Source of the DNA: Candidatus Eremiobacteria bacterium
Lineage (GTDB): Bacteria > Vulcanimicrobiota > Vulcanimicrobiia > Vulcanimicrobiales > Vulcanimicrobiaceae
Reading direction: 5' to 3'
Assembly: GCA_963758295.1 (NCBI GenBank)
Contig: CAVWUU010000004.1
Location: forward strand, 736,001-800,000
DNA length: 64,000 bases
A program made the translations under genes and the position numbers. The notes beneath the pieces are model-generated. The model was not told where the DNA came from. It made no database searches and saw only the letters and a list, made by a program, of their open reading frames with translations. Positions 1 through 64,000 of this stretch are shown here, one piece after another; within the stretch, counting starts at the first letter, position 1; each line of letters begins with the position of its first letter.

Positions 1-1
1 C

Positions 2-259
2 GGCATCGGCAAACCATGGATGGAGCGCACGTACTCGCTCATGGACGAAGATCATGCCCGCTTTCACTTCCTCAAACCATTCATCGATGCGGCGTATCCC
101 ACCGGATACACGCTCTACGATTTGCGGCCGTTCCGCTCCCATTTCAAAGCCATGGGCGTCTCGGACATTGGATTTCGCCAACTCGTCTACGGCTACGACT
201 TCTTAATCCTGGTCCAAAGCACGACGCCCGATCCTGGAATCGCACCGGACATCTTTTGA
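2..259 (+). CDS. 3' end of a CDS entering from the left edge (hypothetical; weak resemblance to erythromycin-esterase-like C-termini)
   Basis: Frame open from base 2 (GIGKPWMERTYS...YDLRPFR...YGYDFLILVQSTTP) to TGA at 257-259; family guess from memory only. Confidence 0.55.
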   Translation, partial: GIGKPWMERTYSLMDEDHARFHFLKPFIDAAYPTGYTLYDLRPFRSHFKAMGVSDIGFRQLVYGYDFLILVQSTTPDPGIAPDIF

Positions 260-299
260 ACGTAAGCAGGAAGCCTTACTCGGAAGGTTTTTGCGCCTG

Positions 300-379
300 G
301 TCACCCTGAGCCCGCCGAAGGGCCGGCGCATATCAGCAATGTTCTATATGCGCCTATAGTTCGACAGGCTGATCGTGAC
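300..379. repeat. Degenerate REP-like palindromic element of the GTCACCCTGAGC...TTCGACAGGCT...GTGAC type between convergent genes
   Basis: GTCACCCTGAGCCCGCCGAAGGG ... TTCGACAGGCTGATCGTGAC with inner GGCGCATAT/ATATGCGCC arms. Confidence 0.6.
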
Positions 380-384
380 GGGCG

Positions 385-1704
385 TCACTCGGAGCGGAAC
401 TCTAAATCCGAGGTGTCACCCATCGGGATTTCGTTGACGCCCTGGAGTTGCGTCATGACGAATTCGGAGAATAGCGCGTTGGGCCAACCGAAGTCCTGGC
501 GCGTGAACCGCTTGGGATCGTTTGGATCGAACGATTCGTGCAGCAGATGATCGCCGGGATCGCTCGCCAGAATTTGCTTGAGCACGTCTTGCTTCTCGGT
601 ATCTGCAGTAGCGGTAAGGCCCTGCATGATCAGCGCGAGCGGCCAGATCCAATGATCGGGCGTGTGCAAGCTGCCGATGCCGCGGGCGACTTGGCCCTGA
701 TAGAACAACGGGTTGTCTTGCGAGAGCAAGAAGCGGCGGGTGTTCTGATAGTAGCGGTCGTCGGGCGTGGTGTAGCCCATGTACGGCGCTGAGAGTAAGC
801 TCGGAACGTTCGCATCGTCGGTGAGGATGGCGTGGCCGAGTCCGTCCACTTCGTAAGCGTAGATGTAGCCGTACTTTGGAACGAGCACGAGGCCGTACGT
901 CTGAATGCCGCGCTGCACTTCGTCGCGCAACGCCTTGGCTTCGTTGGCCTTCACGACGTTGTGATACACGTCGCGTTCGATCTCGGCCATATCCCCGAGC
1001 GCCACGACGGCGAACATTTCCGACGGGATCAAGAAATTGTAGTAACACGCATCATCGGACGGACGGAATCCGGTCCAGATCATGCCCGTATAACCCACGT
1101 CGCGTCCCTTGCCGTTGTTCGTGAGCTCTTTGTGCGAATAGCGCGAGTTGCGCGGATGATCTTGCTCGCGCTGAAGCGTCGCGAGAATCGAGTCCAACGC
1201 CTTTTGGTAGTCGCTGTTGAAGATTGACGTGTCGCCCGTCGTCTTCCAATAGCTCCACGCCAGCGTTACCGGGTAAGCGAGCGAGTCGAGTTCGAACTTC
1301 TGCTCCCACACGCGATAGTCGATGGTAAAGGCGTTGGCATACGGGTCGACGGTCAAGTACTTCGTCATGCGGCCGATGATGGCGCGAAGTAGCGAACGTA
1401 CGTCTGGATCGTCCTTCGCGAAGAACAAATATGGGCGTGCCTGCGCGCTGGCATCGCGAAGCCACTCGGCCGGGATGTCGCCGGTCTTGATGTAAGCCGT
1501 CCCGTCAGGCGCGTACTGCGCGAGCTTCCCTGTGTCCAGCAACGCCGAGCGGAACATCTGTTGAAGGTGTTCGTTCGGATTATTGTAATTGGCGGCTGCC
1601 CGCTCGATCGATTGGAGTTCGAGCGAGGAGCCGGTAAGCGGCGAAACGGCGACGAGCAGCGCGCTGATAAGCGCCAAAACGTTCGTCAGTTTATTCAAGG
1701 CCAC
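385..1704 (-). CDS. Glycoside hydrolase family 125 (exo-alpha-1,6-mannosidase-like), secreted
   Basis: TGDIPAEWLRD, WEQKFELDS, FRPSDD, DDANVPSLL, HESF and FGWPNALF motifs; N-terminal signal peptide. Confidence 0.92.
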   Translation of the reverse strand: MALNKLTNVLALISALLVAVSPLTGSSLELQSIERAAANYNNPNEHLQQMFRSALLDTGKLAQYAPDGTAYIKTGDIPAEWLRDASAQARPYLFFAKDDPDVRSLLRAIIGRMTKYLTVDPYANAFTIDYRVWEQKFELDSLAYPVTLAWSYWKTTGDTSIFNSDYQKALDSILATLQREQDHPRNSRYSHKELTNNGKGRDVGYTGMIWTGFRPSDDACYYNFLIPSEMFAVVALGDMAEIERDVYHNVVKANEAKALRDEVQRGIQTYGLVLVPKYGYIYAYEVDGLGHAILTDDANVPSLLSAPYMGYTTPDDRYYQNTRRFLLSQDNPLFYQGQVARGIGSLHTPDHWIWPLALIMQGLTATADTEKQDVLKQILASDPGDHLLHESFDPNDPKRFTRQDFGWPNALFSEFVMTQLQGVNEIPMGDTSDLEFRSE

Positions 1705-2228
1705 GTCCCATGTGCATATAAGGCGTCGAGTTCCCGGTAGCGGCCCTCGTAATCGAGTCCATAGCCCACGACGTAGACTTCCGGAATCTCGAATCCGCGG
1801 TACCTGATATTAATATCGGCAGTTCTTCTGCCGGGTCTATCCAGCAAGGCGCAGACAGCAAACGAAGCGGGTGCTCGAGAAGCGAGCGTCCTAGCGACAT
1901 ACTGGAGCGTTTGTCCGGTGTCGACCGAGTCGTCCACTAGAATAACGTGGCGACCCTCAACAGATGCTGAGGTGTCCTTATTAAAACGAATGCCCTCGGC
2001 ATCGCTAAACTTCGTGACGGAGATGACGTCGTATTCGCACGGAATATCGATCGCGCGCGTGAGGTCGGCTAAAAAAGGAGCGGCGCCGTTTAAGACGCCG
2101 ACTAAAAGCGGAGTTTTTCCAGCGTAGTCTCGCGAGATCTCTAGCGCGAGTTCGCCGACGCGATGCGAGATCGTCGAAGCGTCGTATAAAACGCTCCCGA
2201 TTTGTCCTTGAGTCCGTGACGATGCCAC
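1695..2228 (-). CDS. hpt: Hypoxanthine phosphoribosyltransferase
   Basis: VGVLNGA, VILVDDSVDTGQT PRPP loop, VVGYGLDY motif. Confidence 0.9.
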   Translation of the reverse strand: MASSRTQGQIGSVLYDASTISHRVGELALEISRDYAGKTPLLVGVLNGAAPFLADLTRAIDIPCEYDVISVTKFSDAEGIRFNKDTSASVEGRHVILVDDSVDTGQTLQYVARTLASRAPASFAVCALLDRPGRRTADINIRYRGFEIPEVYVVGYGLDYEGRYRELDALYAHGTWP

Positions 2229-2250
2229 GGGCTAATTTCTACGACATTCC

Positions 2251-3405
2251 CTACACGGATTCCGCCTTCGACGCGCGCGTCGCGGCGAAAATTTGGAATG
2301 TGAATCTCGCTCCGCCGAGCGGCGACTTTTCCGCCCACACCCGGCCGCCGGCGCGTTCCGCAATCGTCTGCACGATTGCAAGCCCGAGCCCCCGGCCCGA
2401 GCGGCTCGCTACCGACGTACCTCTCGCGCGCAACGCAAAAATCGCCGCTGCATCTTCTTCGGCAACGCCGGGACCGTCGTCGTCGACGTTCAGGAAGATA
2501 TGCGGGTCGGAGCGTTCCGCGCTCACGCGCACCAGGCCGCCGCGCTCGCCGTACTTCACCGCGTTCTCAACGAGGTTTAGGACAGCGTGCATGCACGCGT
2601 CCGAATCGATTCTGCCGAAAAGCCGTTGCGGTACGCACTGTTCGAGGCGAATTCCATTGGTTTGCGCGACCGGCGCCAGTGCATCGAGCGCCTCCCGCAC
2701 AATCGTTGACACGTCGCTCGCGCGACGCGAGTCGGCGACCGAGGAAAGATCCAGCAACGAAAAGTCGAGCATTCCGTCGACAAGGCGTCCCAAGCGCAAC
2801 GCTTCGTTCCTCGCCGTTTGCAAGAAGCGCCGGCTTTGCGGACCGTCAACGCCCTCGTCAAGCAACGTTTCGATGTAGCCGCGAATCGATGTGAGAGGCG
2901 TCCTCAGCTCATGCCCGATCGTCGCGAGGAATTCGTATCGTTCGCGTTCTCGCGCGCCGCGCTCCAACGCGCTCTCCACGCTGCGGCTGAATTCTACGAG
3001 TTCGCTGCGCAACCGTAGGGGATGCCACCCGGTCTCCATGCGCCTTCCGGTAACGAGCCGAACGCCCGCGGCAATGCGTTCGAGCGCCGCGCGAGCATCG
3101 AGCGTCATGAAGCTCGCACCATCGCGCGCCGGCGCCAACATCGCGATTGCGAACCAATCGCTTCCGGGATCGTGCGCGAGCAAATCTTCCTGCCGGACCA
3201 CTTCGCGCGCGCTGGCTCGAAACGCGGCGCTCGTGGCACGTTCCAATCGCCGCGCGGCCGCTTTACCATCCCTCCAGGCCGCCTCGGAGAACTCGGGAAG
3301 CCGAAAGACCAGAAGCGGGACCGTTCTTCCGTCATCGAGCAGCGGCGCCACGAGCGATGAAAGCTGCTGCGAGGAGAGCAGCGCGCGCTCGAGCATCCGC
3401 TTCAT
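2251..3405 (-). CDS. Cytoplasmic sensor histidine kinase with N-terminal degenerate GGDEF-like domain
   Basis: HELRTPLTSIRGY H-box, NLVENAVKY N-box, DDGPG and GLGL G-boxes; no TM helices. Confidence 0.9.
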   Translation of the reverse strand: MKRMLERALLSSQQLSSLVAPLLDDGRTVPLLVFRLPEFSEAAWRDGKAAARRLERATSAAFRASAREVVRQEDLLAHDPGSDWFAIAMLAPARDGASFMTLDARAALERIAAGVRLVTGRRMETGWHPLRLRSELVEFSRSVESALERGARERERYEFLATIGHELRTPLTSIRGYIETLLDEGVDGPQSRRFLQTARNEALRLGRLVDGMLDFSLLDLSSVADSRRASDVSTIVREALDALAPVAQTNGIRLEQCVPQRLFGRIDSDACMHAVLNLVENAVKYGERGGLVRVSAERSDPHIFLNVDDDGPGVAEEDAAAIFALRARGTSVASRSGRGLGLAIVQTIAERAGGRVWAEKSPLGGARFTFQIFAATRASKAESV

Positions 3406-4091
3406 GCGCGCGCGAATTTATAGCCGAAGCCGTGAATGGTCTGCACGTAGTCGGGGAGGTTGGCGTACTCTTCCATCTTTGCGCGCAAACGCCGCACATG
3501 CACGTCGACCGTCCGTTCGTCTCCGTCGAAATCGAAGCCCCAAACCCGCTCGAGCAGTCGTTCCCGGGATAACGCAACGCCCGCATTCACGCCAAGCTCG
3601 AGGAGTAACGCGAATTCGCGCGGCTTTAGATGGAGGTCGGTGCCGTCGATGCGTGCTTCTCGGGCCGCCTCGTCGATTTCGAGCCGTCCGAATTGCAACA
3701 CTGCGCCGGCCGGCTCGATATTGCGGCCGCTGCGCCGGAGAATGGCGCGGACGCGCGCCAGTAATTCGCGTGGTGAAAAAGGCTTCGTTACATAGTCGTC
3801 TGCGCCAAGTTCAAAGCCGACAACGCGGTCGACTTCGTCGGCGCGCGCGGTGAGCATCACGATTGGAATTTCTCGTTCTTCGCGACGAAGCGTGCGCGCG
3901 ACGTCGAATCCGTCGATGCCCGGCAAGCCGACGTCGAGAATAAGCAGATCGGCAGCGTGCCGGGCGCACCGTAGCGCGGCATGACCGTCCGGCACAGCGA
4001 CAACGCTGAATCCGTCGCCCTCCAAATGGTGCTTCAGCAAGTCACGGATTGCCGCATCGTCTTCCGCGACTACGATGGTAGGAGACGCCAT
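3402..4091 (-). CDS. OmpR/PhoB-family response regulator
   Basis: REC domain (EDD, LDVGLP, GADDYVTKPF) plus winged helix (RTVDVHVRRLR, TIHGFGYK). Confidence 0.95.
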   Translation of the reverse strand: MASPTIVVAEDDAAIRDLLKHHLEGDGFSVVAVPDGHAALRCARHAADLLILDVGLPGIDGFDVARTLRREEREIPIVMLTARADEVDRVVGFELGADDYVTKPFSPRELLARVRAILRRSGRNIEPAGAVLQFGRLEIDEAAREARIDGTDLHLKPREFALLLELGVNAGVALSRERLLERVWGFDFDGDERTVDVHVRRLRAKMEEYANLPDYVQTIHGFGYKFARA

Positions 4092-4166
4092 ACTACGTGG
4101 AGTGCCCCTCGCATACCGCGCTCGGACATTTGCGTAAGGCCGCCGGCCTCGGGGTACGATTCGCGC

Positions 4167-5069
4167 GTGGACGAAAAGACCGCCGCCAAAGAAACAACTA
4201 CAAGCGAAGAGCGCGAGGAATCCGACAAATCCTCAGAAGGCACAACCGCATCGCAACTTAGCCAACGAGAAGTACGTGAGGCGGTCAGCCGCGTCAGTCC
4301 CCGGGCCGCGGTCGTCTTTGAAACGGTACGCCGCGAAGGCCAACAAGAACTCGAACGTTCTAACGCTGCGCTGGCATTTTCAGGACTCGCCGCCGGGCTC
4401 TCCATGGGGTTCTCTCTTATAGCCACCGGGCTGCTGCGATCGGTCTTACCGCCGAATGCTCCATGGTCTGCCGTTGTCTCGCAGGCCGGCTACACGCTGG
4501 GATTTCTCATCGTCGTCCTTGGACGCCAGCAACTGTTCACGGAGAACACCGTTACCGCCATCATTCCGCTTCTCGATAACAGAGATCGATTGAAGACTTT
4601 CGGAAACGTCGTGCGCTTGTGGGCGATCGTGCTTGTAACAAATTTGATTGGAGCGCTGATTTTTGCGTTGCTCGTCTATCACAGCGGCGCGTTCGATTCG
4701 AATGTAAAGCGCGCGTTCTTCGAGCTCGGCACCACCACGCTTTCGTACGATTTCGGCACGACGCTCATCAAAGGAATCTTTGCCGGCTGGCTAATCGCGC
4801 TGATGGTTTGGCTTCTTCCGGCCGCACAGTATCAGCGGCTGTGGGTGATTATGATCATCACGTTCGTCGTTGGCGCCGCCGGTTTATCGCATATTATCGC
4901 CGGTTCCGTCGAAGCGCTCTACGCCGTGGTCGCCGGCGGTGCGTCTTGGTCGCGATACTTCATTGACTTCTTGATTCCGGTCTTCATCGGCAACTCGATC
5001 GGCGGCGTGTTGCTGGTATCCATCCTCAATTACGGTCAGGTCGCGCCCGAGAACGAGCAGTCATCGTGA
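4167..5069 (+). CDS. Formate/nitrite transporter family protein (YfdC-like)
   Basis: [30 protein letters not shown]; start placed at GTG 4167. Confidence 0.9.
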
Positions 5070-5527
5070 GCGCGCTCGTCGGCTAAAGGGCCGTGCAAAG
5101 CGGCGTGGTCGCGCAGAATGGAGTAGATCGTCGAAGCGGGGAAACCCAGGCGTTCCAAGCCGCGAGCGGCAGAGGGATAGCTCAGCGTAGGTTTTTTGCG
5201 CAATAGCATGTCCAGTGCGCGCATGCAGCGCGACCGTTCGTCGTCTTCGAGGACGGCAACGGCCGCATGAGCAGCGTCTCGATCGATGCCCTTGCGAACC
5301 AATTCGCCGATAAGCCGCGAGTTGCCGATGGCCTTGCGTTTGCTTTCGACGTAGAGCTGCGCGAAGAGTTTATCGTCTAAAAAGTGCTCTTCCCGACAAC
5401 GAACGACGACGCCACGAATGGCGTCGTCGTCGTAGCCTCGCCGCTCCAGCTTCTGCCAGAGCTGTGCTTCGGTCAATCGTTGTCGGGCGAGCAACCCCAA
5501 TGCCGCGGCATAGGCGCTCTTCGCCAC
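5036..5527 (-). CDS. recX: Regulatory protein RecX
   Basis: [33 protein letters not shown]; directly downstream of recA. Confidence 0.88.
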
Positions 5528-5529
5528 GA

Positions 5530-6582
<1,053 letters not shown>

Positions 6583-6681
6583 TGTTTCTCCTCGTTGCTT
6601 TGCGTTTCGCTTTTCCAATACGTTTGCAGTCATCCCGATCACGCTCTCACGGGCAAATGCCAAGTGTATGGCACTTTGGAT

Positions 6682-7608
6682 TTACACGCTGAGAGAATCG
6701 GGAGCATCCTCGAATAGGGCTTGAGTGAACTCGGTTGCGACGAACGGACGAAGCGCGTCCGCGCTTTCGCCGAGTCCGACGAACTTGATGGGAATTTCCA
6801 ACTCATCGACGATTGCGACCAGCACGCCGCCCTTTGCGCTCGAGTCGAGCTTCGTTACGACCACGCCGGTGAGTTGAGCGGTTTCATTGAAGAGCTTCGC
6901 CTGCGAGATCGCGTTCTGTCCCGTCGTCCCGTCGACGACGAGCAGCGTCTCTTCCGGCGGACGGCCGAGTTCGCGCTCGATGATGCGCCGGATCTTCTTT
7001 AACTCTTCCATGAGATTTGTTTTGGTTTGAAGGCGGCCGGCGGTATCGATCAAGATCACGTCGGCATTGCGCGCCACGCCGGCTTTCACGCCGTCGAACA
7101 CGACCGACGCCGGATCGGCGCCCTCGGCGCCACGAATGATTTCGCTTCCGCTGCGCTCGGCCCAGATTTGTAACTGTTCGGCGGCGGCCGCGCGGAACGT
7201 GTCGCCTGCTACGAGCATCACGCGTTTGCCTTCCTTACGAAAGCGTGTCGCGAGTTTGCCGATTGTCGTGGTCTTCCCGCTACCGTTCACGCCGACGACG
7301 AGAATCACCGACGGCCGGTTCGAAAGCGGCATCGCCGAGGGCAGATCCAAGAACCGTTCGACGTCTTTGTGGAACCGCGCGACGGGCTGATCGCTGGTTT
7401 TCCAGGCCTCTTGTTTGGCAACGGTTCGAAGACCGTCGACGATCTTCGTGGTCGTCGGCACGCCGAAGTCCGCAAGGATCAGCAACTCTTCGAGATCGTC
7501 CCAAAATTCGGGCGTAAGCGGCTTCTTCTCGCGGCCCAAGGTTTGGACGGCCGCCAGCGATTCTCGCGCCTTGCCCAGGGAACTCCGGAGTCTTTGGAAC
7601 CAGCTCAC
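6682..7608 (-). CDS. ftsY: Signal recognition particle receptor FtsY
   Basis: GVNGSGKTTT, DTFRAAA, DTAGR, TKLD, GTTGQN motifs. Confidence 0.97.
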   Translation of the reverse strand: MSWFQRLRSSLGKARESLAAVQTLGREKKPLTPEFWDDLEELLILADFGVPTTTKIVDGLRTVAKQEAWKTSDQPVARFHKDVERFLDLPSAMPLSNRPSVILVVGVNGSGKTTTIGKLATRFRKEGKRVMLVAGDTFRAAAAEQLQIWAERSGSEIIRGAEGADPASVVFDGVKAGVARNADVILIDTAGRLQTKTNLMEELKKIRRIIERELGRPPEETLLVVDGTTGQNAISQAKLFNETAQLTGVVVTKLDSSAKGGVLVAIVDELEIPIKFVGLGESADALRPFVATEFTQALFEDAPDSLSV

Positions 7609-7633
7609 GGGAGTCTCTCTTTGGCTTGCTTTT

Positions 7634-7651
7634 ATCGAACTCCTGTTCGAT
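7634..7651. promoter_or_regulatory. Putative LexA (Cheo-type) SOS box upstream of ftsY-recA-recX
   Basis: Perfect palindrome ATCGAAC-TCCT-GTTCGAT matching CGAAC-N4-GTTCG. Confidence 0.6.
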
Positions 7652-7697
7652 TTCGCAACGGCTGCGCCTCTGCGAAATCCGGCACGTGACGCCGCCC

Positions 7698-7781
7698 GGG
7701 GGGCGGCTCCGTTGCCGGTCGGGCGGAATGTGAGGGGGGCGGGGGGGCGGCTCCGTTGCCGGTCGGGCGGAATGTGAGGGG
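7698..7781. repeat. G-rich tandem duplication, 40-bp unit with 44-bp period
   Basis: GGGGGGCGGCTCCGTTGCCGGTCGGGCGGAATGTGAGGGG at 7698-7737 and 7742-7781. Confidence 0.9.
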
Positions 7782-7835
7782 CGGCGGAGGGTGACGAGGG
7801 TGTCGAAGGAGAGGCGCATACGGGGTAGTGCGGAT

Positions 7836-8174
7836 ATGGGTGAGCTAGCCAAAAGAGTATGCGTGCCGTGTAGAGGCGGCGTTCCGCCGATGGAGGCGGA
7901 TGAGATTGAACGGATGCGCGAACAGCTCGGTGAGGGGTGGGAAGTGGTAGAGAATCACCACCTGCGCAAAAAGTACAAGTTCAAGAACTTTAGAGAAGCG
8001 CTCGCGTTTACGAATAGAGTCGGCGCGTTAGCGGAAGAGATCGGACATCATCCGGATATCGAGCTTGGATGGGGCCGGGTTGCGCTCGAGATTTGGACGC
8101 ACAAAATCAACGGCTTAGCGGAGAGCGACTTCATCTTTGCGGCGAAGTGCGACGAGTTGGAGAAAACGGCTTAG
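7836..8174 (+). CDS. Pterin-4-alpha-carbinolamine dehydratase
   Basis: CVPCRGG, AEEIGHHPDI, WTHKINGLAESDFIFAAK. Confidence 0.93.
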   Translation: MGELAKRVCVPCRGGVPPMEADEIERMREQLGEGWEVVENHHLRKKYKFKNFREALAFTNRVGALAEEIGHHPDIELGWGRVALEIWTHKINGLAESDFIFAAKCDELEKTA

Positions 8175-8467
8175 CGGCGATCGCCTGCGGCGGAATCGAC
8201 GCGATAAACGTACGCCAATACTTCGGCGACGACGGCGTAAAGTTCGCGCGGAATGTAATCCGCCACGTCCAAGCGCGCGAGCGCCTCGACCAATCCCGGA
8301 TCTTCGTAAAGCGGAATGTTGCGCTCTTTTGCAATGCGCACGATTTCATCCGCGCTCACGCCGCGTCCAACGGCAAGTACCTGTGGCGGATCGTTCTTTT
8401 GCGGGTCGTACTGCAGCGCCGCGGCTGCCGGCCGGCGGGCGTTTTTGCGAAAATCGAAGAAGTTCAT
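8171..8467 (-). CDS. FlhB C-terminus-like protein (EscU/YscU/HrcU family, FlhX/YlqH type)
   Basis: AAALQYDP, PQVLAVGRG, IPRELYAVVAEVLAYVY. Confidence 0.9.
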   Translation of the reverse strand: MNFFDFRKNARRPAAAALQYDPQKNDPPQVLAVGRGVSADEIVRIAKERNIPLYEDPGLVEALARLDVADYIPRELYAVVAEVLAYVYRVDSAAGDRR

Positions 8468-10155
8468 GCGCGCATATCTACGTTATTTTTGGAGGCGTCT
8501 CGTTTTGCGGATGGCGGCGTAATCGCGGCCGACGCTTGATTTGCGGGCGCGGTTGCTACGCCCGCGGCCATGGAGGCGACGCGATAGCGCAAACCTTCCA
8601 AACGTCCGCGCAAATCCGAAAGCGAATTGCGAAAGCGCGAAGCCGACGATTGCCGCTCGGTTTTTACGTTTAAGCTTACGCTGCGGCCAACGGTTTGCAA
8701 ATCGATGGCGACGGTTCCCATCGTCTTCGTGTCCAGCACAAACGACACGTGGAAGTTGTCGCCGTCCATCTTTTTGCGGCCGTCGGGCGCATCGCGCGAA
8801 ATCGAGAGTTGCGCGGGCTTCCCGCCGTCGTAAAAATAGGCGGGCAATGGGATGGCGATCGAGCTGGGGTCGTTGGACTGCGCGGAAAGCACGTTCAACT
8901 GAAGCGCCGTTGTGGAACCGAGCGCGCTGCTCAAGGCCTGCGTTACTTGCGGCGTCGTCTCGCGCGGCGGGTTCTGCACCAAGGCCATGATTGCCGATTT
9001 TACGTCGTGATCTAAGGCTACCGTTCGTTCAGCGACGCGCGCTGCTACCGACGGCGGCAAATCCGCGGCCTTTGACGTAAGCGCGGTTTGGGCCGGCGCG
9101 GATAGAGCCGTTTGTTCGGCTTCTTCCGCGACCGTGGTGAGCGCGCGTACGATTTGCGCCACTTTATTTTCGGCACCGTCGACGACATGCGAAACGAACG
9201 CGGCGATTTGTTCGGGAAGCGCGTGAGCATTTCGTAGATCGAGCTTCCCGACGAATGCGAGCAACGAGCGCAACGATCCGACGCGTTGATCGTTTGTTTG
9301 GAGCTTGCCCAACGCTTGATCGAGACGCTGATACGAAGACGTAACGTGGCGCGCCGCGTCGTCGGCAAGGCGCACGGCCACGAGCGTTGATGCGGAAATC
9401 GGAACGCGCAGACGCCCGAGCAACGAAGCTTGCGGTGTTTGGGGCGCCGGGCCCGGAACGCCGCGCGAAATTACCGGCGGGACGTTTCGCAAGGTTGCCG
9501 ATGCGGAAGCCGGACCGGGACGAGCCGGCTGAGCGGGCAACGGTTGCGGCGCGCGCGGCGTGGTCGCCGTGCGATTGACCGCAAGTCGCACTTCCACTTC
9601 GCCGTCTTGTTTCGAGACAGCGACGCGCGGTTGAACCGGAGCGCCGCCGTTGGGGTTGGGCCGGACCGACGCAGCTACAAACACTTCACGGGGCGGCGCA
9701 ATCGTCGGCGGCGGCGCAACGGCCGCCGGCGCCGCCGGCGGCGCCATAGCGCCCTGTGGCGTTGGATCGTTCGTCAGAATTGCGGAGACCACCGCGCCTT
9801 CGGGCGGCGGTTCGAACTCCACGTTCACCACCGCCGGCGGGTTTTCGGGATCGATCGTGCCGAGATTGCGAACGAAAATCTGCTGACCTTGAAATCCCGT
9901 GACCTGCAACAGCATCGATTCGCCCGGGTCGATCCCGGGCGGCAACTGCGCCGCGATAGTCTGACCCAGCAGCGAAATGCGGTCGACGCCGTTTTGCGGA
10001 GGCAACACAAGCGCATCGAGAAGGTCGCCGACGTTGATCTGCGCCTGCAGAACCTCTGCCGATACACCAAGATCGACGGCCGTATCCGCCGTAAAATTCT
10101 GTGCCGCAAGCGCCGCGCGGGCTGCAATGGCGGTTAGCGGATCGAGATTCGACAC
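8464..10155 (-). CDS. Flagellar hook-length control FliK-like protein
   Basis: Pro/Ala-rich linker plus C-terminal FliK-type domain (FVLDTKTMGTVAIDL...L...L..LRY); adjacent to flhB-like gene. Confidence 0.7.
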   Translation of the reverse strand: MSNLDPLTAIAARAALAAQNFTADTAVDLGVSAEVLQAQINVGDLLDALVLPPQNGVDRISLLGQTIAAQLPPGIDPGESMLLQVTGFQGQQIFVRNLGTIDPENPPAVVNVEFEPPPEGAVVSAILTNDPTPQGAMAPPAAPAAVAPPPTIAPPREVFVAASVRPNPNGGAPVQPRVAVSKQDGEVEVRLAVNRTATTPRAPQPLPAQPARPGPASASATLRNVPPVISRGVPGPAPQTPQASLLGRLRVPISASTLVAVRLADDAARHVTSSYQRLDQALGKLQTNDQRVGSLRSLLAFVGKLDLRNAHALPEQIAAFVSHVVDGAENKVAQIVRALTTVAEEAEQTALSAPAQTALTSKAADLPPSVAARVAERTVALDHDVKSAIMALVQNPPRETTPQVTQALSSALGSTTALQLNVLSAQSNDPSSIAIPLPAYFYDGGKPAQLSISRDAPDGRKKMDGDNFHVSFVLDTKTMGTVAIDLQTVGRSVSLNVKTERQSSASRFRNSLSDLRGRLEGLRYRVASMAAGVATAPANQASAAITPPSAKRDASKNNVDMRA

Positions 10156-10167
10156 GCGGCTAAGGCT

Positions 10168-10491
10168 CTAAACGGTGACGTCGATGAAGTGCTCGCCGTC
10201 GCCGGCCAGCCCGAGGGCGTTGCCTTCATCTTCGTAAGGGCCGCGACGCTGCCGTTGCTGCGGGGTATATCCCTGTCCGCCCTGATGGCCGTCGGCGTTC
10301 GTCTGAATCAGCGAACCGTGCGCAGACTGCGTCTGTTCGACAGTCTCTTCGCGCTTTTCGAGTTCGGCGGCGAAGGTTGCCTGGGCCGCCTGTTGAGCCG
10401 CTTGCGGAGCGTTCTGGGCGCTGTTAACCTGGGCCGCGCTCTGTGGAGCGGCCATATAAGCCAGTTGAAGATCCACTGGGCGAATCGCCAT
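10168..10491 (-). CDS. Conserved flagellar-locus hypothetical protein (MAIRPVDLQ...GEHFIDVTV type)
   Basis: Gln/Ala-rich ORF with N- and C-terminal motifs typical of the small gene after fliA/sigD. Confidence 0.75.
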   Translation of the reverse strand: MAIRPVDLQLAYMAAPQSAAQVNSAQNAPQAAQQAAQATFAAELEKREETVEQTQSAHGSLIQTNADGHQGGQGYTPQQRQRRGPYEDEGNALGLAGDGEHFIDVTV

Positions 10492-11359
10492 TGCCCGTTA
10501 CTTCCCCCCGCAACGTGCGTTCTACTTTACTATCGGCCTCTTCGGCCGGCGGCTGAGGCTTCCGGAGGTACTTTTGCTTGATGTTCGGGTCGCCTTCGCG
10601 ATAGCCCAGGTCCTCGCGCAGCTCACGCAACCGTTGACGCAGATGGATAACGGCTTGGGCGTGGATTTGCGAAACGCGTGACTCCGACACCCCGAGTGCG
10701 CCCTTGATCTCTTTGAGCGTCTGCCCCTCGAAGTAATAGAGTCTGATAACGGTGCGCTCTTGCGGCGGCAGATTTTCGACCGCTTGCACGAGTTCGGTGC
10801 GGACTTCACGAGATTCGACTTCGCTTGTGACGTCGTTGCCCTCGTCGCGCAGCGTATCGACGAGCGGGATTTCGTAGCCCTTTTCGTTCGGCAGAAACTC
10901 TTCAAGCGAAAGCACGGCGGTGCCGCGCACGCGCTGGACAACTTGATCGAACTCCTTGCGCGTCAGGTTCATCCGAGCCGCAACTTCGTCGTCGGTTGGA
11001 ACCCGGCCGAGTTCGGTCTCCAATTCATGATGCGTCCGCTCCAGTTCGCGGGCCCGCTGGCGAACGGCACGCGGCACCCAGTCGAGCGAACGAAGCGCGT
11101 CGAGAATAGCCCCGTTGATACGGGTGATCGCGTAGGTTTCGAACTTCACCCCGCGCGCGTCATCGTACTTTTCGATCGCGTCGATCAAACCCAAAATGCC
11201 GTCGTTTATGAGATCGTTGATCTCAACGTTCGGCGGAAGATTGACGGAGATTCGACCGGCCACGTACTTCACCAAGTGCAAGTACTTGTGAACGATCTCT
11301 TCTCTCGAAAGCTCGATGCCGCCGATGACGTAGCGACGGGGACTACGGCTCAGCTTCAT
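10424..11359 (-). CDS. fliA: Flagellar sigma factor FliA/WhiG (sigma-28)
   Basis: KFETYAITRINGAILDALRSLDWVPR region 2 and LGVSESRVSQIH region 4. Confidence 0.95.
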   Translation of the reverse strand: MKLSRSPRRYVIGGIELSREEIVHKYLHLVKYVAGRISVNLPPNVEINDLINDGILGLIDAIEKYDDARGVKFETYAITRINGAILDALRSLDWVPRAVRQRARELERTHHELETELGRVPTDDEVAARMNLTRKEFDQVVQRVRGTAVLSLEEFLPNEKGYEIPLVDTLRDEGNDVTSEVESREVRTELVQAVENLPPQERTVIRLYYFEGQTLKEIKGALGVSESRVSQIHAQAVIHLRQRLRELREDLGYREGDPNIKQKYLRKPQPPAEEADSKVERTLRGEVTGNGDSPSGSSTGLYGRSTERGPG

Positions 11360-11415
11360 GCAACCCCGAGTGCCATGCGTCCGCGCATGACCGAGCAGAT
11401 ATTCACAGATTCCAC
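11356..11415 (-). CDS. Putative 19-aa upstream ORF translationally coupled to fliA
   Basis: AGGAGG SD, GTG start, VESVNICSVMRGRMALGVA, stop overlaps fliA start as ATGA. Confidence 0.4.
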   Translation of the reverse strand: MESVNICSVMRGRMALGVA

Positions 11416-11457
11416 AAAGCCTCCTACCCTACGAAACATGTCCATGACGCCTGGGCG

Positions 11458-12531
11458 TTAAGTCTTTGCTACGGAAGTCAGATCCGTGATGATGGCAGCG
11501 ATTTCGTTCAAAGGTGCAACGCGATCTACGAGGCCTTCTTTGGCGACTGCGCGGGGCATACCGTACACGACGCACGTTGCTTCATCTTGTCCGATGACGT
11601 AACCGCCGCGCTCCTTAAGCCTGCGCAAACCTCTAACCCCATCTTGCCCCATTCCAGTCAAGATAACGCCGAGCGCCGCGGGGCCAAAAACGTCCGCGAC
11701 TTCTTCGGTCATCGAATCGACGCTCGGGACATGCAGCGACGAACCGTCGTCGTCTACTAGCCGCACCTCGGTTTCGCCGGGCGACCGCCGGCGAAGCGAT
11801 ACTTGCTTGCCTGAAGGGACGACGAGCGCGGTACCGGCTTCCAGAACCATGCCGTTGGCAGCTTCATGCACCGTTATTTTGCTTTGCGAGTTCAAACGGT
11901 CTGCAAGCGGACGCGTGAAGCCGAGCGGCATGTGTTGCACGATGAGGATGGGCACGGGAAAGTTTGCCGGGAGTCGCGGGATGACGTGAGAGAGTGCGAC
12001 CGGGCCGCCGGTCGAAGTGCCGATGGCGACACATTGGAATCGCGCATCGCTCGGCACGCGCGGAACCGACAGGCGTAGCGGCGGAACGAAGCCGCGTTCG
12101 GCAACCGGCGCCGGTTGCGGCCGCGGTGAGGCACCGCGGCGCACGACTGCGCGAATTTTACTGATGAGGTCGCGCGCAACGTCGGTGATGTTCACGTAGG
12201 CCGCGTCGGGTTTCGGGATAAAATCGACGGCGCCCAGCTCGAGCGCGCGGAACGTCGTTTCGGCGCCCTCTCGCGTGAGCGAGCTGCACATGATGATCGG
12301 AATGCGGTGATCGGCGACGATCTGCCGGACCGCTTCGAGGCCGCCCATGCCGGGCATCTCAACGTCCATCGTAATGACGTCCGGGCCGAACTGCTGCACC
12401 TTGCCGATCGCCTCTTCGCCGCTGCGCGCGGTCGCGACGACGCGAATGTCGGCTTCGTTTTCCAACATTTTCGTAATGGCGCGGCGCATGAACGCGGAGT
12501 CGTCGGTTACAAGAACGTTGATCGAATCCAT
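11458..12531 (-). CDS. cheB: Chemotaxis response regulator protein-glutamate methylesterase
   Basis: REC domain plus [24 protein letters not shown]. Confidence 0.97.
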
Positions 12532-12535
12532 GTCG

Positions 12536-13357
12536 TCATTTCCGTTGGTAGTAAATCGCCTTAGGCGAGATGACCGGTTCGTAGAGATCCGTTAAGCGCA
12601 TTATCGATTCGGCATGACCCAGAAACAAATACCCACCGGGTCGCAGCGCGTTGGCAAACGCCTCAACGACGCGTTTTTGCGTCGGTTTATCAAAATAGAT
12701 AAGCACGTTGCGGCAAAAGATCGCGTCGAAGGTTCCCATGCTTGCCACCGCCCGGGATTCGAGCAGGTTCAAACGCGAGAACTCGACCATTCGCTTGATG
12801 TCGTCATTGATGAAGAAACCGCCTTCAAAAGGGCGGAAGTACTTCTGGACCATCTCGGGCGCGGTCGCCCGGAAAGAGAGCTCGCGATAGAACCCGGTGT
12901 TGGCTTTCTCCAGGGCGCGGGGCGAGAGGTCTGTCGCACGAATCGTCAGGGCGCTCGAGGCAAGCTTTCGCGTTTGCGCGAGCATCATCGCAATCGTGAA
13001 GGGTTCTTCGCCGGTCGAGCATGCCGAAGACCAGATGCGAAGCCTCCCGCCCGTTTTCGCCGCTTCGTCGACGACTTGAGTCGCCAGCACGTCGAGCTGC
13101 GCGCGTTCGCGGAAGAAATACGTTTCGTTGTTGCTCAGGACCGATGCCAGCTCAGCCCACTCTTTCTCGCGCTCGAGCGACGTCGTGAGATAAGTAAAGT
13201 ACGCGCCGAAATCGTTCAGACGGCATTTCAACAACCGCGTCTGCAAGCGGCTCTGCAACAAGAACTGCTTCGTATCGTCGTAATAAATGCCGAACCGTTC
13301 GCGAATGATATCGCGAAGCGCTTGGAACTCCGTTTCCGTAATAGCTATCGTCGACAC
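12536..13357 (-). CDS. cheR: Chemotaxis protein methyltransferase
   Basis: [37 protein letters not shown]. Confidence 0.97.
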
Positions 13358-13406
13358 GCGTCAGTTGATCCGGTGGCGCAGGGTTCTTGCCTCTGAGCCC
13401 TTTAGC

Positions 13407-14612
13407 CTATGCCAGCAGGGAACGCGCGCCGAAACGCAGCGCCTGCACGTATAAGCAAAGCCGGTCGAACGGTGTCCGCTCGTGGTCTTCGCGCTGCAAA
13501 GCGTCTGCAAAACGCGGCGAGGCCGCGAGCTGCTCGAACAGGAAGCCGTAACGCACGGGCCGCTCTTCCAGGAACCGCATCAGCTTCACCCGGTGCGCAA
13601 GCCGTCGCGCAAAACGCTTGGTCAGCCGGGCGGCATAGCGTTCGGCGCTCTTTGCCGCGTCATTGCGATGTTCCCCAACCGCGTCGCTCGCAAATCGCCC
13701 GCTCATCGCGGCTTCGAAAATCCCTTCGCCGTTCGTCGCGTCCACCAGCCCGGCGGCCGTGCCGCCGATCATTACACCGTCCGATCCGACCTCCGCTCGC
13801 GGCAAACCGCCGTACAGCAAATGACCCTCTTCTTTGACCCGCATCACCCTCGCGTCGGGATAAAGCCGCGTTCGCACACGCTCGGTAAATTCATCGAGTT
13901 CCTCGCGCAGGACGCTGCCTTCCAATTTCCCTATCAAACCGAGACCTATCGCGAGATGATCGCGTTTGGGAAACATCCATGCTACGATTTGGCGTCCGTC
14001 GCGCGCCGGGTAGTAATGCAGTTCCAGCGTTTGGTAAGCAATGGCAGCGGCCGGACGATCGAGGTACACGCGGTACTGCAAGGTCGTCATCAAACCGTCG
14101 CGCCAACGCTCGTCGACGAAATGGCGAGCTGCGCTCAGCGATTCGAAACGAGCGGTTGCGCCTTGCGCCAGGAAGACATGACGCGCACGAATGCGCTGGC
14201 GCGTACCGCGTTGCAAGTCCGCGTATTCGACGATCGTCGAGCCGGCGTCACGTTCGAACGAGCGAAGCAACGATTGCGTTCGTATTTCTGCGCCCGCGGC
14301 ACTCGCAAGCCGCGCCATCGTTCCGTCGAGCTCCTCGCGCGTTGACGTGTGTCCGGGACCGAAGAACACTTCGTGCTCGCGGGCATTCGTGTCGAAGAGC
14401 GCTAAGCGCGGCGTATCACAGTGCACGATTTCGCGCGGCAAGTCGAACGTCTCGCAAAAGCGCGGGCGCAATCCCGCGGCGCAAACGCGTTTCGCACCGA
14501 CCACGGCGTCTTTTTCCAGCACGACGGTATGAATGCCGCGGGAAGCCGCCTCACGCGCGGCCTGCGCACCGGCCGGCCCGCATCCCGCCACTAGAAACTC
14601 GACGTTTTCCAT
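13407..14612 (-). CDS. Geranylgeranyl-reductase-family FAD oxidoreductase
   Basis: VAGCGPAG FAD motif, WMFPK, AAGLVDATNGEGIFEAAMSG. Confidence 0.82.
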   Translation of the reverse strand: MENVEFLVAGCGPAGAQAAREAASRGIHTVVLEKDAVVGAKRVCAAGLRPRFCETFDLPREIVHCDTPRLALFDTNAREHEVFFGPGHTSTREELDGTMARLASAAGAEIRTQSLLRSFERDAGSTIVEYADLQRGTRQRIRARHVFLAQGATARFESLSAARHFVDERWRDGLMTTLQYRVYLDRPAAAIAYQTLELHYYPARDGRQIVAWMFPKRDHLAIGLGLIGKLEGSVLREELDEFTERVRTRLYPDARVMRVKEEGHLLYGGLPRAEVGSDGVMIGGTAAGLVDATNGEGIFEAAMSGRFASDAVGEHRNDAAKSAERYAARLTKRFARRLAHRVKLMRFLEERPVRYGFLFEQLAASPRFADALQREDHERTPFDRLCLYVQALRFGARSLLA

Positions 14613-14681
14613 TGCTTCCTCTGTTGCGACTTAAAGCGTCGAGGTCCCGTCTAAAAGCGGCGCGAAATGCAAATCCCCGTA

Positions 14682-15224
14682 ATGAAAGAGCATAGTCCCC
14701 GCAACTACTTGAATCTTCCGCTGGGCGAGAATCAACCCGACGAAATCAACGTCATCGTTGAAATCCCGGAGAAGTCGCGGAACAAGTATGAATACGACAA
14801 AACGCTTGATATCTTCCGTTTGGACCGCGCACTCCATTCGGCAATTCACTATCCGGGCGACTATGGTTTTGCGCCGCAAACGCTGGCATTGGACGACGAT
14901 CCGCTCGACGTCCTCGTCCTCGTAATCGAACCGACGTTCCCAGGCTGCCTCGAAGCCGCGCGCCCGATCGGCTTGCTGGAAATGATCGACGGCGGCAAAG
15001 AAGACGACAAGATTCTCGCGGTTCCGGTCGGTGAACCGGCATTCGAAGAGATTTACAACTACACGCAGATTTTTCCGCACCTTTTGCGCAAAGTCTCGCA
15101 CTTCTTCGAAACCTACAAAGCGCTCGAAGGCAAGAAGACGCAAGTGGGCGAGTGGCGTGACGCCGCACACGCGCGCCGCGTGATCGCTGAATCGCACGAA
15201 CGTTTCCGCCAGCAAGGAAAGTAG
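14682..15224 (+). CDS. ppa: Soluble inorganic pyrophosphatase (family I)
   Basis: NKYEYD, YPGDYGF, DDDPLDVL, HFFETYKALE. Confidence 0.95.
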   Translation: MKEHSPRNYLNLPLGENQPDEINVIVEIPEKSRNKYEYDKTLDIFRLDRALHSAIHYPGDYGFAPQTLALDDDPLDVLVLVIEPTFPGCLEAARPIGLLEMIDGGKEDDKILAVPVGEPAFEEIYNYTQIFPHLLRKVSHFFETYKALEGKKTQVGEWRDAAHARRVIAESHERFRQQGK

Positions 15225-15371
15225 GCGGCAGCTCAAACGCTTCCGCTAAAAGTCGCATCGCGGAAAAAGTCGCATAAGCGACAAAGGACTCACTACTCCT
15301 ATCGCAGTACGCACGGCGTGAAGCGGCGCTCTTAGGGCGCCTCTATGCTGCTACTACTATAAGGAAAATAC

Positions 15372-17486
15372 GTGACGTCTCAATCCGCGATATTGGCCGG
15401 GTTGGTCGGTGGCGCGCTCGCCGTAATTTACGGAATTGTCTTGACCTTCTGGGTCTTGAGACAACCGGACGGCAACGAGCGCATGAAGCAGATCGCCGCG
15501 GCTATCCAAGAAGGCGCGATGGCCTTCCTCCAACGTCAGTACACCACGATCGGGATCGTAGCCATTGTGCTCGCGATCCTGATTTTTATCGCGCCCGGCC
15601 TTGGCTGGCAAGCGGCGCTCGGGTTCCTGGTCGGCGCGATCTTGTCGGGAGCCGCCGGCTTCATCGGCATGATCGTTTCGGTTCGGGCCAACGTGCGCAC
15701 CGCCGAGGCGGCGCGCGGCGGCCTCGGGCCGGCGCTCAATGTAGCCTTCCGCGGTGGTACGGTGACGGGCATGCTAGTCGTTGGCCTGGGCTTACTGGCG
15801 GTGTCGGGCTACTATGCCTTCCTGCTTCAGGTGAATCATGGCGACGCGACGCGATCGCTCGCGGCGATGGTCGGATTGGCCTTCGGCTGCTCGCTGATCT
15901 CGGTCTTCGCTCGTCTCGGCGGCGGCATTTATACGAAGGCGGCGGACGTCGGTGCGGATTTGGTCGGCAAAGTGGAGGCCGGCATTCCCGAAGACGACCC
16001 GCGCAATCCGGCCGTAATCGCGGATAACGTCGGTGACAACGTAGGCGACTGCGCCGGCATGGCGGCCGATCTCTTCGAGACGTATTGCGTAACGACGGTC
16101 GCGGCAATGCTGCTTGGAAATCTCGTCTTCGGCGATAAATGGCCGAACGCGACGACATTTCCGCTACTGCTCGGCGCTTTCTCGATCGTGGCGTCGATTA
16201 TCGGTTCTTGGCTCGTCGGAATCGGCAAGGTCGACCGTGCGCGGATCATGAGTTCGCTGTACACCGGCATGATCGTCGCCGGCATCCTCGCGCTTATCGC
16301 ATTCTTCTTCCTCTCCAAAGCCGTATTCACCGACGCTTCGGGAGTCAGCGGCACTTCGATCTTTATCTGCGCGCTCGTCGGCGTTTTAATCACCGGTGCT
16401 ATTACGTACATCACGGAGTATTACACCGGCACGCAGTTCTCGCCGGTGCAACGCATCGCGAAAGCTTCGATCACGGGACACGCAACGAACATGATCGCGG
16501 GACTTGCCGTTTCCATGCAAGGAACGGCGTTGCCGGCCATCGTCATCGTCATCGGCATTCTCGTCAGCTATACGCTCGACGGAACGTACGGCGTCGGCAT
16601 CGCCGTCATGGCAATGCTTTCCCTTGCCGGCATCGTTGTCGCGATCGACTCGTTCGGCCCGATCACCGATAACGCGGGCGGCATCGCGGAAATGGCCGAA
16701 ATGCCGGAGGACGTTCGCAACGTCACCGATCCGCTCGACGCCGTCGGCAATACAACGAAGGCGGTAACCAAAGGTTATGCGATTGGTTCGGCTGCTCTCG
16801 CCGCCGTCGTCTTGTTTGCATCGTTCTTACAAGAGCTGATCAAAGCCAAATGCGGCGGAGGGGCTTCAAATCCGACCGCGTGCGCGGCAAGCGTTACGAA
16901 TCTTTTCGCGATCGGCAATCCCTATGTGCTTGCCGGACTCTTCATCGGCGGCTTGCTGCCGTATCTGTTCGCCTCGCTTGCAATGGAAGCCGTGGGACGC
17001 GCGGCGGGATCCGTCGTCGAGGAAGTGCGCCGTCAGTTCCGCGAGATTCCGGGCATCATGGAGGGCACCGCGAAACCCAACTACGGGACCACCGTAGGTA
17101 TCGTTACGTCGGCTGCGCTCAAAGAAATGATCGTTCCAGCGCTGATTCCGGTCGGCGTTCCCGTCGTCGTGGTGCTCTTGAGCGTTTTCAACATCCTCAA
17201 AGGCGACACGGCTGCACAAATGATGGGCGGCATTCTCGTAGGCTCCATCGTCACCGGCCTTTTCGTCGCCATCTCGATGACAACGGGCGGCGGTGCGTGG
17301 GACAACGCCAAGAAGTACATCGAAGACGGCCACTACGGCGGCAAGGGTTCTACCGCCCATCAGGCGGCCGTCACCGGCGACACGGTCGGCGATCCGTACA
17401 AAGACACGGCGGGTCCGGCCATCAACCCGATGATCAAGGTCTTGAACATCGTAGCGCTGCTGCTGGTGGGCTTCTTAGTCCATTAG
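15372..17486 (+). CDS. hppA: Membrane-bound H+-translocating pyrophosphatase, K+-independent type
   Basis: [32 protein letters not shown] (Lys variant), [10 protein letters not shown]. Confidence 0.97.
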
Positions 17487-17529
17487 AGGATTAGGCCGAG
17501 GGCCTGATCCACGGTTGGTGTGAAAACAA

Positions 17530-17564
17530 AAGCGGGCTTCCCATGCGAGGCCCGCTTCGTTTTT
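17530..17564 (+). terminator. Rho-independent terminator after hppA
   Basis: AAGCGGGC...GCCCGCTT stem followed by T-tract. Confidence 0.75.
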
Positions 17565-17618
17565 GGAACGAGATCGGCCGGGCGACACGTTTAGTAGAAT
17601 GTGGGAAGAAATCAATTG

Positions 17619-18392
17619 ATGCGTACGATTGCTCGGCTAGGTCTCGGGACTGCCGTTTCTCTGAGTCTGCTTCTTAGCGCCATGGCGCCGGCTTCGGCGC
17701 TAAACGACCAGCAGCAATGGGAGATGCAGATCGGTCAGCAAGAGTATCAGCAACTGCAGCAGCAGGGCGTGATCGTCCAATCCTCGCCGTACTACAAGGT
17801 TTTGGAGCCGATTGCCAAGCGAATTTCCGCCGTTGCAGATCAAAAATACTTCACACCGTTCCATTTCATCTTGGTCAAAGACAGCCAGCCCAACGCTTTT
17901 GCGGTTCCCGGCGGCAACGTGTACGTGACGACCGCCATGATGACGTTCGCGCAAAATCAGGAAGAGCTGGCCGGCGTTCTGTGTCACGAAACGTCGCACG
18001 ACATTCACCACGACGTTTACAACCTGGCGCAAAAAGACCAAAACTTGCAGATCGGAGCAACGCTCATCGGGCTGCTGGTGGGTCGCAGCCAGATGGGCAA
18101 TCTGGCGGTGAACTTCCTCGCAAACGCGCAGGCGATGAACTTCTCCCGCGCCGTAGAAAGTAACGCAGATCATCTCGGCGCGTACACGTGCGCCCAGGCC
18201 GGCTACAACCCGTGGGGCATGGTGTGGCTGTTCAAACGCTTTGAAACAAAGCCGAGCGGCGTGCCGCTGGAGATGCTTTCCGACCACCCGCGCGATGACC
18301 ACCGCGTAAGCGACCTCCAGAACGAGTTCCACGACAACCCGGGAACGTTCGGACGCTTTAGTTCCAACGAGAATACGGCGCACAAACTCTAG
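17619..18392 (+). CDS. M48-family zinc metallopeptidase, secreted
   Basis: PNAFAVPGG, HETSH, SRAVESNAD, SDHP; signal peptide. Confidence 0.92.
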   Translation: MRTIARLGLGTAVSLSLLLSAMAPASALNDQQQWEMQIGQQEYQQLQQQGVIVQSSPYYKVLEPIAKRISAVADQKYFTPFHFILVKDSQPNAFAVPGGNVYVTTAMMTFAQNQEELAGVLCHETSHDIHHDVYNLAQKDQNLQIGATLIGLLVGRSQMGNLAVNFLANAQAMNFSRAVESNADHLGAYTCAQAGYNPWGMVWLFKRFETKPSGVPLEMLSDHPRDDHRVSDLQNEFHDNPGTFGRFSSNENTAHKL

Positions 18393-18426
18393 CGGGAGTG
18401 CGGGAGCAGCTCGCGTACTTACTCGC

Positions 18427-20478
18427 ATGCACTTTACGAAATCGACCGCGCTGCGTTTTGCAGCCGTGGTCGCTGCCGTTACGTTGCTCTTTACTGACGG
18501 TACCGTTCGTGCCGCGGTCAGTAAAGCGACGAGCGGCATCGACCTCAGTTCCTTCGATCGCACGTGTAAACCGTGCACGGACTTCTATCAATTCGCCAAC
18601 GGCGGATGGCTCAAGAAAACCCCGATTCCAAGCGCGTACCCCTCGTGGGGCTCGTTCAACATCCTCGCGGACCACAACAACGACGTCCTTCATTCGTTAT
18701 TGAATCAAGCATCGGAAGCTAACGCCGCTGCAGGCAGCAACGAACAGAAGATCGGCGACTACTATTCCAGCTGCATGGATACCGCGCAAATCGAGAAAGC
18801 GGGAACTGCTCCGCTCGATCCGCTCATGCAGTCGATCGACAAACTCTCCAGCACCAAAGATCTCGCACCGCTCGTTGCGTCGCTGCAGATGGACGGCGTC
18901 GACGCGTTCTTCGGTTTCGGCTCGGGCGCCGATTTCAAGAACAGCTCGCTGAACATCGCGCAACTCGGACAATCCGGTCTGGGCATGCCGGATCGCGACT
19001 ACTATCTGAAGACAGACGCGAAGAGCAAGGCGATCCAACAAGCCTACGTCGGACACGTGACGCAGATGTTCACGCTGCTCGGCGAGTCGCAACCTCAAGC
19101 GGCCGCGGATGCGCAAACCGTCATGGACATGGAAACGACGATGGCGAAAGCGCAAAAATCGCGAGTTGAAGATCGCGACCCGCAAGCGGTGTACAACAAG
19201 ACCGATCTCGCCGGCGTACAAAAGATGACGCCGAACTTCGACTGGGCATCGTTCATGCAAACCTCCGGCGTCCAGCCGGCGGCTATCAATGTTGCGCAGC
19301 CGACGTACTTTGCGGCGTTGAACACGGATTTCGCAACGTGGACGCCCACGCAAATCAAGACGTACTTGCGCTGGCAGACGATCCACGCGTTCGCGCGCAC
19401 GCTTCCCCAGCGTTTCGTAGACGCGAACTTCGATTTCTACTCCAAGACGCTTTCCGGAACGACGACCCAACTCGATCGCTGGAAGCGTTGCGTTCGCGCA
19501 ACGGACGGCGCTCTCGGCGAAGCGCTCGGTCAAGCCTACGTGCAAAAAGAGTTCCCAGCCGCCGCCAAAGCGCGCGCGCTCGAACTCGTGAAGTACGTAA
19601 AGGGAACGCTACGTGAAGACATCCCGACGCTCTCGTGGATGTCGCCGGCCACAAAATCGAAGGCGGTTGAAAAACTCGACGCGTTCGGCATCAAAATCGG
19701 CTACCCGGACAAGTGGCGCGACTACAGCTCGCTTGCGGTTAGCAAAGGCCCGTACGTTTCGAACGTTATGGCCGCGAATGTCTACGCGACGAAGTACGAT
19801 TTCGCAAAGATCGGCAAGCCCGTCGATCTCTCGGAGTGGGAAATGACGCCGCCGACGGTCAACGCCTACTACGACCCAACGCAGAATAACATCAACTTCC
19901 CCGCAGGCATCCTGCAGCCGCCGTTCTTTGACGCAAAAGCCGATATGGCGGTGAACTTCGGCGCCATCGGCGCCGTTATCGGACACGAATCGACGCACGG
20001 CTTCGACGATCAAGGCCGTCAGTTCGACAAGGCCGGAAACCTGACCGATTGGTGGACGGCAAGCGATGCAGCAAACTTCACGAAGCGCTCTAACTGCATC
20101 GTGAACCAGTTCGACGCCTTGCAGCCGGTGCCGGGCGTGCACGAGCAAGGCAAACTCGTCGAAGGCGAAGCGATCGCCGATCTCGGCGGTTTGACGATCG
20201 CCTACAAAGCGTTCGAAAAATGGCAGGCTTCACATCCGCGTCAGGTACTCGACGGCTTCACGCCGGAACAGCGCTTCTTCATCGGTTGGGCGCGCGTTTG
20301 GGCCAGCAACGAACGTCCGCAGTACGCATCGATGCTTGCAACCGTCGATCCGCATCCGTACGACAAGTTCCGCGTGAATGCGACGCTGTCGAACATGCCG
20401 GAATTCGCCAAGGCATGGGGCTGCAAACTTCCCGACGCAATGGTTCGCACGGCGAAAGATCGCTGCCAGATTTGGTAA
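18427..20478 (+). CDS. M13-family (neprilysin/PepO-like) metallopeptidase, secreted
   Basis: PCTDFYQFANGGW, VNAYY, HESTHGFDDQG, GEAIAD, C-terminal CQIW. Confidence 0.96.
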   Translation: MHFTKSTALRFAAVVAAVTLLFTDGTVRAAVSKATSGIDLSSFDRTCKPCTDFYQFANGGWLKKTPIPSAYPSWGSFNILADHNNDVLHSLLNQASEANAAAGSNEQKIGDYYSSCMDTAQIEKAGTAPLDPLMQSIDKLSSTKDLAPLVASLQMDGVDAFFGFGSGADFKNSSLNIAQLGQSGLGMPDRDYYLKTDAKSKAIQQAYVGHVTQMFTLLGESQPQAAADAQTVMDMETTMAKAQKSRVEDRDPQAVYNKTDLAGVQKMTPNFDWASFMQTSGVQPAAINVAQPTYFAALNTDFATWTPTQIKTYLRWQTIHAFARTLPQRFVDANFDFYSKTLSGTTTQLDRWKRCVRATDGALGEALGQAYVQKEFPAAAKARALELVKYVKGTLREDIPTLSWMSPATKSKAVEKLDAFGIKIGYPDKWRDYSSLAVSKGPYVSNVMAANVYATKYDFAKIGKPVDLSEWEMTPPTVNAYYDPTQNNINFPAGILQPPFFDAKADMAVNFGAIGAVIGHESTHGFDDQGRQFDKAGNLTDWWTASDAANFTKRSNCIVNQFDALQPVPGVHEQGKLVEGEAIADLGGLTIAYKAFEKWQASHPRQVLDGFTPEQRFFIGWARVWASNERPQYASMLATVDPHPYDKFRVNATLSNMPEFAKAWGCKLPDAMVRTAKDRCQIW

Positions 20479-20496
20479 CGATCGCGATCGAGCGAT

Positions 20497-20531
20497 AAAA
20501 AAGGCTCCGCATATGCGGAGCCTTTTCTTTT
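20497..20531. terminator. Bidirectional terminator
   Basis: AAAAAAGGCTCCGC-ATAT-GCGGAGCCTTTT between convergent genes. Confidence 0.85.
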
Positions 20532-20532
20532 G

Positions 20533-21813
20533 TTATTCCGGGACCGGCGCTACGTCGCCTAGCTGGGCTTCTTCGAGGACTTCACCGGTGGGCACACGTT
20601 CGTGAACGTCGTCGGCACGATTCGTAACTCGGACAGCTACGATCATCGATGCGCCCAGTAACACGGCGCCGATGATCCAGGCGGCACTCGGCATCCTCCA
20701 CCCATGCGTATTGGCGATCGAGTAAGCGAAGGCGCCCGTAAAAATCGGTGGTCCGACGATCATGCCGATGCTGCGCAGCATCTGAATTGCGCCCTGCAGC
20801 TCGCCTTGCTCGTTCTTTCCCACCCGGCGCGTCATTAGCGCTTGCGATGCCGATGAGGCAATCATCCACAACATGCTGACCGGGATAGCGATCCAGAACA
20901 GCAGCTGGTTTCCACCGTACAACAAAAAGCCCACCGTTCCGGCTGCGAGCCCGATTAGCAACGCCCGCCGCTCGCCGACCCGGTCCACCACCGGTTGGAT
21001 GACGAAGGCTGAAACAAGAATCGTGGCGACTCCCACGATAGCAAGCGAAATGCCGATCGTACGCATAGTCCAGGCGTACGCGAACATCGTGTAGAGCACG
21101 AAGAGTTGTGGCAACGCTTCATGTGCGATGTATCCGAGCGCGTTGACTGTTGCAAGTCCGGAAAGCTCGGGGTGGCGGCGCAGCATTCTCACCGAGCCGA
21201 GCGGGTTCGCGCGCTTCCAGGAAAACGCGTTGCGATGATCCCGGCCGAGCGACTCCGGAAGAACTAGCAAACCGTAGAAGAAGTTTGCCAAGCTCAATCC
21301 GCCGGCGACCCAGAAAGGCAACCGCGGATCGTGCGCGCCCAAAAAACCGCCGAGGGCCGGTCCAAGCACGAAACCAATGCCGAACGCCGCGCTGATCATG
21401 CCGATAGCGCCGGCGCGTTTGTCTTCCGGGGTTACATCGGCAACATACGCGCTTGCGACGATGATGCTTGCGGTGGTCGCGCCGGAAAGCACGCGCCCGA
21501 TGAAAAGCCACTGGAGATTCGGCGCAAGGGCGAGAATTGCGTAATCGATGCTTGTGCCGATGTTTGACAACAGGACCACCGGACGGCGTCCCACCTTGTC
21601 CGACCACGTGCCGAGTACGGGCGCGGCAAAGAATTGCACGATGGCAAAGATCGTTGCGAAAACGCCGCTGTAAAGCGATGCGTTGGCGTAATTGCCGTGC
21701 GCAAAGCTCAAGATCAGGGGCTGGAAAACCGGAATGATGATGCCCAAGGCGAGCATGTCGAGCAACACGGTTATAAAGATGAACGACATGGCCGCATTTC
21801 GCTTATTGAGCAT
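20533..21813 (-). CDS. TetA-like MFS (DHA1) efflux transporter
   Basis: GTWSDKVGRRPV motif A, GFVLGPALGG motif C, 12 TM. Confidence 0.92.
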   Translation of the reverse strand: MLNKRNAAMSFIFITVLLDMLALGIIIPVFQPLILSFAHGNYANASLYSGVFATIFAIVQFFAAPVLGTWSDKVGRRPVVLLSNIGTSIDYAILALAPNLQWLFIGRVLSGATTASIIVASAYVADVTPEDKRAGAIGMISAAFGIGFVLGPALGGFLGAHDPRLPFWVAGGLSLANFFYGLLVLPESLGRDHRNAFSWKRANPLGSVRMLRRHPELSGLATVNALGYIAHEALPQLFVLYTMFAYAWTMRTIGISLAIVGVATILVSAFVIQPVVDRVGERRALLIGLAAGTVGFLLYGGNQLLFWIAIPVSMLWMIASSASQALMTRRVGKNEQGELQGAIQMLRSIGMIVGPPIFTGAFAYSIANTHGWRMPSAAWIIGAVLLGASMIVAVRVTNRADDVHERVPTGEVLEEAQLGDVAPVPE

Positions 21814-21836
21814 TACGTGGCTCCTATTTACGTTTG

Positions 21837-22403
21837 CTAAAAATCCGTGGAGCGAATCCAGATCTCAAAGGCACGATCGATGCGCTCCCGCTCGCGCGTC
21901 GCGCACAAATCCATCACTAATCCGCGAAAGCCGGCAAGAATCACGGTAGCATACGCATATGCGTCTTCTTGCGTGACGCCCGCTTCTAGGTAGGGATGGG
22001 CCAGGAAATCGAGCCAGTCCTTAACGGCCCCCTGCAAAAAGTTTCCGAAGCGTTTGCGATCCTGAAGCGCCATGCCGAAGACTTCGAAGAAAAACCGGAA
22101 CAACGCTTCGTTTTTCGGATCCCGAACGATGTGCCACACCGCGCGGCACGCCTCGGCCGGCGTTTCGAAATTCGCTTCGCGCAATCGTGCAAAACCGGCG
22201 AATTGCCGCGACCGCACGCCGGCGAGAATCTCTTCGATTAACGCCTCTTTCGATTTGAAGTAATACAGCAAAACGCGCGGGCTTATACCGACCGCCGCGC
22301 CCAACGGGCGTAACGACAAATCGGCAAGGCCATTGGCGAAGGCATAGTCCACGATCGAATCGAGGAGCTCGGCCCGCCGCTGCGCGTCAGCGGTACGGGT
22401 CAT
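21837..22403 (-). CDS. TetR-family transcriptional regulator
   Basis: SLRPLGAAVGISPRVLLYYFKSKEAL HTH. Confidence 0.93.
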   Translation of the reverse strand: MTRTADAQRRAELLDSIVDYAFANGLADLSLRPLGAAVGISPRVLLYYFKSKEALIEEILAGVRSRQFAGFARLREANFETPAEACRAVWHIVRDPKNEALFRFFFEVFGMALQDRKRFGNFLQGAVKDWLDFLAHPYLEAGVTQEDAYAYATVILAGFRGLVMDLCATRERERIDRAFEIWIRSTDF

Positions 22404-22409
22404 GCCTGC

Positions 22410-22438
22410 AGTCTACCAAATTGAAACAGTCGTTTCAA
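22410..22438 (-). promoter_or_regulatory. Sigma70 promoter (TTGAAA-N17-TAGACT) overlapped by palindromic TetR operator
   Basis: TTGAAAC-AGTC-GTTTCAA at 22421-22438; -10 box 6 nt before the tetR ATG. Confidence 0.75.
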
Positions 22439-22496
22439 GTATGTTTTAGCGACTTGAGCTTTCCCAGCCGGTCCCGAAGCGACTCATCGAAAAACG

Positions 22497-23012
22497 CTAC
22501 GTTTGCGACACGGGCAGGGGAGCGCGATCTAAAGCTTCATACTTTCGGTACACCGTGTAATAGGTCGTCGCGACGATCGCAATAGCGAAGACCAGCACGC
22601 CGTCTCCGACTACCGTCCCCAGTGGACTGTTCGCAGGAACGATGAAACGAATCAAGGCGCGCACGGCGAATGCACCGAGATAAATTGCCGCCGTCGCCCA
22701 CGAAGGGCCGAGTTGCATCACCCCATGACGGTCCGTTGCGCTGACCTGCATGTGATGGCCGCGTAACGTTCCGACGGGGATGCCGGCCGCAATTCCGAGC
22801 ATGACGGCGATTGCAATTTGCCATACCGGTGCCGGGAAGAGCCTCTCGGCCGAATAAATCGCGAAAGCGGCGACCAGCATAAGAATGCCGGCCATCACCC
22901 ACATGCGCGTTACACTAATACGCTGCGCCCGCGAAGAGCGAATTAATACCAAACCAACGATGACGATCCAAACAAGAAGCGTTCCGATAACATCCGATCC
23001 CGGTTGATTCAC
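22497..23012 (-). CDS. CcdC/DUF1453-like membrane protein
   Basis: Five hydrophobic segments, G.LRG motif. Confidence 0.65.
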   Translation of the reverse strand: MNQPGSDVIGTLLVWIVIVGLVLIRSSRAQRISVTRMWVMAGILMLVAAFAIYSAERLFPAPVWQIAIAVMLGIAAGIPVGTLRGHHMQVSATDRHGVMQLGPSWATAAIYLGAFAVRALIRFIVPANSPLGTVVGDGVLVFAIAIVATTYYTVYRKYEALDRAPLPVSQT

Positions 23013-23137
23013 GCATCCCTCCGCAGAAAAGTCCGTTCGATTTGCTCGTCACTTCTGTTGCGAGCGCGCCGGCGCCCGCAAGAAAACGGAAGCTCGCTCG
23101 AGTGGTTCGCAGCGATTACTACTCCGTGTACGCAAAT

Positions 23138-23164
23138 AAAAACGGGAGCGTTTTCACGCTCCCA
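23138..23164 (-). terminator. Terminator after rplL
   Basis: GGGAGCG/CGCTCCC stem with U-tract on the minus strand. Confidence 0.75.
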
Positions 23165-23186
23165 TTCATTTCGTCGAAACGAAGGA

Positions 23187-23558
23187 TTACTTGATCTCGA
23201 CCTTGGCGCCGGCTTCTTCGAGCTTCTTTTTGACGCTCTCGGCTTCGTCTTTGGTGACGCCTTCTTTGACGGCCTTGGGCGCGCTTTCAACGAACGCCTT
23301 GGCTTCGGTGAGGCCCAGGCTCGTGAGTTCGCGCACGGCCTTGATGACCTTGATCTTCTCCGCGCCCGCTTCCGCGAGGATCACGTCGAATTCGGTCTTC
23401 TCGGCAGCCGGAGCGGCTGCGCCGGCGGCCGGGCCGGCCATCATCGCAACCGGAGCGGCCGCGCTGACGCCGTACTTCTCTTCGAGCTGCTTGACGAGGT
23501 CCGCGAGCTCGAGAACGGTGAGTTTATCGATCTGGTCGATGAGTTCGGCAACTGCCAT
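23187..23558 (-). CDS. rplL: 50S ribosomal protein L7/L12
   Basis: [38 protein letters not shown]. Confidence 0.99.
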
Positions 23559-23576
23559 GATAATTCAGGATCTCCC

Positions 23577-24110
23577 TTAAGCGTTCGAACCCGCGGCATC
23601 TTTTTGCTCGCGGATCTGGTTGAGCACACGGACAAGGCCGCTCTGATTCCCCGAGAGCACGGTAACGAGACCGCGCAGGGGGCTTGCGAGCGAACCAACG
23701 AGTTTTGCAACGAGCTCGGATTTCGACGGCAACGACGCGAGGACGTTGACTTGCGCTGCATCGACGTACTTGCCGTCGACGTAGGCTGCCTTGATGCCGA
23801 GTTTCTTGCTGTCATCTGCGAACTTCTTAATCGCCTTCGCGGGAGCGACCGGATCGTTTCCAGCGAAAACGACACCGGTAGGACCGTGCAAATGCGATTC
23901 GAGCAACGCGGCGATGTCTTCGCCCGCTGCGCGTTTGAAAAGCGTGTTCTTGACGACTGCATACGTGCTGCCGTCTTTACGAAGCTCGCCGCGAAGTTTA
24001 GTAATCTCTTCGACGGAGAGGCCCGCAAAGTCGGTCAGGAACAAGTTTTGCGAACCGGCGAGCCGGTTGCGCAGTTCTTGTACCGCGGCTTCTTTACGTG
24101 CGGTTGGCAT
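23577..24110 (-). CDS. rplJ: 50S ribosomal protein L10
   Basis: VVKNTLF, LHGPT, LASLPSK. Confidence 0.98.
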   Translation of the reverse strand: MPTARKEAAVQELRNRLAGSQNLFLTDFAGLSVEEITKLRGELRKDGSTYAVVKNTLFKRAAGEDIAALLESHLHGPTGVVFAGNDPVAPAKAIKKFADDSKKLGIKAAYVDGKYVDAAQVNVLASLPSKSELVAKLVGSLASPLRGLVTVLSGNQSGLVRVLNQIREQKDAAGSNA

Positions 24111-24153
24111 GACGTTTAGTGTCGCTTTCGTTTACGAGTCCCTCAAGGGGACT

Positions 24154-24185
24154 AAAAAAGCGCTCCATCCGTCCGGAGGGCGCTT
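24154..24185 (-). terminator. Attenuator terminator in the rplJ leader
   Basis: AAGCGCCCTCC-GGAC-GGATGGAGCGC-TTTTTT on the minus strand, between the L10 motif and the rplJ start. Confidence 0.7.
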
Positions 24186-24239
24186 AAGAAGATCCAAACG
24201 TCGTTTGCCACTTGCGGGCAATGACGAAAATCTCTTATT

Positions 24240-24357
24240 TACGCACCTCGGTAGAGTTTATGCTGACGCTCCAACTCGTGCGGCTGCTGACGCGCTCGCA
24301 CAAACGGTGGCGAAGCTTAAGATTAAGTCCTGGCGGACCTCTACGGTCTTCGGAGCC
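24240..24357 (-). ncRNA. Ribosomal protein L10 leader (autoregulatory RNA)
   Basis: CCGAAGACCGTAGAGG...TTAA...CTCTACCGAGGTG, matching the L10-leader AAGAC.GUAG/CUAC.GAGG motif; own promoter TTGCGT-N18-TATTCT at 24394-24365. Confidence 0.8.
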
Positions 24358-24443
24358 GTCGCAGAGAATACCATAAGAGCGGGGTTCGACGCAAGGCCGA
24401 AAAGGGCCGAGGGCCTCGTTCTGCTGATGGCCAAGCGGGCATC

Positions 24444-25118
24444 ATGAGCTACGATCGCCGCACTTTCCTCGCTGGGGCAGGTCTCAGCCTCGCAACCTTA
24501 ACCGCCGCCGGCTTTCCCGTTGCCGGGGCGGCCGCCGAACCAAAAGGTCCCCTCGCGACGCTTCTTGACGGGAACGCCCGGTTCGTCGCCGACAAGGCCG
24601 CCTGTCCGCCCCTCACGGCCCGCCGCCTGGAGCTGGCGGAAGGCCAAAGCCCGTTCGCGATTATTCTCAGCTGCTCGGATTCGCGAGTCCCTGTCGAGAC
24701 GGTCTTCGATCAGATTCCCGGAAACATATTCGGCGTTCGACTCGCCGGAAATTTCGTCGACGACGCCGGCATGGGGTCGATCGAGTACTCAATCGCCGTT
24801 TTGAAATCGTCGCTAATCCTCGTGCTCGGTCATTCGCAATGCGGAGCCATAAAGGCCGCTCTCGAGTACGTAAAAAACGGAACGTCCCAACCCGGCAGCA
24901 TCCAAACGTTGGTGAAGGCTCTCGCTCCCGCAGCCAAGGCCACAAAGGGTTCACCAGGAGATTGGGCCACCAACGCCATCGAGCGCAACGTGCACGACAA
25001 TATGGCAGCGCTGACCGCGCGCTCGTCCATCGTTGCCGACGCAGTCAAAGCCGGATCGCTCAAGATCGCGGGCGGCGTCTACGATCTGCACTCCGGGAAG
25101 GTTTCGATCGTTCGTTAA
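24444..25118 (+). CDS. Beta-carbonic anhydrase with Tat signal peptide
   Basis: DRRTFL twin-arginine signal; CSDSR and HSQC zinc ligands. Confidence 0.93.
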   Translation: MSYDRRTFLAGAGLSLATLTAAGFPVAGAAAEPKGPLATLLDGNARFVADKAACPPLTARRLELAEGQSPFAIILSCSDSRVPVETVFDQIPGNIFGVRLAGNFVDDAGMGSIEYSIAVLKSSLILVLGHSQCGAIKAALEYVKNGTSQPGSIQTLVKALAPAAKATKGSPGDWATNAIERNVHDNMAALTARSSIVADAVKAGSLKIAGGVYDLHSGKVSIVR

Positions 25119-25127
25119 CCTGAATGT

Positions 25128-25718
25128 GTGCGGGTGCCCATCGAAACCAATTCCGACATGCAACGCCTGCTCGACGGCAATCAGCGGTTCGTCGAAGGCC
25201 GCTCGCTCCTTCATGAAATGACCGCTTTCGGCGTGGAAGTTGCTGCCGGGCAAAAGCCGTTCGCCGTCGTGCTCGGGTGTTCCGATTCACGCGTTCCGAT
25301 CGAAACAATCTTCGATCAGGAGCCCGGGAACGTGTTCGTCGTGCGCGTCGCGGGCAATCTTGTCAACGACGACGGCTTGGGGTCGATGGAATATTCCTTT
25401 GAAATGCTCAAGTCGACGCTGATCTTGGTGTTGGGACATTCGGGTTGCGGCGCAGTCGCTGCGGCGATGCAGCAGGTCAACGACGGCTCGGAATTTCGAG
25501 GGCACATCGCGCGCCTCGTTTCTTCTATCGCTCCCGCAGCCGTAGCGACGCGCGGAGCCGCGGATCACTATCGCGCGGCGGTGGAAGAGAATGTGCGGCG
25601 CAACGCATCGGCAATCACGGAACGCTCTCCGATGTTGGCAAAGGCCGTTCGTGAAGGCTGCCTCGCGATTGCGGGGGCCGTTTACGATTTAAGTACCGGC
25701 AGAGTTACGCCGGTCTAA
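25128..25718 (+). CDS. Beta-carbonic anhydrase (cytoplasmic)
   Basis: CSDSR, RVAGN, HSGC; no signal peptide. Confidence 0.93.
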   Translation: MRVPIETNSDMQRLLDGNQRFVEGRSLLHEMTAFGVEVAAGQKPFAVVLGCSDSRVPIETIFDQEPGNVFVVRVAGNLVNDDGLGSMEYSFEMLKSTLILVLGHSGCGAVAAAMQQVNDGSEFRGHIARLVSSIAPAAVATRGAADHYRAAVEENVRRNASAITERSPMLAKAVREGCLAIAGAVYDLSTGRVTPV

Positions 25719-25725
25719 GAGCACG

Positions 25726-26136
25726 TTACGGTCGAGGCAGCGTTGCGCCCATCGCCGTAGCGGCGCTGTCGGTGTCCTCAACGATCTGAAGGATTTTCTC
25801 GAGCCCGACAATTCTTAAAATGCGTCGGATCGGGCTATTCTGCGGGACGACGAGCGTGAAACGCGGTCCGAGCTCTTTAGAAGCGCGCACGAATACCGTG
25901 AGAATCGTCGAATCCAGATAGTTGCATGCGGTCAAATTGGCAGCGACCGCCGGTTCATGCTCCTGCGACGAAAGCTCGACAAGCATAGATTCGAGTTCTT
26001 GCGCGCACGCCAGATCCAAATCGCCGAAAACGTGGAGCACTTCCAAATCGTCGGAGTAGTCGCGCACGAAAACGTGCGTGGTTCCGCGATTCAAACGGGA
26101 CAACGTTTGTAAGGGGATGACCTTCGCTTCGTTCAT
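25726..26136 (-). CDS. STAS-domain anti-sigma-factor antagonist
   Basis: GDLD, YLDST phosphoacceptor loop, RRILRIVGL. Confidence 0.88.
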   Translation of the reverse strand: MNEAKVIPLQTLSRLNRGTTHVFVRDYSDDLEVLHVFGDLDLACAQELESMLVELSSQEHEPAVAANLTACNYLDSTILTVFVRASKELGPRFTLVVPQNSPIRRILRIVGLEKILQIVEDTDSAATAMGATLPRP

Positions 26137-26274
26137 GATGCGAGCTGCCTCCGGCTTTCAACGGTACCCTTCAACGCGATGACGTACAAGTTGTGATCCG
26201 CCTAAGGAATTGGCGCGTACAAAGCGGCATTCAGCCTTCCGTCATTGCGCGAGCGCTCGGGTTTCGAGGCGGGA

Positions 26275-26694
26275 TTACCGCGCCGCGAACGATCGCGCGG
26301 CGGCCATCAGCGCCGGCTGAATTTCAGCGAGCGGCTCAGTCCGCAACATAATGGCCGGAACCCGATCACCCAAATGCGGATTGCTCCCCTGGAACCAAGC
26401 GCGCGCAACGTTCGGATCCGCTGCGTTTGCGACCATCTGCGCTAACTGCAGCGTGAAACGCAGCACGTGAGGCCGTTGGGGCTCGCGCCCGGCCATCCAT
26501 TGCGCCACGGCGCGCGTTTCGCTTACATTGCCTATGGCAGCGACGGTGCCGGCACCTAGAATGTCGACCAGTTCCTGGACGACCCGATCCATCGGAATCG
26601 ACATTGCGTGATCGTGGGCCTCAAAATCACCCCGCTCGCCGCGTGGGCCGAGCGGACGGTCGCCGTTGCTTTCGTTAACTTCTTTCTTGAACAT
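26275..26694 (-). CDS. Xre/MbcA/ParS-like antitoxin or regulator
   Basis: HTH-like segment (AAIGNVSETRAVAQW) plus ARAWFQGSNPHLGDRVPAIMLR C-terminal motif. Confidence 0.7.
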   Translation of the reverse strand: MFKKEVNESNGDRPLGPRGERGDFEAHDHAMSIPMDRVVQELVDILGAGTVAAIGNVSETRAVAQWMAGREPQRPHVLRFTLQLAQMVANAADPNVARAWFQGSNPHLGDRVPAIMLRTEPLAEIQPALMAAARSFAAR

Positions 26695-26797
26695 ATCCCA
26701 GCCTAAATCACAGGTTAAATCCCTGATCATAATAAGGCTACAGCCGAAAAATCGCAAGCCTCCCGGGCCGTAAAGTTTATTCAGATCACTAAAGGCC

Positions 26798-26829
26798 AAG
26801 GCCCGGTCTCTTCTCTGAGACCGGGCCTT
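26798..26829 (-). terminator. Strong hairpin after the displaced rplA 3' end
   Basis: AAGGCCCGGTCTC-TTCTCT-GAGACCGGGCCTT, 13-bp perfect stem. Confidence 0.7.
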
Positions 26830-26859
26830 CGCCTTGCTAGCTAGCTGGGTGAGTGGGTC

Positions 26860-26901
26860 TTAAGCCGTCGTGCGGATCCGGTTCGGGTCGACCTTGACGC
26901 C
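26860..26901 (-). repeat. Duplicated, diverged 3' end of rplA (att-like direct repeat)
   Basis: 23-bp identity 26879-26901 = 27955-27977; reads [17 protein letters not shown] versus [17 protein letters not shown]. Confidence 0.9.
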
Positions 26902-26964
26902 CCCGGCACCTTTCGCATATCTTGTCCTGCTCTTGGTCGTAGTGGCCGCCGCCGCAATCAGCGG

Positions 26965-27831
26965 CTACATTACATCGTTCGCGCTCCGCCGAGACACCGG
27001 GGACGCCGGCGATTGCGTCGCCCTGACGTGCGCATCCCACTGCGACCGTTCGAATAGATAGTCCGGCTCCTGCTGCGCCCAGGCGACATTAGAGAATGTG
27101 CCATCGGATACGGCCGCAAAGGTTCCGATCAGGAAATGAAGCTGCACGAACGAGTGCCATGACGTGATCAAACCGCGTTCATCGAGCGATGCGGTGTCGA
27201 TCGTCGGATACGGCGTTCCCTGACCGTCGTCCTGATAGAGCCGCGATGCAAAGGTCGCCTTGCAAAGACGATTGTCGGTGCGCCGCACCCACATCTCGCG
27301 CACGTTGTAACGCTGCGGATCGTGCAGAGGCCGCAAGCGCAGGTGCGCAACGTCCCCGCAGCCCTCGAGTGATTCATTTGCCACGAGGCTGACGTCGTAG
27401 CTGATGGCGGACCGGACGGTCGCGATCGTTTTGATGCCCTGCGGATCCGGAGTGTCGAACGTAGGTAGCACGCCCTGCGGCGCACTTTCATTGCGATACG
27501 GCAGAAAGGCGTCCGGAATGAGGTAATGCCGTCCGATCTTCACGTCGCGCAGCGAAAACATCGTTCCGGCGGTCACGCGATTCCACGAACGCCGGTCCGC
27601 GCGGCGCTCCACGACGTCTTCCGTCAGCGTTCCGAGAACGCGTCCCCTTCGAGAACCGGTCTGATCCATCACGTAGGCGATGTAGGGCCTCTGCGGCAGC
27701 GATGAAAGCCACGCGGCCGCCGCGCGATACCGGTCGGCGGCCGCGAGATCCGTCGGCTGCGCTCGCACCACGCTCGGCAGACAGGACGCAGCGGCAAGCA
27801 GAACCACGGCAATTGTTTTCACGACACTCAT
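26965..27831 (-). CDS. Secreted hypothetical protein (beta-rich)
   Basis: Signal peptide; IKTIATV and HLRLRPL.DPQRYNVREMWV segments; lies between the two rplA 3' ends. Confidence 0.75.
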   Translation of the reverse strand: MSVVKTIAVVLLAAASCLPSVVRAQPTDLAAADRYRAAAAWLSSLPQRPYIAYVMDQTGSRRGRVLGTLTEDVVERRADRRSWNRVTAGTMFSLRDVKIGRHYLIPDAFLPYRNESAPQGVLPTFDTPDPQGIKTIATVRSAISYDVSLVANESLEGCGDVAHLRLRPLHDPQRYNVREMWVRRTDNRLCKATFASRLYQDDGQGTPYPTIDTASLDERGLITSWHSFVQLHFLIGTFAAVSDGTFSNVAWAQQEPDYLFERSQWDAHVRATQSPASPVSRRSANDVM

Positions 27832-27935
27832 ACGATGCCGGACTACTCGGTGTTTCGGCTTCGGAAACGAAAGCGGCCGGCTGCCATCAATGGCGCCGGC
27901 CGCTTTCAGTTCTGCCGATTTCGCGGCTGCCCGCT

Positions 27936-28637
27936 CTAGGCGGTGGTTTTCACGCGGTTCGGGTCGACCTTGACGCCAGGGCCCATCGTACTCGTGAAAG
28001 TTACGCTCTTGAGGTACGTTCCCTTCGCGGCCGCGGGCTTCGCGCGCACAATGGCGTCGAGCAGGGCGTTGACGTTCTCGAGCAGCTGATTCTCATCGAA
28101 GCCGGCCTTGCCGACGATCGTGTGAATGATGCCGGTCTTGTCGAGGCGATATTCGACCTTACCGGCTTTGATGTCGCGGATCGCGCCCGCGATATTCGCC
28201 GAAACGGTGCCGGCCTTCGGGTTCGGCATCTTCTGCGCGAGGATACGGCCGAGTTCCTTACCGACTTGCGCCATCATGTCCGGCGTTGCAACGGCAACGT
28301 CGAAGTCGGCGAAGCCGCCCTTGAGGCGGTCGATCAGATCTTGGTCGCCGACGATATCGGCGCCCGCTTCTTGCGCGGCCTTGGCGTTGTCGCCCTTGGC
28401 GAACGCAATGACGCGGACCGTACGTCCCGTGCCGTTCGGCAGCAGAACCGTACCGCGAACGTTCTGATCGCTCTTCTTCGGATCGACGCCGAGGCGCACG
28501 TGCACTTCGACGGTTTCGTTGAACTTCGCCGTGGCGTTCTTCTTGACGATCGAGATGGCTTCGGACGCCGAGTACAGCGTCTTCTTGTCGAAATTCGAAA
28601 CGAGGTTGCGGAAACGCTTACCGTGATGTTGCGGCAT
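27936..28637 (-). CDS. rplA: 50S ribosomal protein L1
   Basis: [32 protein letters not shown]. Confidence 0.99.
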
Positions 28638-29062
28638 TAGGCTTCCACCTCCACACCCATCGAACGCGCGGTGCCGGCGATGATTTTTTTCGCGGCATCG
28701 ATGTCGTTGGCGTTGATGTCGGGCATCTTCACCTTCGCGATCTCTTCGAGTTGCGAGTTCGTGAGTTTGCCGACTTTGTTGCGATTCGGTTCTTTGGAAC
28801 CCGAGTCGAGTTTCAAAGCCTGCTTGATCAGGAAAGACGCCGGCGGCGTCTTCGTGATGAACGTGAACGTGCGGTCTTCGAAAACGGTGATCTCGACCGG
28901 AATGATCATGCCGGCCTGCGAGGCAGTACGTTCGTTGTACTGCTTGCAGAAATCCATGATATTCAGGGAGTACGGTCCGAGAGCCGGACCGATCGGCGGC
29001 GCAGGCGTTGCCTTGCCGGCCGGAATTTGCAGGCCGATTTTGCCTACAACTTTCTTAGCCAT
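28637..29062 (-). CDS. rplK: 50S ribosomal protein L11
   Basis: [22 protein letters not shown]. Confidence 0.99.
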
Positions 29063-29288
29063 GGTTACTCCTTATTGAGGCGTCGCCGCGGGCGGCCAGC
29101 CTCTGCCCCTCAGCAATCTCGCACCCCGGGGTCACTGGTACGAGAATCTTGATTTACCGCCGCCGCAACTCGTCTTTGAAACGTCTGCAAGCGTGCAGCA
29201 TTTTCGTTCGTAGTTAGGCGCCGTCGGGTGAAGTGGACTATGGTCCACGAGCCCCGCGGCAACGACACTACGGACGAAAAGGCAAACG

Positions 29289-30020
29289 CTAGACCTTCTC
29301 CACCTGAAAGAACTCCAGCTCAACGGGCGTTTCGCGCCCGAAGATGGAGATGAGCGCGCGAAGGCGTTCTTTCTCGGGTTGGATTTCGTCGACGACACCG
29401 GTGAAGTCGAAGAACGGGCCCGACGTGACCTTGATGCGGTCGCCCTTCTTGAAGTCGATCTTGAGCTTCGGAGCTTCGATGCCCATCTGCTTGAGGATCG
29501 TCTTCACTTCTTTGTCTTGAAGCGGAACCGGTTTTTCACCCGGGCCCGGACTTCCGACGAATCCGGTGACGCCTTGCGTGTTGCGCACGACGTACCACGA
29601 TTGATCGTCCATGATCATCTCGACCAGGACGTAACCCGGGAAAACTTTCTTCGGCGTGATTTTGCGCTTGCCGTCTTTGAATTCTACTTCGTCTTCCATC
29701 GGGACAAGCACGCGGAAGATCTTGTCCTGCATGCCCATCGAATGGATGCGGCGTTCGAGATTCGCCTTCACTTTGTTCTCGTAACCCGAGTACGTGTGAA
29801 TGACGAACCAATTGCGGTTGTCTTTCTTGCCCTGGCGCGCAGCGCGCTCTTCCGGCTGCTCCGCCGTTTCCTCGGAAACCTCAGCAGCGTCGGAAACATC
29901 GAAGGCGCTCGCGAACGGTCCGCCGGACTGCGTCGAATCACCCGTGTCGATTTCACTCGTCGCAGGATCAACTTCGGTGTGCACGGCGCCGCCGTCGTAC
30001 TCGCGTTCGGATTCAGACAT
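29289..30020 (-). CDS. nusG: Transcription factor NusG with acidic N-terminal extension
   Basis: WFVIHTYSGYE, FPGYVLVEM, KOW motif, IFGRETPVEL. Confidence 0.98.
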   Translation of the reverse strand: MSESEREYDGGAVHTEVDPATSEIDTGDSTQSGGPFASAFDVSDAAEVSEETAEQPEERAARQGKKDNRNWFVIHTYSGYENKVKANLERRIHSMGMQDKIFRVLVPMEDEVEFKDGKRKITPKKVFPGYVLVEMIMDDQSWYVVRNTQGVTGFVGSPGPGEKPVPLQDKEVKTILKQMGIEAPKLKIDFKKGDRIKVTSGPFFDFTGVVDEIQPEKERLRALISIFGRETPVELEFFQVEKV

Positions 30021-30028
30021 AGATATCG

Positions 30029-30283
30029 TTAAACGTTCAACAAGTGGATCTGGCTGAAGAGCCAGCCGAAGAGTTGGTCGGCAGCGTACGTGAACAGGCC
30101 GATTCCAACCACGAGCACCACGGTAAGCACGGTCGCGCTAACCCACTCGTCGCGAGTCGGCCACGTAACGCGCTTGAGCTCGGTGATTACACCTTGCGCG
30201 AAGTTGTTGCCGCGCATGGACTGAGTCTGGCGCTGCGCCGTCGAGGCGCCTCGCGTCACCGCACTCTTCTTTTGCTCGTTCAC
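30029..30283 (-). CDS. secE: Preprotein translocase subunit SecE
   Basis: ELKRVTWPT plus TM helix; between tRNA-Trp and nusG. Confidence 0.95.
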   Translation of the reverse strand: MNEQKKSAVTRGASTAQRQTQSMRGNNFAQGVITELKRVTWPTRDEWVSATVLTVVLVVGIGLFTYAADQLFGWLFSQIHLLNV

Positions 30284-30313
30284 TTTGAAACGTGTCTCCC
30301 GGGAAATATGACT

Positions 30314-30389
30314 TGGCAGGGCGGACAGGACTCGAACCTGCAACCGGCGATTTTGGAGACCGCTACTCTACCAATTGAGCTACCGCCCT
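30314..30389 (-). tRNA. tRNA-Trp(CCA)
   Basis: 76-nt cloverleaf, anticodon loop CTCCAAA, encoded CCA end. Confidence 0.97.
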
Positions 30390-30420
30390 ACGCGTTCGGA
30401 GCGCCCTGCGGCGCCCCTAA

Positions 30421-30585
30421 TTATTTGGTCTCGCGGTGGGAACGGTGACACCGGCAGAAGCGGCAATACTTGCTAAGCTCCAACCGATCCGTCGTCTTCT
30501 GTTTATTTTTTTGAGTATTGTAGTTGCGTCGCTTGCACTCCGTGCACGCCATCACAACCATCACACGATTTTCTTTTTTTGCCAC
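30421..30585 (-). CDS. rpmG: 50S ribosomal protein L33 (zinc-binding C+ form), not in ORF track
   Basis: [22 protein letters not shown]...[20 protein letters not shown]. Confidence 0.97.
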
Positions 30586-30847
30586 TTTTCAGTCTACCAC
30601 GAACATGAAATAAACGGACTCGGAGGTCCGTTCAGCAACCCATGCTACCACGGCCGCCCGCCTACATGCAACCCGCCCCGACAATTTCTCTCTCGCGACC
30701 TTTGTCGCCACTCTGCCCGGCCCGCTTGCACCCCAAAGCACACATAGTCACGACTGGAGCGAAAGTGCGCCCGGGGGAGGCTCGGCCGCCCGCGGCCTAC
30801 GCCTGGCCGGGCGCAAACAGTTGCGGCGCTTTCGCTCGGCAAATTCT

Positions 30848-30922
30848 TGCGCCCGGCCAGAATCGAACTGGCAACCTCGGCCTTAGGAGTGCCTTGCTCT
30901 ATCCAAATTGAGCTACGGGCGC
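30848..30922 (-). tRNA. tRNA-Arg(CCT)
   Basis: Cloverleaf with loop CTCCTAA and GTTCGA T-loop; weak anticodon stem; CCA not encoded. Confidence 0.85.
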
Positions 30923-30940
30923 ATGCCTGCAAGTGACCGC

Positions 30941-32578
30941 TTAGGCCAGGGGAGGCGGGGAACCCTCCTCGCGCCAGAGCACGAATCGCTCGACCAGATC
31001 CGGGTCGAACTGCGTTCCCGAGTTCCGAAGCAGCTCCGCCAAGGCCGCCGTCTCGCTGATGCCTCGGTGGTATGGGCGATCCGAAACCATCGCGGAGAAC
31101 GCGTCGAGGATGGCGACCGCCCGAGCCAATGGATGAATTTGGTCGCCTTTCAAGCCCAACGGGTAACCGAAGCCGTCCCACCGCTCGTGATGTTGTCCGA
31201 CGATCTCCGCGACTTCTTGATACCCCGGTTGATGCTCCAGAATGTGCTTGCCGAATGCGGAGTGCTGCTGCATCGCTTCGTACTCGTCTCGAGTCAGGCG
31301 GCCGGGCTTGATCAGAATCCGGTCGGAAACCAAAAGCTTCCCGACGTCGTGCAATAAGCTGGCTTGCAGTAATTGCGCGAGCATGTCGCCATCCAGCTCC
31401 AGGTTGTATTCGGACCACAGCTTCGCCATCGCGTTGACTTGTAACAGATGAACGCGCGTGTAAGGATCCCGATCCAGCAGTCCTTCGACGATCGTTTCGA
31501 CGCCGGTAAAATTTCCGTGCGTCGTGTAGGCGTCGAGGTCGTCGGGACCGACCGGTACACCGCCCTGTTTGCGGCTTAAACGCGTACGGTGAACGCACAA
31601 AGCCGTTACGTCGCCACGCGTTCCGGCTTCCAGTGGAGCGATCACGTAACCGCATGCAACGGAGATCGGCAGCGTTTGATCGGGCGATACGTACGCAAGG
31701 CCGGCCAAGCGCGTCGCGAGACGCTCCACCAAATGGTCTATCAGGTCGGGCGACGCGTCGCTGACCAACGCCATGAAGACATCACCGCCAAACCGCCCGA
31801 CCGTTAGATGATCGTGCGCTTCTTCGAATTCGCGCAACTCACGAGCAACACGACGCAACACTTCGTCGCCCTCGGCATACCCGTAAATTTCGTTGAACAT
31901 GCCGAAATTGACGAGGTTTAGCATCACTGCTACGCACGGACGCGTCGACGTTGAACCCGCGAGCGCACGATCGAGATCGCGCGAGAGCTTCGAATGGTTT
32001 GCGAGCGTCGTTAGCGGATCGAACTCAGCCGTGCGTTGCAACGCTTGATACATGCGTTGGTTTTGCACGGCAATCGCGAGATAATGGCCGATGGCGGCAA
32101 TCATGTCTACGTCATTCGTGTCGTACGCATTCGCTCGGGGGCTCTGCACGGAAAGCGCGCCGATGACTTCGCCCGCGGCGCGCATCGGCACAAAAATCGC
32201 CGAAACGCTGTCGTTAGTCCAAGGACGGTCCTGATTGATTGCGTGCGAACCGCCGGGAGCCCATTCATCCGGCGCATTTCCCCAAATGATGCCGCCCGAT
32301 TCAATGGCCGCCCGAGCGCGCGACTTTGGTGACAGTTCGATGTGGGGATAGCGGCGAATTTCACCGTGATCGTAAAAGTATTCGATCGCGTGATTGCCGC
32401 TTGCGTTTGCGAGCGCTATAAACACCACCGACGAGTCGATGTGTTCGGCCAGCATTCGGGTGAGACGATCGAAGAGATCACCAAGGGAAAGGTCGGCGGC
32501 AAGCAATGTTGCGGCTTGCTTTAAAAGCAGCCGTTCCTTGGTATGAGGCCGGTCGAACGCGGTAATCCGATCCTTCAT
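30941..32578 (-). CDS. GAF-GGDEF(degenerate GGDVF)-HD-GYP c-di-GMP phosphodiesterase
   Basis: GAF, DPLT, GRFGGDVF, LLHDVGK, HHERWDGFGYP, SGTQFDP. Confidence 0.92.
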   Translation of the reverse strand: MKDRITAFDRPHTKERLLLKQAATLLAADLSLGDLFDRLTRMLAEHIDSSVVFIALANASGNHAIEYFYDHGEIRRYPHIELSPKSRARAAIESGGIIWGNAPDEWAPGGSHAINQDRPWTNDSVSAIFVPMRAAGEVIGALSVQSPRANAYDTNDVDMIAAIGHYLAIAVQNQRMYQALQRTAEFDPLTTLANHSKLSRDLDRALAGSTSTRPCVAVMLNLVNFGMFNEIYGYAEGDEVLRRVARELREFEEAHDHLTVGRFGGDVFMALVSDASPDLIDHLVERLATRLAGLAYVSPDQTLPISVACGYVIAPLEAGTRGDVTALCVHRTRLSRKQGGVPVGPDDLDAYTTHGNFTGVETIVEGLLDRDPYTRVHLLQVNAMAKLWSEYNLELDGDMLAQLLQASLLHDVGKLLVSDRILIKPGRLTRDEYEAMQQHSAFGKHILEHQPGYQEVAEIVGQHHERWDGFGYPLGLKGDQIHPLARAVAILDAFSAMVSDRPYHRGISETAALAELLRNSGTQFDPDLVERFVLWREEGSPPPLA

Positions 32579-32654
32579 AAGAGATACCCTGACACCCGGC
32601 CTTCGTTTCCCTCGGGTAAAGGCCCGCCTCGAGATGGTAAGTTTTCTGCAAAAG

Positions 32655-32678
32655 AAGGCCGCCTTCGCAGGCGGCCTT
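32655..32678 (-). terminator. Terminator after the H1-like gene
   Basis: AAGGCCGCC-TTCGCA-GGCGGCCTT with U-rich tail on the minus strand. Confidence 0.7.
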
Positions 32679-32684
32679 GCAGTT

Positions 32685-33581
32685 TTAGCGGCGCTTACGC
32701 CCTTTTGAAGATGACTTCTTTCGCGGAACTTTCGCTCCGCCGCGGCGGGCTTCGGAGAGCCCGATCGCAATCGCCTGCTTGCGATTCTTCACTTTCGGTC
32801 CCTTGCGGCCGGAACGAAGCTTGCCTTCTTTCATCTCGTGCATCGCGCGCTCGACCTTGCGGCCGGCCTTCGGGCCGTATTTGCGTCCCGAGCTCTTTTT
32901 TGCGGAAGAACTCTTCTTGCGCGAGGAGCTTCCCTTACGCGAAGAACTCTTCTTGGCCGCGCTCTTCTTTCGGCTTGAGGTCTTCTTGCGCGTTGACGTT
33001 GATTTACGGGCAGAAGTCTTACGCGTGCCGGCTTTCTTGCGGCCGGTGGCTTTCTTTCTCGACGTGCCGGATTTCGCGGACGTCTTCTTCCGGCCATTCG
33101 ATGCTTTCTTCCGAGTGCCAGTCGATTTTTTGCGTGCGCCGGTCGACTTTTTGCGTGCGCCGGTTGACTTTTTGCGTCCGCCGGTCGACTTCTTCCGAGC
33201 GCCGGTCGACTTCTTCCGAGCGCTGGTCGACTTCTTGCGGCCGCTGGAACTCTTCTTACGGGTCGACGTCGATTTCTTGCCTCCGCCGCGCCCAGCTGTT
33301 TTAACTTCATCCGGATCGGTCTTGCCGATTCCGGTTTCGTCGTGCCCCGCTTGCACGAACTTGTTGAAGCGGCCATTGGGATCGTAAAGAAAACCAAGAC
33401 CGCTCACATCGAATATCTCAAAGAAGTGGTCCCAGGTAATCGGCTCGAGACGCTCGTCGCGGTCACCGAAGTCGATACGCAGCATTCCGCCCGTCCCTTC
33501 TACTTGAGCGGGACGGCCACCATTGCGCTCTACCCACTCTTGGATTTCGTCGTGATCGGTCGTTTGGCGTGCACTTGCCAA
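32685..33581 (-). CDS. Tripartite protein: acidic conserved N-domain, histone-H1-like K/R/S/T repeats, C-terminal DUF6496-like domain
   Basis: TTDHDEI..W...GGRPA...LRIDF...FNKFV; KKSTGAR heptads; KVERAMHEMKEGKLRSG...KQAIAIGLSEAR; GGAGG SD. Confidence 0.85.
   Translation of the reverse strand: MASARQTTDHDEIQEWVERNGGRPAQVEGTGGMLRIDFGDRDERLEPITWDHFFEIFDVSGLGFLYDPNGRFNKFVQAGHDETGIGKTDPDEVKTAGRGGGKKSTSTRKKSSSGRKKSTSARKKSTGARKKSTGGRKKSTGARKKSTGARKKSTGTRKKASNGRKKTSAKSGTSRKKATGRKKAGTRKTSARKSTSTRKKTSSRKKSAAKKSSSRKGSSSRKKSSSAKKSSGRKYGPKAGRKVERAMHEMKEGKLRSGRKGPKVKNRKQAIAIGLSEARRGGAKVPRKKSSSKGRKRR
33121..33246 (-). repeat. Coding 21-bp tandem repeat (about 6 units)
   Basis: GTCGAC(T/C)T(T/C)TT(G/C)CG...CCG-like units encoding the KKST(G/S)(A/G)R heptads. 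Confidence 0.85.
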
Positions 33582-33644
33582 ATCAAACCTCCTCTAGAGG
33601 AATAGTACTTCGTGTAGGTACCCAACGCTCGACCGTCCTCCAAC

Positions 33645-34232
33645 CTATCCTTGACTCTTCTGTCCGCTCTCGAACAAATCAAGGCGATACGTCGCTGCCT
33701 CGTGATGCGCGCAAAGCCGAAGACCCGACGCATAGAAACTTTCGTGGACTTCTTCTGCGGTCGTCGCATGCCCGTGCACCGGCGGAGTCCAATGCACGAG
33801 TAAAACTTGTCCACCCGGATTCAAGGAGCTTACGATCGCGTTCCGCGTTGCAAGCAAATCCCGGCGGTCCAAATAAAAGCCGACTTCGCAAAACGTCACG
33901 AGATCGAAGCACCGGCCACTTGGGAAGTCGCGGGGAACGGCTCCTACTGCAAACTGAACGTTTGCTAAAGCCTTGCAACGATCACGCGCGCGCTCTACCG
34001 CGTCCGGCGAAACGTCCATCGCATAAAGTGAACCGCACCGCGCGGCAAGCATCTTCGTGAACACGCCGATGGAGCATGCGATCTCAATCGCACAAGCGTA
34101 CGACCCGCGAAGCACACCGATCGATCGATTGTATTTCTCCCGCTCGTACTCGCTGTTCTCGAAGTTCCAGGGATCCCGCTCTCGGCGGTAGAGGTCGATG
34201 AAGTACTGGGGATCGACACTGCGCGCACACAT
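33645..34232 (-). CDS. NodS-like SAM-dependent methyltransferase
   Basis: DPW....YEREK, EIACSIG, FDLVTFCEVGFYL, LVHW. Confidence 0.88.
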   Translation of the reverse strand: MCARSVDPQYFIDLYRRERDPWNFENSEYEREKYNRSIGVLRGSYACAIEIACSIGVFTKMLAARCGSLYAMDVSPDAVERARDRCKALANVQFAVGAVPRDFPSGRCFDLVTFCEVGFYLDRRDLLATRNAIVSSLNPGGQVLLVHWTPPVHGHATTAEEVHESFYASGLRLCAHHEAATYRLDLFESGQKSQG

Positions 34233-34237
34233 GGTAA

Positions 34238-34957
34238 CTATTTTCCTTGAGCCGCCTCTCGTTCGGCTTCGTCCGGGCCGCCGCAAATGAGAAAATGCAC
34301 GACGACTGCCGCCAGCGCGCCGACGACCGGGCCGACGGCATAGATTGGGACGAGGTCCCAACGGCCGCCGAGGATCTGCGGCGCAATGGAGCGTGCGGGA
34401 TTCATCGATGCGCCGCTAATCGGGCCACCAAAGAATCCGCACGCCGCGACCACGAACCCGACGGCTAAAGCGGAATCTTTGCCGACAACCGCTTTTTCCG
34501 TCGCCGTCATGAGGATCGTAAGTACGACAATGAACGTTAAAACGATTTCCACGATCGCCGCTTGGAAGAACGTAAATGAGACGCCCGGATGGCTCGCGCC
34601 GAGAACCATATTCTGTCCGTAACACCATAGGACCGCATATGCGGCGAGGAACGCACCGACAAACTCCGCTACGAGGTACGCGAGCGCCATTCGCCCCGGA
34701 AAGACGCGCGCCAACCAAAAACCGATGGTCACGGCGGGATTCACGTGCGCGCCGGACGTTTCGGCAAAAGCGTAGATAACGACGGCAGTGATGAGTCCAC
34801 GCGCGAGCCATCGCGAAACGTAGTCGACGTCATGGGTGGTGTAATACGGGATGTCGACGGACGTCGCCGTCAACGTCACCATAAAGGTTCCTACGATTTC
34901 CGCAAACAGCTTTTGATAGATGCCCGGATTGTGTTTCTTGTCTTTATTCCTTCGCAT
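34238..34957 (-). CDS. MIP/aquaporin family channel
   Basis: SGAHVNPAVT and ISGASMNPARS. Confidence 0.95.
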   Translation of the reverse strand: MRRNKDKKHNPGIYQKLFAEIVGTFMVTLTATSVDIPYYTTHDVDYVSRWLARGLITAVVIYAFAETSGAHVNPAVTIGFWLARVFPGRMALAYLVAEFVGAFLAAYAVLWCYGQNMVLGASHPGVSFTFFQAAIVEIVLTFIVVLTILMTATEKAVVGKDSALAVGFVVAACGFFGGPISGASMNPARSIAPQILGGRWDLVPIYAVGPVVGALAAVVVHFLICGGPDEAEREAAQGK

Positions 34958-35926
34958 TTAACCTGCGCGTGACGTTTCTAAGACCGATTCCAGTTCTTGT
35001 AGTACTTCGTGGACCGAAATTTCAGCAAGACCCGGATCGACGGCGGCTGCATGAGGATCGCCGGTGCGTCCGTGCCAGATCGCTCGATGATGCCGGCGCT
35101 CGCGCGGCGGCCCCCAGCGCGCCGGGCTCATAGGTCCGAACAGCACGACCGACGGTGTTCCCACCGCCGTGGCGACATGGGCCATTCCCGTATCCCCGCA
35201 TACCACCGCTTGCGAGCCCGCTACGATGGATGCAAGGTCTTCTAATGACGTATGCCCAGCAAGCACCACATTCATATCAAGGCCGGCGTTTCGCGCGATG
35301 ATGCGGCACCGGCGGAACTCGTTGCGATTGCCGGTGAACGCCAGACGATAGCCGCGTTTGCGCAGTTGCGTAGCGAGATCGATCCAAGATTTCACGGGCC
35401 AACGCCGGGACTCACTCGAAGCGCCGGGATGCAACAAGATGGCGTTGTAAGCGCGCGCGGATCGGGCCGGCACCCGGAGATCTAAATCGTGGGCGTTCGC
35501 GGGAATGCCGCTCTCTTCGAGCATCCTGCACCAGCGGTTTACTTCATGTTCGTCGTCACGCCAAACCGGGCCGCCGGCGGGTATTCCAACCTCGTCGTTC
35601 TTGAAGGCGATGAACCGGCGCGGTTCGGTTTCCAAAATCACGCGATGGCTTTGCGGCCCGCTCCCGTGCAAGTTCACCGCTACGTCGGCGCAGTGAAGCG
35701 CCGGATCGAGCGACGCAAGGGGCGCCGTATCTACGACTTCGTCAATGCAGTCGCCGCACAGTTTCGCGAGCGGTGCAAGGGCAATCGGCGCCGCGAGGAT
35801 GCGATGGTGGCTTGGAAAAGCACGCGCAAGTGCCCGATAGGCGGGGACGCCGGTCAAGAAGTCGCCGAGTCCGAGAGGACGTACCAGCACGAGGCGCGGT
35901 CGTTGCGTCGTGATAGCGGCAATCAT
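34958..35926 (-). CDS. Glycosyltransferase family 9 (heptosyltransferase-like)
   Basis: LGLGDFL, HPGAS...RRWP, DTGMAHVATAVGTP. Confidence 0.9.
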   Translation of the reverse strand: MIAAITTQRPRLVLVRPLGLGDFLTGVPAYRALARAFPSHHRILAAPIALAPLAKLCGDCIDEVVDTAPLASLDPALHCADVAVNLHGSGPQSHRVILETEPRRFIAFKNDEVGIPAGGPVWRDDEHEVNRWCRMLEESGIPANAHDLDLRVPARSARAYNAILLHPGASSESRRWPVKSWIDLATQLRKRGYRLAFTGNRNEFRRCRIIARNAGLDMNVVLAGHTSLEDLASIVAGSQAVVCGDTGMAHVATAVGTPSVVLFGPMSPARWGPPRERRHHRAIWHGRTGDPHAAAVDPGLAEISVHEVLQELESVLETSRAG

Positions 35927-37137
35927 GATGCTTGCGCTGAAAACGCCTGTTGAACGATGACGCGCTGATAAACTTCCTGCGTTTCCGCGGCGATGCGCGT
36001 CCAACCGTAACGCTCGTTCGCGCGGCGCGCTCCGGCTATGCCGAGCGAGATGCGCAGACGTTCGTTCTGTAAAAGTTTTCGAATGGCTTCAGCCAGCGCG
36101 ATAGGTGAGCGGGGCTCAACGTGAATGCCCGTGACGCCGTCGACGACGCTATCTACAAGTCCGCCGACCGACGCAACAACGACCGGCACGCCGCACGCCA
36201 TCGCTTCCAACGGGACGATGCCGAACGGCTCGTACCACGGGTAGCACACCACGATGTCAGCCGAGCGCAACAGCCGCGGCATCGACGTGCGTTCGACCCG
36301 CCCGCGGAATTCGATCCGTTCTTCCACGCCAAGCGAACGCGCAATATCGCGAAGGCGGCACGCTTCGGGATCGTTCCAAAGGTGGTCGCGATCGGGACCA
36401 CCCGCAATGACCAACTCCGCATTCGGCAACATCCGTAGAGCGGTGATGGCATCCGCAATGCCCTTACGTTCCACCAAACGGCTCACCGATAAAATGCGCT
36501 GTGTTTTGCGATTGCGCGACTCCGTCGGCCCGAGCGCCGAGAAGTGGGACAGATCGACACCGCACGGAACGACGGTGATGTCGTTACGATTCGTCCCCAT
36601 GCGCACGAGTTCGAAGGCTTCCGCGCTCGCGGTCGCAACGATGTGCGACGCTTCACGTGCGATCCGTTCTTCTTCGAGTAAACGGCCCTCCGGGCTCGTG
36701 TCCTTGTTGCCTTGATGCCGCTTCTTCTCGATTCCGAGTGCGTGGAACGTGTGCACGACCGGAATGCCCATCGGCCCCGCGGCGTCTAGCGATGCTTTGC
36801 CGGACATCCAGAAGTGCGAGTGCACGACGTCGGGACGCCAATCGGTCCAGCGCTGCGTCAATTGTTCGGCGAATGCCGGCATGTACTGAAGCAGGTGATC
36901 TTTTTCGATGTTGCGCGGCGGACCGGCGTCGATGTGATCGACCTGCACGCCCGTACAAAAAGGTACCGTCGCCGGAAAACGTTTATCGTCGCGACGGGTG
37001 TAGACGCGCACTTCGGCGCCTTGACGCGCCATCGCTTCGGCCAACGCTGCTACGTGAACGTTTTGGCCGCCCGCGTCGACGCCGCCTAGCACGGCCAACG
37101 GGCTTGCATGTTCTGATACAAACGCAACTTTCATCAT
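35923..37137 (-). CDS. Glycosyltransferase family 4 (MshA-like fold)
   Basis: DAGGQNVHV, HSHFWMSG, EPFGIVPLEAMACG. Confidence 0.92.
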   Translation of the reverse strand: MMKVAFVSEHASPLAVLGGVDAGGQNVHVAALAEAMARQGAEVRVYTRRDDKRFPATVPFCTGVQVDHIDAGPPRNIEKDHLLQYMPAFAEQLTQRWTDWRPDVVHSHFWMSGKASLDAAGPMGIPVVHTFHALGIEKKRHQGNKDTSPEGRLLEEERIAREASHIVATASAEAFELVRMGTNRNDITVVPCGVDLSHFSALGPTESRNRKTQRILSVSRLVERKGIADAITALRMLPNAELVIAGGPDRDHLWNDPEACRLRDIARSLGVEERIEFRGRVERTSMPRLLRSADIVVCYPWYEPFGIVPLEAMACGVPVVVASVGGLVDSVVDGVTGIHVEPRSPIALAEAIRKLLQNERLRISLGIAGARRANERYGWTRIAAETQEVYQRVIVQQAFSAQAS

Positions 37138-38063
37138 ACCATCTCCCCAATTAGCCGGTCCCAGTCAGCGAGAAACCGTTCTACCCCGAAACGCTCGCGC
37201 GCGTATTCACGCGCACGCATTCCCATGTCCATGCAGCGGTCCAGATCGTTAAGTAAGTCGCGGCTTGCATCCACCAGCTCCGCGACATTTGTAGAGATGA
37301 CACCGGCGCCGGCCGGAACCGCGTACGGGACTTCCGTAGTGGCAAGCGCGACTACGGGCATGCCGATTTGCATTGCTTCGATCAGCGAAAGGCCCAGCGA
37401 CGTCCACCGAATCGGATGAACGTAGATCCGGCGGCGTCCCAATTCTTCGTGCAGGCGATCTTGCGGTAGATTCTCGATGCCGCCCATGGGCGCCGCATCC
37501 ATTCCAAAAACGTCAACGGGTGCGACCGCATCGAAGCGCGCAAGCAAATCCGTCCCGGTAACGCGGGCGCGCCGGCGGGCTTCGTTGATCACCACGGCGC
37601 AGCGCGCCAGTTCACCGGTATAACGGTGGCCCGGGTCCACGATTCCGTGCTCGATAACGTACGTGCGCGCATCGCCGCAATCCCAGAACAACTCATTGAA
37701 ATGAGTTACGTGCAGGACCGGCACGTTTTCCACCTCGGCCATCGGGTGACGCATCTCGTTGATGCGTCCCTGCGGCGCATTGTGTTCCAGGTACACCGCG
37801 GGAATATCGACACCCGGTGTCTTCCCAAGCCACTGCTTTACGAGTTCGTATTCAGTGGGACGCTGCAAGATCACGAGATCGAGGTGTTGATCTGCGAGCG
37901 CATCGGGAGATAGTTCGACGACGCTCTCCGGCCAAGCCCAGGTTTCGGCTCTCCCACGTCCATCCGCACTGCGGTCGGGCAGCACGGGAACGAAATATTT
38001 ATGCGAGCCTTGGACGAACGCCGTCATCCAGGAACCGTGGATATGCCACGCGAGGATGTTCAT
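37134..38063 (-). CDS. GT-B glycosyltransferase (GT4-like)
   Basis: WHIHGSW N-terminus, SLGLSLIEAMQIGMP. Confidence 0.85.
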   Translation of the reverse strand: MNILAWHIHGSWMTAFVQGSHKYFVPVLPDRSADGRGRAETWAWPESVVELSPDALADQHLDLVILQRPTEYELVKQWLGKTPGVDIPAVYLEHNAPQGRINEMRHPMAEVENVPVLHVTHFNELFWDCGDARTYVIEHGIVDPGHRYTGELARCAVVINEARRRARVTGTDLLARFDAVAPVDVFGMDAAPMGGIENLPQDRLHEELGRRRIYVHPIRWTSLGLSLIEAMQIGMPVVALATTEVPYAVPAGAGVISTNVAELVDASRDLLNDLDRCMDMGMRAREYARERFGVERFLADWDRLIGEMV

Positions 38064-39073
38064 CAGGCGGCTACCATCCTAGGGACCAGCGAACGTACTG
38101 CATCAAGCACGGCTTCCGGCGTCACGTCGCGCAAACACGGTTGACCCGGAATAGGACAACTGTGCGCGCGGCATCCCGCGCACGAGATTTCCTGATCGCC
38201 GAGCAATACGTAAGGAACCATCCAGGGGCGGAAACGGGCCGCCGGAATCGTCGGCGGAAATATTTCTACGACGGGGGTGCCCGCTGCGGATGATACGTGG
38301 GTCGCAGCAGTATTGCCGCACACCACTACCGCGGCTTCGCGAACGATTGCGGCAAATTCCGCAAAAGTGGTCGATCCGGCGGCGTTGCGAACGCGAGGGT
38401 TCGTTCCGGCGACAGCCTTCGCCAATTCGCGTTCATCGGCACTGCCCGTAACGACGACGTCAAAACCGCTTTCCGTCAGCAGCTCGACGAGGGCGCGATT
38501 TCCTTCCAATGACCAGGCACGCGCCGGCACCGTGCAACCGGGATGAACGACGACATAGCCGTTTCCGAACGAAACGTTTGGTAGCGGCCGCATCGCAAGG
38601 CGAGCGTCGTCGCCGGGCGGTAGCTGATAACCCATCGCGTTCGCGAGCGACAATGCGCGTTGAACCTCGTGAATGTCGTCTTCGACGTGATGCCGCACGT
38701 CCAGTAACGACCCCGGATAATCGACGCTGATCGCGCCGATCCGTTCGACGCCTGCCATACGCAAGAGCAGCGCCATCGGCAATGGGCTTTGGTGGAACGA
38801 CGTGAAGATGACGGCTTCATCGAAGCCGCGGCGCATAGAGCACACGAACGAATCGACATCGTCGGCTTGCACCGGTCGCGGATCGGCGTCGATCCATGCC
38901 GCCTCCCAAACGACTACTTCGTCGACGCACGGAAGCATTTTCGCAGCAGCTTCGCCACGCGGGCCGCAAACCAGCGTCAGGCGGTCGCACCCGGCGCGCA
39001 AAGCGCGCAACGCCGGACCGGCAAGCAAAACGTCGCCGTTGTTATCCTGCCGTGTCGCGATTACGCTCTTCAC
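38063..39073 (-). CDS. Glycosyltransferase family 9
   Basis: RQDNNGDVLL, HPGCTVPARAW, NTAATHVSSAAGTP. Confidence 0.9.
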   Translation of the reverse strand: MKSVIATRQDNNGDVLLAGPALRALRAGCDRLTLVCGPRGEAAAKMLPCVDEVVVWEAAWIDADPRPVQADDVDSFVCSMRRGFDEAVIFTSFHQSPLPMALLLRMAGVERIGAISVDYPGSLLDVRHHVEDDIHEVQRALSLANAMGYQLPPGDDARLAMRPLPNVSFGNGYVVVHPGCTVPARAWSLEGNRALVELLTESGFDVVVTGSADERELAKAVAGTNPRVRNAAGSTTFAEFAAIVREAAVVVCGNTAATHVSSAAGTPVVEIFPPTIPAARFRPWMVPYVLLGDQEISCAGCRAHSCPIPGQPCLRDVTPEAVLDAVRSLVPRMVAA

Positions 39074-39074
39074 G

Positions 39075-39596
39075 TTAAACGCGTCCTTTGACGACGCGGC
39101 GCACGGCATCGAGAATATCGTCGGCGACGACGGGCGCGTTCTCGATTTCCGCTTGCCTCGTTACGGCCGTAGGCACGAGGACGCCACGTGCGCCCGCCGC
39201 TTCCGCCGCTTCCACGTCGGCGCCTATATCGCCGATCACGACGCAACGTTCCGTAGGAATTCCGAATCGCTGGGATGCGGCGACGATCAACCCAGGTTCC
39301 GGCTTGCGGCAATCGCAGCCGTCGCCCACGCCGTGCACGCAGACGAACCATCCGTCGATGGGTCCGGCGAGTTCCTCGATTCGCGCGTGCATGCGGAACA
39401 GGTCGTCTTCATCCAGACCGCCTGCTGCTACAGCCGGTTGATTCGTAACGACGCCGACCGCATAGCCCCATTCGCGCGCGAGTGCGAGCGCGTCTCCGGC
39501 ATGCGGCATTAATTCGATTGCTTGGGGGTCGAAGTTCTGCGGACGATCCACGATGAGCGTTCCGTCACGGTCAAAGAGAATCGCGCGATCTTTCAC
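39075..39596 (-). CDS. HAD-IIIA phosphatase (GmhB heptose-1,7-bisphosphate phosphatase-like)
   Basis: DRDGTL, VTNQ, CVH....CDCRKP, GD...D. Confidence 0.9.
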   Translation of the reverse strand: MKDRAILFDRDGTLIVDRPQNFDPQAIELMPHAGDALALAREWGYAVGVVTNQPAVAAGGLDEDDLFRMHARIEELAGPIDGWFVCVHGVGDGCDCRKPEPGLIVAASQRFGIPTERCVVIGDIGADVEAAEAAGARGVLVPTAVTRQAEIENAPVVADDILDAVRRVVKGRV

Positions 39597-40573
39597 GCCG
39601 CGTCCTCCCGCAGCAACGAAGGCAGCTTGGCAAAGCCTCGAACTTTGTGATAAACGGCGGCGAACGGAATCGCCGCGCTCGTCGCAGCCATCGTCGCGAT
39701 TTCATCGACGGTCCGGGGTCCCGGGGCTATGCGGCGCCATGCAAAATCCGCCGTCAGTCCAAGCCAAATCGCAGCCGCGCTTAGCGCAAGCGGTCTGCGC
39801 CGTTCGAGTGCCGCCGCCAACGCAATGCCGGCGCTCAAAACGGTTGCGGCATGAAGTGGGAATCGCCCGCGAGGCGAGCGCGCTAACGTCCGCCATTGCG
39901 GACCATGAAGTGCGCGCATCAGCACGTCGTCGGCATTTCCGCGTTGCAGTTTCACGCTGATCCAACGGCTTGCCGGCTGCACGGGATGGTATGCGTGCCG
40001 GCGGCCGGTCTCTAGCGTGTAACCGGCGCGCTGCGCTCGAATCGCTAAATCCGCGTCTTCGCGATACGCGCGCTTAAAACGTTCGTCGAAGCCTTGAAGC
40101 TGTTCTAAAACGGTGCGACGGTACGCCATATCCGCCGTAATCCAACTGGAGGTAGCCAAACCGCCGACGTTGCGCTCCCAATCGGTAGCACTGCGATCGA
40201 CGGGAAGCGGCACATCGATTTGCGCCTGAATTCCGCCGGCGTCTTTACCCGCGTCAGCGAGATCACCGCGCAGATCGGCCGCCCAATTGGCGTCCACCAC
40301 CACGTCGTCGTCGAGAAAGCAAATCCACTCGCTCGTCGACGCCCGCCATCCGGCGTTTCGCGCCGCTGCCGGGCCACGGCCGCCGCTGCATACTATCTTG
40401 ATGCGTGTTGCGAACTCGGCAACACGCTCGCCGACGTTCAGCGGGGCACCCTGCTTGCGATCGTCAACCAAAATTATTTCTTCGGCGTCACGCGCATTGG
40501 CTCGCTCAAGGGAATCGAGAAGCGAACATAGCGAGGCGCGCCCGATGGTCGGGACGACAATACTGTACGTCAC
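39593..40573 (-). CDS. Glycosyltransferase family 2
   Basis: VVPTIGR, GPAAARNAG, FLDDD, GFDERF...REDADL. Confidence 0.9.
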   Translation of the reverse strand: MTYSIVVPTIGRASLCSLLDSLERANARDAEEIILVDDRKQGAPLNVGERVAEFATRIKIVCSGGRGPAAARNAGWRASTSEWICFLDDDVVVDANWAADLRGDLADAGKDAGGIQAQIDVPLPVDRSATDWERNVGGLATSSWITADMAYRRTVLEQLQGFDERFKRAYREDADLAIRAQRAGYTLETGRRHAYHPVQPASRWISVKLQRGNADDVLMRALHGPQWRTLARSPRGRFPLHAATVLSAGIALAAALERRRPLALSAAAIWLGLTADFAWRRIAPGPRTVDEIATMAATSAAIPFAAVYHKVRGFAKLPSLLREDAA

Positions 40574-42240
40574 GGTGCTACGGCAAAGGCTCCATTCGTC
40601 TTGGCTCGAGAAAACGCGCGATCGCGGCGAATCGCGAAGGGCCCGATGGCAAGTAAGTCGACCGGCGCCGACCCGAAACATTCCAGTGCGTCGCGAGGAT
40701 CGTCGACCATGGGACGGCCGGCGGTATTCAAACTCGTATTAATGACGACGGGCGTGCCGGTAAGCCGCTCGACCTCATCGAGCATGCGCGCGACGAGGGG
40801 CTCTTGTTTACGATCGACACTCTGGACGCGAGCGCTGCCGTCTACGTGCACCGCTGCTGCAATTTTGTCTTTCCAGCCCTCGCGTACGCTGTGCGTGAAC
40901 AACATGTACGGAGACGGAAACTGCCCGACGAACAGCTCCTCCGCGCGCTCCGCCAAAACCATCGGCGCGACGGGGCGGAATTGCTCGCGGCCTTTCACGT
41001 CGTTCAAGCGTTCGAGATTTCGCGCGTAACGGGGGTTTGCAAGAAGGCTTCGGTGTCCGAGCGCGCGCGGGCCAAATTCGCTTCTTCCTTGAAACCATGC
41101 AACGATGCCGTCCTCGGCGATCGTCCGCGCAACTTCGGCCGCAATGTCGTCGCAGCGTTCGTAAGGAATTTTCGCTGCCTGCAACAACTGCTCGAGTGCA
41201 GCATCGTCCCACTCACGCCCAAGCGCCGCTGAATGCATGGGTTGAACGGGGTCGCCGTACCGCTCCGCGATGAATAACGCAGCGCCGAGCGACGTTCCCG
41301 CGTCGCCGGCGGCGGGCTGGACCCACACTTCTTCGTAAGGGCCCTCGGCCGCAATTCGCCCGTTCGCAACGCAATTCAGCGCAACGCCGCCCGCCATTGC
41401 CAGATAACGCTCGCCGGTTTGCGCGTGCAGCCATCGCACTAAGTCAAGCATGACTTCCTCGACACGCAATTGCACGCTCGCCGCAAGATCGGCATGTTCG
41501 GGAAGAAATGCCTCGCCGTCTTTACGGAACGGGGCAAACTCGTTGTAGTTCAGCTGGACGACGGTGAAGCTTCCGCCGTGCACCTGGACGAGCTCGCGCA
41601 AGCGCTCGATGAAACGCGGTTTCCCGTACGCCGCGAGGCCCATTACCTTATACTCATCGGACGACCGGTGAAATCCGAGGTGCGCGGTCAGCTCTTCATA
41701 AAGCAAACCGATCGAATGGGGCAGCTCTTGCGTCGAAAGGATGGAGAGCTTTCCATTGCGCGCTACGCCAAGCAAGGCCGAAGAACGTTCGCCCCGGCCG
41801 TCGAGTACAAGCACCGCGCACGATTCGAATCCGGCCGCAAGATAAGCAGATGCCGCGTGTGCGACGTGATGAGGAACGAACTCTACTTTGGCACGCTCGA
41901 TCCCCGGCAAAGCCGTTGCGAGAAATTTCGGGAATCGCCGCGCGTAGAGCGTACGCAATCCTTCCCATTCGTCGCTGGTGAGATCTTCGGCGAGTGGCGG
42001 AGCCAAATCGGGATCGTAGGAGTAGGCCACGACGTCGACGTCGGAGGGCTTGAGGCCCGCGTACGACAGCGCCCAGCTTGCCGACGCGACCGGCAGTTCC
42101 CATGTGCTGAACGGCACGCACGGCTTGCCATGTTTGCGCCTGCTGAATCGCTCCTCTTCTGCCGCCGCGACGATGCGTCCGTCGGATATTAGAGACGCCG
42201 ACGTATCGTGAAACACGGCATTGATTCCGAGAACGTTCAC
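40570..42240 (-). CDS. Carbamoyltransferase (NodU/CmcH/TobZ family)
   Basis: EEERFSRRKH, HHVAHA, DGRGE, GGVALNC, EFGPRALG, RPVAP, NTSLN. Confidence 0.96.
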   Translation of the reverse strand: MNVLGINAVFHDTSASLISDGRIVAAAEEERFSRRKHGKPCVPFSTWELPVASASWALSYAGLKPSDVDVVAYSYDPDLAPPLAEDLTSDEWEGLRTLYARRFPKFLATALPGIERAKVEFVPHHVAHAASAYLAAGFESCAVLVLDGRGERSSALLGVARNGKLSILSTQELPHSIGLLYEELTAHLGFHRSSDEYKVMGLAAYGKPRFIERLRELVQVHGGSFTVVQLNYNEFAPFRKDGEAFLPEHADLAASVQLRVEEVMLDLVRWLHAQTGERYLAMAGGVALNCVANGRIAAEGPYEEVWVQPAAGDAGTSLGAALFIAERYGDPVQPMHSAALGREWDDAALEQLLQAAKIPYERCDDIAAEVARTIAEDGIVAWFQGRSEFGPRALGHRSLLANPRYARNLERLNDVKGREQFRPVAPMVLAERAEELFVGQFPSPYMLFTHSVREGWKDKIAAAVHVDGSARVQSVDRKQEPLVARMLDEVERLTGTPVVINTSLNTAGRPMVDDPRDALECFGSAPVDLLAIGPFAIRRDRAFSRAKTNGAFAVAP

Positions 42241-42396
42241 TACTCGCTTACTCGTCCTTCGTAAAAGGGGGTACTTCTAGAGCGTCGTTTCCCATAAATA
42301 TTATGATTAACGCCTCCCGGTGTCCGAAACATAACAATGTTGTCGTATGCGCGATTAAAGCGTCTGAGCGAGACGTGAGATGGCAACGAGCCATGC

Positions 42397-43713
42397 ATGC
42401 ACACCGTCGCCGTCTGCGGAACCGGGTACGTCGGACTTGTCACCGCCGCATGTCTGGCATATATCGGGAACGACGTCGTCGCCTACGACACGGACCATAC
42501 GAAAATTGCGACGCTACGCCGGGGCGAGATTCCGTTTCACGAGCCGAATCTGGAATCGATCCTGCGCGCAGCAACGGCGAACGGACACCTACGTTTCACC
42601 GCCTCGCCGAAGGAAGCGCTCGAAGCGCGCGAGATCGTCTTCATCGCAGTGGGCACTCCAGTCGGACCGCTCGGTGACGCTGATCTAACGTACGTGCGGC
42701 AAGCCGCCCGCGACATCGCGCGCTATGCCACCGGACCGATGCTCGTAGTCAACAAATCGACCGTTCCGGTAGAGACCGCAGATCTCGTCGCACGTCTGCT
42801 TGAGCGCGATGGCGAAGGCCGGCTCTTCACGGTTGCTTCCAACCCTGAGTTCCTGCGCGAAGGAACGGCTATCGAAGACTTCATGCGTCCCGACCGCATC
42901 GTGATCGGAACGCACGACGAGTCGGCCGCTGCGTTGCTTCGCGACCTCTATTCAAAGTTCGACGCGCCGGTGCTCGTGGTAGATCCGCACACCGCGGAAA
43001 TGATCAAATATGCCGCAAACGCGTTCTTGGCGGCGAAAATCTCTTTCGTGAACGAGCTTTCGACGCTCTGCGACGCCGTCGGCGCCGATATCGATGACGT
43101 GCTCCGCGGCATTGCTTACGATCACCGCATCGGCCGACAGTACATGCAGCCCGGAATTGGGTTCGGCGGCTCCTGCTTGCCTAAAGACGTAAGCGCGCTT
43201 ACGCACGTAGCCCGTGCACACGGCATTGAACCGACAATGCTGGATGCAATTGCGGATGTGAACCGCCGCCAGGTAGCTCGGGCTATCCGGCGCGTCAGCG
43301 CCGAATGCGGCGAACTCGACGGATCGACGGCGGCCGTCTGGGGACTTTCCTTTAAAGCCGAGACGGACGACATTCGCGACTCACCCGCGGTTGCGCTCGT
43401 GCAAGCCTTACTCTCGCAAGGCGTCGAGGTGCGCGCACACGACCCGGCCGCAATGAAAAACGCACGGCGCATTTTCCAGGATCGCATCACGTACGCTTCA
43501 TCGCCGTACGACGCGGCCGAAAGCGCCGATTACCTCATCGTGGCGACCGTATGGCCTTCCTATAAAACGGTTGACTGGCGCTACGTCGGGGAATTGTTGC
43601 GCACACCCCGGGTCTTTGACGTGCGAAACGGCCTGGATGCCGCTATGTTGCGGGCGATGGCTTTCCAATATTTCGGTATAGCACGTCCGGACCGCACGAG
43701 GATTCCAAAATGA
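42397..43713 (+). CDS. ugd: UDP-glucose 6-dehydrogenase
   Basis: GTGYVG, NKSTVP, NPEFLREG, GFGGSCLPKD. Confidence 0.93.
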   Translation: MHTVAVCGTGYVGLVTAACLAYIGNDVVAYDTDHTKIATLRRGEIPFHEPNLESILRAATANGHLRFTASPKEALEAREIVFIAVGTPVGPLGDADLTYVRQAARDIARYATGPMLVVNKSTVPVETADLVARLLERDGEGRLFTVASNPEFLREGTAIEDFMRPDRIVIGTHDESAAALLRDLYSKFDAPVLVVDPHTAEMIKYAANAFLAAKISFVNELSTLCDAVGADIDDVLRGIAYDHRIGRQYMQPGIGFGGSCLPKDVSALTHVARAHGIEPTMLDAIADVNRRQVARAIRRVSAECGELDGSTAAVWGLSFKAETDDIRDSPAVALVQALLSQGVEVRAHDPAAMKNARRIFQDRITYASSPYDAAESADYLIVATVWPSYKTVDWRYVGELLRTPRVFDVRNGLDAAMLRAMAFQYFGIARPDRTRIPK

Positions 43714-44651
43714 ACGCACTCGTAACCGGCGGTGCCGGGTTCCTGGGCTCCCATCTGTGCGAGGCGCTCTTGCGGGAAGGCCACAACGTCGTAGCGGTAG
43801 ACAGCTTACTGACCGGCGATCTTTCCAATATCGCGCCGCTGCTCGAGGACGACCGGTTCCGGTTCGTGCATGCAGACGTTAGCGAGACGCTGCCTAAGCC
43901 CGACCGGCTCGACGCGATCTTCCATTTTGCATCGCCCGCAAGTCCAATCGACTATGCCGAACGTCCGTTAGAAACGTTGCGCGTCAATTCGCTTGGGACG
44001 GAAAGATGCTGCGCGCTTGCCGCAGAGCGAGGCGCCCGGCTTCTATTTGCGTCAACTTCGGAAGTCTACGGCGACCCTATGGAACATCCGCAACGCGAAA
44101 CGTACTTCGGCAACGTGAACCCCAACGGCCCCCGCTCTTGTTACGACGAAGCCAAGCGTTACGGCGAAGCGATGATTGCCGCTTTCCAAAGAACGCAGGG
44201 GCTCGACGCTCGCATCGTTCGAATCTTTAACACGTATGGACCGCGCATGCGGCGCAATGACGGCCGCGTCGTTCCGGCGTTCGTTTCCCAAGCCCTTGCG
44301 GGCGCGCCGTTCACCATCTTCGGGAACGGATTGCAGACCCGCTCGCTCTGCTATGTCGACGATCTGGTCGAAGCGATCGTTCGTTTCGCGACGATCGACG
44401 AGCCGAAGTATCGAGTGATCAATATCGGCAACGAGCACGAAGTAACCGTCTTGGATATCGCGGCCCTTGTGGCGGAGCTCTGCAACGTTCCCTTACGGCT
44501 TGACACCCGGCCACTTCCCGAGAACGATCCGCTCCAACGCCGGCCCGATTTGACCCGCGCACGTGAAGCATTACGATGGTCCCCAAGCACGCCGCTGCAA
44601 GCCGGCATGCTAGCGACGGTAGATTGGTTCAAAACCGCCGTACCGGCATGA
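43710..44651 (+). CDS. UDP-glucuronate decarboxylase (UDP-xylose synthase-like)
   Basis: GGAGFLG, HFASPASP, STSEVYGDP, RSCYDEAKR, RIFNTYGPRM. Confidence 0.9.
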   Translation: MNALVTGGAGFLGSHLCEALLREGHNVVAVDSLLTGDLSNIAPLLEDDRFRFVHADVSETLPKPDRLDAIFHFASPASPIDYAERPLETLRVNSLGTERCCALAAERGARLLFASTSEVYGDPMEHPQRETYFGNVNPNGPRSCYDEAKRYGEAMIAAFQRTQGLDARIVRIFNTYGPRMRRNDGRVVPAFVSQALAGAPFTIFGNGLQTRSLCYVDDLVEAIVRFATIDEPKYRVINIGNEHEVTVLDIAALVAELCNVPLRLDTRPLPENDPLQRRPDLTRAREALRWSPSTPLQAGMLATVDWFKTAVPA

Positions 44652-45520
44652 ATGCAAGCGCTCAAACTACCCTAGTTATCGCAACACGCAACCGCGTAGG
44701 CCGCCTGCTACAGACACTCGCATCGCTAGAACCGCTCGAAGAATTAACCAGCATCATTGTTGCCGACAACGGTTCCACCGACGGAACCGCCGAAGTCGTC
44801 CGCTCGCAATTCCCAGCCGTAAACATATTGCGACTTCCCGTCAACGTGGGCGCATTCGCTCGAACGATTGCCGCGCGGTTTGTGCGAAGCCCGTACATCG
44901 CGTTTTGCGACGATGACACGTGGTGGCTTCCGGGGTCCATTGCTACGGGAACCGACGTTCTCAACCGGCACCCGCAAATCGGCGTGCTAAACGCCTGCGT
45001 AAAGATCGGTCCGACCGAACGCGTCGATGAAGCTTGTAAGGCGATGGCAAGCGGAGCCGGCAGCGATGACTTGCCCGGCGCGCCGATTCTCTTCTTCCTT
45101 GCCGGTGCATCGCTCATGCGGTCGCAGGCTTTCCTTGCGTGCGGCGGCTACGAACGCCGGTTCCTTATTGGCGCCGAAGAGACTCTGCTTTCGCTCGACA
45201 TTCAGCGGCGAGGCTGGCTCGTAAGGTACGTTCCATCGATGATCGTTCGCCACGATCCCTCACCGATCGAACGAAACGATGCAATGCGACGCCGCTTAGT
45301 AGTGAGGAATCGCTTATGGGTAGCGTGGATGCGTTACGCGCGCGCAAGCGCTTGGCGCGCGACGCTTGAAACGGCGCGTTGCGCGCGCACGGACCGCCAC
45401 GTTCGCGCTGCGTTTCTTCGTGCTTTGGCCGGCTTGCCTTGGGCAATGCTTCATCGACATCCCATCGATCGAGCCTTACAGCAGCGCGTTGATGCCATTT
45501 GGAGTCTGGAAGCGCAATGA
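44648..45520 (+). CDS. Glycosyltransferase family 2
   Basis: DNGSTDGT, FCDDDTWW, GAEE. Confidence 0.88.
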   Translation: MNASAQTTLVIATRNRVGRLLQTLASLEPLEELTSIIVADNGSTDGTAEVVRSQFPAVNILRLPVNVGAFARTIAARFVRSPYIAFCDDDTWWLPGSIATGTDVLNRHPQIGVLNACVKIGPTERVDEACKAMASGAGSDDLPGAPILFFLAGASLMRSQAFLACGGYERRFLIGAEETLLSLDIQRRGWLVRYVPSMIVRHDPSPIERNDAMRRRLVVRNRLWVAWMRYARASAWRATLETARCARTDRHVRAAFLRALAGLPWAMLHRHPIDRALQQRVDAIWSLEAQ

Positions 45521-46761
45521 TTGCGGCGTTCGCGGGGCATCCGAGCGTTAGCGCGGGCGATCGCCTCGCCTTGCACGTTTCTACGGACCGCCCGTGCACG
45601 GTGCGTTTCGTGCGTGCCGGGCGGCTGGCCGAAACGATGCGCGAATACCGCGGCTCGCCCGTGCCTGCTGCGAACGCAACCACCAACGAGCCCGGAACTC
45701 CATACGATTGGCCGGCGCTTTCATACGAGATTCCGGATACCTGGCGATCGGGCGTCTATACGGCGATTCTTGAAGAAGGGACGTATCCGCCGCTCAATCG
45801 TCTTGATGCGCGGGAGGGACGGGCGCTCTTTATCGTCCGGCCCCGTTCCCCGCAAGCGTCGATCCTTTATAACGTTCCGCTTTTCACGTATCACGCATAT
45901 AATGTTGCGCACGATCTGAGCGACGACCACACGTGTCTCTACAACCACTGCAAATCGGTAACGCTGGCGCGCCCTGGGGGAGGCAACGGCGGACACCTAT
46001 GGGATGAAGGCAACGTCGACGTTTACGATCCGGAGTCGCCGCGTCAAACCTTCGCTCACTGGGATCAACCGGCGATTCGGTGGCTCGAATCGCACTTCGC
46101 CGAAATAGACTACGCTTGCGATCTCGACTTGCACGAAGACCGCGCAGCGCTCGGAGCGTACCGCTTGCTTTTATCGTTCGGCCACCATGAGTATTGGACG
46201 AAAGAAATGCGAGCCGCACTTCGCGAGCATATCTCCGGCGGCGGCAATGCGGCGTTCTTCACCGGCAATACGTGCTATTTTCGCGTCACGTATGACGGAG
46301 CAAAGAAAAGCATTGCGCGTGACGGCCGCTGGGAGGATGACCCCGAGGAACGCACGTTCGGAGTGAGCTACCGTTTCGGCGGAGGCAAGTGGCGCGGCGG
46401 GCGGCCGCCGACGGGATTCAACGTGCACTCGGCATCGCATTGGATTTACGAAGCTTGCGGAGTGCAAGGCGGCGACGTCTTCGGTGACGATGAGCGATTG
46501 ATTGGGTATGAGTTCGATGGCGTCCCAGACGAACCGTCGAGCGATTTTTCGTTACTCGCTCAACGCCGCATAACCGACTGGCCCGTCAATGACGGCAGCG
46601 GCGAACTTAACGGTGGCCGTGCGAGCCTCGGGATTGTCGAGAGCGGTTCCGGAACGCTTTTTTCCGGTGGAACGGTCGACTGGGCACGTGTGCTCGCTGC
46701 AGGCGAACCTATCGTCGACCGGATCACGCAAAACGTAATACGGCGACTTTCTTCTTCCTAA
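45517..46761 (+). CDS. N,N-dimethylformamidase beta-subunit-like protein (DUF6605-type)
   Basis: WRSGVY, TYHAYN, GHHEYWT, FFTGN, IGYEFD, RITQNVI. Confidence 0.8.
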   Translation: MIAAFAGHPSVSAGDRLALHVSTDRPCTVRFVRAGRLAETMREYRGSPVPAANATTNEPGTPYDWPALSYEIPDTWRSGVYTAILEEGTYPPLNRLDAREGRALFIVRPRSPQASILYNVPLFTYHAYNVAHDLSDDHTCLYNHCKSVTLARPGGGNGGHLWDEGNVDVYDPESPRQTFAHWDQPAIRWLESHFAEIDYACDLDLHEDRAALGAYRLLLSFGHHEYWTKEMRAALREHISGGGNAAFFTGNTCYFRVTYDGAKKSIARDGRWEDDPEERTFGVSYRFGGGKWRGGRPPTGFNVHSASHWIYEACGVQGGDVFGDDERLIGYEFDGVPDEPSSDFSLLAQRRITDWPVNDGSGELNGGRASLGIVESGSGTLFSGGTVDWARVLAAGEPIVDRITQNVIRRLSSS

Positions 46762-46772
46762 GGAGCAACACG

Positions 46773-47510
46773 ATGGAAATGATGACGCGCGAAACCGGCA
46801 CAATCGGCGGCGCGCCAGCAACTTTGAGCGGCGCATACGTCGTGACCGGCGGCGCTGCGGGGCTCGGAGCGGCAGTCGCCGCAGCGATCGCACGAGCCGG
46901 CGGTACCCCGGTGGTTTTCGACGTGCGAAACCCCGGTGGTGAAGGCGCCAACTTCCATGAAGTCGACGTCTCGAATGCAAACGCCGTGGCACAGGCGGTG
47001 AACGAAGCGGCAAAAAAGCACGGCGGCCTCTCCGGAATCGTCGCAAATGCCGGCATCGACGCGTGCGGCCCGTTCGACAAAGTACCGTTCGAAGATTGGC
47101 AGCGTGTCATCAATGTAAATCTGATAGGCGTTGCAGCGTTGGCACGCGCCGCTCTGCCGCATCTTTTGGAAGCACCCAATGGACGAATCGTCAACGTCGC
47201 CTCGACGCTCGGCTTGCGCGCGCTCTCCGATGCGTCTGCTTATTGTGCTTCGAAATTCGGCGTCGTTGGATTTACTCGCGCGCTCTCAGCGGAGCTAGCC
47301 GGCAAGATCGGCGTTACTCTGCTGCTTCCCGGCGGAATGTCGACTACGTTCTTCGACGGACGTGAAGAGAAATATAAGCCGGGCCCCGACGCAAAGCTGA
47401 ACAAGCCGGAATATGTCGCGAATGCCGTGGTTTTCGCGCTTTCACAGCCTCGCGGATGCGACGTCAAAGAGTTGCTGATCACCCCGAATACGGAGACGTC
47501 TTGGCCATGA
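46773..47510 (+). CDS. Short-chain dehydrogenase/reductase
   Basis: TGGAAGLG, NAG, YCASK. Confidence 0.93.
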   Translation: MEMMTRETGTIGGAPATLSGAYVVTGGAAGLGAAVAAAIARAGGTPVVFDVRNPGGEGANFHEVDVSNANAVAQAVNEAAKKHGGLSGIVANAGIDACGPFDKVPFEDWQRVINVNLIGVAALARAALPHLLEAPNGRIVNVASTLGLRALSDASAYCASKFGVVGFTRALSAELAGKIGVTLLLPGGMSTTFFDGREEKYKPGPDAKLNKPEYVANAVVFALSQPRGCDVKELLITPNTETSWP

Positions 47511-47884
47511 TCGACCGGCAAAGCTCGTTTGAGACCGCGTTGAACGAACACCTTTCGGCGATCTCCTCGCGCGACATCGAGCGCTTTGCGAAAACGCTGC
47601 ATCCCGACGTCCGGCTCGTTGGACCGACCGGATCGATCATCCAAGGGTATGACGACGCCGTTGCGGCGCATCGTGGCTGGTTCGCGGAAGGCGGCTGGAG
47701 CTTCGAGCCGAGTGTGCTCTGGAGCGGAGAACGCGGCGATACGGCATGGGCGCTAACGTCGGTGCGCTACACTGTGCCGAATAAGCTCGACCGGTTCCTT
47801 TTGTTCTTGCTGTTCGTTCGCGCAGGCGATACGTGGAAACTGATCTACGATCAGAACACCTCGTTTACGAATACGCACTTATGA
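47507..47884 (+). CDS. NTF2/SnoaL-like (DUF4440) protein
   Basis: About 125 aa ending WKLIYDQNT; ATGA-coupled to the SDR gene. Confidence 0.75.
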   Translation: MIDRQSSFETALNEHLSAISSRDIERFAKTLHPDVRLVGPTGSIIQGYDDAVAAHRGWFAEGGWSFEPSVLWSGERGDTAWALTSVRYTVPNKLDRFLLFLLFVRAGDTWKLIYDQNTSFTNTHL

Positions 47885-47915
47885 CGGCTCGGACGCCTCC
47901 GTTATGGCGTTGAAG

Positions 47916-48719
47916 CTAGATTGTCAACGGCGTTTCGATTCCGCCTTCGGAAGCAAGCGCCGTTTCGACAATCTCATCGATTGCTTCATAGCATGGACAA
48001 GCTTCTCGCTCCAACCGTTCGCGATCGAGAATCTGGACAAGCCCGTGATGCACGCGCACGATTCCTCGTCGCTGCAAATCGGAGAAGGCAAGCGAAACCG
48101 ACGGACGGCGGATCGCCGCTACGTCCGCAAGCTGTTGGTGCGTTAAAGAGACCTCGGGCTTCCCGGTTTCGTCCATGATCCAAAGCAGCCAACGCGCAAG
48201 GCGCTTGTCCACGTTATGTTCGGCGTTGCACGCGAGCCGGCAACAACTGATCGTGAAGGCCGCATACGTGGAGCGAAGCAGCATGCGACGAAGCGGATTG
48301 CGCATTGAATCGCTAATTGCATCGAATGCGGCGATACTCAAGCGCCAGGCGCTCCCCGGGGAGAGCACGATCGTGCGCAAGCTGTTGTTCGACAACTCGA
48401 GAACGCGATATAAGCCGACTACGCCTCGGCGCCCGACCGTGAGCACCGACGTAGGCCGCTCCGTATGCGTCGTGTCGCTCCAAGACCACAGCAAGGCGTC
48501 GACCGGAAAGTATAAGAACTCCCCGCGCTCCTCCGGCGAAGCCAGCTCCTGGCCCCGATGAAGGAACAGGCGCCGAAGAAAGGGCGAGAGTTTCGCAATT
48601 TCTTCGCGCGGCAAGCCATCAAGTAGCCGATTGCCGAAGACCGGTTGTACTTGCGGGTTGTACGAAACTATTCCACGGGTCGATCCTCGCAGATCGTACA
48701 TCTTGGCCCTCCGTGACAT
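47916..48719 (-). CDS. Crp/Fnr-family transcriptional regulator
   Basis: NRLLDGL, LYFP, RLARWLL, LTHQQLA...RRPSVS HTH, ACPCY; start uncertain. Confidence 0.9.
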   Translation of the reverse strand: MSRRAKMYDLRGSTRGIVSYNPQVQPVFGNRLLDGLPREEIAKLSPFLRRLFLHRGQELASPEERGEFLYFPVDALLWSWSDTTHTERPTSVLTVGRRGVVGLYRVLELSNNSLRTIVLSPGSAWRLSIAAFDAISDSMRNPLRRMLLRSTYAAFTISCCRLACNAEHNVDKRLARWLLWIMDETGKPEVSLTHQQLADVAAIRRPSVSLAFSDLQRRGIVRVHHGLVQILDRERLEREACPCYEAIDEIVETALASEGGIETPLTI

Positions 48720-48802
48720 GTATTTACCGCGAACGGGGTCGATAGCAAACATTCAGGTCGGTAAGCGGACGCGCGGATGCGCTTGACGAATCGCTTTTTC
48801 CC

Positions 48803-49288
48803 ATGACGGACTATGAGTTGCTGGCGCAGCAAGCGGAACACTTGCTTGCGGGCGAATCCAACTTTCTCGCTAATGCCGCCAACTTTGCGTCGTTCGTCTA
48901 TCACGAAATACCGCAGCTCAATTGGGCCGGGTTCTACTTCGTTGAAGAGAATGGCGACCTCGTGCTCGGTCCCTTCAACGGCAGGCCTGCCTGCACGCGC
49001 TTACCTAGCGGCCGCGGCGTATGCGGCGCGTCATTCGTGCGCAACGAAACCGTCGTAGTCCACGACGTTCATGCCTTTTCCGATCACATCGTTTGCGACA
49101 GCGCGTCCAAAGCCGAAATCGTCGTGCCTCTGCGAGACGGAGAATGCGTCTACGGCGTTTTTGACATTGACAGTCCGCTCGCCGGCCGTTTCAACCACGC
49201 CGATCGTGCCGGGATAGAGCGGCTAGTTGGAGTGTTTCTTAAGACCGCGCAAAATCGCCGAGCAGTTGTCGCACATCACAGCCGGTAA
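48803..49288 (+). CDS. GAF-domain free methionine-R-sulfoxide reductase (MsrC/YebR-like)
   Basis: NWAGFY, LGPFNGRPAC, GRGVCG, HIVCD, DIDSP. Confidence 0.9.
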   Translation: MTDYELLAQQAEHLLAGESNFLANAANFASFVYHEIPQLNWAGFYFVEENGDLVLGPFNGRPACTRLPSGRGVCGASFVRNETVVVHDVHAFSDHIVCDSASKAEIVVPLRDGECVYGVFDIDSPLAGRFNHADRAGIERLVGVFLKTAQNRRAVVAHHSR

Positions 49289-49553
49289 GCGCGTCCACGT
49301 ACTCCCAACTCGTCAGCACGCCGAACCATTCACGCCAGACCGCGAAAACCGCTTTCGGATCGCGCCCAGGGAGGGCGCGCAGTAAGCCGTCACTCGGTTC
49401 GGATGCACACTGTTGCCGGTTCCAGAGCCAGTTGCGCCAGTAAACGTCTGCCTTTTCGCAGACGTCTTGCAGAACGGCCAACTGGAAATCCATGTCGCTT
49501 CGGCTATGCGGATGAGGAGACCGAAGAGTCTCATGGATCATCATGCGGATCAC
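49239..49553 (-). CDS. Hypothetical Trp-rich protein
   Basis: Fills the gap between GAF and ppa2; no recognised motif; overlaps the GAF gene end. Confidence 0.45.
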   Translation of the reverse strand: MIRMMIHETLRSPHPHSRSDMDFQLAVLQDVCEKADVYWRNWLWNRQQCASEPSDGLLRALPGRDPKAVFAVWREWFGVLTSWEYVDALTGCDVRQLLGDFARS

Positions 49554-49659
49554 CTCGTCCTGCTATTTTACTCCATTGCCTGCTTGGCGCGAGAAGTCCA
49601 TTGAATCGAAACGCAGCATCCACTTTAGTCTCGCGCTTCTTCCGGGTACGAGCAACCTA

Positions 49660-50199
49660 ATGGCACAGGACTATACGAAAATTCCACCGTTCGTAGCGGG
49701 CAAGCGGCGAATCTACGCGGTGATCGAAACGCCCGCATTCACCCGGCACAAGTACGCGTACGATTCGCAGTTCGAAGTGATGAAACTCCATCTCACGCTC
49801 CCCGAAGGACTTGAATGGCCTTATGACTATGGGTTCGTGCCCGGAACGCTCGCCGAGGACGGCGATCCCATTGATGTTCTGCTATTGAACGACGCGTCCA
49901 CGTTTACTGGATGCCTGGTCGAGGCGCGTTTGCTCGGCGTTATCAAGATAAAGAAAAACGGCGTAGAAAACGACCGGCTTATCGCCCGGCCGCCGCGTCG
50001 TAAAGGCGTTGCGCTCTCGACAGACGACTACAAAGATATCGACGACGTCCCAAAAGCGACGTTGCGCGGGATCGAGCGGTTCCTCGTAGAGTACTCCGAA
50101 GAAGCGGGAAACAAAATTGATTACGGCGGTACGGGAAATCGCGAGCAAGCCTTTGCGATGCTAGAGAAAGGCGTTAAAGCTTTCGAAAAGCGCGAGTGA
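49660..50199 (+). CDS. Second soluble inorganic pyrophosphatase (family I, divergent)
   Basis: KYAYD, PYDYGFVPGT, EDGDPIDVL, NDRL. Confidence 0.88.
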   Translation: MAQDYTKIPPFVAGKRRIYAVIETPAFTRHKYAYDSQFEVMKLHLTLPEGLEWPYDYGFVPGTLAEDGDPIDVLLLNDASTFTGCLVEARLLGVIKIKKNGVENDRLIARPPRRKGVALSTDDYKDIDDVPKATLRGIERFLVEYSEEAGNKIDYGGTGNREQAFAMLEKGVKAFEKRE

Positions 50200-50364
50200 T
50201 GCGGGTATAGTGCGAGCATGCAAAGCTCGTGCCCTCGTGGCGATACGTTTGGATGCTTTCGCGCACGCCTCTGCTAAAGGATCACATTTTTCAAACGCTC
50301 TGCGGCCGGTTGCTCGTGCATCGGTATCCGGCACGCCTCCAACGAACGTAAGATTAGGGGAACG

Positions 50365-51006
50365 ATGGCCAACGAACACCACAGCCTCGCAACGTACGTT
50401 AGCGATATGCTCGCGTTGGAGCGGCATATACGCATCCCGTTCGACACGCAGCGCAACGATCATGATTTCAAGGAGTTCAACGACAGTTATCAGCTCGTAA
50501 CGCGTCTTTCGGCGCTATCAGATACTCATATCGACGGCCTGAAAGCCATGCTCGACGCCCTCGGCGGCCAGGAGGCCTCTCCGATCAAGAGTGCCGTGAG
50601 CGAGATCGAAGGCGCGGTTGCCGGCGCTATCGATAAGGTTCGGAAAACCAAAGTATCGAAGGCGCTTCGCGACGACTACACGGCGCTCTCGCTTTGCAGC
50701 GTCAGCTATTCAGCGCTGCTCTCCACCGCGAACGCGTTAGGGAACAGCGAGGTCGCCGCTCTGGCGCAGCGGTTCCTTCAAGACTACGCGCAGAGCGTGA
50801 TGGATATCGGCGAAGCGATGCCGTCGATCGTCGTACAAGAATTGCGCGCGATCGATCTCGACGTCGACAGCAGCACCGTTGAAGCGAGCCGCCAACAAGT
50901 CACCGCAGCTTGGCTCGCATCCCGCCAGGGCCGCGATGAAACGACGACGTCTCGCGGCACGGTCGGTTCGACGCCGTTGCGAACGGACGTCGACGTTCCG
51001 CTCTAG
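50365..51006 (+). CDS. Ferritin-like four-helix-bundle stress protein
   Basis: [23 protein letters not shown]; helical pattern. Confidence 0.7.
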
Positions 51007-51416
51007 TGCGTATCTCGTGCGAAGTTCAGCGAGAGCGAGTTGATGCAATACCGGGTGCCTAACGGACCCGGACCGTCATCGAAAACGTGGCCGAGGTGCG
51101 AGTCGCAACGCTTGCAGCGCACCTCGGTGCGTACCATTCCGTGGGCTCGGTCTTCCAAGAGGCGCACGTTCTGTTGTTCGCTCGGTTGCGTGAAACTGGG
51201 CCACCCGCAGTGCGAGTCGAACTTCGAGTCGGATTTGAACAGTTCGGCGCCACACGCGCCGCACAAATACGTTCCGTCATCGCGCATCTCCAGCAACTCA
51301 CCGGTAAACGGCCGTTCCGTTCCCGCTTCGCGCAAGACATAGTAGCGCTCCGGCCCAAGTTCGGAGCGCCACTCGGCGTTGCTTTTTACAACCTGCGGTT
51401 CAGTATCGTGTTTCAT
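51003..51416 (-). CDS. msrB: Peptide-methionine (R)-S-oxide reductase
   Basis: GTERPFTG, CxxC twice, [21 protein letters not shown]. Confidence 0.96.
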
Positions 51417-51536
51417 CTCACTCTTTGAACGCCGCTCAGCGCCAACCGGATGCATTCCGGCAAACGAGCGCAGGCTTCGAAGTTTAGAGCGTGGCTGCTT
51501 GCGGATAAGGTGCAAACATCGTACGACCAACGGAGG

Positions 51537-51890
51537 ATGGCGAGCATCTTGAAAATTCAACGGTTTTTCGCAGCGGCCGTGTTTGCGGCCCTGACCGTAA
51601 CGCTGCCGAGCTATGCCCTCGCGCAGACGGCAACCGACACGTCGAACCCAACCGATACATCGAGCCCGATGACGACCGCAACTCCCGCGCCGGTGGATAC
51701 CAGCGGCGCAACCGCGTCCGCGGTGCCGGCGGATCAAACCGGAACGACGACCGGAACCGGAACGACCAGCACAACGACGACGGACAACTCGGGCGGCGGC
51801 CGCTGGGGCTGGCTGGGATTGATCGGCCTGCTCGGACTTTTCGGCCTGCGCGGGGGTTCTTCGTCGAGCACGACGACGTACAACCGATAA
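51537..51890 (+). CDS. Secreted Thr/Ser-rich protein with WGxxGxxG C-terminal anchor
   Basis: Signal peptide; [24 protein letters not shown]. Confidence 0.85.
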
Positions 51891-51899
51891 AAAAATAAT

Positions 51900-51934
51900 G
51901 AAGAACTCCCCGCGTTTTGCGCGGGGAGTTCTTC
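51900..51934. terminator. Bidirectional terminator
   Basis: GAAGAACTCCCCGCG...CGCGGGGAGTTCTTC. Confidence 0.85.
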
Positions 51935-51961
51935 ATTTTATCTATGTGTGCGTTCGCGCTC

Positions 51962-52762
51962 TCAATGTTGTTCGTAGAAGTGCACGTTAGGGAGAGTAAC
52001 CGGATACACCGGTCCCACTTCGACGAAGACTACTTCGTACGAGTAGATCGGAATGTTGTTTGCATCGGTGCCGTAAAACGTCAAGTCTTTTGCGGGTACC
52101 GTGCCGTGTCCGGAATCGCCTCGATACAGCTGGCCCGTGGTGAAGATGCGGACCGGTCCGCTGAAGGGTCCGAACTGGTTCGCATTTACCGTAACGCCCC
52201 AGATATCGAACATCGTCTTGAGGGTGTACATCGTGGCGGTAATAGGAAGGTTCTGCGGGTTAGGATCTTCGACGTGAATGAGTCCGCTCGCGTCGTGGCT
52301 GTGAATGTGATAGAAGCACGTCGCGTAGTTGACGAATCCGCGGCTATCTGCCGCATGCGGGTCCTTCATGCCGATCGCCGCCGGCGTCGCGACTTGCTTT
52401 CCGTTTACGAAAATGCCCAGGTAGAAATGAACGTGGTAGTTATTCGACATGGTGGGATCGCAGGAAACGCCGTCGACGGTCTGCCCTTGACCGCCGTTGC
52501 TCGAATCGCCGCGATTTGGATTGAATTGATCGGCCTCGCCGATCACTCCACCGGGCGTTGTAACCAAGGTTTGAGATGAAGCCCCGGGTGGAGCGGGTGT
52601 TGGAGTGGGAGGCGCAGCAGTGCCCGGAGTCGCAGGGCCGCCGGGTTGGTTGGGAACGACGCCGGGAGACGAATTTCCGGCTCCGCCGCCGCCTCCGCAA
52701 CCCGAAAGCAACGCGACTGCCGCGAATACTGCCAGCGCGAACTGCGGCAAGTATCGCTTCAT
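51962..52762 (-). CDS. Lipoprotein with His-rich domain
   Basis: Lipobox LSGC, Pro-rich linker, YHVHFYL and CFYHIHSHDASGLIHVE. Confidence 0.82.
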   Translation of the reverse strand: MKRYLPQFALAVFAAVALLSGCGGGGGAGNSSPGVVPNQPGGPATPGTAAPPTPTPAPPGASSQTLVTTPGGVIGEADQFNPNRGDSSNGGQGQTVDGVSCDPTMSNNYHVHFYLGIFVNGKQVATPAAIGMKDPHAADSRGFVNYATCFYHIHSHDASGLIHVEDPNPQNLPITATMYTLKTMFDIWGVTVNANQFGPFSGPVRIFTTGQLYRGDSGHGTVPAKDLTFYGTDANNIPIYSYEVVFVEVGPVYPVTLPNVHFYEQH

Positions 52763-52930
52763 GCCCCGTATCGTGACGAATCGTTCGAGAGCGCCGAAAG
52801 GCCCGCGCGGGCAGCTTCGTTGGGGCTTTAGTCGCAAAGCTCGGGCTTTTAGGCTCGAAGAAAAACCGTGCGGCCGCCCTGGACTTCAAAACATAAACCG
52901 CACGGCTAATCGCCATGCGGCCTTTCAAAC

Positions 52931-53005
52931 TGGAGCCGTTGACGGGGATTGAACCCGTGACCTCATCATTACCAATGATGTGCTCTACCACTGAGCTACA
53001 ACGGC
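52931..53005 (-). tRNA. tRNA-Thr(GGT)
   Basis: 75-nt cloverleaf, loop TTGGTAA, CCA end. Confidence 0.97.
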
Positions 53006-53210
53006 AATTTCCGGCGCTTTACGTACTCCAGAGCACAGAACTCCCCCTACCGGCCGGGGTGCTTTTGTTTAGTCGAAACCGCTGCGCAAAACGAGTGCCG
53101 CGATTGACCGTTGCGGTGGACGTGCACACGCCACGCAGCAATCAGATCGTAACCGTGATTTTCGCCATTAAGCCGGCGTACGAAACGGAATTGCCAACTG
53201 GGTGGCACAA

Positions 53211-53284
53211 TGGAGCGGGCGGCGGGAATCGAACCCGCGCTGTCTGCTTGGAAGGCAGAAGCACTACCACTATGCAACGCCCGC
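53211..53284 (-). tRNA. tRNA-Gly(TCC)
   Basis: 74-nt cloverleaf, loop CTTCCAA, CCA end. Confidence 0.97.
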
Positions 53285-53292
53285 ATAGAAAC

Positions 53293-53380
53293 TGGTGGGC
53301 AGGGCTGGATTCGAACCAGCGTAGCGCGTTAGCGCGCCAGATTTACAGTCTGGTGCCATTAACCACTCGGCCACCTACCC
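53293..53380 (-). tRNA. tRNA-Tyr(GTA)
   Basis: 88-nt cloverleaf with long variable arm, loop CTGTAAA, CCA end. Confidence 0.97.
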
Positions 53381-53433
53381 ACGCGTCACGGCACCACGGT
53401 ACGATACCACGGGCCCGGAGTCCTCGCAAGGCC

Positions 53434-53880
53434 TTAAGCCGTGAGCGGCGCGTTGTATTTGTAGAAGTGTCCTTCACGCGTCCAGCCGGCCTTTTCGTAG
53501 ACCGCTTGCGCCGTGAAATTGTCAATCGCCGTTTCGAGAAACATGCCGGTCGCATGAGTTTCGCGCGCCAATGCAATTGCCGCGTTCAGCAGCATTGTCG
53601 CCGCTCCGGTTCGCCTCGCAGACGGTGCAACGAAAAGGTCTTCGAGAATCAAGGCCTTGCCGAGATGCACCAAACTGTACGTCGGAAAGAGCTGCATGAA
53701 GGCAATGGGGTTTGCGTCCTGTGTCGCAACGTAGACGACGCTGCTCCCATTCTGAAGGTGCTCCTGCATAAATTGCCGCTCCGCTTCAGGATCGGAGTCC
53801 TGTTTGTAAAATCGGCGATAACCCCACACGAGGGGCAATAAGCCCTCGAGATCGTCCAGGTCCGCTTTGCGAATCTCCAT
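53434..53880 (-). CDS. GNAT-family N-acetyltransferase
   Basis: LEDLFVAPSARRTG, N..AQAVYEKAGW. Confidence 0.9.
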   Translation of the reverse strand: MEIRKADLDDLEGLLPLVWGYRRFYKQDSDPEAERQFMQEHLQNGSSVVYVATQDANPIAFMQLFPTYSLVHLGKALILEDLFVAPSARRTGAATMLLNAAIALARETHATGMFLETAIDNFTAQAVYEKAGWTREGHFYKYNAPLTA

Positions 53881-53916
53881 ATTGCGTAAGTACTTCTTCA
53901 AACCTTAAAAATACTA

Positions 53917-53947
53917 CGCCCCGCCGTTCGAACGAAGCGGCGGGGCG
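53917..53947 (-). terminator. Terminator after the TonB-dependent receptor
   Basis: CGCCCCGCCG...CGGCGGGGCG stem with U-rich tail. Confidence 0.7.
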
Positions 53948-53969
53948 CATGACGTTCGTTCCGGAAACC

Positions 53970-56900
53970 TTACATCCGAATCTTCACGTTGAAATAGACC
54001 GAGAATGGGTTAAGCGTTGAACTCGTGGCGTCGTTGTACGTGCCGAAAACCGGTTCGTACGGATACTGAAGGAAGGTCTGCACGTTGTCGCCGGGGTTGT
54101 ACACGTTGCCCGTCGGGTTCACCAGCTCCTGACCCACCGGTCCGTAACTGCACACGTTCTTGCTCCAGTAATACGTGAATCTGGTTTGCTGGCCGCCAAA
54201 GCACGTGCTCAGCAGATTTGCGAACGTGACATTCGCCGACACGCGCGGGCTGAAGTCGTACGAGATACGCAAGTGTCCGAGCAGTTGAGCCGGCTGCCGG
54301 AAGGCCCCGATGGCATCGAATTGCCCCGTGTACGGATCGGGGATAGAGGAGAGTTGTGCGGTGCACGAAGTCGCATCATACGGCGAGCCTCCGGCCGCAC
54401 CGTATGGATAGCGCGGGTCGGCGGTCGTCGAACTTGCCAACCCGGCGGTGCACGACGTCGGATCGATGCCGGGCGTGGTTTCCGGTGCGCCGTAGCGATT
54501 GCCGGCCACGTATTGGAAGGACGGCGAGATTGCGAGCTTGTGTCGTTTGTACTGCAAAATCAACGTCGCAACATACGGATACGTGTACGCATTAACACCG
54601 CTCCCTACGCCGCCGGGGATTGTCGAATAAGGAAGATAGCTGGCGTTCGGATCGAGCAAGTACTGCCCGGTTCCCTTCCAGTATGGATTTGCAATCGAGC
54701 CGGCAGCGCAGGTTGCATCGGCGGTGCCGCTTGTCGTATAGCACGGTGAAGCCGGCTGGCCGTTTGCCGTCGCTCCGCACATTGCTTGCCCGAACTGCGT
54801 CTTTCCAGCTAACGCGCCTCCCGGCGCGCAGTCCTTCGTAAACGCATTATAGTTCGCGATATCGGCGTTGATGGGGCTTAAGATCGTCGTACCGTTCCCG
54901 AGATTGCTGAACTTCAGATCAGCGTAGGTATACGCAAAGCCGACTTGTGCAGCGAACCCGTCGCGATCGAAGCTACCCTTCGTGAAGGCGAATTCGAATC
55001 CGCGCGACGTTTGCTGTCCGGCGTTCAGACCGGAGACGAAGCCCTGTTTGATGTTCAGATAGAAGTTTTCGATTTGATCGTGGGTCTGCCGGAAGAACGG
55101 CGTAAGCTTCATCGACATGTCGGTGCCTTTGAAGTGATGCTCGAGCGAAAGATCGGCGTTATACGAAACCGGAGGTCGCACTTCATGGCCCGGGGTACGG
55201 AAGTTCAGCGAATAGAACTGTGCCAGCTGATCGGGCAGATTTTGATTGAGCGCATCGTATTGCTCGTAAGCGGCCGACGGCTGCTCGATGTACTTGCCGA
55301 AGCTCGCACGTACCACGGTATCCGGGCTCACCGTATAAGTCGTTCCGATGCGAGGCTGGAAGATATTGTACGTAAACGTCTGGCTCGCAATGTTATTCAG
55401 CTGCGCGTTAACGTATTGCGGCCCCGCGGACGCACAAGGATTGGTAATCGGAATCGAAGACCCGTCCGCAAGCAGCGTCTTATCGTACAGCGTCAGATTC
55501 TGCGAGTCGTAACACGTGTCGTTATTGAACGCGTTGAACCAGAAGGCACGCGCGGGAGATCCCGTCGTATTATCGCCAATGTATTTATACTGATCTAACC
55601 GAACGCCGAGGTTGATCAAAAACTTTTCACTTGGACGCCATTCGTCCGTAAGCGAATAGCCGGTAAACACCGGCTTCACGGTATTGTACTTACCGGAAAG
55701 CCCATTCTCCACCGTGTAGAGCGCGCACGGACCCGAGCCGCACGTATAGGTAGATAGCACCGACGACGTAAGCGGATTGCCGTTGGCATCCGCAATCGTC
55801 GGCGTCCCGGCCGTCTGCGTTGCCGCATACGTGCCGGCGAGCGACGCGAAAGTTGCGGCGGTTCCAATGCCAACGGTGTTTCCGGTACCGCAGGTAGTTG
55901 CTGCGGCCGGGCCGCCGGCGCCACCGAGCGCATAGCACGTGCCGCTCGTGAGATCGTTCGGGTTGACGACGACGGCAAAGCTATCCGCCGTATCGTAGAC
56001 TTGATCGCTGTTCATACGCAGCGACGTCGCCGTGACGTACGAGGCTGCGGCTTGTACGAGATGCTTGGAACCAAACTGCTTCGTGAAGTTGGCGCTAACG
56101 CCGCGAGTGTGCGAGTTCAACTCATAGTCACCGGAATCGTAGCCGGTGATGGGTTGCCATGAAGAAACGGCGCCGGCAGCATTATAATCGGAGTAGTACG
56201 TGTAGCCGTATACTCGAAGGAACGAGTCGCTGCTGAAGGCGTGCTGGTATTGGAGCTTCGCTATCGCCTGATTGTTATATTGTAAATCGCGCGTATTCAA
56301 CGGCAACGACGCCCCGAAGTCGCGATTCTGCGGCGATGACGGGAAGAAATACGGCACGACTTGCGACGCGCTCGCATCGGTCATGAAGGCTCCGAGTGCG
56401 CCGTTGTACTGGTAGCTATCGACGTACGACGGCGTCCCGTATTGTAAATTGTAGAGGCCTTCGTCCAGGGCCGAAATGTACAGCGGCGTCTGGATGGAGT
56501 CGTTGTCGTAGAGCAGTTGGACGTCATCGTGCAGGCCGCTGTTCTTATGCGGGATGGCAATGTGAAAATTGAAGACCGCAGTCCGCTCGAGAATGCTCTT
56601 CGGATTGTTGCCGAAGGCCGGCGGCCCAAGGACGTATCCGGCCGCGCCGGCTTGGCTCACGTTCGGAACGCCGTTGGTAAAGCACGATGGCGGAGCGGGC
56701 GTCCCAAGGGGCTGTGCGCAGTAGTCTACGGGCGGCCCAAACTCGTTTGCAAGACCGGCACCGTCGAATTGATCGATGTAGCGATGTTCTTGATTGAAGC
56801 CACCGATGCCGACGTAGTAGCTGAAGCGCCGGTCCGGCGTCGCGCCGCCGGCTTCGAATTGGAGACTGTGATAGTACGTCGGCGCGCCGACCGTTCCATC

Positions 56901-57680
56901 GAACGAAGCGTACCCCGGCGAGGTGCCGGTCTTAATGACTTGGTTGATGAAGCCGGCGAGACCCTGCGCTTCCGCGTCGGCCGGCGCAGCGCCGGTATAG
57001 ACTTGCAATTCCACTTGGCCGAGCGACGATGCCGAACCCGACGGATAATTGTCGAACGCGCGGTTGACCGGAATACCGTCGAACTCGTATCCGACTTCGC
57101 TCGAATCACCGCCGCGAACGTGAACGGCCTGATTGTATCCGTTCTGATTCGACGGCACGTAAGCGCCGGGAACCGAGGCGATAGCGGAATACGCGCTATT
57201 TAGATTTCCGCCGCCGCCCAGGACGTTCGTGCGTTCTTGTTGCGCGGCGTTCACGGAGTAAAGATCCGCCGTCGTGCCCGAGCGCACCAGATCGCCGGCG
57301 CTGTGCGAGGTGACCGTTGCAATCGTCTTAAGCGATTTGCGCATGGTTATCGGAACGATTTGCGAAGCGTCCGCAAATACGGCAATGCCCGAAAGCGCAA
57401 GGTTGTCGAAGCCGTTCTTTTGGACAGCAATAGTGTACTCGTCGGGCGGGAGCGAGACGAAGGCGTAATGTCCGCCCGCATCCGTCGTTACCGTAACCGT
57501 TTCCGAGGGACTTGTCGCCGTGACCGCGGCGCCCGCAATCGGCGCACGCGACTCGTCGGTAACGACGCCACTTATGGTTCCCGTCGTTCCCGCTAGAGTC
57601 AATGCCGGGACGGCAGTTAGGACAAACGCACAGGTCAGGACCGTGGTGAGGATCTTCCGAAGGGATCGCCAGGATAACAT
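53970..57680 (-). CDS. TonB-dependent outer-membrane receptor with carboxypeptidase-regulatory-like N-domain
   Basis: Signal peptide, GTISGVVTD, VRGG...YEFDGIPVN plug, INLGVRLD, QPRIG barrel strands. Confidence 0.88.
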   Translation of the reverse strand: MLSWRSLRKILTTVLTCAFVLTAVPALTLAGTTGTISGVVTDESRAPIAGAAVTATSPSETVTVTTDAGGHYAFVSLPPDEYTIAVQKNGFDNLALSGIAVFADASQIVPITMRKSLKTIATVTSHSAGDLVRSGTTADLYSVNAAQQERTNVLGGGGNLNSAYSAIASVPGAYVPSNQNGYNQAVHVRGGDSSEVGYEFDGIPVNRAFDNYPSGSASSLGQVELQVYTGAAPADAEAQGLAGFINQVIKTGTSPGYASFDGTVGAPTYYHSLQFEAGGATPDRRFSYYVGIGGFNQEHRYIDQFDGAGLANEFGPPVDYCAQPLGTPAPPSCFTNGVPNVSQAGAAGYVLGPPAFGNNPKSILERTAVFNFHIAIPHKNSGLHDDVQLLYDNDSIQTPLYISALDEGLYNLQYGTPSYVDSYQYNGALGAFMTDASASQVVPYFFPSSPQNRDFGASLPLNTRDLQYNNQAIAKLQYQHAFSSDSFLRVYGYTYYSDYNAAGAVSSWQPITGYDSGDYELNSHTRGVSANFTKQFGSKHLVQAAASYVTATSLRMNSDQVYDTADSFAVVVNPNDLTSGTCYALGGAGGPAAATTCGTGNTVGIGTAATFASLAGTYAATQTAGTPTIADANGNPLTSSVLSTYTCGSGPCALYTVENGLSGKYNTVKPVFTGYSLTDEWRPSEKFLINLGVRLDQYKYIGDNTTGSPARAFWFNAFNNDTCYDSQNLTLYDKTLLADGSSIPITNPCASAGPQYVNAQLNNIASQTFTYNIFQPRIGTTYTVSPDTVVRASFGKYIEQPSAAYEQYDALNQNLPDQLAQFYSLNFRTPGHEVRPPVSYNADLSLEHHFKGTDMSMKLTPFFRQTHDQIENFYLNIKQGFVSGLNAGQQTSRGFEFAFTKGSFDRDGFAAQVGFAYTYADLKFSNLGNGTTILSPINADIANYNAFTKDCAPGGALAGKTQFGQAMCGATANGQPASPCYTTSGTADATCAAGSIANPYWKGTGQYLLDPNASYLPYSTIPGGVGSGVNAYTYPYVATLILQYKRHKLAISPSFQYVAGNRYGAPETTPGIDPTSCTAGLASSTTADPRYPYGAAGGSPYDATSCTAQLSSIPDPYTGQFDAIGAFRQPAQLLGHLRISYDFSPRVSANVTFANLLSTCFGGQQTRFTYYWSKNVCSYGPVGQELVNPTGNVYNPGDNVQTFLQYPYEPVFGTYNDATSSTLNPFSVYFNVKIRM

Positions 57681-60640
57681 TAGCGGTGCTCCTCTAGGAA
57701 TGCATTGTACATCGCCAGCGCTCGTTCGAACTCCGTTCGCACGGCTTCGGCTTCACGGTAGTGTGGCGGCAGAGGCGGCCCCTGCGAAAGCCCAACGGTT
57801 CCGGCGAGAATCGTAAGCCTTTCGCGCAGGCGGTCGGGCACGAGTTGATCGTCTTCCGAGTTTCGAATGCCCGAGGTAAATGCGTGACGGACGCGCTCCA
57901 CGGCGGCAAGTTTTTCGCCGGTTGCGTGCACGCGAAGCGCATCGAGATGGTTGAGCGCGATGTCGATTTGATTCAGTTCGCCGTAGAGCTCCCGGATAAA
58001 CTCATAGCGGGAGACGTACTGCGCTTGCGTCCAATGCGCTCGCGGGTCCGGATGAATTTCGAGCGGCTGCGTCAGCACGTCCGGACCCGCTCGTAAACGC
58101 ACGCTGTATTTTCCAGGCACGGCGGCCGGTCCGTCCGAGGGCCCCTGATTCCAATCGCCGGTATCGTGCCATGGGACCGGCGGCGCATAAGCTAGATTCC
58201 AGGTGACCCGATTGAGACCGGGGTCGTTCGGTCCCGTGAAATGGCGCACGACCGACCCTTTTTCGTCTAGAATCTCGATGACCGGCGCAATCGTGGCTTT
58301 TGACGGAAGATAGTACGAAATAGCCGCCCCGTACGGTGGATCGAATGCGGCAAATTCGCCCGCGGGTGCGCAGCATTCGGTATCCCACGTTCCGTAAGAA
58401 CTCTTCCACCAGTAATACCACGCGTAGGTAGCCGGTGGCTGGAATAACATGGGCGCACGCGACTGCTCGGCCGCGGCAAGCTCTTCGATGGGCGTCAAAT
58501 CGTCGAAGACGTAAACGCCGCGTCCATGCGTGCCGGCGACGAGCGCCCGCGCTTGCGGTTGAACGCGCAGGTCGTGGACCGAAACGGCCGGCATATTGAG
58601 CTGCATCGGCCGCCAATGCGTGCCGCGATCGATACTGTACCACACTCCGCGTTCCAAGCCGGCATAAAGGACGTCGGCATTTTGCGGATCCTCGCGCACG
58701 GTGCGCGCGATGTCGCGTTTCGGTAATCCGTTCACGATGGCATACCAGCTTCTTCCCGCGTCGTTCGTCTCGATCACGTATGGCCGGCGATCTCCCATTA
58801 AGTGCCGGTCGACGACCGCATAGGCACGATCGACGGAAACGCGCGAAGGTTCGACTGTTTCGACGCGTCCCCACGGCGCTATCCACGACGGCGTAACGTT
58901 CGACCAGTGTACGCCGTGATCGACCGTTCGCTGAATCAATCCGTCATCGGTTCCCACCCACAGCACGTTTGCATCGACCGGCGAGGGAGCGATATCCAAA
59001 AGCGTATCGTAGAATTCGGCGCCCGAAATATCGGTGTTTATCGCCCCGCCCGAGAGCTGCTGCTTACTCGGGTCGTTGCGCGTGAGGTCGGGGCTTATCT
59101 CGGTCCACGTGCGGCCGCGATCCCGGGTTTCGAAAACGACGTTTCCGCCGAAGTATGCGACGCCCGGTTCCTTTGGCGAGAACGCAACCGGAGCTTCCCA
59201 ATTGAAGCGGTGCTTGAGCCCGGCAAGCGCGCGTCCGTTCGTATCGGTAACCTCGGGTGAAATATCGAGATTCTGCCGCGATGCGTAATCGTAAATGCCA
59301 AGCTGCCCGTTGAGCTCGTTGACGCCGACGTTCCAAACCGCTTGCGGATTGCCCGGTTCGGGCACGGCCCACACGCCGTCGGAGTCATTCGCTACGTCGC
59401 GCCAATCGGCGTTAAGCAATCCGAGCGGGCTCAAGCTCAGGTTCGGGGCGCAAAACGAATCGTCGTCCTGCATTGCAGCGCACACGTGAAACGGATTTTG
59501 CTCGTCGTAACCCACGTGATAAACCTGTGCGAGCGTTACGTTGAATCGCCAATCCCACGTTCGTCCGCCGTCGTTGGAGATCGGCGCCCCGCCGTCGTCC
59601 GCCTCGATGACTCGCCGGCCGTCGCGCGAGATCCACAAGCCGTGATGATCTTGATGCACGGCGTCGGTGATGTCGTGAAACGTCTTGCCGCCGTCGCGCG
59701 TCTCAATCAAGTTTTCGGATGAAAGAAAAACGTGATCGCGATTGGCGGGATCGACTTCCAAGCGGCTCATGTAGAACGGGCGCTGGTCGATCAACGTGTC
59801 GCGCGACATCAGCCGCCAGCGTTGGCCGCCATCGTCGGAACGCCAGAGCAGGCCGGCTTTCGACTGTATCAACGCGTAGACGCGATTCGGGTCGCCCGGC
59901 GCAACTGCAACACCGATTCTTCCCATAAGGCCTTGCGGTAAGCCGCGTCCTGAAAGGTGCTTCCATGTGGCTCCGCCGTCGTTAGATTTATAAAGGCCGT
60001 CTTCGGGGCCGCCGCTCGCGAACGTCCAAGGCTTACGCCGGAATTGCCATGCGCCGGCGAATACCGTCCGGCCGTCGCGCGTCGCAGCAAGATCGGAAAT
60101 GCCGCTTTGGGGTCCAACGTACAGCGTCCGTTTCCAATGCGCGCCGCCATCGGTCGTGCGATAGACGCCCCGATCGCTCGAATCGGCGAACGGATCGCCG
60201 AGCGCGCCTACAAGCGCGACGTTTGGGTTCTGCGGATCGACCGTAATGCGCGAGATGGCGTAGGTGTTTTCGAGCCCGGCATTCCGCCAGTGCGCGCCGC
60301 CGTCGCGCGAAATCCAAACGCCGTCACCGTAAGAAGCGTCGTTTCGCGGATTCGATTCACCGGTTCCCACCCACACGACGTTTCGATTCGACTTTGAGAC
60401 CGCGAGCGCACCGATGGCGCCCACAGATGACTGCGGCCACACGTCATTCCACGTGAGGCCGCCATTGGTCGTTTTGAACACTCCGCCACCGGCGGAGCCG
60501 AAATAATAGAGGAGCGAATCGCCGTCGCTGCCGCCCACCGCCGTGACGCGTCCTCCAGCCCCGGCGGGTCCAATCGCCCGCCAAGGTGGTGTCGCCGCGG
60601 ATCCTCGCGCGCTGCAGGCGGCTCCAACGATCGCCGCCAC
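57680..60640 (-). CDS. BNR/Asp-box (VPS10/sortilin-like) beta-propeller glycosyl hydrolase-like protein
   Basis: WRAIGP..GGR, repeated S/T.DGG..W Asp boxes, ISPDLTRND, GTHGRG; start uncertain. Confidence 0.88.
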   Translation of the reverse strand: MAAIVGAACSARGSAATPPWRAIGPAGAGGRVTAVGGSDGDSLLYYFGSAGGGVFKTTNGGLTWNDVWPQSSVGAIGALAVSKSNRNVVWVGTGESNPRNDASYGDGVWISRDGGAHWRNAGLENTYAISRITVDPQNPNVALVGALGDPFADSSDRGVYRTTDGGAHWKRTLYVGPQSGISDLAATRDGRTVFAGAWQFRRKPWTFASGGPEDGLYKSNDGGATWKHLSGRGLPQGLMGRIGVAVAPGDPNRVYALIQSKAGLLWRSDDGGQRWRLMSRDTLIDQRPFYMSRLEVDPANRDHVFLSSENLIETRDGGKTFHDITDAVHQDHHGLWISRDGRRVIEADDGGAPISNDGGRTWDWRFNVTLAQVYHVGYDEQNPFHVCAAMQDDDSFCAPNLSLSPLGLLNADWRDVANDSDGVWAVPEPGNPQAVWNVGVNELNGQLGIYDYASRQNLDISPEVTDTNGRALAGLKHRFNWEAPVAFSPKEPGVAYFGGNVVFETRDRGRTWTEISPDLTRNDPSKQQLSGGAINTDISGAEFYDTLLDIAPSPVDANVLWVGTDDGLIQRTVDHGVHWSNVTPSWIAPWGRVETVEPSRVSVDRAYAVVDRHLMGDRRPYVIETNDAGRSWYAIVNGLPKRDIARTVREDPQNADVLYAGLERGVWYSIDRGTHWRPMQLNMPAVSVHDLRVQPQARALVAGTHGRGVYVFDDLTPIEELAAAEQSRAPMLFQPPATYAWYYWWKSSYGTWDTECCAPAGEFAAFDPPYGAAISYYLPSKATIAPVIEILDEKGSVVRHFTGPNDPGLNRVTWNLAYAPPVPWHDTGDWNQGPSDGPAAVPGKYSVRLRAGPDVLTQPLEIHPDPRAHWTQAQYVSRYEFIRELYGELNQIDIALNHLDALRVHATGEKLAAVERVRHAFTSGIRNSEDDQLVPDRLRERLTILAGTVGLSQGPPLPPHYREAEAVRTEFERALAMYNAFLEEHR

Positions 60641-60668
60641 CGCGACCCATCGTTTTAAGATGATCGCG

Positions 60669-61784
60669 TCATTGCTCCGTCATCATCGCACGATAATGTC
60701 TATCGAAAGCGGCAAGCAATCCTTCCGCGTTCGCATACGGTCCCGGCGCGTACGCCTTCGATCTCACGCCGGCTTGCGTCAATTCGCTCACGTGCCAATC
60801 TTGACGGTTCGTCAGATCCCAAAAGTCGACCGCGTCGCTGGGATCGAACTCGGGCGCTTCCATCGTTTTCGGATCGAAGAGCCACAAGCAATCAATCTCC
60901 GTTCGACTAACGCTCCGCGGGTTGACGTAGTGCACCATTACATAGTCGGGATGCAAGCTCAATAACATCGACGGGAAGATCGTGTAGTAATAGATGCGAT
61001 CCAGCTCCGCGCCGCTCACGTCGCCGACCGGCGGCCGCGATGTTGCGCCCGACGTCGTCAAGCTTGACCCATGCTTGCGCAATTCCGAGTATCCGCCGAG
61101 GAAGGGACCATCCTCGAGATCGTTGCGGCCGCTCTCCGAAGGCGAAAGCTTGTCGAGTTGCGGGTGGACGAGCGGGCAGTGATAGCACTCGGAATAATTT
61201 TGGAAGATGAGTTTCCAGTTCACGCCCAAGTCGTAATGAACCCTCCGCGCCGTGCGCAGCTCGCCGATGTGCCAACGCGCAAACCGGTTTAGCAGCGGCG
61301 CGAAAGCAACTTCAAACGGCCCCGGGTCGTCACTTATGTTGACGAAAACAAAGCCTTCCCAAAGTGCAACGGCGGCATGCTGCAAAGGATAATCGCCGGT
61401 AGAGAATCCCGGAACGTCGTTCATGTTGCGCGCAACTTTCAACGCACCGTCGAGGCCATACGTCCATGCGTGGTACGGACACTGAATCGAACCGCTGAAG
61501 TGCCCGCTCGGGACTTCGCACATCTTCGTGCCGCGGTGACGGCAGACGTTGTACAACGCGCGTACAGTATTGGACGCGTCGCGCGTCACAATGAGATTTT
61601 CGCCGGCGACGTCGGCTAAAAAGTAGTCGCCCGCCTTGGGAATCTGCTCCTCGCGTCCGGCGCATAGCCAGTCGCGCGCAAATATGCGCTCGCGTTCCTG
61701 CACGAACACTTCGGGCGAGACGTACCAGCGCGCGTCGAGCGTATGCGCGCCGGCTCCGACGGTAGGTTTGACGAAGGTGGCCAT
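60669..61784 (-). CDS. Rieske non-heme iron oxygenase alpha subunit (choline/betaine monooxygenase-like)
   Basis: CRHRG...CPYHAW Rieske motif; NWK...NYSECYHCPLVH; QD. Confidence 0.92.
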   Translation of the reverse strand: MATFVKPTVGAGAHTLDARWYVSPEVFVQERERIFARDWLCAGREEQIPKAGDYFLADVAGENLIVTRDASNTVRALYNVCRHRGTKMCEVPSGHFSGSIQCPYHAWTYGLDGALKVARNMNDVPGFSTGDYPLQHAAVALWEGFVFVNISDDPGPFEVAFAPLLNRFARWHIGELRTARRVHYDLGVNWKLIFQNYSECYHCPLVHPQLDKLSPSESGRNDLEDGPFLGGYSELRKHGSSLTTSGATSRPPVGDVSGAELDRIYYYTIFPSMLLSLHPDYVMVHYVNPRSVSRTEIDCLWLFDPKTMEAPEFDPSDAVDFWDLTNRQDWHVSELTQAGVRSKAYAPGPYANAEGLLAAFDRHYRAMMTEQ

Positions 61785-61798
61785 GATTCGCTCCCTAG

Positions 61799-61876
61799 CC
61801 GAATATTGTTCGGAAATTCGTGCGAAGGGACCGCTATCCTTCGGGGCGTAAGTCCGTTTCACCGAATGTCATTCGG
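61799..61876. promoter_or_regulatory. Twin palindromic operator sites in the divergent promoter
   Basis: CCGAATATTGTTCGG (61799-61813) and CCGAATGTCATTCGG (61862-61876). Confidence 0.65.
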
Positions 61877-61918
61877 AGAACCTGTGCCTCGCGGCGTACA
61901 ATTGTGAGGGAGGCGCCT

Positions 61919-63439
61919 ATGGCGGCCGGCGGCCGGCAGTCCTTCACTGCCGGGCTTTTTGCAACCGCAAACCTCGAGATGCTCCGCTCACTTGGAGAGC
62001 GGCGCATCTTACGACGCGCCCTGGGCGGACTCGACGTCTTGTCCATCGGCCTTGGCGCAATGATCGGCGGCGGCATCTTCACCACCATCGGCCCGGGCGT
62101 GAAGATGGCCGGCCCGGCAATTCTCCTCGCTTACGTCTTGGCAGCCGCGGCGTGTTTCTTTGCTGCTCTTGCCTACGCGGAACTCGGTTCGATGGTACCG
62201 ATTGCCGGGAGCGCCTATACCTACGCCTACGTCACGCTCGGCAAACTCATCGCGTGGCTCATCGGCTTTTCGCTCGTCTTCGAATACGGGATCAGCGGCG
62301 CGCCGATCGCGCAGCAGTTTTCCGGCGGCATTCAAGATTTACTACGTCAAGCTTTTGGATGGCACACTCCCTACTGGATGCAGCGCTCGCACCTCCTCAT
62401 CAGCGGACCGTGGTGGCAACCCTCGAGTTGGGATCTAGTGCATTCGCAATACGACGTCGTCGGCGCGGCCTTCATCATCGTGCTGGCGACTCTTTTGACG
62501 ATCGGCATTCGAGAAACCGCGATCGCCAATCACCTGCTCAACGTATTGAAGCTCGTCGCGCTCGCGGTCTTCATTGTCGCCGGAGTTACGCTGATTCATC
62601 CGCAGCTCTGGCACCCGTTTTTTCCACTGGGATGGGGCTCGCTCAAACCGTTTTCCGGCGGCGCAGGCGTCGGAATCATCCCGGCCGCGGCGCTCGTATT
62701 CTTCAACTACATCGGCTTCGACAGCACGACGACCGTGGCCGAGGAGTGCCGGAATCCCGCTCGAGACTTACCGTTCGGCGTGATGGGCTCGCTCGTGATC
62801 GGCACGGTGCTCTACTGCGCTGTCGCGGCCGTGCTCGTTGGTATCGTCCCGTGGCAACAGGTCGACGAAACCCATGCGCTGGCGCGCGCATTGGAACCGC
62901 TGCACAATCCGTTCGTCAACTGGGCGATCATCATCGGCGTGCTGGCGGCGACGGCGAGCGTGGCTATTTCCGCCGTACTCGGGCAAACGCGTATCTTCTA
63001 CGTAATGGCACGTGACAAGATGCTGCCGCCCGCTTTTGCGACCGTCAACCGCCGCTTCAAGACGCCGGCTCGCATGACGGTATTCGTGGGGCTTTCCATC
63101 GCAATTCTGACGCTGATCGTTCCGCTCGATAATCTTTTGACGCTGGTGAACATCGGGACGCTCTTTGCGTTTGCCGTCGTTTGCGGCGGAGTTATTTACC
63201 TTCGATATAAGCGCCCCGATATTCCGCGCGGCTTTACCTCGCCGTTCGTGCCTTGGTTTCCGCTGCTCGGAATTTTGCTTTGCGCCGCGCTCGCGGTTTA
63301 CGGCCTCGACCTGACAACGTGGGCCTGGTTCATCGGCGCGCTGCTCCTGGGTCTCGTTATTTTCTTCAGTTACGGATATCGCAAGTCGAATCCGGACGAA
63401 ATCGTGCCGGTCGAAGAACCGGAAGCACTCCTGGACTAG
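61919..63439 (+). CDS. APC-family (cationic) amino acid permease
   Basis: GAMIGGGIF, GSAYTY, YIGFD, EECRNP, MARD, NIGTL; GGGAGG SD. Confidence 0.95.
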   Translation: MAAGGRQSFTAGLFATANLEMLRSLGERRILRRALGGLDVLSIGLGAMIGGGIFTTIGPGVKMAGPAILLAYVLAAAACFFAALAYAELGSMVPIAGSAYTYAYVTLGKLIAWLIGFSLVFEYGISGAPIAQQFSGGIQDLLRQAFGWHTPYWMQRSHLLISGPWWQPSSWDLVHSQYDVVGAAFIIVLATLLTIGIRETAIANHLLNVLKLVALAVFIVAGVTLIHPQLWHPFFPLGWGSLKPFSGGAGVGIIPAAALVFFNYIGFDSTTTVAEECRNPARDLPFGVMGSLVIGTVLYCAVAAVLVGIVPWQQVDETHALARALEPLHNPFVNWAIIIGVLAATASVAISAVLGQTRIFYVMARDKMLPPAFATVNRRFKTPARMTVFVGLSIAILTLIVPLDNLLTLVNIGTLFAFAVVCGGVIYLRYKRPDIPRGFTSPFVPWFPLLGILLCAALAVYGLDLTTWAWFIGALLLGLVIFFSYGYRKSNPDEIVPVEEPEALLD

Positions 63440-63457
63440 AAAGGTCTCCTTACGGAA

Positions 63458-64000
63458 ATGGCAAGCAAATACGACGCGATCATCATCGGCGGCGGGCACA
63501 ACGGCCTCGTGACCGCGTGTTACTTGGCAAAAGCGAAGTGGAAAGTGCTCGTGCTGGAACGCCGCTACATTGTCGGCGGAGCTTGCGTCACCGAGGAAAC
63601 GTTCCCCGGTTTCAAAGTTTCGACTGCAGCGTACGTAAACAGCCTCTTCCGCCCGGAGATCATTCGCGATCTCAACTTGAAGTCGTACGGTTTTGAAGCC
63701 ATCGAACGCAATCCGGCGTCGTTTTCTCCGTTCCTCGATGGCCGGTACTTGATGCTCGGTCGCGATCGCACGAGCGACGTCGCGGAAATCGCGAAATTCA
63801 GCACACGCGATGCAGAAGCATATCCACAATACGAGGCAATGCTCGAACGCGTCGCGGCCGTCATCGAGCCGACATTGACGCAGATTCCGCCGAACGTACT
63901 CAAGCCGGGCCTCGGTGATCTCCTGAACATGGGGAAGATGGGCCGCGCGATGCAAAAGATGGGCCCGGCGATGAACGAGGCGATCGAAATGCTCAGCGGT
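63458..64000 (+). CDS. Phytoene-dehydrogenase-like FAD oxidoreductase (PYROXD2-type), runs off the window
   Basis: MASKYDAIIIGGGHNGLVTACYLAKA...LERR..VGGACVTEE.FPGF. Confidence 0.88.
   Translation, partial: MASKYDAIIIGGGHNGLVTACYLAKAKWKVLVLERRYIVGGACVTEETFPGFKVSTAAYVNSLFRPEIIRDLNLKSYGFEAIERNPASFSPFLDGRYLMLGRDRTSDVAEIAKFSTRDAEAYPQYEAMLERVAAVIEPTLTQIPPNVLKPGLGDLLNMGKMGRAMQKMGPAMNEAIEMLSG

Follow-up and report, generated by a model that had tools for sequence, protein, structure and literature searches.

Tyrosine-recombinase islands and prophages insert into the 3' ends of genes and supply a replacement end. The locus described here, the 3' end of the ribosomal protein gene rplA in a Candidatus Eremiobacteria genome, has a replaced end of this kind, and it also resembles a second group of described loci. 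In T6SS effector-immunity insertions the ancestral gene is shifted downstream by the added DNA. The part of PMC5361080 that deals with these insertions proposes homology-facilitated illegitimate recombination as their mechanism, and the same idea is cited there for strings of orphaned Rhs 3' regions. Taken together, the findings on the rplA locus point to ordinary homology-anchored capture as the most likely mechanism, and not to a new mobile cassette.

The window (the whole stretch of DNA that was analysed, 64,000 nucleotides) belongs to a genome referred to as G000; other G-numbers denote its relatives. An earlier note on this DNA had described a 23-bp sequence inside rplA that recurs 1,076 bp away, an L1 tail with a stop codon and its own hairpin behind each copy, and a single secreted-protein gene without an integrase between the copies. 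All of these parts were recovered, with one ORF and no recombinase between the copies (Table 1). The 23-mer, CGGTTCGGGTCGACCTTGACGCC, is present at 27955-27977 and at 26879-26901. A search that allowed up to 3 mismatches returned 2 matches, against 0 expected from 100 shuffles, and exact matching in the assembly (3,030,452 bp in 6 contigs) also returned 2, both at the rplA locus. No further repeats were found beyond these 23-bp direct repeats, either at the junctions or in the assembly. The first copy is part of the working rplA gene, and the second belongs to an orphan tail in which IRTTA-TAA sits at the same offset from the 23-mer as VKTTA-TAG does in the working gene. Past the 23-mer the two tails diverge, as only about half of 19 bases agree when the sequences are read directly. 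Resemblance to rplA also ends at the left edge of copy 2, where 23 of 23 identical positions are followed in register by 5 of 27 upstream. A CAAGAGC match located in register 27 nt upstream of both 23-mers was taken as chance (a probability of ~0.006 by rough estimate), the intervening 27 nt matching at those 5 positions only. The hairpin behind the working tail is followed by UUUCGUUU, and the two together make an intrinsic-terminator-like element.

Table 1. Features of the region from rplK to rplJ, in positions of the window.
Feature	Position	Strand	Evidence or remark
rplK (L11), 141 aa	28637..29062	-	ORF; 98% identical to G003
rplA (L1), 233 aa, intact	27936..28637	-	Pfam Ribosomal_L1 E 6e-66; 95% aa identity to G003
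23-mer copy 1	27955..27977	-	codons G221-R228 (GVKVDPNR) of working rplA
Working (evidently incoming) tail, VKTTA + TAG	27936..27954	-	comparison of tails across genomes
Hairpin of working tail	27864..27912	-	inverted repeat; -48.4 kcal/mol, z -4.4
Cargo gene, 288 aa	26965..27831	-	sole ORF between the two 23-mers; signal-peptide-like N-terminus
63-nt spacer, cargo stop to orphan tail	26902..26964	-	single-copy in assembly
Orphan (evidently native) rplA tail	26860..26901	-	23-mer copy 2 (26879-26901) + IRTTA-TAA (26860-26878)
Evidently native rplA hairpin, now 3' of orphan tail	26792..26835	-	inverted repeat; -44.4 kcal/mol, z -6.2
orf174	26275..26799	-	Xre/MbcA/ParS antitoxin C-terminal domain, weak: 23.5 bits, under the 24.5 Pfam cut-off
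STAS-domain protein, 136 aa	25726..26136	-	Pfam STAS E 9e-9
Two tandem beta-carbonic anhydrase genes	24444..25718	+	Pfam Pro_CA E 1e-38, 2e-40; convergent with rplA
rplJ (L10)	23577..24110	-	Pfam Ribosomal_L10; far border of variable spacer

The earlier note had read this structure as a piece of DNA inserted into the 3' end of rplA and replacing its tail, and comparison with relatives bears the reading out. rplA was found in 39 of 41 genomes (G000 and 40 relatives), and the region from rplA to rplJ was compared from 15 relatives. In three relatives of the same genus (G003, G005, and G002) the order is rplA, hairpin, orf174, STAS, CA2, CA1, rplJ, and no gene is present between rplA and orf174. 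In other words, the site is empty in all three. G002 additionally carries a homologue of the cargo, 64% identical, between STAS and CA2. The DNA beyond the two stop codons of G000 was compared with that of G003 as well. The 170 nt past the orphan stop aligned with the 170 nt past the rplA stop of G003 at 83% identity over 151 nt (z 21 relative to shuffles), and the 170 nt past the working stop gave no alignment with the region downstream of rplA in G003 (z 0.1). The hairpin at 26792-26835 is part of the stretch that aligned. Elsewhere in the window G000 is collinear with G003, and most of the long genes show 80-98% amino acid identity. The ~1.05 kb in G000 is therefore the only difference at the locus. 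Thus, the insertion into the rplA 3' end is real and an empty site exists; the native tail, its hairpin, and the downstream genes orf174 and STAS have been displaced 1,076 bp downstream.

The displaced genes and their neighbors occupy a distance of 3.8 kb between rplA and rplJ in this genome. The real start of orf174 is likely the ATG at 26694, which would give a protein of 139 aa, because the alignments of relatives start at residue 35-51 and a promoter-like site lies at 26757-26729. An Rfam scan of 22500-31000 returned two tRNAs only. The far border, rplJ, was considered as a possible mosaic, its amino acid identity being 86% to G003 and 95% to G005, but at the DNA level the values are 90.2% and 88.9%, respectively, and the effect is gone.

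Which of the two tails is native? All three same-genus relatives have tails of an arginine type: IRTTA in G005, IRATA in G002, and VRATA in G003. The orphan IRTTA is the tail of G005. VKTTA, the tail of the working gene, is found in G011 and in the unpublished genome G004, and similar tails are VKATA in G014 and VKVTA in G023. In other words, a lysine-type tail occurs in more distant genomes and not in the closest relatives. Bases were also counted by hand across the 21 positions that run from the R codon through the stop. The working tail has 18 of these bases in common with G004, 17 with G011, and 17 with G014, as against 14 each with G003, G002, and G005; the comparisons with G011 and G014 are independent of the unpublished genome. 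The orphan tail has 16 in common with G005 and 14 with G003. The arginine-type tails of the closest relatives, together with the G003-like DNA downstream of the orphan, indicate that IRTTA is the native tail and that VKTTA arrived with the insert.

The identical final structure would also result from the reverse polarity. Here rplA with VKTTA, its terminator, and the cargo gene would be native, and the orphan tail, hairpin, orf174, and STAS would have come from a G003-like relative. Homology in the carbonic anhydrase genes would anchor the incoming piece, whose other end would join illegitimately behind the cargo gene. Some identities are in line with such a history: that of the cargo protein to its G002 homologue is within the range of other spacer genes between both genomes (59-70%), and orf174 and STAS are 74% and 73% identical to G003 as compared to 91% for CA2. 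The route would also need a cargo gene beside a carbonic anhydrase gene within the rplA-rplJ spacer, and G275 has its homologue there. However, all three closest relatives with orf174-STAS carry both genes directly behind rplA with an arginine-type tail, and because of this arrangement orf174-STAS behind rplA is the parsimonious ancestral state. The DNA to the right of the junction is nearest to that of G003 (z 21, as compared to 2.1 for G005), just as the genome generally is, and the lysine tail would be left to be accounted for separately. Reverse polarity is unlikely on these grounds.

There are two further explanations. In the first, the assembly is a chimera in which two strains were joined at a common 23-mer. 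The assembly is of metagenome type, and no contig from four public soil runs bridges either junction; these runs consist of low-depth contigs, which otherwise gave conserved rplK/rplA pieces from other organisms. Yet the contig is 1,399,315 bp long without N, within an assembly of 6 contigs, and contigs of 151-195 nt from three runs of two studies cover 27334-27788 with no differences, so the cargo sequence exists in nature. Furthermore, a join at the 23-mer presupposes that one of the strains had the 23-mer after the 63-nt spacer, which is the duplication itself. A chimera is thus very unlikely. The second explanation is an internal event in which the segment that runs from the rplA tail through the cargo, in a G002-like order, was duplicated in tandem and two deletions followed. 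The gene order would be reproduced in this way, as G002 has rplA-orf174-STAS-cargo, but three events are needed, and the two tails would begin identical. They now differ at about half of the 19 bases next to a 23-mer that is untouched, and the two hairpins are unrelated. These observations make an internal origin extremely unlikely.

The insert is placed 42 nt before the native rplA stop and consists of the new tail VKTTA, a terminator, the gene for the 288-aa signal-peptide protein, and 63 nt. Its GC content (0.61-0.65) is similar to that of the flanks, without compositional contrast. No terminal inverted repeats were found in it, and a blastn search of the whole assembly showed every part of it to be single-copy. 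The cargo protein matched 0 Pfam families at E<=0.01. It has 25 homologues, none with a name, the best of which are 70% identical (P0002, P0004, and P0005). Modelling with AlphaFold2 from an alignment of 21 sequences gave pLDDT 80.4 and pTM 0.74, with low confidence at residues 111-139. The best Foldseek match of the model was 3buu (E 3e-9, probability 1.0), with a TM score of only 0.36/0.44; further matches were the DUF1329 structure 4z48 (E 1e-6), LolA3, and MucB. The model suggests a LolA-superfamily-like fold. Like members of this superfamily (LolA/LolB, LppX/LprG, RseB/MucB), the protein would, on the model, have an open beta-sheet with flanking helices, and its N-terminus looks like a signal peptide. 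Unlike them, it has no Pfam match, and its Foldseek matches overall have low TM scores (0.2-0.47) and 6-17% identity. A plausible role for the cargo would be that of a secreted protein that binds lipid or lipoprotein moieties.

Could the 23-mer be an attachment site? The earlier note had offered two alternatives, in one of which rplA is the attachment site of an integrase-free cassette mobilised in trans. The 23-mer would then be an att core, and the insert a 1,076-bp circular one-gene cassette that carries a mimic of the rplA tail with a terminator and whose recombinase is encoded elsewhere. The architecture of the locus is what such a cassette would leave: perfect 23-bp direct repeats exactly at the insert borders, a replacement tail of equal length with its own terminator, and an empty site in relatives. 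The abrupt drop from 23 of 23 to about half identity is also the expected look of an att core. However, there is no integrase in or near the insert. A search of the assembly for recombinases found, via Phage_integrase matches, one intact tyrosine recombinase, located ~430 kb away (C4:332523-333026), and one broken copy on C1; there was no Resolvase match, and so no serine recombinase, in this assembly. The assembly is 82% complete, so the recombinase of a cassette may be missing from it. Further evidence speaks against a cassette. The insert is single-copy in the assembly, and in a scan of the 347 other family genomes a second tail beside rplA was seen in 0 and no other cargo was found at rplA. 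Cargo homologues elsewhere are resident spacer genes without repeats.

The 23-mer itself is a common conserved coding sequence. It occurs exactly, as plain rplA sequence, in 11 other genomes listed, which represent 8 genera and include G003. The scan for tails used a degenerate GVKVDPNR pattern, which had a match in 165 of the 348 family genomes, G000 counted, and two matches on one contig were present in G000 only. Three other genomes (G111, G252, and G253) also had two pattern matches each, on different contigs, and were rejected as parallels: the additional match was a second rplA, complete or partial, or came from overlapping contig ends. As the 23-mer is ordinary conserved rplA sequence, its perfect repetition needs no att site. 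Together with the distance to the nearest intact recombinase and the lack of recurrence in the family, this leaves the trans-mobilised cassette without support, and the att explanation is improbable. The broader form of the idea, that the 23-mer is a true att site for tiny integrase-free one-gene cassettes moved in trans by a recombinase of the host or one missing from the assembly, and that the spacer, variable throughout the family, is their product, is quite improbable.

The spacer between rplA and rplJ is a variable region. It ranges from 0.43 to 4.2 kb across 17 genomes. Among the loci compared, 14 include both rplA and rplJ, and 12 of these have carbonic anhydrase genes. Among 12 remaining spacer ORFs tested, 11 had no Pfam match and 1 had an EAL domain; no integrase or transposase domain was found in this set. 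Several of the unnamed spacer ORFs start with lipoprotein-like signals. Of the 348 family genomes, 5 contain a cargo homologue (E<=1e-30). G000 is one of them, and two of the other four have the homologue within the rplA-rplJ spacer: G002 after STAS, and G275, where it is 46% identical, next to the carbonic anhydrase gene. In neither spacer is it directly behind rplA. The borders of the G002 cargo are clean and without repeats, and no rplA tail fragment was found beside the cargo homologues in G002, G275, G277, G235, G005, and L120. These positions place the cargo in the rplA-rplJ chromosomal neighborhood. The earlier note had also cast rplA as an anchor for gene capture. This holds in the weak sense that the spacer behind it varies in length and content.

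How, then, did the insert arrive? The other alternative in the earlier note, capture of foreign rplA-plus-downstream DNA, fits best. In this reading, ~1.05 kb from a related lineage was probably recombined in via the conserved 3' end of rplA, and its other end was joined illegitimately. The donor would be a related lineage, probably another member of Vulcanimicrobiota/Eremiobacterota, in which a LolA-like secreted-protein gene lies directly behind rplA and its terminator. The first exchange would be homologous, and its position would be inside the 23-bp identity block or upstream of it. The second end would be an illegitimate join to the recipient at 26902|26901, 42 nt before the native stop. 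If the incoming fragment was linear, the route would be homology-facilitated illegitimate recombination; if it was circularised, a single crossover. Either route would keep the rplA frame intact and its length unchanged, with the tail (VKTTA) and terminator coming from the donor and followed by the cargo; the native IRTTA tail, hairpin, orf174, and STAS would be pushed 1,076 bp downstream. An anchor of the necessary kind is present, as identities at the 3' end of rplA are 76-85% within the family and the GVKVDPNR block is conserved. The ancestral 3' fragment is kept behind the new DNA in the form of the 42-nt orphan tail, the native hairpin, and orf174. From this arrangement we infer both the foreign origin of the insert and its entry by recombination. 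If the exchange took place upstream of the 23-mer, donor and recipient would have to share the 23-mer by conservation.

Searches for a donor used the 3' end of rplA and the cargo protein. With the last 190 nt of rplA and its flank, the best DNA matches in 348 family genomes were only 83-85% identical. With the cargo protein, no donor with rplA followed by the cargo was found among the 348 family genomes; metagenome contigs gave one match at 39%, and genome contigs gave only the three loci already found. Within rplA, identity to G003 drops from 91.8% in the first 513 nt to 83.1% in the last 190 nt, and other pairs drop too. A foreign tract inside rplA was tried as a candidate by sliding identity, three-taxon, and quartet tests, which gave a trend only and did not place the left exchange point. 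In the three-taxon unique-site tests with in-group references, p was 0.08-1 and not significant. Quartet site patterns gave p 0.0075, uncorrected, with 1 of 14 outgroups and 0.07-1 with the others.

The locus provides a clean natural case, supported by an empty site, of a gene gained within the 3' coding end of an essential ribosomal protein gene that stays unharmed. rplA escapes damage since the DNA that came in supplies a tail and a terminator equivalent to its own. The case suggests that highly conserved ribosomal genes on either side of a permissive spacer can provide homology anchors for gene exchange in a poorly sampled soil phylum. The permissive spacer here is that between rplA and rplJ, where members of the family carry carbonic anhydrase genes along with ORFs whose starts resemble secretion signals. 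With ordinary recombination as the most likely route, what the case offers is a documented locus in which the orphan tail marks the event, and not a new mechanism.

The locus can be compared with the two groups of known systems. Like elements that integrate into gene 3' ends, it is bordered by direct repeats, keeps the target gene intact through a replacement tail, and is matched by an empty site in relatives. Unlike them, it has no integrase, it is only 1.05 kb long with one gene, and it is present in a single copy without recurrence at the site in the 347 other family genomes. The second group comprises orphan Rhs/CDI 3' regions and the effector-immunity arrays of the Vibrio cholerae T6SS, as far as these are described in the relevant part of PMC5361080. 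The anchor in those cases is a polymorphic toxin gene, whereas here it is an essential ribosomal protein gene. The orphan at rplA is only 42 nt long and stems from a single event rather than an array, and the replaced tail is functionally equivalent rather than a new toxin tip; the route at rplA is one that we infer. In the same account, the Rhs/CDI and T6SS loci share with rplA a conserved upstream anchor, added DNA without a counterpart in the recipient, and an ancestral 3' part that is kept as a downstream orphan, all with no recombinase gene involved.

The stop codon of the cargo ORF (the gene inserted at the 3' end of rplA, for a protein with a signal-peptide-like N-terminus) lies in the same frame as the orphan L1 tail, the displaced native end of rplA. 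In translation, reading past this stop would extend the protein by 34 residues and give it the C-terminus [13 protein letters not shown]. The shared frame is probably without meaning because an in-frame placement of the two has a one in three chance of occurring.

Recombinases are very scarce in the window's own assembly (3.03 Mb, 82% completeness). A search of the whole assembly found two of the tyrosine type, of which one is intact and the other broken, and no serine recombinase. The two tRNA genes around rpmG are an ordinary arrangement.

The rplA match of the same-genus relative G005 (locus L062, G005:C2, 9070-9770) consists of three overlapping pieces with two in-frame TGA codons, and the IRTTA tail assigned to this gene was read from the last piece. 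The break probably reflects frameshift errors of the G005 assembly. Another insertion or deletion marks the edge of the ribosomal cluster: the distance from rplL to the next gene is about 1 kb in the relative G003 (locus L053, G003:C2) versus about 90 nt in the window's genome.

Features of the window
Feature	Position	Strand or orientation	Remarks
Beta-carbonic anhydrase genes	24444-25718	convergent	rplA-rplJ spacer; also loci L053-L066, L110, L111
STAS-domain gene	25726-26136		partner of the small gene
Small gene	26275-26694		sub-threshold Xre/MbcA/ParS antitoxin C-terminal match
Cargo ORF stop, TAG	26967-26965	(-)	in frame with orphan L1 tail; region translated, 26860-26967
tRNA genes	30317-30389, 30848-30922		either side of rpmG, upstream of secE-nusG-rplK

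Among the loci compared, the pair formed by the small gene and the STAS-domain gene is present only in the window's genome and its relatives G002, G003, and G005, in each case directly behind rplA. One or two convergent beta-carbonic anhydrase genes occupy the rplA-rplJ interval in 12 of the 14 compared loci having both ribosomal genes, and the further family genomes G275 and G277 likewise carry a beta-carbonic anhydrase there. In other words, the interruption of the rplKA-rplJL cluster by beta-carbonic anhydrase genes is conserved in the family, and it is an unusual arrangement.
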